From Sediminibacterium sp. (lineage in GTDB: Bacteria > Bacteroidota > Bacteroidia > Chitinophagales > Chitinophagaceae): DNA of 64,000 bases. Shown one piece after another: positions 1 to 64,000 of the stretch. The notes beneath the pieces are model-generated. The model was not told the DNA's origin and ran no database searches. It saw only the letters and a program-made list of their open reading frames with translations. The stretch's first letter is position 1. The number at the start of each line of letters is the position of its first letter. The stretch is taken from contig JBMSJE010000003.1 in the NCBI GenBank assembly GCA_049418605.1, forward strand, positions 2,590-66,589, given 5' to 3'. A program made the translations under genes and the position numbers.

Positions 1-3000
1 GATCGTGTAATTATGGCATCCGAAACGGGTGTACTTCCCATTGACCCTTCAACAGTTATAGAAAAAGGCCGACTACAACCTGGAAAAATGTTTATAGTAG
101 ATATGGAACAAGGTCGCATCATTAGTGATGACGAGTTAAAACAAAAAATTTGTAGTCAGCAACCCTATGGCGATTGGCTCAACCAGTATAAAATTAAATT
201 AGAAGAACTACCTGAGCCTCGCGTTATGTTTACGCACCTCGAGCCCGATCAGGTATTCAAATACCAAAAGGTTTTTGGATATTCTACCGAAGATTTAAAT
301 ACCATTATTGCACCAATGGCACTGGATGGTAAAGAACCTATTGGTTCCATGGGTACCGATACACCACTTGCAGTTTTGAGTGATCAACCACAACATTTAA
401 GTAGTTATTTTAAACAATTATTTGCGCAAGTAACCAACCCACCAATCGATCCCATTAGAGAACGCATGGTTATGTCACTTGCCTCATTTGCTGGCAGTAA
501 TGCCAATATATTATCGGAAGATCCACTAGCCTGTCACTGCGTTGCGTTAAAGCATCCGATTTTAACCAACCATAATTTGGAAAAAATTAGAAGTATTGAC
601 ACCGGTATATTCCAAGCTAAAACATTACAAACTTATTTTAGAGCAGACAATAAACCTGGCTCTTTAAAAGCAGGACTAGACAGGCTTTGCCGTTACGCCG
701 TAGACGCCGTTGAAGATGGTTTTGAAGTTATTATTTTAACAGATAGAGCGATCGATTCGGATCATGCACCCATTCCTTCATTACTAGCTACAGCTGCCGT
801 TCACCACCACCTAATTAGAAAAGGCTACCGTGGACAAGTGGGTATCATTGTTGAAGCGGGTGACATTTGGGAGGTACATCATTTTGCATGTCTTGTTGCC
901 TTTGGTGCCACAGCCATCAACCCATATCTAGCACTTTCTAGTATTAGAGACATGAAAATTTCCGGGAAACTAGATACCACACTAGAAATTGACAAGCTCA
1001 AAAAAAACTTCATAAAAGCGGTTAATGATGGACTTTTAAAAGTCTTTTCAAAAATGGGCATCTCTACTTTACAATCTTATCAAGGCGCACAAATATTTGA
1101 AATTATTGGACTCAATAAAAAAGTAGTAGATCATTATTTTACAGGCGCTACGTCACGTATTGAGGGTATGGGACTCGACGAAATAGCAAAAGAAATAATG
1201 GCCAAACATTATTTTGCATTTCCTAAAAAACAAATTTCTGTTAACCGTTTAACTGTGGGTGGTGTATACCAATGGAAACGTAAAGGTGAATTTCATTTGT
1301 TTAATCCGCAAACCATTCACTTATTACAACATGCTACAAAGTCTAACGATTTTGAAGTATATAAAAAATACGCAAAGCTCATTAACGATCAATCCGAAAA
1401 AGCAGCAACACTTAGGAGCCAATTTAAATTTAAAAAAACTAGACCTAGTATTTCTATTGATGAAGTAGAACCTGCTACAAATATTTACAAACGTTTTGCA
1501 ACAGGTGCCATGTCATTTGGTTCTATATCTTGGGAAGCCCATACTACCCTTGCCATAGCCATGAACCGTTTAGGTGGCAAAAGTAACACCGGTGAAGGTG
1601 GAGAAGACGAACAGCGTTATACGCCACTCGCAAATGGCGATTCGATGCGCTCATCTATTAAGCAGGTTGCTAGTGCAAGATTTGGCGTAGATAGTTATTA
1701 TTTAACCGAAGCCGACGAATTACAAATTAAAATGGCACAGGGTGCCAAGCCTGGCGAAGGTGGTCAACTACCAGGTCATAAAGTAGATGATTGGATTGGT
1801 AAAACAAGAAATGCAACACCTGGTGTTGGATTAATTTCACCGCCACCCCACCACGATATATATTCTATCGAAGATTTATCTCAATTAATATTCGATTTAA
1901 AAAATGCAAACCGAGCAGCCCGCATCAATGTAAAGCTGGTATCAAAAGCAGGTGTGGGAACCATTGCAGCAGGAGTGGCAAAAGCAAAGGCCGACGTTGT
2001 ACTTATAGCAGGTCATGACGGTGGTACGGGCGCCTCTCCTATTAGTTCTATCAAACATACAGGACTTCCTTGGGAGCTAGGCCTCGCCGAAACACATCAA
2101 ACACTGGTTAAAAATAAATTACGATCTAGAATTACGGTACAGGCAGATGGTCAAATGAAAACGGGTAGAGATATTGCTATTGCTACACTACTTGGTGCCG
2201 AAGAATGGGGCGTTGCCACAGCTGCACTAATTGTAGAAGGTTGTATTATGATGCGCAAATGCCATGTAAACACCTGTCCTGTTGGCGTTGCTACACAGGA
2301 TCCTGAATTACGCAAACGTTTTACCGGAGATCCTGATCATGTGGTTAACTTTTTTACATTTATCACGCAAGAGCTCCGAGAAATTATGGCGGAGCTAGGC
2401 TTTAAAACCATTGATGAAATGGTAGGCCAAGTAGATGCACTTGAAATGCGAGACGATATTACACATTGGAAGTATAGTAAACTAGATTTATCGAGTATTT
2501 TATATAAAGAACCCGCAGATGCTTCTACTGGATTGTACAAACAAGAAGCACAGGATCATGAACTTTCAAATGTGTTGGATTGGAAATTATTAGAAGCCGC
2601 AAAAGAAGCCATTGCAAATGGTACAAAAGTAAAAGCTGCGTTTCCAATCACTAATATTGATAGAACTACGGGGACTATTTTATCCAACGAAATCACTAAA
2701 AAATATAAAGCGGCTGGACTCCCTGATGGAACCATTCATTTTTCATTTACAGGAACAGCAGGCCAAAGCTTTGGTGCCTTTAACACAAAAGGTGTTACCC
2801 TAGAAATTGAAGGTGATGCCAATGATTATTTTGGCAAAGGACTTAGCGGTGCAAACCTCATTATTTATCCAAGTAAGCAGGCAACATTTGTTGCAGAGCA
2901 TAATAGTATTATTGGAAACGTTGCACTTTATGGCGCTACATCTGGTACGGCTTTTATTAGAGGTAAAGCTGGTGAACGTTTTGCTGTAAGAAATTCTGGT

Positions 3001-3375
3001 GCACAAGTAGTTGTTGAAGGCGTAGGCGATCATGGATGCGAATACATGACTGGTGGAACGGCCATTATACTTGGAGAAACTGGCCGAAACTTTGCTGCTG
3101 GCATGAGCGGTGGCATTGCTTATATCTATGATACGGCTGGTAGTTTTGCAGATAAATGCAATACAGAAATGGTGGATCTAGATCCATTAAATGAAGCGGA
3201 TAAAAAATACTTACACAGGATGATTGGACAGCACGCTTCTTTAACAGAAAGTAAAGTGGCAGGTTTTATTATGTCTGATTTTGACAACCAACTAGCACAT
3301 TTTGTAAAAGTATTCCCAAGAGATTATAAAGCAGTGCTGTTACAAAAAGAAAAAAACAATCAAAAAGCGATTTAA
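1..3375 (+). CDS. gltB: glutamate synthase large subunit, 5'-truncated by the window edge
   Basis: Frame 1 is open from base 1, so the ATG at 13 is internal. The translation carries GltB hallmark stretches (KMAQGAKPGEGGQLPGHKV, SPPPHHDIYSIEDL, CIMMRKCHVNTCPVGVATQ, C-terminal GXGXG-type domain). gltD follows 11 nt downstream. Confidence 0.95.
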   Translation, partial: DRVIMASETGVLPIDPSTVIEKGRLQPGKMFIVDMEQGRIISDDELKQKICSQQPYGDWLNQYKIKLEELPEPRVMFTHLEPDQVFKYQKVFGYSTEDLNTIIAPMALDGKEPIGSMGTDTPLAVLSDQPQHLSSYFKQLFAQVTNPPIDPIRERMVMSLASFAGSNANILSEDPLACHCVALKHPILTNHNLEKIRSIDTGIFQAKTLQTYFRADNKPGSLKAGLDRLCRYAVDAVEDGFEVIILTDRAIDSDHAPIPSLLATAAVHHHLIRKGYRGQVGIIVEAGDIWEVHHFACLVAFGATAINPYLALSSIRDMKISGKLDTTLEIDKLKKNFIKAVNDGLLKVFSKMGISTLQSYQGAQIFEIIGLNKKVVDHYFTGATSRIEGMGLDEIAKEIMAKHYFAFPKKQISVNRLTVGGVYQWKRKGEFHLFNPQTIHLLQHATKSNDFEVYKKYAKLINDQSEKAATLRSQFKFKKTRPSISIDEVEPATNIYKRFATGAMSFGSISWEAHTTLAIAMNRLGGKSNTGEGGEDEQRYTPLANGDSMRSSIKQVASARFGVDSYYLTEADELQIKMAQGAKPGEGGQLPGHKVDDWIGKTRNATPGVGLISPPPHHDIYSIEDLSQLIFDLKNANRAARINVKLVSKAGVGTIAAGVAKAKADVVLIAGHDGGTGASPISSIKHTGLPWELGLAETHQTLVKNKLRSRITVQADGQMKTGRDIAIATLLGAEEWGVATAALIVEGCIMMRKCHVNTCPVGVATQDPELRKRFTGDPDHVVNFFTFITQELREIMAELGFKTIDEMVGQVDALEMRDDITHWKYSKLDLSSILYKEPADASTGLYKQEAQDHELSNVLDWKLLEAAKEAIANGTKVKAAFPITNIDRTTGTILSNEITKKYKAAGLPDGTIHFSFTGTAGQSFGAFNTKGVTLEIEGDANDYFGKGLSGANLIIYPSKQATFVAEHNSIIGNVALYGATSGTAFIRGKAGERFAVRNSGAQVVVEGVGDHGCEYMTGGTAIILGETGRNFAAGMSGGIAYIYDTAGSFADKCNTEMVDLDPLNEADKKYLHRMIGQHASLTESKVAGFIMSDFDNQLAHFVKVFPRDYKAVLLQKEKNNQKAI

Positions 3376-3386
3376 ATTTTTTATAG

Positions 3387-4856
3387 ATGGGTAAGCCTAC
3401 CGGATTTATTGAATTTACAAGAGAGTTGCCAACTAAAAGGGCGCCACAAGAAAGAATTAAAGACTACAATGAATTTGTAGAAAAATATTCCGATCAAAAA
3501 TTAAAAGAGCAATCGGGAAGATGCATGAACTGTGGTGTTCCCTTTTGTCACAACGGATGTCCACTTGGCAATATCATTCCTGAATTTAATGACGCTGTAT
3601 ACAATAGCAATTGGGAAGAAGCTTACGAATTATTAAGTGTAACTAATAATTTCCCAGAGTTTACAGGACGCATTTGTCCTGCACCTTGTGAGAGTGCATG
3701 TGTACTTGGCATCAATCAACCAGCTATTGCTATCGAAGAAATTGAAAAGCATATTATTGAAATAGCGTTTGAAAAAGGATTTGTTACACCCAAAAATCCA
3801 AACATTAGAACGGGTAAAAAAATTGCTGTTATTGGCTCAGGTCCCGCTGGACTTGCAACGGCAGCTCAATTAAATTATGCGGGACACCATGTTACTGTAT
3901 TTGAAAGAGATGATGCACCGGGTGGATTACTTCGTTATGGTATCCCAGATTTTAAATTAGAAAAATGGGTGATTGATAGACGCATAAAATTATTAGAAGA
4001 GGAAGGTGTGGTATTTAAATGCAATACCCATGTTGGTATTACCGTAAAAATGGATGAAATAATTAGTGCGCACCATGCTGTCATTATTGCAGCAGGTTCT
4101 ACTATCCCAAGAGATTTAGATATTCCGGGCAGAGCATTAGAAGGCGTTTATTTTGCGATGGATTTTTTAAAGCAACAAAACAAAAGAGTAAGCAATAAAG
4201 AAGTGGAAGGAGATGCCATACTTGCAACTGGAGAAGACGTTGTTGTTATTGGCGGTGGTGATACAGGAAGTGATTGTGTAGGCACATCTAATAGACAAGG
4301 CGCAACATCGGTTACCCAATTAGAACTCATGCCAAAACCACCAGCTTCCAGAAATGACCTAATGCCCTGGCCTACCTATCCTATGACTTTAAAAACTTCT
4401 AGTTCACATGAAGAGGGTGCTAACAGAGAATGGGCCGTGCTTACTAAACGATTTGTTGGTGAAGCCGGAAAGCTCACTGGTATTGAACTCGTAAACATTA
4501 CATGGAAAGCGGCCACAATTGATAAGCCCGCAAGGTTTGAAGAGATAGAGGGTACCTCGCGAATTATACCTTGCCAAAAAGCATTTTTAGCGATGGGCTT
4601 TTTGCATCCACAACACAAAGGGTTTATTGATGAAATGGGTGTAGAACTCGATGCTAGAGGCAATGTTGGGGCCAATGAAACAGACTATGCAACAAGCGTT
4701 AATAAGGTCTTTGCAGCAGGAGATGCTAGAAGAGGTCAATCCTTAGTGGTATGGGCTATTAGTGAAGGTCGGGAGTGCGCTAGAAAGGTGGATGAGTATT
4801 TAATGGGGTATTCTTCCTTAGAATCTAAGGACAAAAGTTACTTAATTAATATATAA
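3387..4856 (+). CDS. gltD: glutamate synthase small subunit (NADPH)
   Basis: 489 aa. N-terminal Cys clusters (CMNCGVPFC, CPAPCESAC) and FAD/NAD Rossmann motifs (VIGSGPAGL, VIGGGDTGSD). Tightly follows gltB. Confidence 0.95.
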   Translation: MGKPTGFIEFTRELPTKRAPQERIKDYNEFVEKYSDQKLKEQSGRCMNCGVPFCHNGCPLGNIIPEFNDAVYNSNWEEAYELLSVTNNFPEFTGRICPAPCESACVLGINQPAIAIEEIEKHIIEIAFEKGFVTPKNPNIRTGKKIAVIGSGPAGLATAAQLNYAGHHVTVFERDDAPGGLLRYGIPDFKLEKWVIDRRIKLLEEEGVVFKCNTHVGITVKMDEIISAHHAVIIAAGSTIPRDLDIPGRALEGVYFAMDFLKQQNKRVSNKEVEGDAILATGEDVVVIGGGDTGSDCVGTSNRQGATSVTQLELMPKPPASRNDLMPWPTYPMTLKTSSSHEEGANREWAVLTKRFVGEAGKLTGIELVNITWKAATIDKPARFEEIEGTSRIIPCQKAFLAMGFLHPQHKGFIDEMGVELDARGNVGANETDYATSVNKVFAAGDARRGQSLVVWAISEGRECARKVDEYLMGYSSLESKDKSYLINI

Positions 4857-4880
4857 ATTATTTAATAATATTAATTATAA

Positions 4881-4915
4881 AAAGCCTGATTTATTAATAA
4901 ATCAGGCTTTTTTGT
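4881..4915 (+). terminator. Rho-independent terminator after gltBD
   Basis: AAAGCCTGAT (4881-4890) and ATCAGGCTTT (4901-4910) form a perfect 10-bp stem with loop TTATTAATAA, running into a T tract. Confidence 0.8.
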
Positions 4916-5063
4916 TGAATTCATTAAAATTTACGTCTCCTTTATGTTTAAATGATCAAACTTTCTATTCACATATATATTATTTATATGTTTATATAAA
5001 TTAGATTAACTTCAATTAATTTTAGATAATTTGTGCATAATTTAATATATATAGTATTTACAT

Positions 5064-6419
5064 ATGTATCAGAAAAAGCTAAACGTTTATAATGTAGCGC
5101 CATTTTTAGTATTACTAATAGTTGCTATCCTAGCTATATTTTCGCCCCCTGAATTAAGTTTCCAAGACAATGTAGGCGCCTATAATGGAGCAGACATTGC
5201 TTGGATCTTAATGGCTACTGCCCTTGTGTTTTTAATGACTCCCGGTCTAGCCTTTTTTTACGGCGGCATGGTGCATCGAAAAAATGTGATTTCAACCATG
5301 ATAAAAAGTGTGGTAGCAACAGGAGTTGTTAGCATAATTTGGGTGACCGTTGGTTATAGTTTATGTTTTGGGGATTCTTTAGGTGGCTGGATTGGAAATC
5401 CAACAACTCATTTATTTATGAAAGGGGTTATGAGTGGAAAACCATGGAGCCTTGCCCCTACTATTCCGCTTGGTTTATTTGCTCTATTTCAACTCATGTT
5501 TGCCATTATCACCCCCGGACTTGTTGTTGGTGCTGTTGCAGAAAGAGTAAAGTTTACTTCTTATATTTTATTTATTGTTTTATTCAGCCTTTTCGTGTAC
5601 GCTCCAATTGCGCATTGGACATGGCACCCAGATGGATTTTTATTTAAAATGGGTGCATTAGATTTTGCTGGTGGCACTGTCGTACATATATCGGCAGGAT
5701 GTGCTGCATTAGCAGGTGCACTTGTATTAAAACGTAGAAAAGCACACTTAGAACAAATAGAAATTCCCCCAGCAAATATCCCCTATGTATTAATTGGCAC
5801 AAGTTTATTATGGTTTGGTTGGTTTGGATTTAATGCAGGTTCTGCTCTTGGCGCAAACGCTCTTGCAGTTTCTGCATTTGCAACAACCAATACAGCCGCT
5901 GCATCAGCCGGATTATCTTGGATGTTTTTTGATGTTATGAGAGGCAAAAAACCTTCGGTTCTTGGTTTTTGTATTGGTGCCGTTGTTGGACTTGTAGCCA
6001 TAACACCATCCGCTGGATTTGTAGCAGTTCCACAAAGTATTTTTATAGGCTTTATAACAGCTATCATTTCAAATTTAGCCGTATACTATAAATCTAAATC
6101 TAAATTAGATGACACACTAGATGTATTCCCATGTCATGGTGTGGGTGGTATGGTAGGCATGTTAATGACCGGAATTTTTGCAACAAAATCAGTAAATGGC
6201 GCTGGTGCAGATGGCCTATTATATGGCAATACCGCTTTTTTTATGACGCAATTAAAAGCACTATTTATTGTTGTAGCATACAGCTTTACCATATCGCTTG
6301 GCATTTTTAAAGTAATTAGCCTCATGCTTCCTTTACGCGTAAGCCAAGAAGAAGAAGAAATAGGTTTAGACGCTACACAACACGACGAAAAATATGGCAG
6401 GAATCCCCATAAAATATAA
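5064..6419 (+). CDS. amtB: ammonium transporter
   Basis: 451 aa polytopic membrane protein with Amt-family signatures (DFAGGTVVHISAG, WFGWFGFNAGS, HGVGGMVG). Confidence 0.95.
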   Translation: MYQKKLNVYNVAPFLVLLIVAILAIFSPPELSFQDNVGAYNGADIAWILMATALVFLMTPGLAFFYGGMVHRKNVISTMIKSVVATGVVSIIWVTVGYSLCFGDSLGGWIGNPTTHLFMKGVMSGKPWSLAPTIPLGLFALFQLMFAIITPGLVVGAVAERVKFTSYILFIVLFSLFVYAPIAHWTWHPDGFLFKMGALDFAGGTVVHISAGCAALAGALVLKRRKAHLEQIEIPPANIPYVLIGTSLLWFGWFGFNAGSALGANALAVSAFATTNTAAASAGLSWMFFDVMRGKKPSVLGFCIGAVVGLVAITPSAGFVAVPQSIFIGFITAIISNLAVYYKSKSKLDDTLDVFPCHGVGGMVGMLMTGIFATKSVNGAGADGLLYGNTAFFMTQLKALFIVVAYSFTISLGIFKVISLMLPLRVSQEEEEIGLDATQHDEKYGRNPHKI

Positions 6420-7226
6420 TTGGGAAAGCAAAAATCAATGCTTATGTTAGCACCCATGAAATGGGGGATTCGAACAATCAGATACATGTATAGCGTATAC
6501 GCACTTATTACTTTTGTTTTAGTAATGCTTGTGCTGATGCCCTTTGTTTTTATATCACTCTCATTTGGCCGTGTAAAAGGGGGAAATTACATCTATCATT
6601 TGTGCAAAATATGGGCGTCGGTGTGGTATGTTTTTTTAGGTGTGAGACACCAAGAAATCCATGAAATAGAACATGAAAAAAGCCAGCAATATATTTTTAT
6701 TGCCAATCACAATTCTTACATGGACATCCCTCCCATTGTTTTAATTGCACATAGTCCACTTCGTATTTTAGGGAAATATGAATCATCAAAAATTCCATTA
6801 TTTGGTTGGATGTACAAACAAGCGGTTATACTTGTTGACAGAAGCAACCCAGAAAGAAGAGCCCAAAGTGTTCGAGAATTAAAACAAGCCATTGATGACG
6901 GCTTATCCATATTCTTATTCCCAGAAGGCACATTTAACGAATCGGAACAACCCCTTAAATCTTTTTTTGATGGCGCTTTCAGAATCGCCATTGAAACCCA
7001 AACCCCCATCAAGCCACTCTTATTTATTGATACGATTGAGCGCATGCATTTTAGCTCTGTATTTTCAATTACCCCTGGCAAAAGCAGGGTAGTATATTTA
7101 GCGGATATCCCAGTTGATGGTTTAACTATGGAGGACTTACCAGCGCTAAAAGCAAAAGCCTATCAATTAATGGAAGAAGGCCTCAAAAGATACCGCAAAT
7201 ACCCAACCGTTTTAAGCGTATTTTAG
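6420..7226 (+). CDS. lysophospholipid (1-acyl-sn-glycerol-3-phosphate) acyltransferase family protein
   Basis: HX4D motif (NHNSYMD) and FPEGT motif, with an N-terminal TM helix. The ORF-track start is a TTG abutting the amtB stop; the true start may be the ATG at 6438 or a later Met. Confidence 0.85.
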   Translation: MGKQKSMLMLAPMKWGIRTIRYMYSVYALITFVLVMLVLMPFVFISLSFGRVKGGNYIYHLCKIWASVWYVFLGVRHQEIHEIEHEKSQQYIFIANHNSYMDIPPIVLIAHSPLRILGKYESSKIPLFGWMYKQAVILVDRSNPERRAQSVRELKQAIDDGLSIFLFPEGTFNESEQPLKSFFDGAFRIAIETQTPIKPLLFIDTIERMHFSSVFSITPGKSRVVYLADIPVDGLTMEDLPALKAKAYQLMEEGLKRYRKYPTVLSVF

Positions 7227-7241
7227 CAAAAAATTGGGCCC

Positions 7242-9683
7242 TTGTTCGCAGAAATCATTATACCACTTGCTTTACCTAAAAACTACACATGGGCCATCCC
7301 TGCTAGGTTTCAGGCACTCGTGAGCCCCGGTATTAGAGTGGAAGTATTACTAGGGCGCAACAAAAAATATGCAGGTATCGTTAAAAAAATTACCCTCGAA
7401 AAGCCTGCTGCTTTTGAACCCAAAGAAATTTTACAAGTAATTGATGAAACACCCATCTTACACCCTACGCAACTTGAATTTTGGGAGTGGATGGCCTCCT
7501 ATTATATGTGTACGGAGGGTGAAGTAATGCAAGCCGCTGTACCAGCCAATTTAAAATTAACCAGCGAGAGTATTTTAATCTGGAACGAAGACCGTACACT
7601 TGATTTTTCGGATTTAAGCGATAACGAATATGTGGTAGCCGAAGCCCTCCATATTAAAAAGGAACTTAGGCTTTCGGAAGTACAACAAATAGTGGACAGT
7701 TCACACGTGTATCCGCTCATCAAAAAACTCATAGAAAAAGAAGTTTGCTTTATCTGGGAAGCATTAAAAGATAAATACAAAGCAAAAAGAGAAACCTTTA
7801 TTCGTTTATCCGATAAATATAAAAGTGAAGCTGCGCTTGAAACGCTATTAAACAACTGGACCAAAGCGCCAAAGCAAATGGAACTGCTCCTCGCATTTAT
7901 GCATTTGCAAAAGACTGCGCCAGAAGTGATTCAATCGGAGCTCTTAAAAAAATCAGGAGCGAATGCTGCACAATTAAAAGGCCTCTTAGAAAAAGGAATA
8001 TTAATAGCCGACAAAAGAGCCGTAGACCGTTTCAATTATGGAATTGACAATACCCAATTAGAAAACTCCTACACACTTTCGGAAGCACAAACAAATGCCT
8101 ACAATAACCTCGTTACTATATTTGATACAAAACCAGTTTGCTTACTACATGGTGTAACAGCTAGTGGTAAAACCCAAATTTATATTAAACTCATAGAAAC
8201 CTTTATAGCAAAGGGCCAGCAAGCACTATACATGCTGCCTGAAATTGCTTTAACGGCGCAAATGATACGCCGTTTGCAGTTTTACTTTGGTGATAAAATA
8301 GCCATTTATCATTCTAAATTTAATGCCAACGAAAGAGTAGAAATTTGGAACAAAGTAAACTCCGGACAAATAAAAATTGTGCTTGGCGCTAGATCGGCAC
8401 TATTATTACCATTTAAAAACCTAGGTTTTATTATTGCCGATGAAGAGCATGATCCTTCCTATAAACAACAAGACCCAGCACCAAGGTACCATGCAAGAGA
8501 CGCTGCCATCTATTATGCAACATTATTTAATGCCAAAGTATTACTTGGTAGCGCTACCCCATCTATCGAAAGTTATTACAACGCACTTCAACATAAATTT
8601 GGACTCGTTACATTACTAGAACGCTTTGGAGCAGCTACACTACCCACCATTGATATTATCAACGTTCAAAAATTACCTAAAAAAGGGAAAGTAGCACTCA
8701 CCGAGCCACTAATAGAAGCCATTAAAGAAACACTGGCAAAAAATAAGCAAGTGATTTTATTTCAGAATAGAAGAGGCTATGCCCCCTATATGATTTGTGA
8801 TACCTGCGGATGGATTCCACAATGTAAACAGTGCGACGTAACCCTCACCTACCACAAAGCAAAAAATACATTAACCTGTCATTACTGCGGCAGCAATTAT
8901 CCGGTTGTAAACCAGTGCGCCGCCTGTGGTAGCAATCAGTTCACCCAAAAGAATTTTGGAACCGAGCAAATACAAGAACTCTTATCTGAACAATTGCCAG
9001 ATGCGCGCATTGCCCGAATGGATCATGATAGTGTAAAAGGAAAAAATGAACACGACGCCCTCATTAAATTATTTGAACAACGCGCTATTGATATTTTAGT
9101 AGGCACTCAAATGGTGGTTAAAGGGCTAGACTTTGAACACGTTAATTTAGTAGGCATTATTGACGCCGATGGTATTTTAAGTTTCACAGATTTTAGGGTC
9201 AATGAAAAAGCGTATCAACTCATGGAACAAGTAAGTGGAAGAGCTGGCCGTAAAGATGATCAAGGTAAAGTGCTCATTCAAGTAAGCCAAGCCAATCATC
9301 CCGTGCTTCAATTTGTGCAGCAGCACAACTACCCCGCCCTATTTAATTTTGAAATTAACAACCGACAAGAATTTAACTATCCTCCGTTTTCCAGAATCAT
9401 ACTTATTACCTGCAAACACGTAGATAAAAACGTAACACAGGAGGCTGCTAATATATTAATGCGTGGACTGAGTAGTAGTTATGGAAAATATATTACAGGG
9501 CCAGCACAACCCGTTGTAGACCGCATTAGAAATCAATATCTATGGGAACTACTTTGTAAAATCCCAAAACAACAAGTAAGTATAGGAACTTTTAAAACAA
9601 GGTTACAGCAACAAATTTTGATTCTGCAAACCAATAAAAGGTACCGTTCGGTGAGCATTGTTATCAATGTAGATCCGCTTTAA
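7242..9683 (+). CDS. priA: primosomal protein N' (replication restart helicase)
   Basis: 813 aa. Walker A (GVTASGKT), DEEH box (ADEEHD), Cys-rich zinc region (CDTCGWIPQCKQCD...CHYCG...CAACGS). TTG start. Confidence 0.95.
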   Translation: MFAEIIIPLALPKNYTWAIPARFQALVSPGIRVEVLLGRNKKYAGIVKKITLEKPAAFEPKEILQVIDETPILHPTQLEFWEWMASYYMCTEGEVMQAAVPANLKLTSESILIWNEDRTLDFSDLSDNEYVVAEALHIKKELRLSEVQQIVDSSHVYPLIKKLIEKEVCFIWEALKDKYKAKRETFIRLSDKYKSEAALETLLNNWTKAPKQMELLLAFMHLQKTAPEVIQSELLKKSGANAAQLKGLLEKGILIADKRAVDRFNYGIDNTQLENSYTLSEAQTNAYNNLVTIFDTKPVCLLHGVTASGKTQIYIKLIETFIAKGQQALYMLPEIALTAQMIRRLQFYFGDKIAIYHSKFNANERVEIWNKVNSGQIKIVLGARSALLLPFKNLGFIIADEEHDPSYKQQDPAPRYHARDAAIYYATLFNAKVLLGSATPSIESYYNALQHKFGLVTLLERFGAATLPTIDIINVQKLPKKGKVALTEPLIEAIKETLAKNKQVILFQNRRGYAPYMICDTCGWIPQCKQCDVTLTYHKAKNTLTCHYCGSNYPVVNQCAACGSNQFTQKNFGTEQIQELLSEQLPDARIARMDHDSVKGKNEHDALIKLFEQRAIDILVGTQMVVKGLDFEHVNLVGIIDADGILSFTDFRVNEKAYQLMEQVSGRAGRKDDQGKVLIQVSQANHPVLQFVQQHNYPALFNFEINNRQEFNYPPFSRIILITCKHVDKNVTQEAANILMRGLSSSYGKYITGPAQPVVDRIRNQYLWELLCKIPKQQVSIGTFKTRLQQQILILQTNKRYRSVSIVINVDPL

Positions 9684-9694
9684 AAAATTTTGAC

Positions 9695-9728
9695 AAAAAA
9701 AAGAGCTGCCGTAAGGCAGCTCTTTTAA
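9695..9728. terminator. bidirectional Rho-independent terminator between convergent priA and ompA-family gene
   Basis: AAGAGCTGCC (9701-9710), loop GTAA, GGCAGCTCTT (9715-9724). Flanked by A8 upstream and a T tract downstream, so it reads as hairpin plus U-run on both strands. Confidence 0.85.
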
Positions 9729-9747
9729 TATAAAAAGTATTACTGTA

Positions 9748-11109
9748 TTAGTAATTTAATTTTAATTCAACTCTTCTGTTTGCGCTACGGCCTTTAACAG
9801 TATTGTTGTCTGCAATTGGTTGCTTTGAACCAAATCCAACTACCATAATTTTAGCAGCATCAACTTTACCTTTTGTAGTTAGGTAAGTTTGAACAGATTT
9901 AGCACGGTTTTCAGATAAAGGATCATTGATTTCATCTGTACCAGTGTTATCGCAATGACCTTGAATTGATAATTTTAAATTAGCATCTTCATTTAAAGCC
10001 TTAGCAATTTTACCTAATGCTTTAAAAGATACTGGCATTAATTTAGCACTACCTGTTGCAAATAATATTTTTTTAGCACCATCAGTAACAGTTTTAGCTA
10101 CTTCTTGCTTGATTGCAGGACAACCATTATTTTCTTTAACACCTGCAAGTGTTGGGCACTTATCTTCTTCATCATTTACACCATCGCTATCAGAATCTGG
10201 CACTGGGCAACCTTGGTAACGTGCAACACCAGAAACAGTAGGACATTTGTCTTCTTCATCATTAACACCATCTTTATCAGTGTCAGGAATTGGACAACCT
10301 TGATATTTGGCTAAACCTTTTACAGTTGGGCATTTATCGTTTTCATCATTTACACCATCACCATCTGTATCAGGTACAGGGCAACCATCATATTTTGCAA
10401 CACCAGCTACAGTAGGACATTTGTCTTTGCTGTCAACCAATCCATCATTGTCGCTATCTTTTTCAGGAGCAGGTGGTGGTGGAGGTGGTGTAACTTTTAC
10501 TGGTTCGGGTCTATCCTTAATTGGAGAAACGATACCAATATTGTATGTCAAATGATTAGATGCTAAGCTTGACATAGCTGTTCTGTGTACGAAACTTGTA
10601 GTTAAGAAATTGTCATTTCCTAACTTAACTTGCAAGCCAACTCCTATTGGAGCATAAGTAGCAAAATAAGTACCGCCGTACATCGATGCGCCAGCACCAA
10701 TTGTAAAATAAGGAACGATAGAATATTTATCTTTTAACATTTTAACATTAAGCGCAACATCTGTTTCAAGTAAAAGTCTTTTAGCAGAAGGAACTGGTAT
10801 ACCAGATTTTGCTCTGAATGGATATCTTACAGCAGCAGCTCCAGCGCTAACTTGTAAATCAACATATTCATTTAGACCTTCGATATACTGGAAAGACATA
10901 CCTGGATCTAAATTCTTAATTTTAGTCCATTGGTTGTTGGTAAGTACAGAAGACGCTGAACCAGCACCAATTAAACCTGGAGTTGTTACATCTTGCAATT
11001 GGAAATGAAATCCAAGTGAGGGTCTTTTTTTATAACTGATTGGGGTAGTTTGAGCAGTTGCTGAAACAGCCATTCCAATCACGATTAAAGAAAAGAGTAA
11101 TTTCTTCAT
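9748..11109 (-). CDS. OmpA family outer-membrane protein with thrombospondin type-3 (TSP3) Ca-binding repeats
   Basis: Signal peptide MKKLLFSLIVIGMAVSATAQ, taking the ATG at 11109 rather than the upstream ORF-track start. Then N-terminal beta-barrel-like region, poly-Pro linker, four DxDxDGxxDxxDKCP repeats, and a C-terminal OmpA domain (NRRVEL). Confidence 0.9.
   Translation of the reverse strand: MKKLLFSLIVIGMAVSATAQTTPISYKKRPSLGFHFQLQDVTTPGLIGAGSASSVLTNNQWTKIKNLDPGMSFQYIEGLNEYVDLQVSAGAAAVRYPFRAKSGIPVPSAKRLLLETDVALNVKMLKDKYSIVPYFTIGAGASMYGGTYFATYAPIGVGLQVKLGNDNFLTTSFVHRTAMSSLASNHLTYNIGIVSPIKDRPEPVKVTPPPPPPAPEKDSDNDGLVDSKDKCPTVAGVAKYDGCPVPDTDGDGVNDENDKCPTVKGLAKYQGCPIPDTDKDGVNDEEDKCPTVSGVARYQGCPVPDSDSDGVNDEEDKCPTLAGVKENNGCPAIKQEVAKTVTDGAKKILFATGSAKLMPVSFKALGKIAKALNEDANLKLSIQGHCDNTGTDEINDPLSENRAKSVQTYLTTKGKVDAAKIMVVGFGSKQPIADNNTVKGRSANRRVELKLNY
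10114..10458 (-). repeat. four tandem ~87-bp coding repeats (TSP3-like)
   Basis: Peptide repeats DSDNDGLVDSKDKCPTVAGVAKYDGCPVP / DTDGDGVNDENDKCPTVKGLAKYQGCPIP / DTDKDGVNDEEDKCPTVSGVARYQGCPVP / DSDSDGVNDEEDKCPTLAGV. Confidence 0.85.
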
Positions 11110-11132
11110 AAACAGTTTTTTATTAATTATTG

Positions 11133-11140
11133 CAAAAATA
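11133..11140 (-). promoter_or_regulatory. candidate Bacteroidetes -7 promoter box for the ompA-family gene
   Basis: TATTTTTG (matches TAnnTTTG) lies 23 nt upstream of the ATG at 11109. No clean -33 TTG was found. Confidence 0.35.
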
Positions 11141-11212
11141 CAAGCTGAAACTGATTTTGAGAAAAAATTAATCAAAAACTAGGGAATTAATTTATCCCAA
11201 TCGGTGTAAAAA

Positions 11213-11662
11213 CTACTTATTGGCCAGTTTTTCTACTTTTTGTACCAAAACCTTCCCTATTCCATGCTTAAATATGCCAATTTCTTTGGCTGCCAACCTA
11301 GTTAAATCAACGATTCTACCCTTTTTAGACATCGATTTGGCCATGCGGTCATTAATCTTAACAATAACAAATTGATTGTTTTTGGGATTCATAACTTTAA
11401 CATAGATACCCAATGGAAAATGATTACTAGCTGCTGTGTAATTGGAGTGGCTAAATATGTTACCGTTTGCCGTTTTTCTACCTTCAAATTTTAGGCTATA
11501 ATAACTCGCAGTTCCTTTTTTTATAGGGCCGATTGTCTTGTAAGTAAAATCCTGAAAAACGAGGATTGTAGATGTATCGTTTACAAGCTGATCTTGTGCC
11601 TTAACCTCAATACAGGGTACAGTAATTAGTAGCAAGAAAAGATATTTTAAGATACTCGACAT
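11213..11662 (-). CDS. RlpA-family (double-psi beta-barrel) lytic transglycosylase-like lipoprotein
   Basis: Signal peptide from the ATG at 11662 (MSSILKYLFLLLITVPCIEVKAQ). DPBB core ASYYSLKFEGRKTANGNIF...AASNHFPLGIYVKVMN...VIVKINDR. Confidence 0.85.
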   Translation of the reverse strand: MSSILKYLFLLLITVPCIEVKAQDQLVNDTSTILVFQDFTYKTIGPIKKGTASYYSLKFEGRKTANGNIFSHSNYTAASNHFPLGIYVKVMNPKNNQFVIVKINDRMAKSMSKKGRIVDLTRLAAKEIGIFKHGIGKVLVQKVEKLANK

Positions 11663-11775
11663 GTACTTGAAGTTACAAATAATATGGCTGAATTGTAAAT
11701 AATTGCAAAAATATAAAACCATAATATTCAATTAAAAATTGAAATAGGTTTTGTAATATTTTGAAAATCAGTATT

Positions 11776-12081
11776 TTAGAAATTTTCAGTTTTTACAACT
11801 GCTGATAAGTTTATAGGCCCGTGAATATGCGGGAAAACCTCATTGATGGAGGTAGCTAATTCAAAAATAAGGGGACTTGTTACCTTAGATTTTTCGATAG
11901 TAAGTTTTACTAAATTAGTTTGACCCTTGTAATAGCGGTCCAGAACACCTGCAACCTGATCTTGGGTACTGCAATGAATAAATCCTTCTGTTTCCAAACT
12001 GTCAGCGGTGTAAGCACCCTCAACTTGAGCTTTCTCCCAAGCAGCTGCCGATGTAATATGATAAATGTAACTAGAATCCAT
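11776..12081 (-). CDS. DUF952-like small protein
   Basis: 101 aa. IYHIT...W...Y...SL..EGFIHCS pattern as I recall for DUF952. Starts 9 nt after the aroC stop. Confidence 0.7.
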   Translation of the reverse strand: MDSSYIYHITSAAAWEKAQVEGAYTADSLETEGFIHCSTQDQVAGVLDRYYKGQTNLVKLTIEKSKVTSPLIFELATSINEVFPHIHGPINLSAVVKTENF

Positions 12082-12090
12082 AATGAGGTT

Positions 12091-13098
12091 TTAATCCTTG
12101 ATAATCAAAGGAATTAGTTGGGCTCGAAGCATAAAATCCGCTAAAACCATGGCAGTAACAGCTTCTAAAACAACGGGTACACGAAGTGCTATACACAAAT
12201 CATGCCTTCCTTTAACGGAAAAAGGTTCTACAATATTGCGCTCCCAGTTCCAGCTTTGCTGTTCTTTGGGGGTTGAAGCAGTAGGTTTTATAGCAATTTT
12301 AAAATACAGATCATTACCATTGGTGATACCTCCTACTATTCCGCCCGCATGATTGGTACTCGTTTTACCGCTAGCATCTAAAATTGCATCGTTATGGTTT
12401 ACACCAAACATTTTTGCAGCAGCAAACCCAGTTCCAAACTCTATGCCTCTAACGGCAGGAATAGAAAAAACGGCATGGGATAACATAGACTCTACCGAAT
12501 CAAAGAAATGTTCACCCAGGCCTACCGGTAAATTAGAGGCGGTACAATCTACGATGCCGCCAATACTATCTTTAGCATCAATGGCTACCTGTAAACCTTT
12601 TTCAAGGTCCGTTTCACCACCTATTTCTAAAATTTTAGAATGTATTTGTATGCCTCCTGTTTTTGCCAATAGTTTTTTTGCAATAACACCAGCAGCAACC
12701 AAGCAAACGGTTAACCTGCCGCTAAAATGTCCGCCTCCTCTGTAATCTTCGAAGCCACCATATTTTGCATGGGCTGTAAAATCGGCGTGGCCAGGACGTG
12801 GTACTTCACGGTGCTTATCGTAATCTTCAGATCTAGTATTATTGTTTTCAAATAAAATTGTAATGGGGGCCCCTGTTGTAAATCCTTTAAAAATGCCTGA
12901 TTTAAAAATGGGCAAATCATCTTCCTTTCTGGGCGTTGTACCTTTTTGTACACCTCCTTTTCTTCTTTCGGTATCTTCTATAAAATCTGATTCTTGAATT
13001 GGCAATCCAGCAGGACATCCATCAATTGTAATGCCCACACAAGCACCATGCGATTCGCCAAAAATATGTACTCGAAATAAATGTCCAAAGGTATTCAT
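12091..13098 (-). CDS. aroC: chorismate synthase
   Basis: N-terminus MNTFGHLFRVHIFGESHGACVG and GRHD motif region are typical AroC. Confidence 0.95.
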   Translation of the reverse strand: MNTFGHLFRVHIFGESHGACVGITIDGCPAGLPIQESDFIEDTERRKGGVQKGTTPRKEDDLPIFKSGIFKGFTTGAPITILFENNNTRSEDYDKHREVPRPGHADFTAHAKYGGFEDYRGGGHFSGRLTVCLVAAGVIAKKLLAKTGGIQIHSKILEIGGETDLEKGLQVAIDAKDSIGGIVDCTASNLPVGLGEHFFDSVESMLSHAVFSIPAVRGIEFGTGFAAAKMFGVNHNDAILDASGKTSTNHAGGIVGGITNGNDLYFKIAIKPTASTPKEQQSWNWERNIVEPFSVKGRHDLCIALRVPVVLEAVTAMVLADFMLRAQLIPLIIKD

Positions 13099-13122
13099 GG
13101 GTATAAAATTTATGAAAGCCGT

Positions 13123-14400
13123 TTACTTGTAATCGACCTCAGCAGAAAGATACGAAAGGTCTTTGAAAAAATGTGGGTACGATTTATTAATCGCATCTGC
13201 ATCCTCTATTTCTACAAAACCATTTGCTTTTAACGCAGCTACTGCGCATGCCATGGCAATGCGGTGATCATGTCTCGAATGAACAACGCCTCCTGTTACC
13301 CCTTTACCACCTTCAATAATCATTAAATCATTTTGCAGGGTAATCGAAACACCAAGTTTTCCAAACTCCTCCTGTAATGTTAACGCTCTATCACTTTCTT
13401 TGTGGGCAAGTCTACTCACACCTTCAATTACTGTTTTTCCTACACAAAAAGAGGCAAGCGCAACAAGTGGGGGAAATAAATCGGGACAATCGGTGGCATT
13501 AAAATGAAAGGCTTTTAATGGTAGCGGTGCAATTTCAATTCGTACAGGCTGTATAGAAATTTGACAACCAGCATCGATAAGGGCTTGTAAAACCGCTTTA
13601 TCAGCCTGCGTAGAAAATGGATCTAAACCTTCTACAACAATGCCTCCGGCAATCGCACCAGCAACGAGTAAAAACGAAGCACCACTCCAATCTCCTTCTA
13701 CCTGATATGTAATTGAATCTAATGATTGTTTGTAATTGGTCGCTTTAAAAACAAACTGCTCATGATTGATACAATTTACATGCCAACCAAAATGTTTCAT
13801 TACAGAAAGTGTAAGATCGATGTAAGGTTTGCTTTTTAAATTAGTAACCGTAATAGTACAATCAGATGCACTAGCACCTCCATAGGCCATTAATAGTCCT
13901 GTTAAAAATTGAGAACTAAGAGAGCCATCTACGGTAATATTTTTAGGCTTAATAGGCCCCTGAATGTGTAATGGTAATTTACCCGCATCAGATGTGATGG
14001 AAACACCTATTTGTGGTAATATTTCATCAAAAAAATGCATGGGTCTAGATGTTAAACTACCCATACCAGTTATTGTAATAGGACAACTACTTAATGCAGC
14101 AATGGGCGTAAACATTCTAATGCCAAGTCCACTCTCCCCACAATTAATAGTGTTACTTTCTGGATCTACGCCTCCAGAAACAACATGCAAATTCCCATTA
14201 TCTAATCTAGTAACAACAGCGCCTAGTTTTTGTATTACGTCTATGGCAGCAACATCATCATTACTAACGCCCGGATTTTGAATAACGGTTTCACCTTTTC
14301 TTATTAATGCAGCTGCACACGCGCGCTGCATACTGCTTTTACTAGCAGGCGCTGTAATGGTTCCAGTAATTAAAGAAGGGGTTACACGCGCTTTCATCAT
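13123..14400 (-). CDS. aroA: 3-phosphoshikimate 1-carboxyvinyltransferase (EPSP synthase)
   Basis: 425 aa. PASKSSMQRA, ESGLGIRMF and HRIAMA motifs. Overlaps the aroB stop by 4 nt (ATGA). Confidence 0.95.
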   Translation of the reverse strand: MMKARVTPSLITGTITAPASKSSMQRACAAALIRKGETVIQNPGVSNDDVAAIDVIQKLGAVVTRLDNGNLHVVSGGVDPESNTINCGESGLGIRMFTPIAALSSCPITITGMGSLTSRPMHFFDEILPQIGVSITSDAGKLPLHIQGPIKPKNITVDGSLSSQFLTGLLMAYGGASASDCTITVTNLKSKPYIDLTLSVMKHFGWHVNCINHEQFVFKATNYKQSLDSITYQVEGDWSGASFLLVAGAIAGGIVVEGLDPFSTQADKAVLQALIDAGCQISIQPVRIEIAPLPLKAFHFNATDCPDLFPPLVALASFCVGKTVIEGVSRLAHKESDRALTLQEEFGKLGVSITLQNDLMIIEGGKGVTGGVVHSRHDHRIAMACAVAALKANGFVEIEDADAINKSYPHFFKDLSYLSAEVDYK

Positions 14401-15422
14401 GACTGTATCCCTTTTAATATTTTTTCAAGTGTTACAAATGGAATCGTATGAATCACACCTTTACCTAATTTTTCTAACAAGATGTAATGCACTGCATCTT
14501 TTGTTTTTTTCTTATCCTTTTGCAAAATAGAAACCGCTTTTGAAACATTAAATGAAGCGTATGTTGGTAAACCATACTTTTCTAAAAGTGCCACCAACGC
14601 ATTTCTGCTTTTGAATTTTAATAATTGTTCCGAAATAACAGCTGCATAGGTCATGCCAATACTAATGGCTTGACCATGGCTTAATTCGTAGGAGTTTTCG
14701 AGAGCATGACCAAGTGTGTGGCCAAAATTTAAAAGTTTGCGGTCTGCGTTTTCAAATTCGTCGGCTAGCACCACTTTGGTCTTGATCATTACATTTCGCT
14801 CTATTAAGTGTGCAGTTAAAGACAAATCTTTTTTATAGGAAGCGAGGGTATGCGATTCTAATTGTTTAATGAGTGCAGCATCTTTAATAGCACCATGCTT
14901 GATGATTTCTGCAAAACCATTTTGCCACTCAGTTAGTGGTAATGATTTTAAAAAACTGGTATCAAAAAGTAAGAAATTAGGTTGCCTAATAACACCTACC
15001 ATGTTTTTGTAAACGCCAACATCTATTCCATTTTTTCCGCCAATAGAAGCGTCTACCATGGCAAGTAAAGAAGTAGGCACAAAACCTACTGCAATACCAC
15101 GCATGTATATACTAGCCACATAACCTGTAATATCAGTAATAACACCGCCACCTACACCAATTAATGTAGTTTGACGATCGGCACCAAGTTCAATGAGCCT
15201 ATCAATAATTACATCCGCGGTTTGCTGTACTTTATACTGCTCACCAGGTTTTAAAACAATGGTATTCCAACCTTTAAACTTTTTTTTGTGGGCCTCAAAA
15301 ACATTTTCATCTGTAATGATTACAGCCGAGGTAACAGGTACTAACGTTTTTAATGCATCAAAAGAAGCATCAAAATAATATTGAACCGGCTTACCCGAAA
15401 AATGAAAAGTTCGTTTTTTCAT
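14397..15422 (-). CDS. aroB: 3-dehydroquinate synthase
   Basis: 341 aa. GGGVITDITGY nucleotide-binding motif and NFGHTLGHALE metal-site motif. Confidence 0.95.
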   Translation of the reverse strand: MKKRTFHFSGKPVQYYFDASFDALKTLVPVTSAVIITDENVFEAHKKKFKGWNTIVLKPGEQYKVQQTADVIIDRLIELGADRQTTLIGVGGGVITDITGYVASIYMRGIAVGFVPTSLLAMVDASIGGKNGIDVGVYKNMVGVIRQPNFLLFDTSFLKSLPLTEWQNGFAEIIKHGAIKDAALIKQLESHTLASYKKDLSLTAHLIERNVMIKTKVVLADEFENADRKLLNFGHTLGHALENSYELSHGQAISIGMTYAAVISEQLLKFKSRNALVALLEKYGLPTYASFNVSKAVSILQKDKKKTKDAVHYILLEKLGKGVIHTIPFVTLEKILKGIQS

Positions 15423-15450
15423 CGGAAATAAATTATGCAGGAGCTCCTGA

Positions 15451-16536
15451 TTAGGAATTCATGATTTTATTTTGATGGTTGATACTTTCCATATGCACCG
15501 CATCAAAATATTTGGTAATAAATTCTTGACTCAATCCAAGCTTCTCTCCTCTTTCATAGGCACGCTCCAATATTGCATTCCATCTATTGGTTTGCAAAAT
15601 GGTGATATTGTTGTCTTTTTTATATTGACCAATTTTATCGGCAACTTTCATTCGCTGACCAATGAGTTGTAGTAACTCATCATCTAGCTGGTTAATTTGC
15701 TGACGCATTTTTTCCATCACTGCGTGAAGCTCTTCCGAATCAATTTCTTCTGTTCTCCAAACGATAGAGCTAATCATTTCACCTAAACGTTCTGGCGTAA
15801 CTTGTTGTTTAGCATCACTCCATGCATTATCTGGATCGATATGACTTTCAATAATAAGTCCGTCAAAATCAAGGTCAATGGCTTTTTGCGCAACATCCAT
15901 TAAAATATCTCTTCTGCCACAAATATGGGAAGGGTCATTAATAAGTAGCATGCCCGGATTACGACGTTTCATTTCGATGGCTAAATGCCACATCGGTGCA
16001 TTTCTATACTCAGTATTACCATAAGAACTAAACCCTCTATGGATAAGTCCAATATTTTTAATACCCGCATTTGCAACGCGCTCCACTGCACCAATCCATA
16101 ATTCTAAATCGGGGTTGATGGGGTTTTTAATAAGTACCGGAACATCAGCGCCTTTAAGAGCGTCCGCAACATCTTGCACACTAAAAGGATTTACGGTGGT
16201 TCTTGCACCTATCCATAAAACATCTACACCAAAATGAAGCGCATCTTCTACCTGTTTTGCAGTAGCTACCTCTACCGCTACTGGCAATCCAGACTCTTTT
16301 TTAGCTTGTTGTAACCAAGGTAACCCTTTGGTACCAATACCTTCAAAACTACCAGGGCGTGTACGCGGCTTCCAAATACCAGCACGTAAAATATCTACTT
16401 TACCAGTAGTCGCTAACCTTGTTGCGGTTTGAACAACTTGCTCTTCTGTTTCTGCGCTGCAGGGTCCAGAAATAATTAAGGGTCTTTTTTGCAGAAGTGC
16501 TTCCACTCCTTTTTTTGTTTCGATTGCTTGCTCCAT
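15451..16536 (-). CDS. bifunctional 3-deoxy-7-phosphoheptulonate (DAHP) synthase / chorismate mutase
   Basis: KDO8P-like type I-beta DAHP synthase core (GPCSAE, DPSH) fused to a C-terminal AroQ-type chorismate mutase helix bundle (INQLDDELLQLIGQRMKVADKIGQYK). Confidence 0.9.
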   Translation of the reverse strand: MEQAIETKKGVEALLQKRPLIISGPCSAETEEQVVQTATRLATTGKVDILRAGIWKPRTRPGSFEGIGTKGLPWLQQAKKESGLPVAVEVATAKQVEDALHFGVDVLWIGARTTVNPFSVQDVADALKGADVPVLIKNPINPDLELWIGAVERVANAGIKNIGLIHRGFSSYGNTEYRNAPMWHLAIEMKRRNPGMLLINDPSHICGRRDILMDVAQKAIDLDFDGLIIESHIDPDNAWSDAKQQVTPERLGEMISSIVWRTEEIDSEELHAVMEKMRQQINQLDDELLQLIGQRMKVADKIGQYKKDNNITILQTNRWNAILERAYERGEKLGLSQEFITKYFDAVHMESINHQNKIMNS

Positions 16537-16559
16537 AAAAAAAATTATACAATATAAAA

Positions 16560-18287
16560 TTATTCTCCGCGTCTTGGCTTGCGCTCACCTCCACTATCCG
16601 CATCATTCATTCGAATGCGTCTGCCTTTATAGTTTTTACCATCAAGTGCATTCACCATTTGTTTAGCCGCACCTTTTTCTATTTCAATCCATGAGTTCAT
16701 GTCTTTCATATCAATTCTGCCAAGCGCCTCTTTTTTAAGATCACTCATATCAAGAATGTATTGTAAAAAACTTGCTTTGTAGAAACCATCTTTTGTACCA
16801 AGGTTTACAAATAGTCGGCTGTATCCATTACCGCCACCTCTTGCATATTCTTTTCGATTATCGCCTCTTCCACCATCGCGATCTCTTCCTCCATCACGGT
16901 CTCTACCATCTCTGCGTCTTGCCTGATCTGGTGCGTCACTTTGTTCGCGTCTACCTTTATCTCTATGGTTTAGGTCTTCTGCATTTTCGTAATATTTTAA
17001 GAAACGATCAAACTCCATGGCAGCTACACGCTTTAATACATCTTCTTTGCTAACATCAGCAAATTTTTCTGCAAGCATAGGTACATAGGTTTCATAATCG
17101 CCATGGCTAATATCTGCTGACAATAATTTTTCCATAAAAAAGAAAAATTGCTTACGACAAACATCTTTACCACTTGGAATATCTAGTTTAGAAAACTTAG
17201 AATTGTTGATGCGTTCAATTTGCTTAAACTTATACATCTCTTTTGAGTGTACAATTGAAATACAAATACCTTGCAAACCAGCACGACCTGTTCTACCACT
17301 GCGGTGCGTATATACTTCTACATCATCCGGTAATTCATAGTTGATGACGTGTGTAATACCTTGTACGTCAATCCCTCTTGCAGCAACGTCTGTAGCGATT
17401 AGGAGTTGTAAAGTTTTGTCTCTAAACTGTCCCATTACTTTATCGCGCTGGGCCTGTGTAAGATCTCCGTGTAATGCATCAATATCATAACCTTCACGTG
17501 TTAAACGCTCAGAAATTTCCTGCGCATCAATTTTAGTTCTGGTAAAAATGATACCATAAATACCCGGGTTAAAATCAATGATTCTTTTAAGGGTTTGGTA
17601 ACGGTGTTGCGCCGTTGTAACATAATATTGATGATCAATACTTTTGTTAGAGGTATTTACTTTACCAACGGTTACTTCAACAGGTTCTTTCATGTAACGC
17701 TTGCTCACCTTTCTAATTTCTGGTGGCATGGTTGCACTAAATAACCAAGTACTTTCGCGTTGTGGGGTATTCTTTAAAATGAATTCAATATCATCCTGAA
17801 AACCCATATTAAGCATTTCATCCGCTTCATCTAAAACAACATATTGTATTTGCTCTAGGTTAATTGCTTTACGCTCAATTAAGTCAATTAATCGACCAGG
17901 CGTTGCTACAATAATTTGTACGCCTCTTTTTAGGTCTCTTATTTGTAAGCCAATAGAAGTACCGCCATAAACGGCTACCACAGAAATACCTGTCATGTAT
18001 TTCTTAAATATTTCTATTTCCTTTACAATTTGCATGCAAAGTTCTCGTGTAGGACAAACAACAAGTGCTTGTGGGTATTTTGCTTTCTCGTCTATAATAT
18101 GTAATAGAGGTAGTCCAAAAGCGGCTGTTTTTCCTGTACCTGTTTGTGCCAAGCCAATAAAATCCTTGGTACCACTTAATAGTACCGGGATAGCTTGTTC
18201 TTGGATTGCTGTAGGGTTCACGTACCCTAATTCTGTGGTTGACTGAATCAATCTAGCATCAATTCCCAACTCTTCAAATGTCGTCAT
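16560..18287 (-). CDS. DEAD-box ATP-dependent RNA helicase with RGG/RD-rich linker and C-terminal DbpA-type RNA-binding domain
   Basis: Q motif, AQTGTGKT, DEAD (VLDEADEM), SAT, HRSGRTGRAG. C-terminal GRDRDGGRDRDGGRG tract followed by an RRM-like domain. Confidence 0.9.
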   Translation of the reverse strand: MTTFEELGIDARLIQSTTELGYVNPTAIQEQAIPVLLSGTKDFIGLAQTGTGKTAAFGLPLLHIIDEKAKYPQALVVCPTRELCMQIVKEIEIFKKYMTGISVVAVYGGTSIGLQIRDLKRGVQIIVATPGRLIDLIERKAINLEQIQYVVLDEADEMLNMGFQDDIEFILKNTPQRESTWLFSATMPPEIRKVSKRYMKEPVEVTVGKVNTSNKSIDHQYYVTTAQHRYQTLKRIIDFNPGIYGIIFTRTKIDAQEISERLTREGYDIDALHGDLTQAQRDKVMGQFRDKTLQLLIATDVAARGIDVQGITHVINYELPDDVEVYTHRSGRTGRAGLQGICISIVHSKEMYKFKQIERINNSKFSKLDIPSGKDVCRKQFFFFMEKLLSADISHGDYETYVPMLAEKFADVSKEDVLKRVAAMEFDRFLKYYENAEDLNHRDKGRREQSDAPDQARRRDGRDRDGGRDRDGGRGDNRKEYARGGGNGYSRLFVNLGTKDGFYKASFLQYILDMSDLKKEALGRIDMKDMNSWIEIEKGAAKQMVNALDGKNYKGRRIRMNDADSGGERKPRRGE

Positions 18288-18292
18288 GTAGT

Positions 18293-18333
18293 AAAAATTT
18301 GCGGCAAAGGTACTTATAAGGTAGGGCTTTGCC
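18293..18333 (-). terminator. possible weak terminator or structured element between tyrA and the helicase gene
   Basis: Imperfect hairpin GGCAAAG...CTTTGCC (18303-18333), followed on the minus strand by GCAAATTTTT. The stem is imperfect and the U-run short. Confidence 0.35.
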
Positions 18334-18374
18334 TGTTTTTTATTTATTTTAAGCCTGTTTTTGACAAAGCTGGA

Positions 18375-19214
18375 CTATTTTAAAATCCGCTTTATTCCAT
18401 TGGCTTTCTCAATTAATTCAAGCAAATAATCGGGATCTTCCTTTTCTAAGCTTGCCTTAAATTTTCTTAATTGAGAGATATGTTCATTAAGAACGTCTAA
18501 AACGTTCTCTTTATTCTGCATGAGAATAGGAACCCACATACTTGGATTACTCTTTGCAAGGCGAACCGTACTCTCAAAACCACCACTTGCCAGTTCAAAA
18601 ATGGCATCTTCTTCCCTTTCCTTCTCCAAAACGGTATTTGCAAGGGCAAAAGATGTTATATGTGAAATATGACTAATATATGCAACGTGTACATCATGGG
18701 CAGCCGCCTCCATATACAAAAGGTGCATACCCAGGGTCTGATACACCTGCTCCACCAGGGCAGCAGCATCTGGATCACTATCTTCTTTGGAACAAATAAC
18801 CGTGGCTTTGTCCGTAAAAGCATTTTTAACAACAGCCTCTGGCCCACTATACTCAGTACCCCACATTGGATGCGTCGCTACAAATCTGCCTCGATTAGCA
18901 TGCGCGCTTGCAATAATGCAGATATTATTTTTGGTAGAGCCTACATCCATCACCACTTGCTTTGTGGCAATATCTAAAATTTGAGGTAGTAAATTTTCGG
19001 CGGCATTAATGGGTGTCGCAATAATAATTAAATCGGAAAGCGCAACAGCTTCGTTTAAAGATCTAGCCTCGTCAATGATACCAAGCGCAAGCGCCTGCAA
19101 CAAATGCTGCTCACTCGCATCTACGCCAATCACTTTTGTTGCAAATCCCTTCTCTTTTAATGTAAGCGCCATGGAACCACCAATCAAACCCGTACCAATT
19201 ATCGTTACAATCAT
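18375..19214 (-). CDS. tyrA: prephenate dehydrogenase
   Basis: 279 aa. N-terminal Rossmann IIGTGLIGGS and HPMWG motif. Confidence 0.9.
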   Translation of the reverse strand: MIVTIIGTGLIGGSMALTLKEKGFATKVIGVDASEQHLLQALALGIIDEARSLNEAVALSDLIIIATPINAAENLLPQILDIATKQVVMDVGSTKNNICIIASAHANRGRFVATHPMWGTEYSGPEAVVKNAFTDKATVICSKEDSDPDAAALVEQVYQTLGMHLLYMEAAAHDVHVAYISHISHITSFALANTVLEKEREEDAIFELASGGFESTVRLAKSNPSMWVPILMQNKENVLDVLNEHISQLRKFKASLEKEDPDYLLELIEKANGIKRILK

Positions 19215-19225
19215 TGTTCTAAAAT

Positions 19226-20395
19226 TTAAACTGCAATACCTGCATTTTTAACCCTTTCAATCGCTAGTTCAAAACGCTCAACAGGAGCGCATAAACTAAT
19301 TCTAATAAATCCATTACCACCCGTTCCAAAAATGCCACCTGGCGTAATAAAAACATTGGCATCATACAGCACGCTGTCACTTAATGCAAAACCATCGGCA
19401 TAAGAGGCAGGAATACTGGCCCATACAAACATCCCAACCTGCGTTTTTGAATAGGTGCACTTTAATAAATCTAATAGTTCAAAAACTTTTTCTCTTCGTG
19501 CTTTATAAATAGTATTAATGCTGTCGTACCAATCTTTACCTAAATCGAGCGCCTTTGCAGCAGCCAGTTGTATCGGTAAATACATGCCACTATCCATATT
19601 GGATTTAAAACGTAATACTTCTTCTATTCTTTCTTTTTTTCCGGCTAACATACCAACTCTCCAGCCAGCCATATTAGAACTTTTACTCAAAGAATTTAAT
19701 TCCACCACCACTTCTTTGGCCCCTTTAACTGCAAGCAAACTTTTAGGTGTATCATTTAAAATAAAACTATACGGATTATCATGACAAATTAATATTTGAT
19801 GCTTGGTTGCAAATGCAATAAGTGCTTCAAAAAAACGATCGGAAGGAAGTTGACCCGTTGGCATGTGCGGGTAATTAACCCACATTAATTTCACTTTGGA
19901 TAAATCTGTTTTTTCAAGTGCTACTAAATCGGGCTCCCAATTACCTGCTAATGTTAAATCATAATAGACCGGCTCTCCGCCTGCTAGTTTAACAGCACTA
20001 CTATACGTTGGATAACCAGGGTTTGGAATTAACGCTTGATCGCCATTGTTTAAGTAGGTCATACAAATATGCATGATGCCCTCTTTGCTTCCTATGAGCG
20101 GAAGCACTTCCGTTTCAGGATCTAGTGTTACGCCATACCATTTTTGATACCAATGAGCAATAGCACTTCGCAAAATGGGAGAACCTTTATAAGATTGATA
20201 AGCGTGTACATTATCTGGTGCAGCGCTTTCCTGCAAAGCCCTTACCACATCTGGATGTGGGGCCAAATCAGGACTCCCAATACCAAGATTGATAATTTGT
20301 TTACCCGATTTATTTAACTGTTCTATTTCGCGTAACTTTTGCGAAAAATAATATTCACCAATCCCATCTAATCTTGCCGCTAATTGCATTTCCAT
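19226..20395 (-). CDS. class I/II PLP-dependent aminotransferase (probably aromatic/prephenate aminotransferase)
   Basis: 389 aa. PLP lysine motif NSLSKSSNMAGWRVG. Sits between pheA (2-nt gap) and tyrA (11-nt gap). Confidence 0.85.
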   Translation of the reverse strand: MEMQLAARLDGIGEYYFSQKLREIEQLNKSGKQIINLGIGSPDLAPHPDVVRALQESAAPDNVHAYQSYKGSPILRSAIAHWYQKWYGVTLDPETEVLPLIGSKEGIMHICMTYLNNGDQALIPNPGYPTYSSAVKLAGGEPVYYDLTLAGNWEPDLVALEKTDLSKVKLMWVNYPHMPTGQLPSDRFFEALIAFATKHQILICHDNPYSFILNDTPKSLLAVKGAKEVVVELNSLSKSSNMAGWRVGMLAGKKERIEEVLRFKSNMDSGMYLPIQLAAAKALDLGKDWYDSINTIYKARREKVFELLDLLKCTYSKTQVGMFVWASIPASYADGFALSDSVLYDANVFITPGGIFGTGGNGFIRISLCAPVERFELAIERVKNAGIAV

Positions 20396-20397
20396 AG

Positions 20398-21270
20398 CTA
20401 TCCTTTTTTCATGATGCCCTTTTGATAGACACCAAATATTTTAATATTATTTGTTAACACTGTTATTGAATCAAGCACTTGATCTAATTTTTTACGCTTG
20501 TCAAATTCCATGTCAGCAAAAAAACCATATTTAAAATTACTTCCAGGAATAGGCATACTTTGTAACTTGGTTAAGTTAACATCATGCTTTGCAATTTGCG
20601 TTAGCACTTTCGCCAATACCCCTTTTGTATGGTTTGTTTGAAAGTATATAGACGCTTTGTTCGCTTGTACATCGTCAATCACATCTACTGCACGTTCCAA
20701 TACCAAAAAGCGCGTAAAATTATTTTTTTGCGTTTGAATATCTGGCCCAATAATATCCAAATTAAAAAGTTCAGCAGCCAATTTACTAGCAACTGCTGCC
20801 ACATGTTTAGACCTGTGCTGCTGCACATGTTTTGCACTAAGTGCCGTATCTTCCGATTCTACCAATTTCCAATTGTTTTTTTCGAGGTAATCCAAACATT
20901 GCAAAAGTGCCATGGGATGACTGTGCACTTCTTTAATATCCCCTAATTGAACCCCCTTGTTAACGAGCAAATTTTGACTGATTGATAAGTACACTTCACC
21001 TGTTACTTTTAAGGAAGAGCGGAGTAATAAATTATAGTTGGGTAAAATACTACCAGCAATAGAATTTTCGATGGCCATCATGGCCCCCGCCGATTCTTTT
21101 TTATTTTCTGCTTTTTTTATGAGTGCGCTAAAGGTAGCACAGGGTACAACGTTTATGTCATGACCAAAAATAGTGCGCGCTGCTACCTGATGGAAGCTTC
21201 CTTCGTAACCCTGAATGGCAATACCCAATTCATTGACAGGCTTTCTTGTTATTTTATTTTTTGTTGGCAT
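20398..21270 (-). CDS. pheA: prephenate dehydratase
   Basis: PDT domain (IAIQGYEGSFH) plus C-terminal ACT domain. The ATG at 21270 is preferred because the upstream TTG start of the ORF track would run through the terminator U tract. Confidence 0.9.
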   Translation of the reverse strand: MPTKNKITRKPVNELGIAIQGYEGSFHQVAARTIFGHDINVVPCATFSALIKKAENKKESAGAMMAIENSIAGSILPNYNLLLRSSLKVTGEVYLSISQNLLVNKGVQLGDIKEVHSHPMALLQCLDYLEKNNWKLVESEDTALSAKHVQQHRSKHVAAVASKLAAELFNLDIIGPDIQTQKNNFTRFLVLERAVDVIDDVQANKASIYFQTNHTKGVLAKVLTQIAKHDVNLTKLQSMPIPGSNFKYGFFADMEFDKRKKLDQVLDSITVLTNNIKIFGVYQKGIMKKG

Positions 21271-21276
21271 ATACTT

Positions 21277-21306
21277 AAAAAAAATCCCGGCCAATTGGCC
21301 GGGATT
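21277..21306 (-). terminator. attenuator terminator immediately upstream of pheA
   Basis: Minus strand reads AAUCCCGGCC-AAUU-GGCCGGGAUU (21306-21283), running into U8 (21284-21277). It ends 6 nt before the pheA ATG. Confidence 0.85.
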
Positions 21307-21324
21307 GTATGTAAAATTTTTTTG

Positions 21325-21414
21325 TTACGCTAATACATATAATACCCGGCTCCTTTTGGTAAAGAAGTAATAATAATAGAAACTAAACCAGGTATTTGAC
21401 ATTATTTGTTTCAT
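21325..21414 (-). CDS. aromatic amino acid leader peptide (29 codons): MKQIMSNTWFSFYYYYFFTKRSRVLYVLA
   Basis: Hand-translated from the minus strand; it is under the 60-aa ORF-track cut-off. Nine of ten consecutive codons are Trp/Phe/Tyr. The ORF is embedded in alternative pairing segments upstream of the pheA terminator. The true start could be the second ATG at 21402. Confidence 0.7.
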   Translation of the reverse strand: MKQIMSNTWFSFYYYYFFTKRSRVLYVLA

Positions 21415-21421
21415 TGTATTT

Positions 21422-21453
21422 CAAATATAGGTAAATAAAACACGAAAAAACAA
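21422..21453 (-). promoter_or_regulatory. Bacteroidetes-type promoter for the pheA leader
   Basis: TTG (21453-21451), 21-nt spacer, TATATTTG (21429-21422), matching the -33 TTG / -7 TAnnTTTG consensus. The -7 box ends 7 nt before the leader ATG. Confidence 0.5.
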
Positions 21454-21537
21454 GTTGCACTTATTTATTAAGCTAACAAACTTTAGTTATTTAGTGTTTA
21501 AACACGCACCTTTCAACAAAAACCAATAGTAGCAGTT

Positions 21538-21573
21538 CTAAAAAATAAGCCCTCTTGTAGAAACAAGAAGGCT
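21538..21573 (-). terminator. Rho-independent terminator downstream of the small lipoprotein gene
   Basis: Minus strand AGCCUUCUUGU-UUCU-ACAAGAGGGCU (one G-U pair) followed by UAUUUUUU. Confidence 0.75.
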
Positions 21574-21672
21574 ATTTACGATTGCTTGCCATATGAAACT
21601 CTTATAGATTGCTAAAACCGGCAAGCTAGCTTTTGACCGTTTAGGTCCTAAACAATCTAGCGAATGTTTTTG

Positions 21673-21849
21673 CTAGTGTGCAGCTTTTGCTGTATCAGCA
21701 GCAGCAGCAGTTGTATCAACAGCAGTAGTATCCATAGATACAGTTGCAGTTGTGTCAACAGCAGTAGTGTCTGCGGTTGCTTCTTTGTTTTCACCTGAGT
21801 TACATGCTACGAAAGCTACAACAGCTAAAATTGCGAATACTTTTTTCAT
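21673..21849 (-). CDS. small Thr/Ala/Asp-repeat lipoprotein (58 aa), not in the ORF track
   Basis: Hand-translated: MKKVFAILAVVAFVACNSGENKEATADTTAVDTTATVSMDTTAVDTTAAAADTAKAAH. Signal peptide with a lipobox-like FVAC and internal DTTAVDTTA repeats. Divergent from the ECF sigma gene. Confidence 0.65.
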   Translation of the reverse strand: MKKVFAILAVVAFVACNSGENKEATADTTAVDTTATVSMDTTAVDTTAAAADTAKAAH

Positions 21850-21885
21850 TTTTTTGGGTTTTTATTTGAATGAATGTGCCTATTG

Positions 21886-21913
21886 ATACCAGAAGGAGTA
21901 AAAAGGTAACCCA
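21886..21913 (-). promoter_or_regulatory. candidate ECF-type promoter for the small lipoprotein gene
   Basis: Minus strand TGGGTTAC (21913-21906), N15, GGTAT (21890-21886). It mirrors the motif upstream of the sigma gene and lies 36 nt upstream of the ATG. Confidence 0.45.
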
Positions 21914-21955
21914 TCAAAGCTGTTTTTTTTCTAAAAAAAAGATTTCGGGCTATAT

Positions 21956-21983
21956 TGGGTTACTTTTATACCCTAAATCGTAT
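21956..21983 (+). promoter_or_regulatory. candidate autoregulated ECF-type promoter for the sigma / anti-sigma operon
   Basis: TGGGTTAC (21956-21963), N15, CGTAT (21979-21983). It resembles ECF -35 (xxAAC/TAC) / -10 (CGTa) architecture and ends 15 nt before the GTG start. Confidence 0.5.
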
Positions 21984-21998
21984 TAAAAGAAGTATTTA

Positions 21999-22565
21999 GT
22001 GAAAGCTACGAGTAACGAACAAGCATTATTAAAGGGGCTAGCAGCCAATGATTCTGTCATTATTGAACAACTCTACAAAGAGAATTTCAGTACCATACAG
22101 GCCTTTATTTTGGCTAACAATGGCTCTTATGACGATGCAAAAGACGTTTTTCAGGAAGCAATGATCACCCTCTACGAAAAAGCACAAACGGGCTCATTTG
22201 TTTTAACCTGTCAAATTAGAACCTACGTTTACTCGGTTTGTCGCAGATTATGGCTTAAAAAGTTGCAACAACAGGGTCGCTTTTCGCAACCAGTTGACAA
22301 TTTGGAAGAAACCTTATCTGTCGATGATGACCTTGAAGAACACGCTAAACACGACGCCGCTTTTGCTATTATGGACCGGGCACTTAAAAGCTTAGGCGAA
22401 CCTTGCAAAAGTCTATTAGAAGGCTACTACCTTCAAAAAATGGACATGCAAGCTTTGGCATCGGAATTTGGATATACCAACGCCGACAACGCCAAAAACC
22501 AAAAGTATAAATGTTTAATGCGCCTTAAAAAATTGTTTTTCGCGCAATATAATATTGGAGAGTAA
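21999..22565 (+). CDS. ECF-type RNA polymerase sigma-70 family factor
   Basis: 188 aa. Region 2 (DDAKDVFQEAMITLYEK...YVYSVCRRLWLKKL) and region 4 HTH (MDMQALASEFGYTNADNAKNQKYKCLMRLKK). GTG start. Confidence 0.9.
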   Translation: MKATSNEQALLKGLAANDSVIIEQLYKENFSTIQAFILANNGSYDDAKDVFQEAMITLYEKAQTGSFVLTCQIRTYVYSVCRRLWLKKLQQQGRFSQPVDNLEETLSVDDDLEEHAKHDAAFAIMDRALKSLGEPCKSLLEGYYLQKMDMQALASEFGYTNADNAKNQKYKCLMRLKKLFFAQYNIGE

Positions 22566-22584
22566 GCAACATAGAATAAGTAAC

Positions 22585-23691
22585 ATGGAAGATTTATTAT
22601 TACTAGAAACCATTGAAAAGTACCTGAGCAACCAAATGGATGCACAGGAAAAAACGGCTTTTGAGTTGGTTCGTAAAAATACGCCCGAAATTGACCAAAT
22701 GGTGGTTGAACATGCCATGTTCTTGCAGCAAATAAACCAGTATAGCGCCATTAAATCTATCAAACAAACACTTGCTCAAACGCATCAAAATTTATTGGAG
22801 CGTGGTGAAATATCCAATACAAGTGAGGTTTCAAGAACTGCACAAGTTGTACAATTATTTCACAAGTATAAAAGAGTGGCAGCTATCGCTGCATCTGTTG
22901 GCGGTGTAATCGCATTATTTATAAGTGGTCTTGCATTATTTATTTCTCCGGTTAGCCACAACAACCAAATCCAACAATTAAGCAACGATATCGCTGCAAT
23001 TAAAAAGAGCCAACAATACCAAGGCAAACTTATTAATGAGGTAAAAAGTAAATTACCTGCTGGTGTTAAATTTATTAGTGGTGGTTCAGGATTTTTAATT
23101 GACGCCAAGGGTTTTATAATTACCAACGCACACGTCATTAAAGGAACTGGTGCTATAGTAGTTGACAACAACGGTAAAGAGTTTGTGGCTCAAATTGCAC
23201 TCATCGATCAAGAAAAAGATTTAGCCATTTTAAAAATTGATGACGCAGATTTTACTTCTAAGAAATCACTTCCATATTCGATTCGCAAATCAACCACCGA
23301 TTTAGGGGAAGAAATATTTACCCTTGGTTATCCAAGAAACGAAATCGTATACGGAACGGGGTATTTAAGTGCTAGAAGCGGTTACGAAGGAGATTCACTC
23401 TCCTATCAATTGCAAATGAGTGCCAATCCTGGCAACTCGGGTGCACCGGTATTTGATAATGCTGGCGAAGTTATTGGGGTATTGAGCACTAGAGAAGCAC
23501 AATTAGAAGGTGTAGTCTTTGCGCTAAAATCAAATAATATTTACAAAGTAGTAAGTGATTACAACGCTAGCAATGAAGGCAGTAAAGATATTAAAATTTC
23601 TACCCGCTCAAATATTAGTAGGATGTCACGCAAAAAGCAAATTGCAACACTTGAATCTTGCGTGTATTATGTAAAGTCTTTTGATAAATAA
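22585..23691 (+). CDS. membrane-anchored anti-sigma-like domain fused to a trypsin-like (S1) serine protease
   Basis: ATG at 22585, 19 nt after the sigma stop. About 100-aa cytoplasmic helical N-domain (LIEKYL-type), one TM (VAAIAASVGGVIALFISGLALFI), and a protease triad context (TNAHV, DLAILK, GNSGAPVF). No PDZ domain was evident. Confidence 0.8.
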   Translation: MEDLLLLETIEKYLSNQMDAQEKTAFELVRKNTPEIDQMVVEHAMFLQQINQYSAIKSIKQTLAQTHQNLLERGEISNTSEVSRTAQVVQLFHKYKRVAAIAASVGGVIALFISGLALFISPVSHNNQIQQLSNDIAAIKKSQQYQGKLINEVKSKLPAGVKFISGGSGFLIDAKGFIITNAHVIKGTGAIVVDNNGKEFVAQIALIDQEKDLAILKIDDADFTSKKSLPYSIRKSTTDLGEEIFTLGYPRNEIVYGTGYLSARSGYEGDSLSYQLQMSANPGNSGAPVFDNAGEVIGVLSTREAQLEGVVFALKSNNIYKVVSDYNASNEGSKDIKISTRSNISRMSRKKQIATLESCVYYVKSFDK

Positions 23692-23712
23692 GTAAATCAA
23701 ACGATTACTTTC

Positions 23713-24615
23713 CTATCCCCATAAATTACTAGGATACAAACCCTTTTCTACTAAACTTGAAATACTTGCTTGTACAACAGGGGCATCTTCTTTGTAAGTT
23801 ACACCAAACCAACTTGCAGAAGTAGAACCTACTTTCACATTGCCTAATTTAGCATTTACAAAATGTTTGGTAACAGAAGGTAAGAAAAATTCAGATTTTA
23901 ATTCCATCCCTTGTGCATCTAAAAATCTAGAAAATTCAGATTCGCACAAAGCCACAAAACTTGGTGGGTAACATAAAAAGTTCATGCTAACAATGGTATC
24001 AGATGTTAATGGAAAAAACTGATCGTTTTCTTCATATACAATAACGCCAGCCTCGTTCTTAAATATTTTAGTACGCTCGTTGATGTCTATTAAATTACCG
24101 TCGGCATCTACACTACAAACACCTCTACTCACCGTACCATTGTCACTTAATGTTTTTCCTAACTCATACCCAATAATTGAATAGGTTTGGTCATTACACG
24201 CATTGTTTAAAAAAACAGCTGCTTGTATAAAAGCATCTTTACCATAAAAATCATCGGCATTGATTACTGCAAATGGCTCATTTAATTTTCCTTTACAACA
24301 AAGTACAGCATGCGCTGTACCCCAAGGCTTTTCACGCTCTGGGGTTACGTTTTTTCCTTCTGTAAAAGCAGCTAAATGCTGGTATACATAATCAGTAGCA
24401 ATTTTGCCGTTAAGCTTGGGCTCAAAAATTGATTTAAATTGCTCACTAAATTCTTCTCTGATAATAAAAACTATTTTACCAAAACCTGCTTCAATGGCAT
24501 CATAAATTGAATAATCCATGATAGTTTCGCCACTTGGTCCAAAAGACTGAATTTGCTTCATGCTACCGTAACGGCTTGCCATACCGGCTGCAAGAATCAC
24601 TAAGGTTGGTTTCAT
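23713..24615 (-). CDS. sugar-phosphate nucleotidyltransferase family protein
   Basis: 300 aa. N-terminal NTP-transferase signature LAAGMASRYG. Confidence 0.75.
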   Translation of the reverse strand: MKPTLVILAAGMASRYGSMKQIQSFGPSGETIMDYSIYDAIEAGFGKIVFIIREEFSEQFKSIFEPKLNGKIATDYVYQHLAAFTEGKNVTPEREKPWGTAHAVLCCKGKLNEPFAVINADDFYGKDAFIQAAVFLNNACNDQTYSIIGYELGKTLSDNGTVSRGVCSVDADGNLIDINERTKIFKNEAGVIVYEENDQFFPLTSDTIVSMNFLCYPPSFVALCESEFSRFLDAQGMELKSEFFLPSVTKHFVNAKLGNVKVGSTSASWFGVTYKEDAPVVQASISSLVEKGLYPSNLWG

Positions 24616-24676
24616 AATAGAATATTAAGGGCTGCGAAGCTAAAACATTCTGTAAAATTGTAGACATATATTACAA

Positions 24677-25561
24677 ATGAATATTAATAATATTTATATA
24701 CAAGATATCAAGGGATTATGTAATAATGAACTGTCTATCAGTATATTAAGAGCCGACTTAATAGACCCCGTAATAAGTGGCAACAAATGGTTTAAGCTAC
24801 AATTATATGTACGTGACGCTATTACAGCTGGCAAAACAACCCTAGCTACTTTTGGAGGGCCCTATTCCAATCACATTGTTGCTACCTCAAAATATGGCGC
24901 TAGTATGGGGCTGCACACAGTAGGGTTTATTAGAGGTGAAAAACCAGTGGCCTTTTCACCTACCCTAACAGATGCTATGGAAAATTGCATGACCTTACAT
25001 TTTGTTTCCAGAGAAGATTTTGATCAAACAGAAAAAATCATTTCGCATAACCAAGATCCAAGCTGGGCATGGATACCGGAAGGGGGTTATGGAATACAGG
25101 GTGCCGAGGGTGCTAGCAGGCTTTTAACTATTAAAGACACCACAAGTTTTGACACCATTATTTGCGCAGTAGGCACTGGCACTATGATGGCAGGGATCAT
25201 TAAAGCCGCAGCACCACATCAAAAAATTATGGGTATAAGTGTACTAAAAAATAATATGTCTATTGACGCTGAAATAAATGCATTATTGACCCCCGAGGAA
25301 TCTAAAAAGAATTTTGAAATCATACATGGTTATGATTTTGGCGGTTATGCAAAACATACACCAGCACTTATAAAATACATGAATGACTGTTATCAAAATT
25401 TAGAACTGCCACTTGATTTTGTCTACACGGCAAAATTAGTATACGCGGTCCAAGACCTTGCTACCAAAGGAAAGTTTGAAACTACCTCAAAAATACTATT
25501 GATACATTCGGGTGGGCTTCAAGGAAACCGTTCCTTTAAAAAAGGAACACTACTCTTTTAA
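24677..25561 (+). CDS. PLP-dependent enzyme of the ACC deaminase / D-cysteine desulfhydrase family
   Basis: 294 aa. PLP-lysine context SGNKWFKL, then GGPYSNH and a glycine-rich loop (VGTGTM). Confidence 0.8.
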   Translation: MNINNIYIQDIKGLCNNELSISILRADLIDPVISGNKWFKLQLYVRDAITAGKTTLATFGGPYSNHIVATSKYGASMGLHTVGFIRGEKPVAFSPTLTDAMENCMTLHFVSREDFDQTEKIISHNQDPSWAWIPEGGYGIQGAEGASRLLTIKDTTSFDTIICAVGTGTMMAGIIKAAAPHQKIMGISVLKNNMSIDAEINALLTPEESKKNFEIIHGYDFGGYAKHTPALIKYMNDCYQNLELPLDFVYTAKLVYAVQDLATKGKFETTSKILLIHSGGLQGNRSFKKGTLLF

Positions 25562-25564
25562 AAA

Positions 25565-26278
25565 TTAATCTTTTAAAGAAGCACCAAAAATTTGCTCAAA
25601 ATTTTTCTTGACTAAGTCTTTTACTTCCTCCATAGATACTGGATGACCTAGTTCTTTTTGCAAAGACGTAACCTGCTTATCAGGTATCCCGCAAGGAACA
25701 ATATTATTAAAATAAGCCAAATCGGTATTGACGTTTAAAGCAAATCCGTGCATAGTAACCCAACGGCTACATTTAATGCCCATTGCACAAATTTTGCGTG
25801 CTAATTTTTTATTATCAGGATCTAACCAAACACCCGTTTCACCTGCACTTCTACCTGCCACAACACCATAATGTGCAAGCGTTAAAATAATCACCTCTTC
25901 CAAACTTCTTAAATACCAACCCAGGTCGGTCTTAAATTTTTCCAAATCCAAAATGGGATAACCCACCAACTGCTCAGGGCCATGGAATGTGATATCTCCG
26001 CCTCTATTGATATGAAAATAGTCGATACCATTGGCTTCCATAAAGGCAGTTGTCATGAGCACATTAGCCGCATTGCCATTTTTACCTAATGTATATACGG
26101 GGGGATGCTCTACAAATAACAAATGATTTTTTGTAGGCCACTCCGTTACTGGAATTTCGGTTTGATTCCGGTAACTCGCCTTAATAGCCGAGTTGGCACT
26201 CAATAAAGATTCTTGATACGCCCAAACCTCTTTGTACTTGCGCGTACCCAAGTCCTCAAAAAAAACTTCCTGCTGCAT
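25565..26278 (-). CDS. lipB: lipoyl(octanoyl) transferase
   Basis: 237 aa. RGGDITFHGPEQLVGYPI and KICAMGIK motifs. Confidence 0.95.
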   Translation of the reverse strand: MQQEVFFEDLGTRKYKEVWAYQESLLSANSAIKASYRNQTEIPVTEWPTKNHLLFVEHPPVYTLGKNGNAANVLMTTAFMEANGIDYFHINRGGDITFHGPEQLVGYPILDLEKFKTDLGWYLRSLEEVIILTLAHYGVVAGRSAGETGVWLDPDNKKLARKICAMGIKCSRWVTMHGFALNVNTDLAYFNNIVPCGIPDKQVTSLQKELGHPVSMEEVKDLVKKNFEQIFGASLKD

Positions 26279-26317
26279 TGCACAAAAGTAGGAAGGTTTG
26301 TGGCTATTTTTGCAAGT

Positions 26318-27370
26318 ATGGAACCGGATATTGATTTATTTAATGAAGAAGGTGCAGAAACCCTCTACGAGAGAAAAACCTTTGTCATAGACAAGGGACA
26401 AGAACCCTTTCGTATAGACAAGTGGGTTCAAACCCACATGGAAGGTGCCACCCGAAGCAAGGTTCAACAAAGTATTGAAGCCGGTTTTTTAACGGTTAAC
26501 GGTAAAAATATTAAAAGCAACTATAAGGTAAGGCCGGGAGACGAGATTTTAATCATGAGTTTGGTGAATCCAGAAACACATGCGTTAAAACTAGAAGACA
26601 TTCCACTCAATATTGTTTACGAAGATGACGCCGTGATGGTGATTAACAAACCAGCTAATATGGTGGTTCATCCGGGCGTTGGAAATTATACGGGCACCCT
26701 TTTAAATGGTGTGGCTTATTATTTACAACAACAAAATCCAAACATCAACGAACAATCATTGCCACGTTTTGGTCTTGTACACCGTATCGATAAAAACACA
26801 ACCGGACTCATTGTACTAGCAAAAACTGCCGAAGCGGCAGCACATTTAGCCAAACAATTTTTTAACCATACCGTAGAAAGAAAATATACGGCGCTTGTTT
26901 GGGGTGATGTCATAGAAGACAATGGAACTATTGAAGCCCATATTGCGCGCCACAAACAAAACCGAAAAACCTTTGACGCATACCCAGAAGGTGATATAGG
27001 CAAAAACGCCATTACCCATTACACTGTTTTAGAGCGGTTTAATTATGTTACGCTTATTAGTTGTGTATTAGAAACCGGTCGAACGCATCAAATACGCGTA
27101 CACTTAAAACATATTGGACACACTTTATTTAATGACCAAGAATACGGCGGAGACCGCATTTTAAAAGGCACTATTTATACCAAGTACAAACAGTTTGTAG
27201 ACAATTGTTTTGATGCATGCCCTAGATGCGCACTCCATGCTACTACACTTGGCTTTGTACATCCTGTCTCCAACGAATTCATAAAATTTGAAGCACCTAT
27301 TCCATCAGATATGCTAACAGCCGTTGATAAATGGAGAGGGTATGTACAAAATAAAACACGCACCGAATAG
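26318..27370 (+). CDS. rluD: RluA/RluD-family 23S rRNA pseudouridine synthase
   Basis: S4 domain plus the catalytic HRIDKNTTGL motif. The ATG at 26318 is chosen because the ORF-track start would overlap the lipB 5' end. Confidence 0.9.
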   Translation: MEPDIDLFNEEGAETLYERKTFVIDKGQEPFRIDKWVQTHMEGATRSKVQQSIEAGFLTVNGKNIKSNYKVRPGDEILIMSLVNPETHALKLEDIPLNIVYEDDAVMVINKPANMVVHPGVGNYTGTLLNGVAYYLQQQNPNINEQSLPRFGLVHRIDKNTTGLIVLAKTAEAAAHLAKQFFNHTVERKYTALVWGDVIEDNGTIEAHIARHKQNRKTFDAYPEGDIGKNAITHYTVLERFNYVTLISCVLETGRTHQIRVHLKHIGHTLFNDQEYGGDRILKGTIYTKYKQFVDNCFDACPRCALHATTLGFVHPVSNEFIKFEAPIPSDMLTAVDKWRGYVQNKTRTE

Positions 27371-27381
27371 TGCGTGTTTTA
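27353..27381. terminator. bidirectional terminator between convergent rluD and the BNR-repeat gene
   Basis: AAAACACGCA (27353-27362) pairs with TGCGTGTTTT (27371-27380). The rluD stop codon lies in the loop. Confidence 0.75.
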
Positions 27382-27404
27382 TAAAAGATATCACTAAAAT
27401 TTTT

Positions 27405-29891
27405 TTACTTCTTTGAGGCCGCTTTTTGCAAAGCAGTTAATGGAGCAATGTATAAGCTCCTTCCGTGTGTACCTAAAATAATTTCATTGTCACGCGGATG
27501 AACTACAATATCATGAACAGGCACACTTGCAGGTAACCCCTTATTCCACATCATAGAGCTGTTACCTCCATCCAAACTTACATAAAGGCCACCATCTGTA
27601 CCAACGTATAAAACGTTTTCGTTGGCAACGTCCTCTTTAATAACATTTACAGGCTCCATAGGAAGGTCTTTCATGATTTGCTTCCAAGTGGCACCATAAT
27701 CGTCAGAACGGTATACATAAGCGTTAAAATGGTCGTTACGGTAGCCATTTAAAGTAACATACACACGCGCTTCATTAAAAGCACTCGCTACTACCCTGCT
27801 TACATACAATCCTTTTGGTAAACCTTTATTGAGTAATGAAAAAGTATAACCACCATCTTTAGTAACCTGAACATTACCATCATCAGAACCTACATATATA
27901 AGTCCAAATTTGATAGGGCTTTCACTCATGGTGGTTAGCGTTCCAAATGGAACATCACCTTGCGCTGGGTTAGTGGTTAAATCGGCACTGAGTGTTACTA
28001 AACTATCACCTCTGTTAAATGAACGGTGAAATTTATTACTTCCATAATAAAATACATCTTGGTTGTGTCTACTTAATAAAATAGGTGTTTGCCAGTTGTA
28101 ACGTAGCGCTGTTTCACCTAAGTCACGAGAAGGTCTAACCGATTTTCTTTCTTTGGTTAAAAGGTTTTGACGAGAATAGGCCCCAAATTGAGATCCGCTA
28201 TAAATGGTTTTATTGTCTCTAAAATCTACTTGTACTTGCATACCATCACCACCATTGATGCCGGTAAATGGATTATGTCCACTATCATACCAATCATAAT
28301 TTTCTTTATTCGTACTTGAACCATACCATGTACCATTGTCTTGTAAACCACCATACACATTATATGGCCTCGCCATATCCACTGCAATATTGTAAAACTG
28401 TCCAACAGCAGGCGTATTGGCTTTAAACCAATGCTCACCATCATCATAGGTAATATTACATCCACCGTCATTTCCTAAAATCATATGGCTATCACGCTTT
28501 CCATTCATCCAAACATAGTGATGATCGGAATGCACGTTTTCTTTTCCAATTTCTTTAAAGTTTTTCCCACCATCGGTACTTAACACTACACCAACACCCG
28601 TTAATACAATTTTATTAGCATTGGTTGGGCTTACAAATACTTTACCAAAATAATAACCGTAGGTACTATATATACCAATGGTTTTATCATGTGTTTTTTT
28701 CCAGCTTGCGCCACCATCATCGCTACGGTATAATTCGGCACCATAAATTGGCGTTTCAAATAAAGCGGTATTGGCATCATATAAATAATCCCAAATACAA
28801 GTGGGTGCCAAAGTTCCATTTTGTACAGCCTCCTTAATACTAGCAGCTGTATATTTTGTAGGCAGTTGGTTACGCGGCGATTTAACAAATGCATTTAATT
28901 TTTTATCATCAAGTGCAGCAAATTGTTCTTTGCTTAAATCTTTGAAATCTCTTAACACATAGCGCGTAGTATCGGTCGTGCTTTTTAATGCCGTTTCTGG
29001 TTGATGAAAATTATTATCAACAACCGCAAATACAGTATTAGGGTTTTGAGGATATACGGCTAAACCAATTCTCCCAACACCATCACCATTTGGAAATCCA
29101 GAACTTGGTGTATTGATTTGTTTCCAAGTATTACCACCGTCTGTACTTTTATAAATACCACTGGTTTTGCCAGACTCTTCAAAGTTAGAAGCCGTTCTAG
29201 TTTTATACCACATAGCAGCATATAATACAGATGGATTTTTTGAGTCGATATCTACATCAACGGCTCCTGTATTGGCATCTACATATAAAGTTTGATTCCA
29301 AGTTTTACCACCATCTGTAGTTTTGTAAACACCACGTTCTTTATTTGGTGAATACAAGTGACCGAGGGCAGCCACCCACGCTGTGTTTGGCTCCGCTTCA
29401 TTGATTATAATTTTTCCAATGTGATGACTTTCCGGAAGCCCAAGGTAATCCCAAGATTTACCACCATTGCTGGATTTATAAACACCAATACCAGCATAGG
29501 ATGATCTACTACTATTTACTTCACCAGTACCAACCCAAATAATATTACTTTTCCAATTCACCGCTATCGCACCAATGGTTAAAATAGCTTCTGAATCAAA
29601 TACCGATGTAAAACTTTGACCATTATTAATGGTATGCCATAAACCCCCTGTTGCATACGCCACATAAAAATTGGTGGGATCTTCTGGGTTAACAGCCATG
29701 TCAACAACCCTTCCACTCATTACAGTTGGTCCAATATTTCTAAACGCAGTTCCATTAATAGTGGATGCATCTAGTAATTTTTTACGTTGTTCTAACGAGG
29801 ATAACCTTTCCGAGGCAGGCGTAGGTTTAATTTGAGCAGTGGCAAACAAAGACATTGTTAGCAAAAGGCAAAAACTGAGTATTTTTCTCAT
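27405..29891 (-). CDS. secreted BNR/Asp-box repeat (sortilin/VPS10-like) glycosyl-hydrolase-like protein
   Basis: 828 aa with a signal peptide. Many S-x-D-x-G-x-T-W Asp-boxes (SNGGKSW, TDGGKTW, TDGGNTW, DDGGASW, TDGGKNF, DDYGATW). Confidence 0.8.
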   Translation of the reverse strand: MRKILSFCLLLTMSLFATAQIKPTPASERLSSLEQRKKLLDASTINGTAFRNIGPTVMSGRVVDMAVNPEDPTNFYVAYATGGLWHTINNGQSFTSVFDSEAILTIGAIAVNWKSNIIWVGTGEVNSSRSSYAGIGVYKSSNGGKSWDYLGLPESHHIGKIIINEAEPNTAWVAALGHLYSPNKERGVYKTTDGGKTWNQTLYVDANTGAVDVDIDSKNPSVLYAAMWYKTRTASNFEESGKTSGIYKSTDGGNTWKQINTPSSGFPNGDGVGRIGLAVYPQNPNTVFAVVDNNFHQPETALKSTTDTTRYVLRDFKDLSKEQFAALDDKKLNAFVKSPRNQLPTKYTAASIKEAVQNGTLAPTCIWDYLYDANTALFETPIYGAELYRSDDGGASWKKTHDKTIGIYSTYGYYFGKVFVSPTNANKIVLTGVGVVLSTDGGKNFKEIGKENVHSDHHYVWMNGKRDSHMILGNDGGCNITYDDGEHWFKANTPAVGQFYNIAVDMARPYNVYGGLQDNGTWYGSSTNKENYDWYDSGHNPFTGINGGDGMQVQVDFRDNKTIYSGSQFGAYSRQNLLTKERKSVRPSRDLGETALRYNWQTPILLSRHNQDVFYYGSNKFHRSFNRGDSLVTLSADLTTNPAQGDVPFGTLTTMSESPIKFGLIYVGSDDGNVQVTKDGGYTFSLLNKGLPKGLYVSRVVASAFNEARVYVTLNGYRNDHFNAYVYRSDDYGATWKQIMKDLPMEPVNVIKEDVANENVLYVGTDGGLYVSLDGGNSSMMWNKGLPASVPVHDIVVHPRDNEIILGTHGRSLYIAPLTALQKAASKK

Positions 29892-29936
29892 AGTGGTACT
29901 TATAATTTGTATTTTTAAGTGATTAAATGTAAGAAA

Positions 29937-30629
29937 ATGCGCCTTCTTTTTGTCCTTTTTTGTATAATATTTTACAGCAGTGTTTACGGGCAGTGTAAAA
30001 CCTTTCGAATCACTTCAAAAGGCGATACCCTTAATTGCACCGAAGCCGGTGGGCTAAAAAGAGGCAAATGGAAAATAGAAATACCCCCCATTAGAGGTGA
30101 AAGAGGCTACGTAGAAGAAGGGGTCTTTGTAAACGATAAAAAAGAAGGTACTTGGCGCCGTTTTAATTTAATGGGAGATCCAATCGCGATCGAAAACTAT
30201 AAATGGGGATTAAAAAATGGGTTGTGTACCTATTTAACCATTCAAGGTATTGAAAGAGAAGAATCTTGGAAAGCCATTGACCCTTCTAAACCTTACGATA
30301 CCATTGACGTGCAGGATATCAACAATCCTAATGTATATGAAAAGGTAATTGTTAAAACAACTGGGGCATCTTTAAAACATGGTACATGGAAAATTTATGA
30401 TCCCTACACCGGTCAACGTTTAAGAACCGAAAACTGGATATTAGATGTTTTACAAGAGCCTACTCAAAAAAAAGAAGACAATTCCAGCACAGATAATGTC
30501 CCGTCAAATTTGAGCACCCCTAAATCAAAGGCTGATACAGCAACTAAAAAAGTGATCCCCAAAGAGGTACTAGAATTTCAAAAGAAAAATAAAGGCAAAA
30601 AGTATGTGGATGGTAAAACAGGCGGATAA
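29937..30629 (+). CDS. secreted MORN-variant / YwqK-like repeat protein
   Basis: Signal peptide from the ATG at 29937. Repeated G-x-W-x-x-Y/F motifs (GKWKIE, GTWRRF, GLCTYL, GTWKIY) and a Lys-rich tail. Confidence 0.6.
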   Translation: MRLLFVLFCIIFYSSVYGQCKTFRITSKGDTLNCTEAGGLKRGKWKIEIPPIRGERGYVEEGVFVNDKKEGTWRRFNLMGDPIAIENYKWGLKNGLCTYLTIQGIEREESWKAIDPSKPYDTIDVQDINNPNVYEKVIVKTTGASLKHGTWKIYDPYTGQRLRTENWILDVLQEPTQKKEDNSSTDNVPSNLSTPKSKADTATKKVIPKEVLEFQKKNKGKKYVDGKTGG

Positions 30630-30633
30630 ATAA

Positions 30634-31458
30634 TTATTTGATAGCCTCCGTAAATTTTTTACTAAAAAATTGTAGCTGAAAATCGATACTGTTACTCCAA
30701 TAAGCTTTGTTGTGGCCTCCTGGTCTTTCGGTGTAATCGTGATCTATTTTATTTGTAAGCAGCAACTGATGTAAAGAACGGTTTACATCAATAAAAAAAT
30801 CTGAAACCCCACAATCAAAAATGATATTTAATTGTCCTGGCTTACAATTTTTAGCAATATTTATCACTGAATAATCTTGCCAGTTTTGAGGTTGCTCAAT
30901 AATGGTACCTAATGATTTTTTGATATCCCAACTATTTGGAAACGGCCTAATATCTACACCCCCACAAACACTACCTGCATTTCCAAATAAATTTGGGTGA
31001 CGCATACCTAAAAAAAGTCCACCATGCCCTCCCATACTTAACCCAGTTATGGCTCGGTGGTCTTTATGTGCAGAAGAAGGATAACGCGTATCAATATAAG
31101 GCAGTAACTCCTTTGTAATAAATGTTTCATATTTGATAGAATCGTTAATGGGACTATCATAATACCAGCTACCATATCCCCCATCAGGACAAACAAGCAT
31201 AACTTGATATTGATCGGCCCTAGATTGTAACTGTGGCGCATCTTTTAACCAACTCCCATAATTCCCACTATATCCGTGTAGCAAATAAACAACTGGAAAT
31301 TTAACCCCCGCTTGACCAGCAGCATTGTCCGGAATAACAACTGCAATTTTTATATTTTTATGCATCGCATTACTATACACTATAATTGTATCAACGCGAG
31401 CGGCATTTGAAGTGATCGCAAAAAATAAACATACAAAAATGGAAACAATGTTTTTCAT
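30634..31458 (-). CDS. alpha/beta-hydrolase esterase (esterase D / CE1-like)
   Basis: Signal peptide and GLSMGGHG nucleophile elbow. 274 aa. Confidence 0.85.
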   Translation of the reverse strand: MKNIVSIFVCLFFAITSNAARVDTIIVYSNAMHKNIKIAVVIPDNAAGQAGVKFPVVYLLHGYSGNYGSWLKDAPQLQSRADQYQVMLVCPDGGYGSWYYDSPINDSIKYETFITKELLPYIDTRYPSSAHKDHRAITGLSMGGHGGLFLGMRHPNLFGNAGSVCGGVDIRPFPNSWDIKKSLGTIIEQPQNWQDYSVINIAKNCKPGQLNIIFDCGVSDFFIDVNRSLHQLLLTNKIDHDYTERPGGHNKAYWSNSIDFQLQFFSKKFTEAIK

Positions 31459-31471
31459 AAGCTTGGTTTAA

Positions 31472-31509
31472 TAAAAAAAAGCCACTTGAAGATAATTCAA
31501 GTGGCTTTA
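31472..31509 (-). terminator. Rho-independent terminator after the M1 peptidase gene
   Basis: Minus strand AAGCCACUUGAA-UUAUC-UUCAAGUGGCUU followed by U8. Confidence 0.85.
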
Positions 31510-31527
31510 ATATCAGGTGATATTTAC

Positions 31528-33915
31528 TTATTTTTTCTTTTCCTGAGCAGCTTGCATTGGATTTAAACCAAATGATTGGCCTCTACCCATTGTACGTTGC
31601 TTGAACAAAGTAAACTTGCTAGGTTCTACACTTACATTTCCCCAGAAGTTATTCGTTTCATTGATATCTGCGGTTTCACGCATAGGATCAAGTTTAATAC
31701 TTGATACTTCTTTTCGAGACATAAATACGCGCGATACTTTATTTTCATTTTTACGCCAAATTTGTGCACCAATGCGCTCTGTTTCTTTAGTACCATCTTT
31801 GTACGTAAACTCAACAATAATAGGCATTACAAGTCCACCCTTATTGCTAAAAGTAATTTCATATAAATGCACATTGCTATAACTTGCTTTTTCTTCGTCA
31901 GACAATGCTTCTGGTGTACCAAAAGAAGGCATGCTATTTTTAGTTTCAGCATCATAAGGCTCAATACCTCTTGCATAACGCCAGTAGAAATCTCTTAAAG
32001 AAGTATCTGCATCAGTAGCAAAAATAATTGACTTGTCTTCTCTGTTTCTAATTTTAGAAATATCCTCAAAGCTATTTAGCGTTGGCTTATCCATTGACAT
32101 TTTCATGCCACCTGCTCTATTACCCATACCACCTGCTCCACGTGCTTGCGCAGCTGCATCATATACTGCATGGGCTACGGTATCAATGGCGATATCACAC
32201 GCTTCGATACTATAAAACCAACCTCTCCAAAACCAATCTAAATCTACCGCACTAGCATCTTCCATGGTTCTAAATAAATCGGCAGGGGTTGGATGTTTAA
32301 ATGCCCAACGTCTAGCATATTCTCTAAATGAAAAATCAAATAATTCTCGGCCCATGATGGTTTCACGCAAGATGTTTAAACCTGTACCAGGCTTTGAATA
32401 TGCGTTAGGACCAAACTGGATAATATTTTCACTGTTGGTCATAATTGGCTCTAACTGATCTTTTGGCGCTTTCATATAATCCACAATACCAAAAGCAGGT
32501 CCTCTACGTGAAGGATATTTATTATCAAATAATTCCTCAGTTAAATATTCAACAAAGGTATTTAAACCTTCATCCATCCAAGACCATTGACGCTCATCAG
32601 AGTTCACAATCATTGGGAAGAAATTATGGCCTACTTCATGAATAATAACACCAATCATACCAAGCTTTGTTGCTTCACTGTACGTACCATCTTTGTTGGT
32701 ACGACCATTGTTAAAACAAATCATTGGATATTCCATACCGTTTGAAGCCTCAATACTTTGCGCAACAGGATATGGGTAAGGGATTGAAAATTTAGAATAA
32801 GAGCGAATGGTATGCGCTACTACTTTAGTTGAATATCTTCTCCATAAATTATAGGCTTCTTTTGGATAACCACTCATACACATTACTTTCTTACCTTCTA
32901 CATATGTTGGCATCGCGTCCCATATAAACTTACGGCTTGCAGTCCAAGCAAAGTCACGCACATTGTCTGCTTTAAACACCCAAGTTTTTTTAGCCGTACT
33001 TTTTTGTTTTTCAGCATTTTTTGCTTCTTCAAGTGTTACTAATTCTACTACATCTTTTGCAGTTTGGGCCGTTTTCCAACGTGCCAACTGCGCTGGTGTT
33101 AAAACCTGTGCATAGTTTTGACACTCACCAGTACCCATGATAACATGGTCGGCAGGTGCAGTGATAGATACATTGTAATTACCAAAGGTTAAAGCAAATT
33201 CGCCTCTACCAGTAAACTGGTGATTTTGCCAACCCTGAAAATCAGAGTAAACGCAAAGTCTTGGAAACCACTGTGCCATAGTAAATACGCTATTACCATC
33301 TTCAGGGAATAATTCATAACCACCTCTGCCTCTAAATACCATACGGTCAGAAATTTTATAAGACCAAGTGATATTGAATACAAACTTTTGACCAGGTTGT
33401 AAAGTTGTAGGCAAATCAACACGCATCATGGTTTGGTTGATGGTGTATTTTAAAGCCTTACCAGTAGCATCTGTAATTTTAGAAATAATATGTCCATAGC
33501 CATTGTCTTTTTTTGCATCTTCTAACGCTTTAATTGAAGCTTGAGAAACCTGACGAAGAGAACTTCCGTCCTGAAAATCAGCCTTGTTTACCGTGCTATG
33601 CTCATTTTCATCAAGCTGCAACCATAAATACGTTAACGCATCCGGAGAGTTGTTGAAATAGGTAATTGTTTCGCTTCCCTTTAATAAAAGGTTGGCTTCA
33701 TCAAGTTCACACTTGATGTTGTAATCGGCACGTTGTTGCCAATATTTAGGCCCAGGTGCACCGCTCGCTGTACGATACTCATTGGGCGTAGATAAAATGG
33801 TTCCTAACTGCTCAAACTTGTTTCCGTGGTTTGAGGTTGGGTTGTTTTGAATGTTTTGCGCAATAGAAACAGTGCTCACTGCAACAAACATTAAAAATGC
33901 AAAAAATTGCTTCAT
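31528..33915 (-). CDS. M1 family zinc metallopeptidase (aminopeptidase N-like)
   Basis: 795 aa with a signal peptide. GMEYP exopeptidase motif and HEVGHNFF...WMDEGLNTF zinc site. Confidence 0.9.
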   Translation of the reverse strand: MKQFFAFLMFVAVSTVSIAQNIQNNPTSNHGNKFEQLGTILSTPNEYRTASGAPGPKYWQQRADYNIKCELDEANLLLKGSETITYFNNSPDALTYLWLQLDENEHSTVNKADFQDGSSLRQVSQASIKALEDAKKDNGYGHIISKITDATGKALKYTINQTMMRVDLPTTLQPGQKFVFNITWSYKISDRMVFRGRGGYELFPEDGNSVFTMAQWFPRLCVYSDFQGWQNHQFTGRGEFALTFGNYNVSITAPADHVIMGTGECQNYAQVLTPAQLARWKTAQTAKDVVELVTLEEAKNAEKQKSTAKKTWVFKADNVRDFAWTASRKFIWDAMPTYVEGKKVMCMSGYPKEAYNLWRRYSTKVVAHTIRSYSKFSIPYPYPVAQSIEASNGMEYPMICFNNGRTNKDGTYSEATKLGMIGVIIHEVGHNFFPMIVNSDERQWSWMDEGLNTFVEYLTEELFDNKYPSRRGPAFGIVDYMKAPKDQLEPIMTNSENIIQFGPNAYSKPGTGLNILRETIMGRELFDFSFREYARRWAFKHPTPADLFRTMEDASAVDLDWFWRGWFYSIEACDIAIDTVAHAVYDAAAQARGAGGMGNRAGGMKMSMDKPTLNSFEDISKIRNREDKSIIFATDADTSLRDFYWRYARGIEPYDAETKNSMPSFGTPEALSDEEKASYSNVHLYEITFSNKGGLVMPIIVEFTYKDGTKETERIGAQIWRKNENKVSRVFMSRKEVSSIKLDPMRETADINETNNFWGNVSVEPSKFTLFKQRTMGRGQSFGLNPMQAAQEKKK

Positions 33916-33926
33916 AGCATAATGGA

Positions 33927-34520
33927 TTAAAGATGAAAATACCGCTCAATGGCCATTTGAAGAGAAAGTGCAAGAATGCCACCGCTGACAATTAAAATAA
34001 AATCTCTTCGGGGAGCCTTTAAAAGCGTTACGAATATAAATGAAATTACTAAAATAGCCATCACTATAAGAATTTGGCCTATTTCAAGCCCCAAATTAAA
34101 GGCCAGTAAGGCTGGAGCTATATTTTGCTGGATGCCCAACAAGCTTTTTAGGTAAAAACTAAATCCTAACCCGTGAATAAGCCCAAAAAATAGGGCAAAA
34201 AAGTAGATGACTGGTAATTTGGTTTTAAAGCTAAACTTTTTAACAAACATATTACTAATTGATGTAATAAGTATTGTCACTGGAATTAAAAACTCAATCC
34301 AATTAGTAGAGAAATCAAGGTAATTAAACACGCTTAAAATAAGGGTAATCGAATGCCCTATTGTAAACGCTGTAATCAAGATCAACCATTTTTTCCAATC
34401 AGAAAATTGATACCGAATACATAAAGCAGCTACAAACAAAATATGATCTATGCCAGATAAATTGGCGATATGATTGAATCCTATTTGTGCATACATCCAA
34501 AACTCATGCATAAAAGTCAA
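33927..34520 (-). CDS. HupE/UreJ family membrane protein
   Basis: 197 aa, about 6 TM. N-terminal His-containing motif and GHSITL. Ends 11 nt upstream of the M1 peptidase gene. Confidence 0.8.
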   Translation of the reverse strand: MTFMHEFWMYAQIGFNHIANLSGIDHILFVAALCIRYQFSDWKKWLILITAFTIGHSITLILSVFNYLDFSTNWIEFLIPVTILITSISNMFVKKFSFKTKLPVIYFFALFFGLIHGLGFSFYLKSLLGIQQNIAPALLAFNLGLEIGQILIVMAILVISFIFVTLLKAPRRDFILIVSGGILALSLQMAIERYFHL

Positions 34521-34557
34521 TTTTTAGTTAGACATTTGTTATCTAGATTAGGTCACT

Positions 34558-35046
34558 ATGGTAAATATACTAATTCATTGGACGCTCACAAGCCTTCTCG
34601 CAATATTGCACCCATTTTTTGTATCTGTCATCGATATTACCCATAATCCAAAAGAAAGGAGCATTGAAATGAGTGTGCGCATTTTTAATGAAGATTTAGA
34701 AAAAACCCTTCAAAAATACACGTCTACTAAAATAGATATTTTACAACCTGCCAACAGAGATGTTGTAAATGAAGAAATTCAAAAATACATTTCTAAACAC
34801 CTAACAGTTATAGTAAATGGCAAACCCATTAGTTATAAAATTATTGGCTTTGAACAGCAAAAAGAAAGTACCTGGTGTTATTTTGAAGCACAAAATATTA
34901 ATAGTGCCAATACAGTGGGGATAGACTGTGACATACTCTATGATCTAGAAAACACCCAAGTAAATATCATACATGTAAAAAGTAAAGGGACAGAAAAAAC
35001 CTACAAATTAGACTACCCTAATAGAACCGCGAATTTTACTTTCTAA
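34558..35046 (+). CDS. conserved hypothetical protein (possibly DUF6702-like)
   Basis: 162 aa. N-terminal HPFFVSVIDITHN motif as I recall for that family. No catalytic motif recognised. Confidence 0.5.
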   Translation: MVNILIHWTLTSLLAILHPFFVSVIDITHNPKERSIEMSVRIFNEDLEKTLQKYTSTKIDILQPANRDVVNEEIQKYISKHLTVIVNGKPISYKIIGFEQQKESTWCYFEAQNINSANTVGIDCDILYDLENTQVNIIHVKSKGTEKTYKLDYPNRTANFTF

Positions 35047-36324
35047 TCAATCCTCTTCGCTAAGCGTAACTAGAATTTTATCAATGCGGTGTTGATCCAT
35101 ATCCACAATTTCAAACGTAAAAGTCTTCCAAGAAAGTGTTTCGCCAGTTTTTGGAATTTTTTCCAATGAATGAATGATAAAACCTGCAAGTGTATCAAAT
35201 TCTTGATCACCTTGCAGCATGAATTCTGTTTTATCGAAATAACTAAGAAAATCATAAAAAGGAAGTTGCGCATCAATTAAAAAAGAACCATCAGCTCTTT
35301 TTAAAATTTCAAAATCATGATCTTCCTCTTGTGGTATATCGCCTACAATAGCTTCTAGTATATCGTTTAGTGTAATCAACCCCTCTATCGATCCATATTC
35401 ATTGACAATGAAGCAGTGGTGTATTTTTGATTGCTTGAAACTTTCTAGAACCTGATACGCAGAGTTATTTTCAGGCACATATTTTGCATCTTTCGAAATT
35501 TCACTAACCAGTTGTGCGCCATCGGCAACAAATAAATCTTTAAGTGATACAACTCCTTTAATTTGATCTATACTTCCTTCACAAACGGGATATATCGAAT
35601 GTAAGTTTTCAGGCATCTGTGCCCTAACTTGCGCAACTGTTTTAGTGGATTCTAACCATAAAATATCACTTCGATGTGTCATCAGTGATGTGATATTTCT
35701 GTCACTTAAATGAAATACCCTTTCTATGATTTCTTGCTCCGCTTCCTCAATCGTTCCTTGCTCGGTACCTTCACTAATGATGGCCTTAATTTCTTCTTCT
35801 GTTACTTGATTGTCATTGGGCTTCATACGCAAAATGCGCATGATCAAATGAGACGATGCGCTCAGCAACCATGTAAATGGATACATGATATATGTAACTG
35901 ATTGCATCACCACCGAAACCGATTTTGCAATGCCTTCTGGATTGCTTAATCCAATTCGCTTGGGCACAAGTTCACCAAGCACCAAAGAAACATAGGTTAA
36001 GAGTATTACAATGATGAGTGTCGCAATTGTTTGTGCATAAGGCGCAATGATTGCAAATTGAGTGAGCCAATTTTGTAGCGGTTCTTTAAAAGTGCCGCCC
36101 GAATAAATACCCGTTAAAACACCCACAAGGGTAATACCAATTTGTATGGTAGATAAAAATGTGTCGGGATGATTGGCTAATTTAAGTGCACGCTTAGCAT
36201 CTAGATCTCCTTTATCTGCCTGAGCCTCTAACCTTGCCTTTCGCGCAGAAACTAGCGCAATTTCGGCCATAGAAAAGAACCCATTAATAAGTATCAGTCC
36301 TAGAATTATAAAAATCTCTGTCAT
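35047..36324 (-). CDS. hemolysin/CNNM family protein (DUF21 - CBS pair - CorC_HlyC)
   Basis: 425 aa. Four N-terminal TM helices, tandem CBS domains and a C-terminal CorC/HlyC domain. Confidence 0.9.
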   Translation of the reverse strand: MTEIFIILGLILINGFFSMAEIALVSARKARLEAQADKGDLDAKRALKLANHPDTFLSTIQIGITLVGVLTGIYSGGTFKEPLQNWLTQFAIIAPYAQTIATLIIVILLTYVSLVLGELVPKRIGLSNPEGIAKSVSVVMQSVTYIMYPFTWLLSASSHLIMRILRMKPNDNQVTEEEIKAIISEGTEQGTIEEAEQEIIERVFHLSDRNITSLMTHRSDILWLESTKTVAQVRAQMPENLHSIYPVCEGSIDQIKGVVSLKDLFVADGAQLVSEISKDAKYVPENNSAYQVLESFKQSKIHHCFIVNEYGSIEGLITLNDILEAIVGDIPQEEDHDFEILKRADGSFLIDAQLPFYDFLSYFDKTEFMLQGDQEFDTLAGFIIHSLEKIPKTGETLSWKTFTFEIVDMDQHRIDKILVTLSEED

Positions 36325-36349
36325 TGATGAAGTATCGTTTGATGTAAGT

Positions 36350-38011
36350 CTACTTTGCCAAAGTTACGATAATATATGGGGTTACTTCCTTATCTCTTGT
36401 TGCCGGATTTAAAAATGGTAGCGTAAGCATACTTACTCCAAAATAAGCGTTTTTGTGCAGAATGATAGATCTTGGAAATTGTTGCAGAAGCTGCTGGTGG
36501 CTCGAGGCTTTTGTAATCAGTATTTGCCCTGGCGTTAACAGGCTACTATCGAATAGGCGTTCAAAAGAGTGATTGCCATAAAAATGAAGGGCCCTACTCT
36601 CATCAATTTGGTATAGGTAAATATTATTTTTAGACAGCTTGTGCTCGTTGATAAATGCAGCCGCAGAAACACCAAGCTCATACTTTAAAAGCCTTGGGTA
36701 AAAAGAAGTATTTAAAATAAAATTAACGCCCAAGATGGTATACAGGGCTAGTGAAATAAACTTTGGTAGTTGTCCTTTATAAAGAAACAATAGATATAAA
36801 AAATAGACACTGCCCATGATGGCAACTATTTTAACATAAACAGGCATGTCAGTAAAAACAAACAGTACAATCATAATTACAGTAGCCCATAACAATGAAA
36901 ATATGAATCCATGAAAATAGAGGAGCACTTTTTTAAGTTTCAAAAATCCTTGCGAAAAATAAAGTCCATGCAAACCTTTTGCTGTAACAACAGCCGCGAG
37001 TGGAAGTACTACAAATATATAATGCGGGAGTTGTGCTTGACTTCTAGCAAGCATACAATAGGTGGCAATAAATCCACCCGCAGCAATAAATTCCTGATGG
37101 CTAAGAAGTTTAAACTTGGCTTTTATAATGTCTTTGATGGATATCAAAAGCGACATTAAAAATATAAATACCCAAGGCAAAAAACTCCAAAGCATATTTT
37201 CCAATAAAAATGTAAAATGATTCATTTCATTGAATACGTTTTCGCCAGTATACCTGCCAAAACTTTGGGTCCAGTAATAAAAACGAAGTCCAGACTGTAT
37301 GGGCACGCCATGAATAATTTTTCCTGGATGCAGATCAAACTGCGTATAGAGACCAATGCTCATTGGAATCAGTAATAGGGCTACAATTACAATACCAGTG
37401 ATATATTCCCACCTAAAAAACTGCTTCCAGTTGCGCTGCAATAAAAAGTGTATCAAAAAACTTACACCCGGAACAACAATGGCAATAGGCCCTTTGGTTA
37501 ACATACCAAGTCCAATACCCAAAAAAGCCATCACAAAATGTTTCCAGGCATTACTTTGGTACCAGGCAGCTAACTGCCAAATACTAAACATCACAAATCC
37601 CATGAGCATAGTGTCACATCTAATATCGTGTGCCATTAAAATAAAAGCTTGTGACGACGCAAGCACCAAAACAGAAAACTGCGCTGTTAGCTTATTGTAA
37701 TATAAAAGGGTAAACCTGAACACCGACCATAGCGCCAGACCCAAACACAAAATGGAAGGTAAACGGTAAGCCCAGTCATGCACACCAAATAGCTGGATAC
37801 TTATTGAGGATAACCAAAATAACAAAGGAGGTTTATCTAAATAATCTTTTCCTAAATCATAGAGTTGCAAATAATTACCGGTACTAGCCATTTCCCTACT
37901 CATAGAGGCGTATTGCGCTGCATCTATATCAATTAATGGGATGCCGAGCATCCCTATCACGCATACCACACAAGCGGTTACCAACGAAAAAATAAAAAAC
38001 TTTTGACTCAT
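36350..38011 (-). CDS. GT-C glycosyltransferase family 39 (ArnT/PMT-like)
   Basis: 553 aa polytopic protein. YLDKPPLLFW motif in the first loop is typical of ArnT/PMT enzymes. Confidence 0.8.
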   Translation of the reverse strand: MSQKFFIFSLVTACVVCVIGMLGIPLIDIDAAQYASMSREMASTGNYLQLYDLGKDYLDKPPLLFWLSSISIQLFGVHDWAYRLPSILCLGLALWSVFRFTLLYYNKLTAQFSVLVLASSQAFILMAHDIRCDTMLMGFVMFSIWQLAAWYQSNAWKHFVMAFLGIGLGMLTKGPIAIVVPGVSFLIHFLLQRNWKQFFRWEYITGIVIVALLLIPMSIGLYTQFDLHPGKIIHGVPIQSGLRFYYWTQSFGRYTGENVFNEMNHFTFLLENMLWSFLPWVFIFLMSLLISIKDIIKAKFKLLSHQEFIAAGGFIATYCMLARSQAQLPHYIFVVLPLAAVVTAKGLHGLYFSQGFLKLKKVLLYFHGFIFSLLWATVIMIVLFVFTDMPVYVKIVAIMGSVYFLYLLFLYKGQLPKFISLALYTILGVNFILNTSFYPRLLKYELGVSAAAFINEHKLSKNNIYLYQIDESRALHFYGNHSFERLFDSSLLTPGQILITKASSHQQLLQQFPRSIILHKNAYFGVSMLTLPFLNPATRDKEVTPYIIVTLAK

Positions 38012-38598
38012 GAGCTAATATGTAAAGGATCAGATTTTTGATAGGCCCAACAAACAAAATGCCCTATTGCAAATCCAAGTAGCGCACCAAAAATTACATC
38101 TATTGGATAATGAACCCCAACATAAACCTGAGCATAACAAATAAGTGCCGCCCAAATAAAAATCAGGAATTTCCAATTGCCAAAAAAACGACCAAGGGTT
38201 ACAAACAAAAAAGTAGCTATACCAAAATGATTGGTGGCATGTGATGATGTAAAACTATACCCTCCCGAACAATGATCAAGTAGCATTCTTACTTGATCTG
38301 AAAACAATGGATCAGCACAGGGCCTTGGACGTTGTACCCAGTTTTTTATGATACTACTACTCAACTGATCTGTTAGTAAAACCGTGATAAATGCAAACAA
38401 CAACCACACCCACCCTTTTTTGCCAAAATTGACAAATACAAAAACAATTAAAAATATATAGAAAGGAATCCAAAAAGTAGACTCTCTAAAAAAAGGCATC
38501 AGTGTATCAAGTATTGGATGCGTAGCAACACGATTGATGTATACAAACAAACTTTGATCAATTGATTGTAAGGATTCAAAAAAAGAGGGCATAAACAA
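38008..38598 (-). CDS. PAP2 family lipid phosphatase
   Basis: Tripartite PAP2 motif (KNWVQRPRP, TSSHA, VGVHYPIDV). Its stop overlaps the GT39 start by 4 nt. Confidence 0.85.
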   Translation of the reverse strand: MFMPSFFESLQSIDQSLFVYINRVATHPILDTLMPFFRESTFWIPFYIFLIVFVFVNFGKKGWVWLLFAFITVLLTDQLSSSIIKNWVQRPRPCADPLFSDQVRMLLDHCSGGYSFTSSHATNHFGIATFLFVTLGRFFGNWKFLIFIWAALICYAQVYVGVHYPIDVIFGALLGFAIGHFVCWAYQKSDPLHISS

Positions 38599-38618
38599 CT
38601 GCTTAATAATTAAAGATA

Positions 38619-39371
38619 CTAAGAAACTGAATGTTTTTGAGCTACCAAAATAAGTCGATCAGAGTGCTCAGGGACATATGTGTTAAGCTGATAGTCACCA
38701 AAAATTGTCTTTATTTGAAAACCAGCTTTTTGCATAAATATGGTAAAATCTTGCAAATCATATTTTCTAACTCGTTCTTCAAAAACGCCTAAAACTTCAT
38801 GAGACGATGCATCAACAACCTTGATTTCTTTAAATAAATAAAGATCATCCTGCCATTTTTTGGTGTGAAATATCAAATGGTCTATTTGGATCATCGTATC
38901 ATTACCATTCGTTTCTTCGATTAATCCAACATTTAAATAATCGATGACCAGGGTACCATTTTCTTTTAAATTAGCCGCCATTGCGTTTATGGCTAATTGG
39001 TGCTCTTCATGGGTATCAAAATAACCAAAACTTGTAAAAAAATTAAAGGCATAATCAAAATAATTGGCTTTAAAAGTTTCCCGCATATCATGACAAAAAA
39101 ATTGCAAGCCATTGGTTTTCATATTTGATGCAGCATCGATAGATGCAGGTGACAAATCAATGCCAGTAACATCAAATCCGGCGTCAAATAAAGCCTTGCT
39201 ATGCCTCCCTTTTCCACAAGCGATATCAAGCATTGTAGCATGGGGCAATGGCTTCAAATAAGCGAGTAAATTATCAATAAACTGAAAAGCCTCTGAGTCA
39301 TCACGGTGTTGATACAATGTGTGATAATAGCTAGAATTAAACCAATCTGAAAACCAACCCTTTTTGCGCAT
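38619..39371 (-). CDS. class I SAM-dependent methyltransferase
   Basis: Motif I MLDIACGKGRHS. 250 aa. Confidence 0.85.
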   Translation of the reverse strand: MRKKGWFSDWFNSSYYHTLYQHRDDSEAFQFIDNLLAYLKPLPHATMLDIACGKGRHSKALFDAGFDVTGIDLSPASIDAASNMKTNGLQFFCHDMRETFKANYFDYAFNFFTSFGYFDTHEEHQLAINAMAANLKENGTLVIDYLNVGLIEETNGNDTMIQIDHLIFHTKKWQDDLYLFKEIKVVDASSHEVLGVFEERVRKYDLQDFTIFMQKAGFQIKTIFGDYQLNTYVPEHSDRLILVAQKHSVS

Positions 39372-39454
39372 ATAAATGTTTAAAACTCATGCGAAATTAG
39401 GGTAAGCAAAGCAACAAATTTGATTTATGTTTGCAGCTTTAATGAATAAGTGAT

Positions 39455-40849
39455 ATGGCATTAATTAAGAGCATTTCAGGCATTAGAGGCACTATTGGAG
39501 GTGTCCCAGGAGAATCGTTAAGTCCACTAGACATTGTTCGTTTTGCAGCAGCTTATGGTTCATGGCTTTTAGCAAACTCGGATGGCAATAAAAAAGTAGT
39601 GATTGGAAGAGATGGAAGGATTAGTGGAGAAATGGTACAATCACTGGTTGTAAACACACTAATCAGCTTAGGTATCGATGTGATTGATCTTGGTTTAAGT
39701 ACAACACCTACCGTAGAAATGGCGGTTGTATTTGAGAAAGCCGCAGGTGGCATCATTTTAACGGCAAGTCACAACCCCAAAGAATGGAACGCCCTAAAAT
39801 TACTCAACCATAAAGGTGAATTTATTAGTGGTGCCGATGGCGCTACCCTATTAGAGATTGTAAAGGCAGACAATTACAATTTTGCCAGTGTAGATCAATT
39901 AGGTACTGTTACTAAAAACGAAACGGCGCTAGACGAACATATAAAGGCTATTTTAGCCCATCCGCTTGTAAACGTTGCTGCTATCACTGCTAGTAATTTT
40001 TCAATTGTTGTGGACGCTATCAATAGCTCAGGTGCATTTGCTGTTCCTCAATTATTAACAGCACTTGGTGTACAACAAATAACTGTTATTAACGAAGAAG
40101 TAAATGGCAAATTTGCCCACAATCCAGAACCCTTACCAGAAAATTTAAGGGCTTTATGTAGTGAAGTATTAAAACAAAATGCAAGTATGGGTATTGCCGT
40201 AGACCCTGATGTGGATAGACTTTGCTTTGTTTGTGAAGACGGCAGTTTATTTGGAGAAGAATATACGCTGGTGGCTGTTGCAGACTATGTATTAAAAAAT
40301 AAAAAAGGAAATACAGTAAGTAATATGTCTTCTACCAGAGCACTGAGAGATGTTACTGAAAAGCATGGTGGCACTTACACACCTAGCGCCGTAGGAGAAG
40401 TAAACGTGGTTACAAAAATGAAAGCAACAAATGCAGTTATTGGAGGTGAAGGAAATGGTGGCATTATTGTACCTGAACTACACTATGGAAGAGACGCATT
40501 AATTGGTATTGCCTTATTTCTATCTCATTTGGCCATAGAGAAAAAAACAGTACAGCAGCTAAGAAACACCTATCCCGACTATTTTATGAGTAAAAATAAA
40601 ATAGAACTAACCCCAGGTATTGATCTAGAAAAAATATTTACGAGTCTTAAAGAAAAATACAAGAACCACTCTATCAACACAGAAGATGGTTTAAAAATTG
40701 ATTTTGAGCATGATTGGGTGCACCTAAGATCAAGCAATACAGAGCCCATCATCAGAATTTATGCCGAAAGTAATTCTCAAAATGTAGCTGATAATATTGC
40801 TCAAAAACTAATGAAAGACATCCAGGAAGTGGCTATTTCTATACAATAA
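39455..40849 (+). CDS. glmM: phosphoglucosamine mutase
   Basis: 464 aa. Active-site loop TASHNPKEWN, Mg site DPDVDR, and the Bacteroidetes-type N-terminus MALIKSISGIRG. Confidence 0.9.
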   Translation: MALIKSISGIRGTIGGVPGESLSPLDIVRFAAAYGSWLLANSDGNKKVVIGRDGRISGEMVQSLVVNTLISLGIDVIDLGLSTTPTVEMAVVFEKAAGGIILTASHNPKEWNALKLLNHKGEFISGADGATLLEIVKADNYNFASVDQLGTVTKNETALDEHIKAILAHPLVNVAAITASNFSIVVDAINSSGAFAVPQLLTALGVQQITVINEEVNGKFAHNPEPLPENLRALCSEVLKQNASMGIAVDPDVDRLCFVCEDGSLFGEEYTLVAVADYVLKNKKGNTVSNMSSTRALRDVTEKHGGTYTPSAVGEVNVVTKMKATNAVIGGEGNGGIIVPELHYGRDALIGIALFLSHLAIEKKTVQQLRNTYPDYFMSKNKIELTPGIDLEKIFTSLKEKYKNHSINTEDGLKIDFEHDWVHLRSSNTEPIIRIYAESNSQNVADNIAQKLMKDIQEVAISIQ

Positions 40850-40874
40850 ATAACAAATTCTTATCTTTGAAGAC

Positions 40875-42002
40875 ATGGAAAGGATTTACCTAGACAATGC
40901 GGCCACTACCCCATTAGACCCGGCGGTACTTGAGGCCATGATGCCTTATATGACAACCCATTTTGGTAATCCATCTTCTATTTATAGTTATGGTCGTGAA
41001 ACACGCTTGGCTATCGAAAATGCGCGAAAAAAAGTAGCGGCCTTATTAAATACACGTCCATCCGAAATATTCTTTACCAGCGGCGGAACCGAAAGTAGCA
41101 ATACCGCTATTCATGCTGCTGTGTATGATTTAGGCTGTACACATATTATCTCTTCTCCTATTGAGCACCATGCTACCAGTCATACGATTGAGCATTTAAA
41201 TAAAATTGGCGCTGCCTCTTTAAGCTATGTAAAGCTTTTACCTAATGGACATATAGATATTTCAGATCTAGAATCCCTGCTAAAAAATAGTACCCAAAAA
41301 TGTTTGGTAACACTCATGCACGCCAACAATGAAATTGGCAACATGATTGACTTACATCAAATTGGCAATCTTTGCAATCAATACAATGCCATTTTTCATA
41401 GTGATACGGTACAAACGGTAGGCCACTTCCCTTTTGATTTAAAAAACACCCCTGTTCATTTTATTACTGGTGCAGGTCACAAATTTCATGGCCCAAAAGG
41501 GGTAGGTATTTTGTATATCCACGAATCCATTAAAATAAAGCCATTTGTACATGGTGGTGCACAGGAGCGCAATATGCGTGCAGGTACCGAAAACTTATAC
41601 GGGATTGTTGGCTTTGCAAAAGCACTTGAAATTGCCACAGATCATTTTGAAAAAGATAGTGCCTATATAGGTGGACTTAAGTTATACATGATGGAGCAAC
41701 TCCAAAAAAATATAGAAGGTGTAACATTTAATGGAGATCCACTTGGAGCGGCTTTATATACCGTTTTAAGTGCCAATTTCCCAGCTTCTAACAAAAGTGA
41801 AATGCTTCTTTTTAATTTAGACATTCATCACATTTGCGCGAGTGGTGGTAGTGCTTGTAGCAGCGGGGCTAATGCAGGCTCACATGTAATTAGGGCCATC
41901 AATAACAACCCAGATATAACTACTGTACGTTTTTCCTTTAGCAAACACAACACCAAAAATGAAGTTGATGTTGTGGTTGCCAGATTAAAGGAAATGATTT
42001 AA
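40875..42002 (+). CDS. cysteine desulfurase (NifS/IscS class V aminotransferase)
   Basis: 375 aa. PLP lysine context (GAGHKFHGPKG) and active-site Cys loop SGGSACSS. Confidence 0.9.
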   Translation: MERIYLDNAATTPLDPAVLEAMMPYMTTHFGNPSSIYSYGRETRLAIENARKKVAALLNTRPSEIFFTSGGTESSNTAIHAAVYDLGCTHIISSPIEHHATSHTIEHLNKIGAASLSYVKLLPNGHIDISDLESLLKNSTQKCLVTLMHANNEIGNMIDLHQIGNLCNQYNAIFHSDTVQTVGHFPFDLKNTPVHFITGAGHKFHGPKGVGILYIHESIKIKPFVHGGAQERNMRAGTENLYGIVGFAKALEIATDHFEKDSAYIGGLKLYMMEQLQKNIEGVTFNGDPLGAALYTVLSANFPASNKSEMLLFNLDIHHICASGGSACSSGANAGSHVIRAINNNPDITTVRFSFSKHNTKNEVDVVVARLKEMI

Positions 42003-42009
42003 CGTATAC

Positions 42010-45000
42010 TTATCTACTAGTGTCTTTGGACATTAATTTACCAGGAATTTCAACGGATGGATTATACATCGTTTGCATTTGACCTAGTGCTTGCAAATAC
42101 GTTTCAGCTGTTTGTTTTTCTTGTGCCATGTTATCCGCTTTCATACCAGATAAAGTATTGTAATAATTAACTTGTTGTTGCAAGTCTTTTTTAACAGCCG
42201 CACTAACTTTTTGAATGAGGGCCTGGTCTCCGGCCAAATAACAAGCTTCTAAAAATAATAGAGAATTTCTGTTGTGCAAATTACCCCTGCTTGTTAAGCC
42301 ATAACCAAAATTGCTTTCATGCATCATTTTGTCAACTTTATTGAGCACAGCTCTTGCTTCTTCTTTTCTATTTTTTGCAGCTAAATCAATAGCAAGTTCT
42401 GCGTATGCAGACCTTATTCCACCTAAGTGTCTTCTATTTTCTTCGTCAAAATAAACACCTGGCTTATTAGCATTACCAAATGCAAACTTATTGGTTAGTT
42501 TATCTAGCATCCAATCCGTATTAACCTTACTATTCTTAACAGGCGTTAAACGGTAGCTTAATCCATCTCTACGCAAATACTGATCAAATCCAAGTTCAGC
42601 ACCAGCATTGGTAAAATAAATTGGACGCTTCCAATTATTAGCAGCAATAATATTTAATACAGCTGATTCATTTTTCATTAATGCATTGCGTGGTAACGAA
42701 AAATCCATTGAAGATAACACACTATCTGTGGCATTTACCGTACCATTTTTGATAGCAGCTGCCACATCTACTGGAACTGTTACATTTTTAACAGGGAAAC
42801 TATAATCATTATCTGGGTTGTCTTTACCCACATAATTTTTCATAACGTCGTACAAATTGTAAAACTTGTCATCCGGCATCGATGCATTTGGCTTGTACTC
42901 GATATAATCACGCTTACTACCCTCAATTTGATCTGCAGACCAAATCACATCAATAGCAGGACTCTCATTTACTTTATATCGAACCTGATTGATATACCAA
43001 TCAATACCAAGTAAACTATAATTAATAACACGAATATCTTTTCTAATACCTTCTACCTCCTGAGCATACCAGAGTGGATAGGTATCATTGTCTCCAAACG
43101 TAAATAAAATAGCATTGGGTGCACAACTCTCTAAATAATCTTTGGCTAAATCCCTAGCAATTACTTTGTTGCTTCTGTCATGATCATCCCATTCTTCGCT
43201 AGCCATAAGAGCAGGAACTGCTAATAAACAAACAACCGTTGCTACACCAGCTGCTGTGGTTTGATTGATTGATTTGCTTAATAATTCTTTTACCATGAGT
43301 ACACCAAGTCCAATCCAAACTGCAAAGGCATAAAAGCTTCCTACATATGCGTAATCACGCTCACGTGGTTGATATCCTGCCTGATTCAAATAAAGTACAA
43401 TGGCGAAACCTGTAAAGAAGAACATTAAAAAGTTAACACCAAAATCTGATTTCTTTTTCTTGTAATGAAAATACATGCCTAGTAAACCTAAAATAAATGG
43501 AAGCGCAAAAAGCTTATTGTGCGCCTTATTATTTTTTAAGCTATCTGGCATTGCAGACTGGTCGCCGTATAATAACTCATCAATAGGTGCAATACCTGTA
43601 ATCCAGTTACCATCTCTTACATTGCCTGCAAATAAACCTTGGTTGTCGTTTTGCTTACCCGCAAAGTTCCACATGAAATACCTGAAATACATCCAGTTTA
43701 ATTGATACTGGAAAAAGTATTTAACATTATCAACCTGATTGGGTGAACGCTCATAAGTGCCGTCTTGTAGACGATTGATACCTAAAAAATAAGCATAATA
43801 ATCTGCGTGGTTTTGATCATTACTTAAATCCCAAACACGTGGAAATACCATTTTATCTTCTGCGGCAAAAACATATTTTCGGTCTTCACCTAGCTCAATA
43901 TATTTATCTGTAGACTTTTGATAACGCATACCCGTATTTTTCACATCGATGGGTCTAGCATTAAATTTTTGACCGTATAAAAGTGGAAAATCACCATACT
44001 GTTCACGTCCTAAATAACCAACAAGACTAATTGGATTATCTACGTTGTACATATCTACTGATGGATTGGCACTGCTTCGAATCATGGTGGTTACATAACT
44101 ACTGTAACCAATTAACATAAATGTTAAACACCAAATACCAAGTCTAAGCATCGACCATCCTTTGGATGCAGCCACTTTTAAACCATACCAGATAAGACCA
44201 GCAACTAGAACAAAGAAAGTTGTAAAGCCGGTAAAAAATGGTAAACCAAAATTATTAACAAAAATGCGATCAAAGGTACCAGCGGCTTTTACTGTGTACT
44301 GGATAACGCCTACTTGAACAATTCCAGTTATAGCACAAGCAATTACAAAAAATATATAAATACCTCCATAGGTTTTTTTAACTCCTTGACCCCTAGATTC
44401 AAAAAGATAAAGTAATACAATAGCAGCAATGGTACCAAGCAGCATAAGTCCACCAAGTGTGCTATCCATTTCAACACCACGCTCTGGATTTACTTCGGCA
44501 TTGGATACAACGAGTCCACCTATAAAAGCAAGAACGCCGCCAACACCAATAATGCGTAAAAACCACTTGCGGATAACAGCATAATTGAAACTATCCTGTT
44601 TTTTGAAATAATAAACCATCACAATGGCTGGAATGGTTAATAGATTTAAAAGGTGAACCCCAATAGAAAGGCCCATCATAAAAAATATAAATACAATCCA
44701 CTTATCGGCATCCGCTTCACTAGCATGATTTTCCCATTTTAAAATAGCCCAAAAAACAATTGCCGTAAAAAAAGAAGACAACGCATATACTTCACCTTCA
44801 ACTGCACTATACCAAAATGAATCACTAAATGTGTAGGCAAGCGCACCAACAACACCAGCACCCATCACACTTATGATTTGACTTGTTGTTAAGGTTTCAG
44901 AAGTTTTGAGACCCATTATTTTGCGCGCAAAATGGGTAATGGTCCAAAACAAAAACAAAATGGTGAATGCACTAGCAAGTGCACTCATAATATTTACCGC

Positions 45001-45228
45001 CTTAGCGGCCGTTAATGGATTATCGCCAAACAGTACGATAAAGACACGACCAATAATTACAAATAAAGGAGCCCCCGGTGGATGCGGAATTTGAACCTTA
45101 AAACAACTACTCACAAACTCACCACAATCCCATAAACTACCCCCAGCTTCGGCCGTTAAAATATATACGGTGGCAGCAATCAAAAACACAACCCAACCAA
45201 TCAAATTATTAATTCTTGTAAAAAGCAT
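42010..45228 (-). CDS. DUF2723 (TMEM260-like GT-C) large membrane protein with a C-terminal helical-repeat domain
   Basis: About 1070 aa from the ATG at 45228 (MLFTRINNLIGWVVF). Conserved GGSLWDCGEF loop motif, more than 10 TM helices, and a soluble C-terminal half. Confidence 0.8.
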   Translation of the reverse strand: MLFTRINNLIGWVVFLIAATVYILTAEAGGSLWDCGEFVSSCFKVQIPHPPGAPLFVIIGRVFIVLFGDNPLTAAKAVNIMSALASAFTILFLFWTITHFARKIMGLKTSETLTTSQIISVMGAGVVGALAYTFSDSFWYSAVEGEVYALSSFFTAIVFWAILKWENHASEADADKWIVFIFFMMGLSIGVHLLNLLTIPAIVMVYYFKKQDSFNYAVIRKWFLRIIGVGGVLAFIGGLVVSNAEVNPERGVEMDSTLGGLMLLGTIAAIVLLYLFESRGQGVKKTYGGIYIFFVIACAITGIVQVGVIQYTVKAAGTFDRIFVNNFGLPFFTGFTTFFVLVAGLIWYGLKVAASKGWSMLRLGIWCLTFMLIGYSSYVTTMIRSSANPSVDMYNVDNPISLVGYLGREQYGDFPLLYGQKFNARPIDVKNTGMRYQKSTDKYIELGEDRKYVFAAEDKMVFPRVWDLSNDQNHADYYAYFLGINRLQDGTYERSPNQVDNVKYFFQYQLNWMYFRYFMWNFAGKQNDNQGLFAGNVRDGNWITGIAPIDELLYGDQSAMPDSLKNNKAHNKLFALPFILGLLGMYFHYKKKKSDFGVNFLMFFFTGFAIVLYLNQAGYQPRERDYAYVGSFYAFAVWIGLGVLMVKELLSKSINQTTAAGVATVVCLLAVPALMASEEWDDHDRSNKVIARDLAKDYLESCAPNAILFTFGDNDTYPLWYAQEVEGIRKDIRVINYSLLGIDWYINQVRYKVNESPAIDVIWSADQIEGSKRDYIEYKPNASMPDDKFYNLYDVMKNYVGKDNPDNDYSFPVKNVTVPVDVAAAIKNGTVNATDSVLSSMDFSLPRNALMKNESAVLNIIAANNWKRPIYFTNAGAELGFDQYLRRDGLSYRLTPVKNSKVNTDWMLDKLTNKFAFGNANKPGVYFDEENRRHLGGIRSAYAELAIDLAAKNRKEEARAVLNKVDKMMHESNFGYGLTSRGNLHNRNSLLFLEACYLAGDQALIQKVSAAVKKDLQQQVNYYNTLSGMKADNMAQEKQTAETYLQALGQMQTMYNPSVEIPGKLMSKDTSR

Positions 45229-45361
45229 AATTCTTCGTTTTAAAAGACAGACAAACATAACTTTTTAATCGTAAAATGTAAAGCCCAAAGGCTATTATTT
45301 CGGATTTTAAGATACTATTAAGGGCCAAAAAATCCATGTTCCTGCTTATCTTTGTGGGCTC

Positions 45362-46636
45362 ATGAGTCAAAATAGAACCGTTGCCTTTCATACACTTGGC
45401 TGCAAACTTAACTTTTCAGAAACCTCTACCCTATCTAGAATGCTAGAACAGGAAGGCTTTGATAAAAAAGAGTTTGATGACCTGGCCGACGTGTACGTTA
45501 TCAATACCTGTTCTGTTACAGACAATGCAGACAAAGAATGTAGACAAATTGTACGCCGAATTCAAAAAAGAGCCCCCGAAAGTTTTGTCGTAATTACTGG
45601 CTGTTATGCGCAGTTGAAACCCGCTCAAATTGCCCAAATTCCTGGGGTAGACTTGGTACTAGGTGCTGCCGAAAAATTTAACTTAGCAACCCATATTAGC
45701 AGTCTTTCAAAAGGTAACCCAACCACCATTTGCAGTTGCGACATTGGGAATGTAACAGGTTTTACCGCTTCTTTCTCTCAAAATGATAGAACCCGCTGTT
45801 TTTTAAAAGTACAGGATGGATGTGATTATAACTGCTCATTTTGCACTATTCCCATGGCAAGAGGTAAAAGCAGAAGTGATTTAGTAGCTAATGTGGTGGA
45901 GCAAGCTAACATGGTAGCAGCCAGTGGCGCAAAAGAAATTGTTTTAACAGGTGTTAATTTAGGTGATTTTGGGAAAGGGCCAAATGGAGAAAAACATACC
46001 GAAAGTTTTTTTGACCTGATACAAGCATTAGATAATATTGAGGGCATAGAAAGGTTCAGGATCTCTTCCATAGAACCCAATTTACTAACCCCAGAAATCA
46101 TTGAATTTGTTGCAAAGAGTAAAAAGTTTATGCCGCATTTTCATATACCCCTACAAAGTGGTAGTGCCGAAATTTTGGGACTCATGCGTAGGCGTTATAA
46201 GAAAGAATTGTATCAAGAGCGGGTTGCACTCATTAAAAAACTGATACCACACTGCGCCATTGGTGTGGATGTGATTGTGGGATTTCCAGGTGAAACAGAT
46301 GCACACTTTAAAGAAACATTTGACTTTTTACACGATTTAGATATTAGCTACTTGCACGTATTTACCTATTCCGAAAGGGACAATACCAAAGCATTAGAAA
46401 TAAAACCAATAGTTCCTGTTACTACCAGAAATGAACGCAACAAAGCCCTTCGAAATTTATCATTTATGAAGCTTCAATATTTTACTGCTGCACATGTAGG
46501 AAGTGCCCGCAAAGTACTCTTTGAAGACTTTAATAAAAATGGAATGATGGAAGGATACACAGATAATTATATCAGAATTACAACGCCATACAGGAAAGAA
46601 TGGGCCAATCAAATTATTGATTGGGAAATGCGATAA
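45362..46636 (+). CDS. mtaB: tRNA t6A37 methylthiotransferase
   Basis: UPF0004 N-domain Cys triad, radical-SAM CDYNCSFC and a TRAM-like C-terminus. 424 aa. Confidence 0.9.
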   Translation: MSQNRTVAFHTLGCKLNFSETSTLSRMLEQEGFDKKEFDDLADVYVINTCSVTDNADKECRQIVRRIQKRAPESFVVITGCYAQLKPAQIAQIPGVDLVLGAAEKFNLATHISSLSKGNPTTICSCDIGNVTGFTASFSQNDRTRCFLKVQDGCDYNCSFCTIPMARGKSRSDLVANVVEQANMVAASGAKEIVLTGVNLGDFGKGPNGEKHTESFFDLIQALDNIEGIERFRISSIEPNLLTPEIIEFVAKSKKFMPHFHIPLQSGSAEILGLMRRRYKKELYQERVALIKKLIPHCAIGVDVIVGFPGETDAHFKETFDFLHDLDISYLHVFTYSERDNTKALEIKPIVPVTTRNERNKALRNLSFMKLQYFTAAHVGSARKVLFEDFNKNGMMEGYTDNYIRITTPYRKEWANQIIDWEMR

Positions 46637-46644
46637 AACCTATA

Positions 46645-47148
46645 CTATATGAGGCTTACATGTGAATGCGGAAATTCAACCACCATCACCTGACCTAAAC
46701 TTTGTAACCGAACGTATACCTTCTTTTTATCGCTAAAAGTGACCACACCTTCCCGGTCCATAAACACCCCGTAGTTAATTCTTATTTTGGTGTCTTCCCT
46801 AAACCCTTCATCAGAAATTAATTGCAATGTCGCTTCTTTTTCGCCGAGGTATTTTTGAATCATATCAATTTCCTCTTCTCTAATAACTGCGGGCTTACCT
46901 AAATAAAAAACGAAATTCAAAACACCATCGGTCATTTTAACTTTAGTTGTTTCACTATCATCGATATGAACAAATACATAGGACCGAAACAAGGGTTCTT
47001 CAATTAATTTTTTACGATCGGTCCACTGCTTTTCTATTTTTTGTAAAGGGCACCAACACACTACTCCTTTTTTCTTAAGCTGCGCATCAATTTTTTTTTC
47101 CCACCTTGGTTTGGTATATAAAGCATACCATTTCTTCTGTTTCTCCAT
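46645..47148 (-). CDS. UpxY-family (NusG/RfaH-like) transcription antiterminator
   Basis: WYALYTKPRWEKK N-terminus (NGN domain) and a KOW-like C-terminus. The ATG at 47148 is preferred over the TTG at 47160. Confidence 0.8.
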   Translation of the reverse strand: MEKQKKWYALYTKPRWEKKIDAQLKKKGVVCWCPLQKIEKQWTDRKKLIEEPLFRSYVFVHIDDSETTKVKMTDGVLNFVFYLGKPAVIREEEIDMIQKYLGEKEATLQLISDEGFREDTKIRINYGVFMDREGVVTFSDKKKVYVRLQSLGQVMVVEFPHSHVSLI

Positions 47149-47186
47149 ACTAAAATTCAAACTCAGTAATATATGTAATAGGTGGC

Positions 47187-49340
47187 TTATTTAAATACAA
47201 AACTAGATTTAGCTAGTATCATTTTATTCATCACTTTAACCGTCTCACTAATTGGCATATCAGAGGCCACTGCATTTAGCCAAGCTTTATAACGTTCCCC
47301 TTTATTTTTATCCGGGTTATTGAAAAACTTACTGCTATCAACATCCACAGGCTTTACCGATAAAGGCTTGGCAACTTTTAGTAGCGCGCTATTTTGTTCT
47401 ACTACTTTCTTAATTTTTGTTTGTAAAGCCTGGTATTTAGATAAACTTAATGGCGCAAACCCTTCTGAGGTACTTGCAATCCAAGACAAATTATTTTTGA
47501 GCGTTGTAAAATTAGCGTCTTTTTCTACCCTTTCTTTTTCAGAAGTAATAGCTGACTCATACACCGGACTCTGGCTCCATAAAAAATAAGGAGCGGTTGC
47601 TATTTTATGAAAAGGAAGCGCAGACTCATTGTCTTTTTCCCTAATTTTTAAGTACTCGTAACTATCAGGTAACACAATATCAGACTCTACACCACGAAGT
47701 TGAGTTGATGCGCCATTGACACGGTAAAACATTTGAAAAGTTAACTTGACAGCACCCATATCGGTACGGCCACTTGTGGGGTCGATGGGGTTACCAAAAG
47801 GAATACTTCTTTGGACTGTACCTTTACCATAGGTAGAGGAACTTCCAATAATTACGCCTCTTTTATAATCTTGAATGGCTGCGGCAAAAATTTCACTTGC
47901 AGAAGCACTAAATTCATTCACCATTACTGCTAATGGCCCATCGTATAAACTACCCGACTGACGATCACTTAAAATATTAGACTTGCCCTCCCTATCCCTA
48001 ACCTGCACCACAGGTCCTTGATTGATAAAGAGTCCAACCATTTGAACCACTTCGTACAATGATCCACCACCGTTATTGCGTAAGTCAATAACAATTCCTT
48101 TTACATTTTCAGCTTTAAACTTCACAATTTCTTTTGCAATATCTTCTGAACATCTGTTACCATCTTCTCTTTCATAATCGGCATAGAATTCAGGTAAATA
48201 AATGTATCCAATTTTATCAGTGCCTTCTGTTACAATCGCACTTCTTGCAAATGTTTCATCCAGTACAATTTCCTCTCTAATAAGTGTTACCACTTTTACC
48301 GTTCCATTTGTTTTTTTAATGGTTAAACGAACTTCTGTGCCTTTATTTCCTCGAATAATTTTTACGGCATCTTCTGTGGCATAACCAGCTACATCAACCG
48401 GTTCAGCACTTCCTTGTGCTACTTTTAAAATAACATCATTGGCATCAATTTCTCTTGATTTCCAAGCAGCCCCTCCCGGTTGTACTGACGCAATTTTTAT
48501 GCCATTTTCATCTTCTCCTAACTGCGCGCCAATCCCATAAAAACGGCCGCTCATACCTTCGTCAAAAGCACGTTTTTCGATAGGCGGAAAATAATCAGTG
48601 TGTGGATCCATCAAACCCGTGATTGCGTTAATAAAAGCCGTAAAACGCTGATCTTCATTAAACGTTTTTTGAATTCGATCAAAACGCTTATTGGTCGCTT
48701 TTAAAACCTGCTCTCTCGCCATTCTTTCGAGTGTAGAATCTGGCTTAGCTACGTAATCTTTTTTTTCTTTATTTTTTTCTCTTTGATCTAAATAATCTGC
48801 ATAACGTTCAAGTGCAGCATAGGTCAATTGCTTTCTCCAACGTTCTTTTCGGATTGCAGCAGAACTTGCAAATTCTTGTTTATCATTTTCTAAAAGCACC
48901 GAATCATTTGCGTTAAAATCAAATGGCGTTTTTAAAATTTCTTTATACAAAAGAATCGTTTCTTGTAAGCGCTTGGAATAAACAGCACTAACAGCGGGAA
49001 CAAATGCAATAGGCGCTCCTTTTATTTCATCATCTAAACTTGTTTCAAATTTTTTAAACCCATTGACATCAGATTGTAAAAACAAAGTTTTTTCAGGATC
49101 CAATGCCTTTAAATAAGCCGTGAAAACCTTTTTAGAAAAAGCATCATCAATAACCTTAGGACTATAATGTTGTGCTTCCAACAATGCACCAACGGTTGCC
49201 AATAATTTTTGACGTTGTGTTGGCTGAAGCTCGGGTGAACTGCTGCTTACTTTAAATGCAAAAAAAATAGCGCCGAATAAAACAATGCCCCCTAGAAGTA
49301 GTCCTTTTCTTGTTTTCATAAATGCTTTAAATTTTTCCAT
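47187..49340 (-). CDS. S41 family C-terminal processing (tail-specific) peptidase
   Basis: 717 aa. N-terminal TM/signal, PDZ, and S41 catalytic region (NEFSASASEIFA...GKGTVQ). Confidence 0.9.
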   Translation of the reverse strand: MEKFKAFMKTRKGLLLGGIVLFGAIFFAFKVSSSSPELQPTQRQKLLATVGALLEAQHYSPKVIDDAFSKKVFTAYLKALDPEKTLFLQSDVNGFKKFETSLDDEIKGAPIAFVPAVSAVYSKRLQETILLYKEILKTPFDFNANDSVLLENDKQEFASSAAIRKERWRKQLTYAALERYADYLDQREKNKEKKDYVAKPDSTLERMAREQVLKATNKRFDRIQKTFNEDQRFTAFINAITGLMDPHTDYFPPIEKRAFDEGMSGRFYGIGAQLGEDENGIKIASVQPGGAAWKSREIDANDVILKVAQGSAEPVDVAGYATEDAVKIIRGNKGTEVRLTIKKTNGTVKVVTLIREEIVLDETFARSAIVTEGTDKIGYIYLPEFYADYEREDGNRCSEDIAKEIVKFKAENVKGIVIDLRNNGGGSLYEVVQMVGLFINQGPVVQVRDREGKSNILSDRQSGSLYDGPLAVMVNEFSASASEIFAAAIQDYKRGVIIGSSSTYGKGTVQRSIPFGNPIDPTSGRTDMGAVKLTFQMFYRVNGASTQLRGVESDIVLPDSYEYLKIREKDNESALPFHKIATAPYFLWSQSPVYESAITSEKERVEKDANFTTLKNNLSWIASTSEGFAPLSLSKYQALQTKIKKVVEQNSALLKVAKPLSVKPVDVDSSKFFNNPDKNKGERYKAWLNAVASDMPISETVKVMNKMILAKSSFVFK

Positions 49341-49454
49341 GTTGGAAATCTGATAGGAATCAAAAATAGCTGAAAAGAAGCATCAAAAAACAGCATTTGA
49401 GCCAAATTAACAAAGGTTTTGATAAGTGGCAATCAAGAAAGTTCAAAATGAGAT

Positions 49455-49484
49455 TTTGTTAAATGCTCAATTACCTTATTTTTG
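49455..49484 (+). promoter_or_regulatory. Bacteroidetes-type promoter for tRNA-His
   Basis: TTTG (49455-49458), 18-nt spacer, TATTTTTG (49477-49484). The box ends 14 nt before the tRNA 5' end. Confidence 0.5.
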
Positions 49485-49498
49485 CACTCCTTAAAGAC

Positions 49499-49573
49499 GG
49501 AGAGCGTAGCTCAGTAGGTTAGAGCGTCAGTTTGTGGCACTGAAGGCCGTGGGTTCGAGACCCATCGTTCTCC
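49499..49573 (+). tRNA. tRNA-His (anticodon GTG) with genomically encoded G-1
   Basis: Hand-folded cloverleaf. Acceptor GAGAGCG/CGTTCTC (one G-T), D arm GCTC/GAGC, anticodon stem TCAGT/ACTGA with loop TTGTGGC (GTG at 49534-49536), T arm GTGGG-TTCGAGA-CCCAT. The extra 5' G (49499) pairs with discriminator C (49573). CCA is not fully encoded. Confidence 0.95.
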
Positions 49574-49583
49574 CATCTTATTT

Positions 49584-49617
49584 AAAACCTATAAGTATTT
49601 GCTTATAGGTTTTTTTA
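49584..49617 (+). terminator. Rho-independent terminator after tRNA-His
   Basis: AAAACCTATAAG (49584-49595), loop TATTTG, CTTATAGGTTTT (49602-49613), then a continuing T tract. Confidence 0.85.
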
Positions 49618-49630
49618 AATCACCAACACT

Positions 49631-50236
49631 ATGTCTTTACTTATTCTAGCAATTCCTTTGATATCAGCATTTATAGGCTGGTTTACCAATTGGATAGCCA
49701 TCAAAATGTTATTTCATCCAAGGCTTCCTGTAAAAATATTGGGCATCACTTTTCAAGGAATATTCCCAAAAAGGCAGCGTCAATTTGCCGAAAAATTGGG
49801 TAAACTAGTAAGTGAAGAGCTACTATCCTTTAAAGATATTGAGTCAAAAATCACCGATGGGAGCAACTTACAACAGGTAATGCCCCTCGTAGAAACGCAT
49901 ATTGACAACTTTTTACGCAATAAATTGGCCGCAGAAATGCCAATTATAAGCATGTTTATTGGCGATAAAACCATTGAACAGCTTAAATCAGTGTTTATGA
50001 AGGAGTTAGAAAGCTTATTTCCAGTACTCATGACAAGTTATATGGATAAATTGAAACATGAGCTTGATTTAGAAGCTATTGTAACTGAAAAAGTAAGCAA
50101 TTTTAGCTCCGACAAACTAGAGGAAATCCTTCAATCCATCATGTCAAAAGAATTCAAATTCATTGAAATTATAGGAGCGGTATTAGGGTTTCTAATCGGG
50201 ATCATTCAGGTGTTAATTACCTCTATTGGCGGCTAA
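49631..50236 (+). CDS. DUF445-like membrane protein
   Basis: 201 aa. N-terminal GWFTNWIAIKMLFHPR motif and a C-terminal TM helix. Confidence 0.7.
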   Translation: MSLLILAIPLISAFIGWFTNWIAIKMLFHPRLPVKILGITFQGIFPKRQRQFAEKLGKLVSEELLSFKDIESKITDGSNLQQVMPLVETHIDNFLRNKLAAEMPIISMFIGDKTIEQLKSVFMKELESLFPVLMTSYMDKLKHELDLEAIVTEKVSNFSSDKLEEILQSIMSKEFKFIEIIGAVLGFLIGIIQVLITSIGG

Positions 50237-50392
50237 TCTCCATTATTTTGCCGTTTACCGATAAAAAACAGCTGTTTTTAGCCATTTTGAAAACTTTACC
50301 CCCAAAAAATTGTCATATTACCGCTTGTCCATTGGTAATGTTGAATTCAATTAATTGATGGACCTTTGCATAAATAATTATAAATAAATAAG

Positions 50393-53068
50393 ATGCGTAA
50401 AATAATAGTAATAATTACATTATTCGTTGGATTTTGCTTGAACAGCCTTCAAGCGCAATATCCTGGTGCCCGAACAGGTGCTATGCCAAGTGGTGCCCAA
50501 ACAAATATTGGACATTTTTACGGTAAAATCGTAGACAGTAAGACAAACAAGGCCCTAGATGCCATGACGGTTCAATTAACAGGCAATAAATTTGATACTG
50601 TAACTAAAAAGATGAAAGAAGTGGTGTTAAACACCCAAATCACCAAGGCAAATGGAGATTTTAGTTTCGAAAACCTCTCTTTATTTGGCAACTACAAATT
50701 AAAGGTTTCTGGCCTAGGCTTTAAAACACTCGATCAAACCATCAGTTTTGGTATTAAAATGCCTCAGCCAGGTGCAGCGCCGAATATGCAGCAAATGTTA
50801 AGCATGGCCGATAAAGATTTAGGCAATATCAAAATCACTGCTGACGCAACAGATCTTGGTAACGTAACAGTTACATCATCAAGTAAGCCCCAATTTGAAA
50901 TGGGTATTGACCGTAAAATATTCAATGTCGACAAAAATTTAGTGAGCACAGGACAGTCTGCAACAGAAATCATGAAAAACATTCCTTCTGTAAACGTGGA
51001 TATCGATGGTAACGTAACGTTAAGAAATGCTGCTCCTACTATTTTTGTGGATGGCAGACCAACCACCTTAACACTGGATCAAATTCCCTCTGATATCATT
51101 GATCGGGTGGAATTAATCACCAACCCATCTGCTAAATTTGATGCATCAGGTGGAAATGGTGGTATCATAAATATCGTATTAAAAAAGAATAAAAAAGTAG
51201 GCTATAATGGTGGATTAAGAACAGGTATTGATTCTCGTGCTAAAGTAAATTTAGGTGCAGACATTAATATTAGACAAGGTAAAATCAACGCATTTTTATC
51301 TGCGAATTTAAACCAGTTTAAATCCATCAGTAATAGTTCAACTATTAGAGACAACTTCTTTGCTACACCAAGTGCAATAAGCAATACTGCAAAATCAATA
51401 AATGATGGTGGATTTAGTTTTATGAGAGGTGGCCTCGATTATTTTATTGACAATAGAAACACGTTGTCATTTGCTGGCAATTACAACACAGGAAATTTTG
51501 ATGCTGAAAATAACCAAAAAGCAGATTCTACCATTAAAGGTGTTTATACTTCTTACAATCAAATCCTAAGTGGAAATGCTTCAACCTCTAATAGTTTTGG
51601 TGGCCAGATGAGTTTTAAACACAACTATGCTAAAAATGGCGAAAGCTTATCTGCGGATGTAAACTACAATGAAAGAAACAGCAACAACTCATCTAACGTT
51701 AATACACAAACCTACTTCATCAATAATACGCTAAAAGGATTTCCTTTACTACAACAAACTATTGGTTCCGGTAATTCTAGTAACATGACTGGTCAATTGG
51801 ATTACGAAAATCCTATCACCGATGATAGCAAACTTGAAATGGGTTTAAGAGGTACTGTTCGCTTAAACGAATCAGTATCCAATCAATTTAGATACAATCC
51901 AGTGACAGCAAAATATGACATGATATCTAGGATTAGTAATAGTTTCAAGTCCAATGATCAAGTCTATGCTGCATATGCAACCTATACATTCAGGATTAAA
52001 AAAATTAGCTATCAACTAGGACTTCGTGCAGAGAGTTCAAATTATACTGGAACACTTTTGACAGCTGCCGGAAAAGACTCAGCAAGCTTTAAAGTACAGT
52101 ACCCATTAAGCTTAATCCCAACAGCATTTTTAACATACAAACTTTCTGAAAAAGAAGATTTGCAGTTCAACTATGCAAGACGTATTAATAGACCAAACTT
52201 CTGGCAATTAATTCCTTATCCAGACTTTTCTGACCCTCAAAATATCAGCGTTGGTGACCCAGGCATTAGACCAGAATTTACCAACTCATTTGAGTTTTCG
52301 TATAACAATGCGTACAAAAAAGGAGCTAACTTTTTAGTAACTGCTTTTTTCAAATACAGTACTGACCTTATTACAAGATATGTGTACACTGGTAAAAATG
52401 AATTGAATCCACTAGACACCATGCCAGTGTATTACAGTTCTTATATCAATGCAGATAACAGTATTATTTATGGCTTAGAATTAAGCAATAAAATGCCTGT
52501 AACAAAATGGTGGGACTTAACATTGAGCGGTAATTTATTTAGCTCTCAAATTAATGCAACCATTCCAGGTCAAAACATTAGCAACGATGCAAGGGTTAGC
52601 TGGTTTGCTAAAATGAACAGTAGCTTTAAATTAAACAAAACACTTTCCATTCAATTGAGTGGTGACTATCAAGCTAAAACCATTCTTTCTCCAAACGTTG
52701 GAGGTGGTGGTGGCCGTGGCGGCGGAGGTGGTGGCTGGGGTGGCATGTTTGGCGGTGGTGCTCAAACATCAGCTCAAGGTTTTAATATGCCGCGTTATGG
52801 CCTAGATTTAGCTATTAGAAAAGAGTGGACTTGGAAAAATGGTAAGAGCGGTTCTTTAACCCTTAGCATGAACGATTTTTTAAGAACTCAATTATTTAAA
52901 TCATATTCAGAGAGTAACTTCTTTACGCAAACAAGTGAACGTAGAAGAGACCCACAAGTATTAAGGGTGAATTTCAATTACCGTTTTGGTAAATTTGATG
53001 CTGCACTCTTCAAACGTAAAAATACAAAAGCAGATCAGAGTGGTGGCGGTATGGATATGATGCAATAA
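50393..53068 (+). CDS. outer-membrane beta-barrel protein (TonB-dependent-receptor-like, carboxypeptidase-regulatory N-domain)
   Basis: 891 aa. Signal peptide, CarbopepD_reg-like domain (GKIVDSKTNKALDAMTVQL), plug-like region (VDRVELITNPSAKFDASG), long alternating-strand C-terminus. Paralog of the gene at 58707-61145. Confidence 0.85.
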   Translation: MRKIIVIITLFVGFCLNSLQAQYPGARTGAMPSGAQTNIGHFYGKIVDSKTNKALDAMTVQLTGNKFDTVTKKMKEVVLNTQITKANGDFSFENLSLFGNYKLKVSGLGFKTLDQTISFGIKMPQPGAAPNMQQMLSMADKDLGNIKITADATDLGNVTVTSSSKPQFEMGIDRKIFNVDKNLVSTGQSATEIMKNIPSVNVDIDGNVTLRNAAPTIFVDGRPTTLTLDQIPSDIIDRVELITNPSAKFDASGGNGGIINIVLKKNKKVGYNGGLRTGIDSRAKVNLGADINIRQGKINAFLSANLNQFKSISNSSTIRDNFFATPSAISNTAKSINDGGFSFMRGGLDYFIDNRNTLSFAGNYNTGNFDAENNQKADSTIKGVYTSYNQILSGNASTSNSFGGQMSFKHNYAKNGESLSADVNYNERNSNNSSNVNTQTYFINNTLKGFPLLQQTIGSGNSSNMTGQLDYENPITDDSKLEMGLRGTVRLNESVSNQFRYNPVTAKYDMISRISNSFKSNDQVYAAYATYTFRIKKISYQLGLRAESSNYTGTLLTAAGKDSASFKVQYPLSLIPTAFLTYKLSEKEDLQFNYARRINRPNFWQLIPYPDFSDPQNISVGDPGIRPEFTNSFEFSYNNAYKKGANFLVTAFFKYSTDLITRYVYTGKNELNPLDTMPVYYSSYINADNSIIYGLELSNKMPVTKWWDLTLSGNLFSSQINATIPGQNISNDARVSWFAKMNSSFKLNKTLSIQLSGDYQAKTILSPNVGGGGGRGGGGGGWGGMFGGGAQTSAQGFNMPRYGLDLAIRKEWTWKNGKSGSLTLSMNDFLRTQLFKSYSESNFFTQTSERRRDPQVLRVNFNYRFGKFDAALFKRKNTKADQSGGGMDMMQ

Positions 53069-53079
53069 AAAATATTATA

Positions 53080-53116
53080 TTCCGATGTTAGCGGTTCTTA
53101 CCCGTTAACATCGGAA
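53080..53116. terminator. long hairpin between convergent genes, overlapping the pcm 3' end
   Basis: TTCCGATGTTAGCGG (53080-53094), loop TTCTTAC, CCGTTAACATCGGAA (53102-53116), giving 15 bp with one mismatch. There is only a weak or offset U-run on either strand. Confidence 0.5.
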
Positions 53117-53753
53117 CAAAAGAAAATATATCAAAAGACTCCTCGGTAATTTCACCGTTTATGTCTTTACTAATTCGGATCATTCTTTGTTGGTCCCCTT
53201 CACCCTCATTTACAGGCAACACCATTATGCCACCAGGCTTTAATTGTTCTACCAATTTAGGCGGAATAAAGGGCGCCGCAGCTGTAATGATAATTTTATC
53301 AAAGGGCGCATAGGTAGGAAGACCTTCAAAACCATCCCCATAAAAAAATTTTATTGTTGGGTACTTGGCTTTAAAAACATAGTCTTTATGTAAATCAAAT
53401 AATTTTTTTTGACGCTCTATGGTGTAAACACGTGCCCCCATTTCTGCTAAAATAGTTGCTTGATATACACTACCCGTTCCAATCTCTAATACTTTGTCTG
53501 ACCTGTTAATTTGAAGCAACTGCGTTTGATAGGCTACCGTATGCGGATGAGAAATGGTTTGACCCTCGCCTATGGGAAAAGCTCTGTCCTCGTATGCATG
53601 TGTTAAAAATGCCGAATCTAAAAAATAATGCCTAGGCACTGTATTGATAGCGGTTAATACCGATTCGTCGGTGATTCCTTTTTGGCGAAGGAGATCCACC
53701 ATTTGTTTCCGAAGTCCTTTATGAACGTGTTTGTCTTCTAATTTTTGCTCCAT
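53088..53753 (-). CDS. pcm: protein-L-isoaspartate O-methyltransferase
   Basis: 221 aa. SAM motif VLEIGTGSVYQA and the ISHPH motif region. Confidence 0.95.
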   Translation of the reverse strand: MEQKLEDKHVHKGLRKQMVDLLRQKGITDESVLTAINTVPRHYFLDSAFLTHAYEDRAFPIGEGQTISHPHTVAYQTQLLQINRSDKVLEIGTGSVYQATILAEMGARVYTIERQKKLFDLHKDYVFKAKYPTIKFFYGDGFEGLPTYAPFDKIIITAAAPFIPPKLVEQLKPGGIMVLPVNEGEGDQQRMIRISKDINGEITEESFDIFSFVPMLTGKNR

Positions 53754-53761
53754 GATTCACC

Positions 53762-55480
53762 CTATGCCAAAGACATGTCTTTTATAATTCGTTGAATTTT
53801 CTGATCTAACCCTGCAAAAGTATTGTCATACGCTTCTTTAGATGCGAGTGTAGTATGCACACTAAAATAGAATTTTATTTTAGGCTCTGTGCCTGATGGC
53901 CTTGCAGAAATTTTACTTCCATCGGCGGTAATAAATTGAAGCACATTACTTTTTGGTAATTGTAGCTTCCAGGTTTCGCCGCTCACTAAATTTTTACCGG
54001 TTTGCATGTCGTAATCCAACATCTCTATTACTGTTGACCCGTCAATGGCCTGAGGAGGACTGTTACGGTAACCTTCCATCATGGCAGCAATTTCTTTTTG
54101 ACCATTTATGCCCTTTTTGGTAATACTAATGAGCCGCTCGTAATAAAAACCATACTGCATGTATAGCTCTATCATTTTATCAAACAAACTTTTACCTTTC
54201 GCTTTTTCATACGCCGCCATCTCACAAAGTAAAGCAACGGCGCTCACTGCATCCTTATCTCTAATCTCATTTCCAATCATGAGACCAAAACTTTCTTCAC
54301 CACCAATAACGTAGTTTTCGTTGGCTTCTTTTTCTTTGATGAGTTCTGCAATCCATTTAAATCCAGTAAGCACATTGTAACATGCTACCCCATTTTGTTT
54401 AGCTACTTCATTGATCATAGCGGTTGTTACAATGGTTGAAATAACCATATCGTTTGGCTTTGAAATACCCTTTGCCTTTCGTGCTTCAATAAGGTATGCA
54501 AAAGCTAATACAGCCGTTTGGTTACCATTCATGAGTACCCACTCGCCTTTATGGTTTTTTACACCAATACCAACCCTATCGGCGTCTGGGTCTGTACCTA
54601 ATAAAATATCAGCACCTAACTCTTTTGCTTTTGCTAGTCCCATCGCCATGGTTTCACTTTCTTCGGGATTAGGATATCCCACCGTGGGAAAATTACCATC
54701 GGGTGTTGCCTGTGCTTCTACAATATGCACATTGGTAAAACCAAAACGAGACAATACTTCTGGCACTAATGTTATTCCAGTACCATGTATAGGTGTATAC
54801 ACAATAGATAAATCATGCTGGGCTTGAATCACTTCGGGATAAACGCTCAAGCTTTTAACCATGTTAATGTAAGCCTCATCCATAGTAGGTCCTATCAGCG
54901 TAATATTAGCTTCGCCACCCGTCCAATTCACTTCATCAACGCTTGTTATGGCTTCTACTTCCTTAATAACATTTTTATCGTGCGGAGGCACGAGTTGTCC
55001 GCCATCATTCCAATAGGCTTTATAGCCGTTGTATTCTTTGGGGTTATGTGAAGCCGTGCAAACCACACCTGCCTTACAACCAAGCTGCCTAATGGCATAG
55101 CTTAATTCGGGCGTAGGTCTTAACGCCTCAAACAAATAAACTTGTATGCCATTAGCTGCAAATACGCCTGCCGTAGTTTCGGCAAAAAACCTGCTATTAT
55201 TTCGTGAGTCATGGCCAATGACTACCGACATGGGTTCATTACCATATGTTTTTTTGAGATAATTCGCAAAACCCTGCGTAGCCATACCCACTGTATATTT
55301 ATTCATGCGGTTGGTACCTACACCCATAATACCACGTAAGCCACCAGTACCAAATTCGAGGTTCCTATAAAAAGAATCAGCTAATTCATCTGGCTGCAAA
55401 TTAATAATTGCATCTTTAGTTCCCTGATCGTAATTACCAGAAAGCCATACCGAAACTTTGTCTTGAATAGAATGATCCAT
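53762..55480 (-). CDS. phosphoglucomutase / phosphomannomutase family phospho-sugar mutase
   Basis: 572 aa. Active-site TASHNPKEYNGYK, Mg loop GTDPDADR and sugar loop GGEESFG. Confidence 0.9.
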   Translation of the reverse strand: MDHSIQDKVSVWLSGNYDQGTKDAIINLQPDELADSFYRNLEFGTGGLRGIMGVGTNRMNKYTVGMATQGFANYLKKTYGNEPMSVVIGHDSRNNSRFFAETTAGVFAANGIQVYLFEALRPTPELSYAIRQLGCKAGVVCTASHNPKEYNGYKAYWNDGGQLVPPHDKNVIKEVEAITSVDEVNWTGGEANITLIGPTMDEAYINMVKSLSVYPEVIQAQHDLSIVYTPIHGTGITLVPEVLSRFGFTNVHIVEAQATPDGNFPTVGYPNPEESETMAMGLAKAKELGADILLGTDPDADRVGIGVKNHKGEWVLMNGNQTAVLAFAYLIEARKAKGISKPNDMVISTIVTTAMINEVAKQNGVACYNVLTGFKWIAELIKEKEANENYVIGGEESFGLMIGNEIRDKDAVSAVALLCEMAAYEKAKGKSLFDKMIELYMQYGFYYERLISITKKGINGQKEIAAMMEGYRNSPPQAIDGSTVIEMLDYDMQTGKNLVSGETWKLQLPKSNVLQFITADGSKISARPSGTEPKIKFYFSVHTTLASKEAYDNTFAGLDQKIQRIIKDMSLA

Positions 55481-55516
55481 AAAATAGTATTGAATAGACT
55501 ACAAAAATAGTAAAAA

Positions 55517-56026
55517 TTAAGCCTTGGTTTCTACGCAAACACCGTCGATTTCAGTACCGGTAACCAGCACCCGAATATGGTCTTGTAAAGAAGTGGAAAT
55601 AGACAAACCAACATAATCAGGTTTCACGGGATAGAGGCGGTACATTCTTTCAACGAGCACTAAGGTTTGAATACTTACTGGATAAAAATCTAGTAAAGGT
55701 TTAATGGCATATAAAAGCGTTTTACCACTATTAGAAACATCGTCCACTAAAACGATATGTGCTCCTGTAAAATTAGCGGGTGCACTATACGTAATTGTTG
55801 AAGGCATTTCTTTGTCTAATGATGCTTCCAAAATAGTAATACTACACTGAACATAGGGGGTCAATAACGCTGCAATTTTATGGGCGATTACCACCCCATT
55901 GTTTCTGATACCAATAAGTATTAAAGACTTTGTTGCAGGCGCTATATTTTCAGCCAATTCAAGTGCCATACGGTGCATTTTTTGCTGTGCCGCAGCGGCA
56001 GAAAGAATAGAATTGTTGGTTTCCAT
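55517..56026 (-). CDS. phosphoribosyltransferase family protein (PyrR-like architecture)
   Basis: PRPP-binding loop IVLVDDVSNSGKT. The ATG at 56026 is preferred over the upstream ORF-track start. Confidence 0.7.
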   Translation of the reverse strand: METNNSILSAAAAQQKMHRMALELAENIAPATKSLILIGIRNNGVVIAHKIAALLTPYVQCSITILEASLDKEMPSTITYSAPANFTGAHIVLVDDVSNSGKTLLYAIKPLLDFYPVSIQTLVLVERMYRLYPVKPDYVGLSISTSLQDHIRVLVTGTEIDGVCVETKA

Positions 56027-56127
56027 AAACACAAGATTTAGTATCAAATGTAACAAGAATATTTGCACAATACGAACTGAATCACAACTAAATAAAACAA
56101 CTTATCTTAGCAGTCTAATTGTGCACC

Positions 56128-57438
56128 ATGGAAATGTTAGCCCCACTGATTTTTTTAGCCCTTTTGGGTACCGCAGGCTTCCTTTTTTACAAAAAGGCCA
56201 CCCTCATAAAAAAAACCATTTTACTGGGTAAATCCGAGATTCATTATGATCAACCTGGACGCAGATGGAAACAAGTATTACTGCTTGCGCTGGGGCAAAA
56301 AAAGATGTTCAAAAATCCTTTGGTTGCATTTTTACATCTCATCATTTATGCCGGATTTATTATCATCAATCTAGAAGTACTAGAAATTATCATAGATGGT
56401 ATTACAGGTAAACACCGTGTGTTTTTACCCTTTATTGGCAGCTACTATAGCTTATTTATCAATGTATTTGAGCTACTTGCTTTTGGCGTTACCGTTGTTT
56501 GTGTTATTTTTTTAGCACGAAGGAATATTTTATACATTAAAAGATTGGCAAGTAACGATTTAACAGGTTGGCCAAAAACAGATGCAAATCTGATACTCGT
56601 TGTTGAAATTATTTTAATGAGCCTGTTTTTTCTAATGAACGGTGCAGATCAAACCCTTCAAGGCATTGATCCTACGCATTATCCGTTAACATGGTCATTT
56701 ATCATTTCGAGTAATTTAGTACCATTATTAAATCAGATTTCGCCTACTACATTGATGATTATTGAAAGAAGCGCTTGGTGGCTTCACATCATTGGCATTT
56801 TGGCCTTTTTAAATTACCTACCCTACTCTAAACATTTACATATCATTCTTGCGTTCCCAGCTGCCTATTACAGTGCCTTAGAGCCAGCAGGGAAAATGAA
56901 AAACATGCCCTCAGTTCAAAATGAGGTGTTGTATGCCATGGACCCTAGTATGGCACCAACAGATGCAGCACCACCTGCAACATTTGGGGCCAAGGATATT
57001 TTTGATTTGAATTGTAAGAGCTTAATGGAAGCATATAGTTGCACCGAATGTGGCAGATGTTCAGCTGCTTGCCCAGCCACTACTACAGGTAAATTATTGA
57101 GCCCGCGTAAAATTATGATGGCTACCAGAGATAGACTTGAAGAAGTAGCGCAAAACATTCAAAAAAACACAAACTTTGTAGACGATCAAAAAACACTCTT
57201 ACACAATTATATCAGTGTTGAAGAATTAAGGGCTTGTACCACTTGCAATGCATGTGTAGAAGCTTGTCCTGTAAGCTTATCGCCATTAGATATTATTATG
57301 GAATTAAGAAGGTCTTTAATTATGGAAGAAAGTAGCGCTCCATCCGAATGGAATAATACTTTTTCAAATATTGAAAACAATTTTGCCCCATGGAAATTTT
57401 CTCCGGAAGACCGTGAAAATTGGGCAAAAGAAAACTAA
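56128..57438 (+). CDS. membrane-anchored 4Fe-4S dicluster protein (NarI/DsrM-like TM domain fused to a ferredoxin domain)
   Basis: About 5-6 N-terminal TM helices with conserved His residues, then two CxxCxxCxxxCP motifs (CTECGRCSAACP, CTTCNACVEACP). Confidence 0.8.
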   Translation: MEMLAPLIFLALLGTAGFLFYKKATLIKKTILLGKSEIHYDQPGRRWKQVLLLALGQKKMFKNPLVAFLHLIIYAGFIIINLEVLEIIIDGITGKHRVFLPFIGSYYSLFINVFELLAFGVTVVCVIFLARRNILYIKRLASNDLTGWPKTDANLILVVEIILMSLFFLMNGADQTLQGIDPTHYPLTWSFIISSNLVPLLNQISPTTLMIIERSAWWLHIIGILAFLNYLPYSKHLHIILAFPAAYYSALEPAGKMKNMPSVQNEVLYAMDPSMAPTDAAPPATFGAKDIFDLNCKSLMEAYSCTECGRCSAACPATTTGKLLSPRKIMMATRDRLEEVAQNIQKNTNFVDDQKTLLHNYISVEELRACTTCNACVEACPVSLSPLDIIMELRRSLIMEESSAPSEWNNTFSNIENNFAPWKFSPEDRENWAKEN

Positions 57439-57448
57439 TACAATACCT

Positions 57449-58228
57449 ATGAAAGTAAATACAATGGCCGAAATGATGGCCTTAGGAACGATGCCAGAAT
57501 ACTTATTCTGGGTGGGTTGTGCTGGAAGTTTTGATCAAAGAGCTCAAAAAATAACAAAAGCATTTTCTCTTATTTTAGATAAAGTAGGTATTAGTTATGC
57601 AATTTTAGGGAAAGAGGAAGCGTGCACTGGCGACCCTGCTAGAAGAGCAGGTAATGAATTTTTATTTCAAATGATGGCCTATCAAAATATTCAGGTCATA
57701 AACGCTTATGGTGTTAAAAAAATTATTACCACCTGTCCGCACTGTTTTAATACCATAAAAAACGAATACCCAGAGTTAGGAGGAAATTACGAAGTCATAC
57801 ATCATACCACTTTACTTCAATCTTTAATCAATGAAGGAAAAATTATATTAAAAGAAGGCGGGGCATTTAAGGGCAAAAAAATATCTTACCATGATAGCTG
57901 TTATTTAGGCCGTGCTAATAATATTTATGAAGCCCCTCGAAAGGTCTTAGAAGTATTAGACGCAGAACTTATTGAAATGAAAAGATGCCGCTCTAATGGA
58001 CTATGCTGTGGCGCTGGCGGTGCACAAATGTTTAAAGAAGAAGAGCCAGGTACCACCAGAATAAATATAGAAAGAGCCGAAGAAGCCGTGGCTACAGGGG
58101 CGCAAATTATTGCATCGGCATGTCCATTTTGCAATACCATGATGACAGACGGAATCAAAAACAAAGAAAAAGAAAATGAAATGGCCGTTCTAGATATAGC
58201 AGAGCTCATTGCAGAAAGCATGGCATAA
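57449..58228 (+). CDS. CCG-domain (HdrD/GlpC/LutA-like) Fe-S oxidoreductase subunit
   Basis: Two cysteine-rich CCG-type motifs (WVGCAGSF...CPHC and CRSNGLCCGAGG...CPFC). The ATG at 57449 lies 10 nt after the upstream gene. Confidence 0.8.
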   Translation: MKVNTMAEMMALGTMPEYLFWVGCAGSFDQRAQKITKAFSLILDKVGISYAILGKEEACTGDPARRAGNEFLFQMMAYQNIQVINAYGVKKIITTCPHCFNTIKNEYPELGGNYEVIHHTTLLQSLINEGKIILKEGGAFKGKKISYHDSCYLGRANNIYEAPRKVLEVLDAELIEMKRCRSNGLCCGAGGAQMFKEEEPGTTRINIERAEEAVATGAQIIASACPFCNTMMTDGIKNKEKENEMAVLDIAELIAESMA

Positions 58229-58243
58229 TTAAACTACTCAACA

Positions 58244-58741
58244 ATGAATTTTTCAATAGAAACGCACATTCCTCCCGATTTTAACGACCATGCTCGTGTT
58301 TGGATTTTTCAAAGCAGTAGACTTTTTAGCATGTCAGAAGCTTTTGAAATTGAAAGCATCTTAAAGGCCCATTGTGCCAATTGGAAAAGCCATGGCAAGG
58401 AGGTTAATGGCTATGCCAATTTGTTTTTTGGTCAATTTATTGTTGTCATGGCTGATGAAACGGAGGCAACGGTAGGTGGCTGCAGCACAGACAGTTTATT
58501 TAGAACCATCAAACAAATTGAGGCCCTTTGCAAAGTCAATTTATTTGATAGACAAATGCTTGCGTTTTTAGTAAAGGATAAAGTTGAACTATTGCCACTT
58601 GCGCAAATCAAATACGCAGTATCAAACAATCATATTAGCCCAACTACTATCTATTTTAACAATACAGTAGGCACTAAAAAAGAATTGATGTCAAGCTGGA
58701 TGATACCTATTTGCGAGAGCTGGCTTTCTGCAAGGGTTTAA
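58244..58741 (+). CDS. conserved hypothetical protein
   Basis: 165-aa ORF starting 15 nt after the CCG-domain gene. No motif recognised with confidence. Confidence 0.55.
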   Translation: MNFSIETHIPPDFNDHARVWIFQSSRLFSMSEAFEIESILKAHCANWKSHGKEVNGYANLFFGQFIVVMADETEATVGGCSTDSLFRTIKQIEALCKVNLFDRQMLAFLVKDKVELLPLAQIKYAVSNNHISPTTIYFNNTVGTKKELMSSWMIPICESWLSARV

Positions 58742-61145
58742 CAGGCTTTGTAACCACTTTATTTAATTGATAACTAATAGCAATTCGATAATTTTTTGTA
58801 TTACTTGAGCTAAATGATTCTAAATTAAAATTAGCCCCGTAAACAAAGGTTTGAAACTGCTGCTAGGTGGTAGGATCAATAATATTAATGGAAACAATTA
58901 AACGACGATCTAAAAATTTGCGCTGCACCCCTAAATTAACGGTTAAATTGCTCCTACTCCTTCCCTGTGGATCCGCAAAATTATTATAGCGTGCTGTGCC
59001 TTCAAAAGTAAGTAGGTTGCTAGGTGTAAAATTATAATTAAGGCTCGTGTAAAAAGTGGCACCGTCTCGATATTTATATAATAATTTTTCCGAAGCCCCA
59101 TATTGATTAAAAGTATATCCTGCACTACCATTCAATCGAAACTTTTTAGTAAAGGTATAACCACCCCAAGCGCTAGCTTCGTATTCACGTCTATCTGCAA
59201 TGTTTTTCCAAGTCACTTCGGTTTTACCGCCCGCTTGCAATGTTCGAATGCTATTAAAAACATCCTTTAATTGATTGTATCCAAGTGATGTATTTACATA
59301 ATACTTACCCTTTACGTAACTAAAATTCCAGTCATAATTATGCGATAATGTGGGAGCTAAATACGGATTTCCAAACCTAATATTATACGGGTCACTATAA
59401 TCGATATTTGGGTTTAGTTCACCAATACCAGGTCTTCTTATAGTAGCCCTATACACGAGCGTAGTATTCATTTCTTTTGAAAACTCTTTACGAAGGGTGA
59501 AATTTGGGAGTACATTCCAATAACCATTGTCTACATTACTGGCATTACCCTTTAAAAAAAGAAATTGCAAATTGGTATACTCAGTTTGCACTCCAAATGA
59601 TAAGCGGTATTTACTTTTAAAATTATAAGACAACCCTACTCTTGCTGTTGCAATAAGTTGATCATTGGTAAAATCATTGCTCAATACATCATTGTTCACA
59701 AACAACTGATCCGATTTACGAAAAAATTGGGTGTTCACAAGGCCATGGTACCAGGTATTTAAAATAGAAATCCCGCCATTAAAATTATGTTGCTTGGTTT
59801 TTAGGGGACGTAAAAAGTCAATTCTAAGTGAAGCAGAATTATTGTCTGTGTTAAATAATTGTCGTTGGGTAGAATCTACACCCGTGGGTTTTTTATCCGG
59901 AAATAGGAACTGCTGAAAAAATGTTCTATTATTATGGGTCGTTGACAAATTAGCATTTGCAATAAATCGAAGGTAACCCGGTCCTGTTTTTTGTTTGATA
60001 TTATAACTGCCAGAAACCACATGATTTATACCCCCTCCAACACTATGGTTGTTACGATTGCTTAAACGGTAAATTTGTTGCTGGTTATTAATATTGGTAT
60101 ACGTGTTATTAGAATTATTGTCAAATGAATTTGGATTGAGCTGATACGTGAGTGATAAAATATGCTGCTTATCTATTTCGTAATCGGCTTGTGCCCTAAA
60201 ATTAGGCCTGGAAGAATAATTGGTAAATTTATTTTGTGTATTAAAATAATTGGTAGAATCTCTGTATATATTTTCTCTTTTTGAATAACCATTACCTGTT
60301 ATGGTACTCACACCCACCCCACCATTTAAGTTTAAAACTAGTTTTTGATTTCGGTAACTGCCATTTGCGGATGTTGAAGATTCGCCCCTTGTTCCTGCAC
60401 TCACATTTACCCTTCCAACCCATCCAATTTTTCCTTTTTTAGTGACAATATTGATAACGCCTCCTGTTTCAGTTGCATACTGAGGAGGAGGCGTTGTCAT
60501 GACCTCGATTCTATCAATACTATTTCCTGGCAGGCTCTCTAACAAATCTTGAAGTTGTTGCGCATTTAAATCGGTAGGTTTATCGTCAATAAGTATGCGA
60601 GGCTCTTTCCCTTTTAATAAAATTTTTCCGTTAGGGTCATTGTTAATGAGGGGCATATTTTTTAATAATTCGGCAGTAGTGGCTCCTCCACTCAACGCAC
60701 TTTCCCCTACATTAAAAATGATTTTATCATCCTTATTTTCTATGAGTGGTTTTTCGGCATACACAATAACTTCTGAAATAGCCGAGCCAGAAAGGTTTAA
60801 TTTAATATCCCCTAAATTAAAATCGTAACGCTCCTCCCTTAAATAAATACTATCTAATGTAAGGTTAGCATAACCCACCATCGTAGCTTTTAACTTGTAA
60901 TATCCAAATGGTAAATTCAAACATTCAAAAGCACCGTTTTTATCAGATACTACCTGAAACGCCACAGCCGTGTCTGACATTTTTTTTAATTGAATACTAG
61001 CATATGACAAAGGCTTATTCGTACCAGCGTCTAGTACATTGCCAATAATAAGGCCCATCAAACGACTGGCCTCAGTAGCTGGTTTTTGGCTATAACCTTG
61101 TACACAAAAAAACAAGGCGCTGATTATGCATAAAAAAGACTTCAT
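58707..61145 (-). pseudogene. outer-membrane beta-barrel protein (paralog of 50393-53068) interrupted by an in-frame TAG at 58863-58865
   Basis: The ORF from the ATG at 61145 (signal peptide MKSFLCIISALFFCVQGYSQ) stops at the TAG. The same frame stays open for 51 more codons. Those codons align position for position with the paralog's C-terminal strands (NYRIAISYQLNK versus VLRVNFNYRFGK). Confidence 0.6.
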
Positions 61146-61231
61146 AGTATCGTTTACAAAATAAATCTTTATGTGCAAGATGTGAAATAATAAAGGCTAA
61201 TTGGTTAATTTTATATAAATAATCGGCCACC

Positions 61232-61579
61232 ATGTTAACAATCTACGGCATACCCAATTGCGACACCGTAAAAAAGAGTTTAGACTGGTTTACTAAACAC
61301 AAAATTGAATATGTGTTTCATAACTACAAAAAAGAAGGGGTAACGGCAACGCTACTTCAAGACTGGATGTCTCAACAGGATTTTACACTGATTGTAAACA
61401 CAAAATCTGCAACGTACAAGAAATTAAGCCCAGCGGATCAAGCAAAGTGCGCAAAAGCAGCTACCGCTATTGCCGTACTTCAAGAAAATACGAGCTTAAT
61501 CAAAAGACCCATTGTTACAAAGAAGGGTAAAATTATAGCCATTGGATTTGATCCAGAAACATACGCAAGCCTATTTTAA
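61232..61579 (+). CDS. ArsC/Spx/MgsR family protein (YffB-like)
   Basis: 115 aa. N-terminal IYGIPNCDTVKK redox motif. Confidence 0.85.
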   Translation: MLTIYGIPNCDTVKKSLDWFTKHKIEYVFHNYKKEGVTATLLQDWMSQQDFTLIVNTKSATYKKLSPADQAKCAKAATAIAVLQENTSLIKRPIVTKKGKIIAIGFDPETYASLF

Positions 61580-62659
61580 AATAGATGCTAGTTTTTGTAA
61601 GAGATCTTCACCCCTTAAATCTTTACCAATAATTTTTCCAGTAGGGTCAATTAATAAATTAGCTGGTATACTTTGAATACGATACAGCTGTGCAACTTCG
61701 TTATTCCAGTATTTCAAATCACTAACATGGGTCCATGTAAGTTTATCGGCTGCAATCGCTTTAATCCAACCGTTCTTATCCTGGTCTAATGAAACACCAA
61801 GTACTGTAAAGTTTTTTAACTTATACTTGTTATACGCTGCAACTACATTTGGATTTTCTTGTCTGCAAGGTCTGCACCAGCTAGCCCAAAAATCTATGAG
61901 TACATACTTTCCCTTAAATGAAGACAACTTTACTGGCTTACCATTTTGATCATTTTGTGTGAAATCTGTTGCCATAGAACCTATTTGTCCAATTTTAGCA
62001 TCACCCACAGACTTTACAATCATTTCAGAAAAATAGCCTTTTTTAGCAGCTGGCTGTAATGTATTGAAAGTAGATTCTAATTCTTGAGGTCCTGAAAATA
62101 AAGGCCCAACCGCAAAAAGGGCAAATGAACTTACAACAGAAGCAGGGTTGGCATTTGCAAATCCTACCGTTTCATTTAAAAGCACTTGCTTATAACTATT
62201 AAATAAATTAATGAGTGAATCACGCTTTGGCGATTGTGCCATTTCTGCTTGAATAAGCGGAACAATGGCGTTGAGCTTATCCTTTAAAGGAGCAAACTGA
62301 ATTCTAAATTTTTCGTAGGTCTGATGTAGTATAGACCCAGTTAACTTAATTTGATCGGGCGTAGCTATATCACCTTCTATAATTACAGCTTCATTACCAA
62401 TAAACATTTCGATGTTTATTTGAGGTGCAGCAGAAAAGGTTAGTTGTAATAGCATGCCTTCATTTACATTGCCCTTCAAAATAAAAACACCATCAGCAAT
62501 TGTTGCTGTTGCAAGCGCTTGTCCATTAAAAACATTTTTTAAAGTGGCAGCAGTTCCGTTGGTTAACCCTTTAACTTTTCCTGTAACCGTAAAATCTGCA
62601 GCAATAGCAGACTGAAAAACAAACAGGAATGATAGTGTGTATATAATTAGTTTACGCAT
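61571..62659 (-). CDS. TlpA-family thiol-disulfide oxidoreductase with an N-terminal DUF4369-like domain
   Basis: Signal peptide and thioredoxin fold with WASWCRPC. 362 aa. Its 3' end overlaps the convergent ArsC-family gene by 9 nt. Confidence 0.9.
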   Translation of the reverse strand: MRKLIIYTLSFLFVFQSAIAADFTVTGKVKGLTNGTAATLKNVFNGQALATATIADGVFILKGNVNEGMLLQLTFSAAPQINIEMFIGNEAVIIEGDIATPDQIKLTGSILHQTYEKFRIQFAPLKDKLNAIVPLIQAEMAQSPKRDSLINLFNSYKQVLLNETVGFANANPASVVSSFALFAVGPLFSGPQELESTFNTLQPAAKKGYFSEMIVKSVGDAKIGQIGSMATDFTQNDQNGKPVKLSSFKGKYVLIDFWASWCRPCRQENPNVVAAYNKYKLKNFTVLGVSLDQDKNGWIKAIAADKLTWTHVSDLKYWNNEVAQLYRIQSIPANLLIDPTGKIIGKDLRGEDLLQKLASILK

Positions 62660-62674
62660 AATAAATATTTGAGT

Positions 62675-63277
62675 CTATTTTTTGTGTCTATTTTTTAATA
62701 TTTCAATGACATCTTGCAAACTGTATCCTTTTGCCTGTAACAAAATTAAATAATGAAAAAGCAAATCAGAGGCTTCATTTAAAAACAAAAGCTCATTGTT
62801 ATCTTTTGACTCAATCACAAGCTCTACTGCTTCCTCACCTACTTTTTGCGCTATTTTATTGATTCCCTTTGCAAATAAAGATGCTACATAAGAAAGATCA
62901 GGACTTTCGGTTTTACGGTTGGCAATTACGGTTTCTAAATACGTTAAAAAATGAGCGGCATTATTCTCTTCACCCCAACATGTATCAGTGCCTTTATGAC
63001 AAGTAGACCCAACTGGAATTACTTTTATTAGCAGGGCATCGGCATCACAATCAAGTAACATTTCTTTGAAATTCAAAAAATGGCCACTTTCTTCCCCCTT
63101 CGTCCAAAGCCTATTTTTAGATCTACTAAAAAAAGTGACTTTTTTTGTGGAGAGGGTTGCTTCAATAGCAGCTGCATTCATAAATCCAAGCATTAACACC
63201 TTACTTGTTTCAATGTCTTGAACAATAGCTGGCACGAGTCCATCCGAGTATTTTGAAAAATCAATATTGTCTAACAT
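62675..63277 (-). CDS. hisIE: bifunctional phosphoribosyl-AMP cyclohydrolase / phosphoribosyl-ATP diphosphatase
   Basis: 200 aa. HisI motif (WTKGEESG...DCD) followed by the HisE helical domain (EEAVELVIE...EASDLLFH). Confidence 0.95.
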   Translation of the reverse strand: MLDNIDFSKYSDGLVPAIVQDIETSKVLMLGFMNAAAIEATLSTKKVTFFSRSKNRLWTKGEESGHFLNFKEMLLDCDADALLIKVIPVGSTCHKGTDTCWGEENNAAHFLTYLETVIANRKTESPDLSYVASLFAKGINKIAQKVGEEAVELVIESKDNNELLFLNEASDLLFHYLILLQAKGYSLQDVIEILKNRHKK

Positions 63278-63298
63278 AATTGTTGGTAAATGTAAAAA

Positions 63299-64000
63299 TT
63301 AAAGCCTAATTGGCAATCCTTTGTCTAATAAAAATGATTTTAAAGCATGTACTTCAATTTCCTTAAAATGAAAGATACTTGCTGCCAAGGCCGCATCTGC
63401 TAAGCCTTTTGTAAAAACAGCCTCAAAATGCTCCATGTTTCCGCCACCCCCCGATGCAATAACCGGAATAGAAACCGCTTTTGAAACAGCAGCTGTAATA
63501 TCTAGTGCAAAACCTGCCTTGGTACCATCATGGTTCATCGATGTTAAAAGAATTTCGCCAGCCCCGAGGCTAGCGGCTTCCCTAGCCCATGACAAACAGG
63601 TTTTATTCGTAGGCACTGTTCCACCATTTAAATAAACATACCATTCACCATCCGCCTCTTTTTTGGTATCTATGGCTACCACGACGCACTGACTCCCAAA
63701 TTCCTTTGCCAAGCTTGCGATTAATCCAGGATTTTTAAACGCAGCGGAGTTAATAGCAATTTTATCAGCACCATTTTGTAATAACACCCGTACATCATCA
63801 ATACTAGCAACACCTCCACCCACTGTAAATGGAATATTAATAACGCCAGCAATTTTTTTTGCTAAATCCGCGAGGGTTTTACGTTTTTCGTTGGTTGCAG
63901 TAATATCTAAAAAAACAAGTTCATCAATACCAGCAGCTGCGTAAAAAGCGCCCAGCTCGACAGGATCACCAGCATCACGGATATTTTCAAAATTGATACC
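63299..64000 (-). CDS. hisF: imidazole glycerol phosphate synthase cyclase subunit, 5'-truncated by the window edge
   Basis: The frame stays open beyond the ORF-track Met (63823) to the window end. The upstream translation reads [36 protein letters not shown], typical of the HisF N-terminus. Confidence 0.95.

Follow-up and report, generated by a model that had tools for sequence, protein, structure and literature searches.

What is the function of the DNA just upstream of pheA in this Sediminibacterium, where a short open reading frame crowded with aromatic codons is followed by a hairpin ending almost at the start of the gene? We addressed this in the window (the whole 64,000-nucleotide stretch of DNA analysed here) and in a comparative set of 80 Chitinophagaceae pheA loci, from which 74 leaders were used for alignment, codon and covariation counts and 78 loci for the -7 box of the promoter. 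The reading that we favour, with a probability of about 0.85, is a classical ribosome-mediated (leader-peptide) transcription attenuator that would sense charged tRNA-Phe and tRNA-Tyr together. It is an element of a known kind, as a pheA leader-peptide attenuator has already been annotated in Flavobacterium psychrophilum (PMC9723704) and the mechanism is a textbook one.

The genes that it would control were assigned based on NCBIfam and Pfam matches:

20398..21270, minus strand: pheA (prephenate dehydratase), the first regulated gene
20395-19226, minus strand: aminotransferase
19214-18375, minus strand: tyrA
After tyrA, minus strand: DEAD-box helicase, DAHP synthase/chorismate mutase, aroB, aroA and aroC

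The pheA start at 21270 gives a protein of 290 aa, a size shared by almost all close homologues. This gene content agrees with a prediction made from the DNA alone (the sequence-only reading), which had proposed an operon of Phe and Tyr branch enzymes that possibly extends to the shikimate pathway. On the minus strand downstream of pheA, the first terminator-like site whose stem exceeds 7 pairs is at 9726-9699; two weak terminator matches downstream of pheA sit inside open reading frames. A separate -7 box lies 17 nt ahead of the ATG of the DEAD-box helicase gene.

The leader ORF, read from the sequence, is organized as follows:

21414-21325, minus strand: leader ORF of 29 codons plus stop, translation MKQIMSNTWFSFYYYYFFTKRSRVLYVLA
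21361..21390, minus strand: codons 9-18 (W F S F Y Y Y Y F F), the regulatory run, where a ribosome is proposed to stall and so sense Phe-tRNA and Tyr-tRNA
21327-21325, minus strand: stop codon of the leader ORF

The sequence-only reading had located this ORF, and the nine aromatic codons among the ten from W9 to F18, correctly to the base. A second in-frame ATG at 21402 could be the real start. An equivalent small ORF with a Phe/Tyr run lies upstream of pheA in all 80 Chitinophagaceae loci, where it is linked to pheA together with a terminator that has a CCCGG core. The start codon is ATG in 78 of these ORFs and GTG in one, and in the last it is TTG or the ORF is truncated; an in-frame stop always precedes the terminator (80/80). 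Summed over the 74 leaders, the run contains 382 Phe, 241 Tyr and 23 Trp codons. Aromatic (Phe/Tyr(/Trp)) codons make up 90% of the run in frame 0, as against 24% and 31% in the other two frames; Tyr codons are nearly confined to frame 0 (241 versus 1 and 22), and none of the 74 leaders has an in-frame stop within the run. Changes within the run between loci are mostly exchanges of Phe and Tyr or synonymous, and F, Y, S and G follow one another in no fixed order. The ORF ranges from 17 to 30 aa in length, and among the compared leaders there is no conserved peptide motif beyond the F/Y composition.

A mixed Trp/Phe/Tyr sensing run had been suggested, and the Phe and Tyr part of that suggestion is borne out by these counts. 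Trp was rejected as a sensed amino acid, given that W is found in 23 of 74 leaders and that UGG alternates with CGA or GGU. Judging from the aligned codons, the conserved putative sensing signal is Phe plus Tyr, and Trp is not a conserved sensing codon. The window leader has one UGG in its run, and this codon takes part in the pairing of segment 1 (see below).

As the earlier reading had expected, the element is missing from annotations. The window leader peptide has no entry in a collection of 15 billion proteins, exact searches of that collection with seven leader peptides returned no match, and Rfam models score below threshold. No other leader ORF with an amino-acid run was identified in any intergenic gap of the window, in which the pheA leader stands alone.

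Directly upstream of the ORF is a promoter of the Bacteroidota sigma-A type:

21451..21453, minus strand: candidate -33 element TTG (read from the sequence)
21422..21429, minus strand: -7 box TATATTTG of the leader/pheA promoter, matching the consensus TAnnTTTG

The spacer between the two in the window is 21 nt, in agreement with the promoter sequence TTG-N21-TATATTTG that had been noted next to the leader ORF. Its placement is conserved: in 71 of 78 loci the leader ATG is preceded, at 3-10 nt (mode 7), by the end of an exact TAnnTTTG, compared with a chance expectation of about 0.6% per locus, and in 56 of these 71 a TTG precedes the -7 box by 15-24 nt (mode 19-20). PMC9723704 assigns -12..-5 to the -7 box, which would put the leader AUG between about +1 and +6. 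In the window, 7 nt separate the box from this AUG, and from its position we predict a transcription start at about 21417 and a 5' UTR of roughly 3 nt. Given the short distance between box and ATG in 71 of 78 loci, we regard this ORF as probably near-leaderless. Initiation behind a predicted 5' UTR of about 3 nt would be unusual. The idea that such placement is a trait of this leader in particular was weakened, as a -7 box also lies 4-7 nt from the ATG of three other genes of the window.

Between the leader ORF and pheA, a terminator scan identified an intrinsic terminator:

21277..21306, minus strand: terminator AAUCCCGGCC-AAUU-GGCCGGGAUU plus U8 (hairpin 21306-21283)
21306-21298, minus strand: segment 3, the terminator 5' arm
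21292-21283, minus strand: segment 4, the terminator 3' arm
21284-21277, minus strand: U-tract (T8), ending 6 nt before the pheA ATG

The stem has 10 bp in the window, including 7 GC pairs. Across the 74 leaders this helix is 98.8% paired with compensatory changes in 7 of 8 pairs (0/500 shuffles as good), whereas slid controls are 26-58% paired. A U-tract and a GC-rich stem are present in all loci compared. The distance from the terminator to pheA varies, being mostly 20-210 nt, and shrinks to 6-13 nt in the window and in loci L001, L023 and L040.

The remaining RNA segments would compete with the terminator or regulate that competition:

21388..21396, minus strand: segment 1 (AAUACCUGG), long-range partner of segment 2 in the window lineage (MFE fold)
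21349-21341, minus strand: segment 2 (CCGGGUAUU, read from the sequence)
21334..21350, minus strand: segment 2 with its extension, the antiterminator 5' half, GCCGGG-U-AUU-A-UAUGUA (folding)
21298..21313, minus strand: antiterminator 3' half, UACAUA-C-AAU-CCCGGC, which overlaps the terminator 5' arm, segment 3 (folding and covariation)
21350..21367, minus strand: hairpin P, CUUCUUU (21367-21361, the last aromatic codons) paired with AAAGGAG (21356-21350), abutting segment 2 (RNAalifold consensus of leader subgroup S)

Segments 1 to 4, the U8 tract, the promoter and the pheA ATG at 21270 all match the earlier description in position and sequence. Folding also reproduces the alternatives that it had drawn. 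The MFE fold of 21271-21420 contains the 1:2 and 3:4 helices (-36 kcal/mol, z = -3.65, 0/200 shuffles as good), and the RNA cut before segment 4 folds into the 2:3 antiterminator. The latter is a longer, bipartite hairpin than had been proposed, extending over 21350-21298 (-17.7 kcal/mol, z = -3.7).

The same alternative pairings recur in the compared loci. When segment 4 is removed, the terminator 5' arm pairs with a segment following the run in 74/74 loci (mean z -3.8), and the mean dG over these loci is -18.1 for the terminator versus -17.3 for the antiterminator. RNAalifold on the full 74-sequence MAFFT alignment recovers the terminator alone. Near segment 2, the two subfamilies of leaders are shifted against each other by one column, and shortened regions were therefore analysed per subfamily and complemented by alignment-free tests. 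RNAalifold then finds the antiterminator independently in both subgroups. It is 90.6% paired in subgroup S, with 6 of 11 pairs compensatory, and 87.1% paired in subgroup R, with 10 of 16 (0/500 shuffles in each), versus 31-54% in slid controls of both subgroups. Individual loci illustrate the covariation: L010 has a triple change (CCGAG / CUCGG / CCGAG), L080 pairs GAGGAU with AUCCUC, and L040 pairs GCGGGAU with AUCCCGC. When segments were exchanged between loci (swap test), the resulting 2:3, 1:2 and 3:4 duplexes were each 3-4 kcal/mol weaker than the own-locus pairings (0/5000 permutations each). The compensatory stem changes and the ORF in 80 of 80 loci are what the sequence-only reading had proposed to look for in related pheA upstream regions.

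The 1:2 helix that had been drawn is present in the window MFE fold, and hairpin P stacks under it. Its conservation is weak. Own-locus 1:2 duplexes do exceed cross-locus ones (-15.7 versus -12.5 kcal/mol, 0/5000 permutations), but across the subgroup the 9-bp helix is 69.6% paired with weak covariation, its per-sequence z averages -1.1, and it is lineage-specific. Hairpin P is 96.4% paired in subgroup S, with compensatory changes in 3 of 5 pairs. Based on this pairing record, the conserved putative sequestering element is hairpin P and not the long-range 1:2 helix, so that the anti-antiterminator logic would rest mainly on hairpin P and sterics. RNAalifold on the 5' part of subgroup R yields no consensus structure; in per-sequence folds of many subgroup R members, AAAGCAUAYUUYGG pairs with CCGGGARUGCUU.

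The distances between these parts are also regular. From the end of the run to segment 2 the median is 11 nt (exactly 11 in 39 of 74 loci), and from the start of segment 2 to the stop codon it is 23 nt (74 loci). As far as spacing can indicate, the arrangement of run, segment 2 and stop is compatible with a ribosome footprint. A functional C-terminal peptide (RSRVVFAKA / RPGMLLLK) was considered and rejected: the leader ORF ends at or before segment 2 in six loci that nevertheless keep the RNA, and the conserved tail thus reflects RNA constraint and not peptide function.

Translation of the leader ORF, its transcription start, ribosome stalling and conditional termination are the parts of the attenuator model that we infer. 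Transcription would start from the sigma-A promoter, and since just 7 nt lie between the -7 box and the leader AUG, a ribosome could load almost at the 5' end of the RNA. With Phe and Tyr plentiful, it would pass the F/Y run and reach the stop at 21327-21325, where it would cover most of the antiterminator 5' half, while hairpin P and segment 1 could sequester segment 2 behind it. Segment 3 would then pair with segment 4, and RNA polymerase would terminate at 21284-21277, 6 nt before pheA. If Phe-tRNA or Tyr-tRNA is scarce, the ribosome would stall in codons 9-18 and melt or block hairpin P and the 1:2 helix. Segment 2 starts about 11 nt past the run, at the leading edge of the stalled ribosome, and so would stay free to pair with segment 3 upon its transcription (antiterminator 21350-21298). 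The terminator could then not form, allowing read-through into pheA, the aminotransferase and tyrA, and probably on into the shikimate genes.

The choice between terminator and antiterminator would be a kinetic one. Equilibrium folding with a ribosome mask put E_T minus E_noT at -12.8 kcal/mol for RNA free of ribosomes and at about -6 when a ribosome occupied the run, in a mask model that permits helix closing around the ribosome, which is physically impossible. The antiterminator was never the more stable state in these folds. Equilibrium switching was therefore rejected in favour of kinetic competition, and the model needs co-transcriptional kinetics.

Could the same features arise in an RNA whose small ORF is untranslated, the conserved U-rich stretch and hairpins forming either a switch that binds a protein, a tRNA or a metabolite, or a constitutive terminator that is leaky and reduces pheA expression? 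The alternative helices are conserved as RNA structures, the C-terminal part of the peptide is RNA-constrained, and Bacteroidota do not rely on Shine-Dalgarno-led initiation, with a predicted 5' UTR of about 3 nt in this case. Such an RNA is nonetheless quite improbable, as it would not account for a Phe/Tyr enrichment that is frame-specific (90% versus 24-31%, and 241 Tyr codons versus 1 and 22), for run substitutions that are mostly F to Y, Y to F or synonymous, or for the constant promoter-to-start-codon distance and the in-frame stop ahead of the terminator, seen in 80/80 loci. The run-to-segment-2 spacing fits a ribosome footprint, and the region matches no Rfam riboswitch or T-box model. 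A peptide with this composition, extremely aromatic and hydrophobic, might instead work as an arrest peptide like TnaC or SecM, stalling on free Phe or Tyr and not on tRNA charging, and free-amino-acid-sensing arrest peptides are known in other bacteria. This is the least probable of the alternatives, given that no motif besides the F/Y composition is conserved while order and ORF length vary, and that the direction of regulation would be wrong: stalling at high Phe or Tyr would expose segment 2 and induce biosynthetic genes.

The two other alternatives concern the relation of the leader to pheA. Promoter, ORF and strong terminator together make a complete small transcription unit, which could be a stand-alone small gene or sRNA that does not control pheA, with pheA served by a promoter of its own. 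The terminator of some loci is 100-210 nt upstream of pheA, leaving space for a second promoter, and attenuator RNAs with trans functions, e.g. rnTrpL/peTrpL, are described in other bacteria. We consider a stand-alone unit very unlikely, since the window has only 6 nt between the U-tract and the pheA ATG and hence no room for a promoter, the linkage to pheA holds in 80/80 genomes, the peptide outside the F/Y run is not conserved (ORF of 17 to 30 aa), and an antiterminator covarying with the terminator would be purposeless. Equally unlikely is that control is mainly translational, with the 3:4 hairpin, 12 nt upstream of the pheA AUG, occluding the A/U-rich, unstructured stretch on which Bacteroidota ribosomes depend for initiation and leader translation toggling that of pheA. 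In the window and in L001, L023 and L040, the hairpin and U-tract do reach to within 6-13 nt of the pheA start, and the terminator state is the equilibrium structure of the full-length RNA. In most loci, however, the hairpin is 20-210 nt from the pheA start, and it always has the U-tract and GC-rich stem typical of intrinsic terminators. As distant hairpins retain both, translational occlusion would be at most an addition in a few lineages. The attenuator of pheA and its downstream genes that the sequence-only reading had put forward is supported by conservation in 80/80 loci, frame-specific codons, covariation of 3:4 and 2:3, the swap test, spacing, the conserved promoter and the identity of the downstream genes.

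The closest known system is in the same phylum. In F. psychrophilum, the pheA-aspC3 5' region (THC0290_N_0195) is an annotated leader-peptide attenuation element (Guérin et al. 2021, ISME Commun, PMC9723704, SI Appendix D9 and Table S7), with a mapped transcription start, conditional read-through and a 27 aa leader peptide of mixed Phe/Tyr(/Trp) codons, MNTNNTFYSNNSFYFYWNIGRDCYMVI (PMC9723704). These transcriptomic data lend indirect support to the putative translation of the window leader and to the predicted response of its read-through to charged tRNA. Besides the phylum, the two share the gene context (pheA, then an aminotransferase). The F. psychrophilum terminator, ACAAUCCCG...CGGGAUUUUUUUUU, has the AAUCCCG core of the window, and its antiterminator, GGGAUUGU... 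: ...ACAAUCCC, folded here, has the same long design. In contrast, the 5' UTR of the leader ORF is 20 nt in F. psychrophilum and predicted to be about 3 nt in the window, the aromatic run is denser in the window (9/10 codons), and the window operon also appears to include tyrA and shikimate-pathway genes. Against an nhmmer profile of the Chitinophagaceae leaders, the F. psychrophilum leader gives a marginal match (E = 6e-5, with high compositional bias). Common descent of the two pheA leaders is plausible from such likenesses. Secondary nhmmer matches are reverse-strand matches to the palindromic terminator and not extra copies.

The pheL-pheA leader of Escherichia coli has the same logic: a short Phe-rich leader ORF, 1:2, 2:3 and 3:4 alternatives, an intrinsic terminator just before pheA, and a stalled ribosome that favours the antiterminator. 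The E. coli leader senses Phe only, whereas the window leader would be multivalent (Phe and Tyr), and initiation is Shine-Dalgarno-led in E. coli but predicted to be near-leaderless, from a Bacteroidota sigma-A promoter, in the window. The pheA gene of E. coli encodes a fused chorismate mutase/prephenate dehydratase and is transcribed by itself, with tyrA under TyrR; in the window, unlike in E. coli, pheA, the aminotransferase gene and tyrA are co-linear. The best Rfam match of the region is to RF01859 Phe_leader (21403-21277, 33.8 bits, E = 0.0016), an alignment carried by the terminator and U-rich codons. The scan with covariance models that the earlier reading had called for thus gave no model at threshold (33.8 versus a gathering threshold of 55 bits), and the Rfam scan of the whole window at gathering threshold returned a tRNA only. 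To date, Rfam holds no multivalent Phe+Tyr attenuator family.

The Bacteroid-trp leader (RF01692) is a predicted Bacteroidota leader-peptide attenuator upstream of trpB/trpE (Weinberg et al. 2010, PMC2864571). It resembles the window element in serving an aromatic amino-acid operon and in its tandem regulatory codons and terminator-like hairpin, but has Trp (UGG) codons and a trp operon in place of the pheA context, and no RF01692 match occurs in the region even at E <= 10. Leaderless regulatory short ORFs are described in Deinococcus deserti (PMC4007540) and, as polycysteine short ORFs, in mycobacteria (bioRxiv 10.1101/834739). These too lie at or ~1 nt from the transcript 5' end, upstream of genes for amino-acid biosynthesis or tRNA synthetases. 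They differ in phylum, amino acid and promoter and come from organisms in which leaderless mRNAs are very common and transcription starts are mapped, while the start in the window is deduced from the -7 box position. Bacteroidetes attenuators may also be among those listed by Vitreschak et al. 2004 and by Lopatovskaya et al. 2010.

The Chitinophagaceae Phe/Tyr attenuators may rely on leaderless (5'-end-dependent, probably 70S) initiation and, with the bipartite antiterminator and a run-end hairpin replacing the classical segment 1, may form a distinct, phylum-specific structural family of multivalent Phe+Tyr attenuators, a tentative proposal to which we give somewhat less than an even chance. 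If this is true, the sensing ribosome would load on an AUG at about +1 to +6 as soon as the RNA emerges, and such leaderless loading would solve the coupling of transcription to translation in a phylum that makes no use of Shine-Dalgarno pairing.

The textbook picture of attenuation is unchanged by this locus. Chitinophagaceae are abundant freshwater and soil Bacteroidota, and gene regulation in them is, to our knowledge, almost unstudied; the leader provides a concrete, testable regulatory unit for their aromatic amino-acid biosynthesis. The 74-sequence alignment, with its covarying terminator and antiterminator, could seed an Rfam family and allow better operon and regulon annotation, and the conserved AUG near the predicted transcription start offers a handle on how ribosome and RNA polymerase may be coupled without Shine-Dalgarno initiation.

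The finding upstream of pheA is real, and it is best explained as a leader-peptide transcription attenuator, the mechanism put forward in a sequence-only reading of the window; we put our confidence in this explanation at about 0.85. Reading the minus strand of 21100-21700 and the ORF list confirmed all coordinates in that proposal.

Elements of the pheA leader
21414-21325, minus strand: leader ORF, encoding MKQIMSNTWFSFYYYYFFTKRSRVLYVLA
21390-21361, minus strand: run of codons 9-18 (W F S F Y Y Y Y F F), the proposed stalling zone
21350-21298, minus strand: antiterminator hairpin (segments 2:3), GCCGGG-U-AUU-A-UAUGUA ... UACAUA-C-AAU-CCCGGC; -17.7 kcal/mol, z = -3.7
21306-21283, minus strand: terminator stem (segments 3:4) from the terminator scan, AATCCCGGCC-AATT-GGCCGGGATT, 10 pairs, 7 GC, then a T-run
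21284-21277, minus strand: T8 tract

PheA homologues place the organism in the Chitinophagaceae, near Sediminibacterium, and 80 loci of this family were taken from GTDB genomes by means of PheA alignment. An ATG-started short ORF with 6-10 aromatic residues within a stretch of 10 lies 5' of pheA in 78/80 loci, and the remaining two have an equivalent element. L043 (leader at ~2836-2925 of the locus) starts with GTG, 4 nt past a -7 box (TACTTTTG-ttac-GTG). L022 (~860-995 of the locus) is without the N-terminal part and the -7 box, possibly reflecting a TTG start or an assembly or rearrangement artefact. Leader ORFs span 17-30 codons and the peptide N-terminus is unconserved. The tail (RSRVVFAKA or RPGMLLLK) is conserved, and its conservation is put down to RNA constraint rather than to a function of the peptide, because six loci (L021, L044, L046, L055, L074 and L080; 17-21 codons, leaders at ~2800-2990 of each locus) end the ORF at or before segment 2 yet keep the RNA segments. 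None of seven leader peptides was found in a 15-billion-protein collection, and the element is in practice unannotated.

Run codons in 74 non-redundant leaders total 382 Phe, 241 Tyr and 23 Trp. Their aromatic share is 90% in frame 0 and 24% and 31% in the other frames, with Tyr codons nearly exclusive to frame 0 (241 vs 1 and 22). No leader has fewer than three Phe codons or lacks a Tyr codon, and Trp occurs inside the run in only 23/74. Based on these counts, the sensed amino acids appear to be Phe and Tyr, not Trp, which fits an operon with both pheA and tyrA. Trp, previously counted as part of the signal, drops out: the UGG of the window belongs to segment 1, and its position is CGA, GGU or missing in other leaders. 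C-ending codons are commoner in the runs (21361-21390 and its equivalents in 74 loci) than in the genome's genes: TTC is 34% of Phe codons in leaders vs 12% in window ORFs, and TAC 43% vs 30% of Tyr codons. This excess is partly due to the CUUCU/CUACU arm of a hairpin at the end of the run. Frameshifting, reportedly seen in E. coli pheL (PMC3082878), might occur as well on such long U-rich stretches.

In a MAFFT alignment of 74 sequences the terminator is 98.8% paired with compensatory changes in 7/8 pairs, a level equalled by 0/500 shuffles, and slid controls are 26-58% paired. When 21271-21420 is folded without constraints, the structure (-36 kcal/mol, z = -3.65, 0/200 shuffles as stable) holds both the terminator and the 1:2 helix as originally drawn. 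For the antiterminator, each leader was folded as a fragment that starts where the run ends and stops with the terminator 5' arm, omitting segment 4. In 74/74 leaders this arm finds a partner segment at 55-77 nt from the ATG, with a mean energy of -17.3 kcal/mol vs -18.1 for the terminator and a mean z of -3.8 against shuffles of the upstream part (z < -2 in 93%). With truncated leaders, RNAalifold recovers GCCGGG:CCCGGC in the window's subgroup, one of two leader subfamilies, and an inner UGUUG:CAACA helix plus an outer helix in the other. Explicit pair counts give 90.6% paired with 6/11 pairs compensatory in the former and 87.1% with 10/16 in the latter (in both, 0/500 shuffles; slid controls 31-54%). 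All three segments change together in L010 (CCGAG / CUCGG / CCGAG), L080 (GAGGAU / AUCCUC / GAGGAU) and L040 (GCGGGAU / AUCCCGC / GCGGGAU). An alignment-free swap test compared own-locus with cross-locus duplex energies, which were -19.1 vs -15.8 kcal/mol for 2:3, -15.7 vs -12.5 for 1:2 and -18.5 vs -14.4 for 3:4, each with 0/5000 permutations. In the window, the 2:3 hairpin at 21350-21298 is longer than first drawn.

The 1:2 helix as drawn (21396-21388 with 21349-21341) is present in the window's fold; across the subgroup that includes the window it shows just 69.6% pairing and scant covariation, and the mean per-sequence z is -1.1. Immediately adjoining segment 2, AAAGGAG (21356-21350) pairs back to the final aromatic codons of the run, CUUCUUU (21367-21361), and this run-end hairpin is 96.4% paired in the subgroup, with 3/5 pairs compensatory. 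The conserved sequestering element is probably the run-end hairpin and not the helix first drawn.

Across the 74 leaders, segment 2 begins a median 11 nt past the last run codon (exactly 11 in 39/74), about the reach of a ribosome past its A site. It begins a median 23 nt before the stop codon, so that a terminating ribosome covers most of the antiterminator 5' half, and the terminator starts a median 23 nt past the stop codon. The six loci with early stops are closer than the window to E. coli trp, as a terminating ribosome would sit on segment 2. The terminator state is the equilibrium state in every constrained fold, by -12.8 kcal/mol without a ribosome and ~-6 with one at the beginning or in the middle of the run. 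The choice would thus have to be kinetic, as in classical systems, with segment 2 capturing segment 3 before segment 4 exists. From the hairpin end to the pheA ATG (21270) there are 12 nt, and 6 nt from the U-tract end, in the window, L001, L023 and L040; in most other loci the terminator is 20-210 nt from pheA. A hairpin re-forming on read-through RNA could also influence pheA translation initiation.

At gathering thresholds, tRNA is the only Rfam match in the whole window. The covariance scan suggested in the sequence-only reading gives, at permissive settings over 21403-21277, Phe_leader (RF01859) as the best match (E = 0.0016), although its 33.8 bits fall under the gathering score of 55 and the alignment rests on the terminator and U-rich codons. 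Bacteroid-trp (RF01692; Weinberg et al. 2010, PMC2864571) and the Leu/phe leader (RF01743) have no match in the leader region even at E <= 10. A pheA leader element with a mapped TSS and conditional read-through is described in F. psychrophilum (Guérin et al. 2021, PMC9723704), where the 170-nt 5' region ends ACAATCCCGTC-TTTTAG-GCGGGATTTTTTTTT. The published sequence folds to a long antiterminator like that of the window and weakly matches the Chitinophagaceae leader profile (E = 6e-5, high bias).

Genes downstream and upstream of the leader (gene products from NCBIfam/Pfam)
21270-20398, minus strand: prephenate dehydratase (pheA)
20395-19226, minus strand: class-I aminotransferase
19214-18375, minus strand: prephenate dehydrogenase (tyrA)
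18287-16560, minus strand: DEAD-box helicase
16536-15451, minus strand: DAHP synthase/chorismate mutase
15422-14397, minus strand: aroB
14400-13123, minus strand: aroA
13098-12091, minus strand: chorismate synthase (aroC)
21673-21849, minus strand: 58-aa lipoprotein-like ORF, MKKVFAILAVVAFVACNSGENKEATADTTAVDTTATVSMDTTAVDTTAAAADTAKAAH
21573-21548, minus strand: strong terminator of the 58-aa ORF, separate from the leader terminator

Control by the leader is secure for pheA, the aminotransferase and tyrA only, because a separate -7 box (TACCTTTG) lies 17 nt 5' of the helicase ATG. Read-through may extend into the shikimate genes, and, judging from this box, these distal genes may have an internal promoter as well. 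Before a 12-pair hairpin at 9726-9699 the only minus-strand terminator-like sites are two weak, intra-ORF ones (6-7 pairs, 3 GC each). The interposed RNA helicase is CshA/DbpA-like and follows tyrA after an 87-nt gap (18288-18374). Just 5' of the leader promoter, the 58-aa ORF has a signal-peptide/lipobox-like N-terminus, Thr/Ala/Asp-rich repeats (TTAVDTTA) and no Pfam match. Divergent from this region, an ECF-type sigma factor gene (21999-22565, plus) overlaps by 11 nt the start of a gene (22555-23691, plus) for a protein with a trypsin-like protease domain (HtrA/DegP family) at its C-terminus.

Because the terminator at 21573-21548 closes the 58-aa ORF, the leader-pheA unit would have to have its own promoter. 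The leader ATG is preceded in 71/78 loci (chance ~0.6% per locus) by an exact TAnnTTTG whose end is 3-10 nt away (mode 7), with a TTG 15-24 nt (mode 19-20) further 5' in 56/71. As the sigma-A box is set at -12..-5 (PMC9723704), we infer a TSS at ~21417 and a 5' UTR of ~3 nt, unlike the 20 nt of the F. psychrophilum leader ORF. This agrees with the nearly leaderless start first proposed; the placement favours the first of the two ATGs (21414) as the conserved start, and the alternative second ATG is absent in L001, the closest relative. Leaderless leader ORFs are on record for Deinococcus deserti and mycobacteria. Short 5' UTRs are uncommon in the Bacteroidota studied to date (leaderless mRNAs 5.5% in F. 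psychrophilum, PMC9723704; 5' UTRs <10 nt ~3.7% in B. thetaiotaomicron). Of 12 window genes with an exact TAnnTTTG box <=150 nt upstream, three (starts 26278 minus, 40875 plus, 45362 plus) have it 4-7 nt before the ATG, and (near-)leaderless mRNAs may be much commoner in this genome or lineage than the 4-6% of Bacteroides and Flavobacterium.

Leader-peptide attenuators are a known type, and a pheA case has already been noted in another Bacteroidota class. What is added here is a Chitinophagaceae family of pheA leaders, present in 80/80 genomes, of which leaderless loading of the sensing ribosome may be an integral, phylum-adapted trait.
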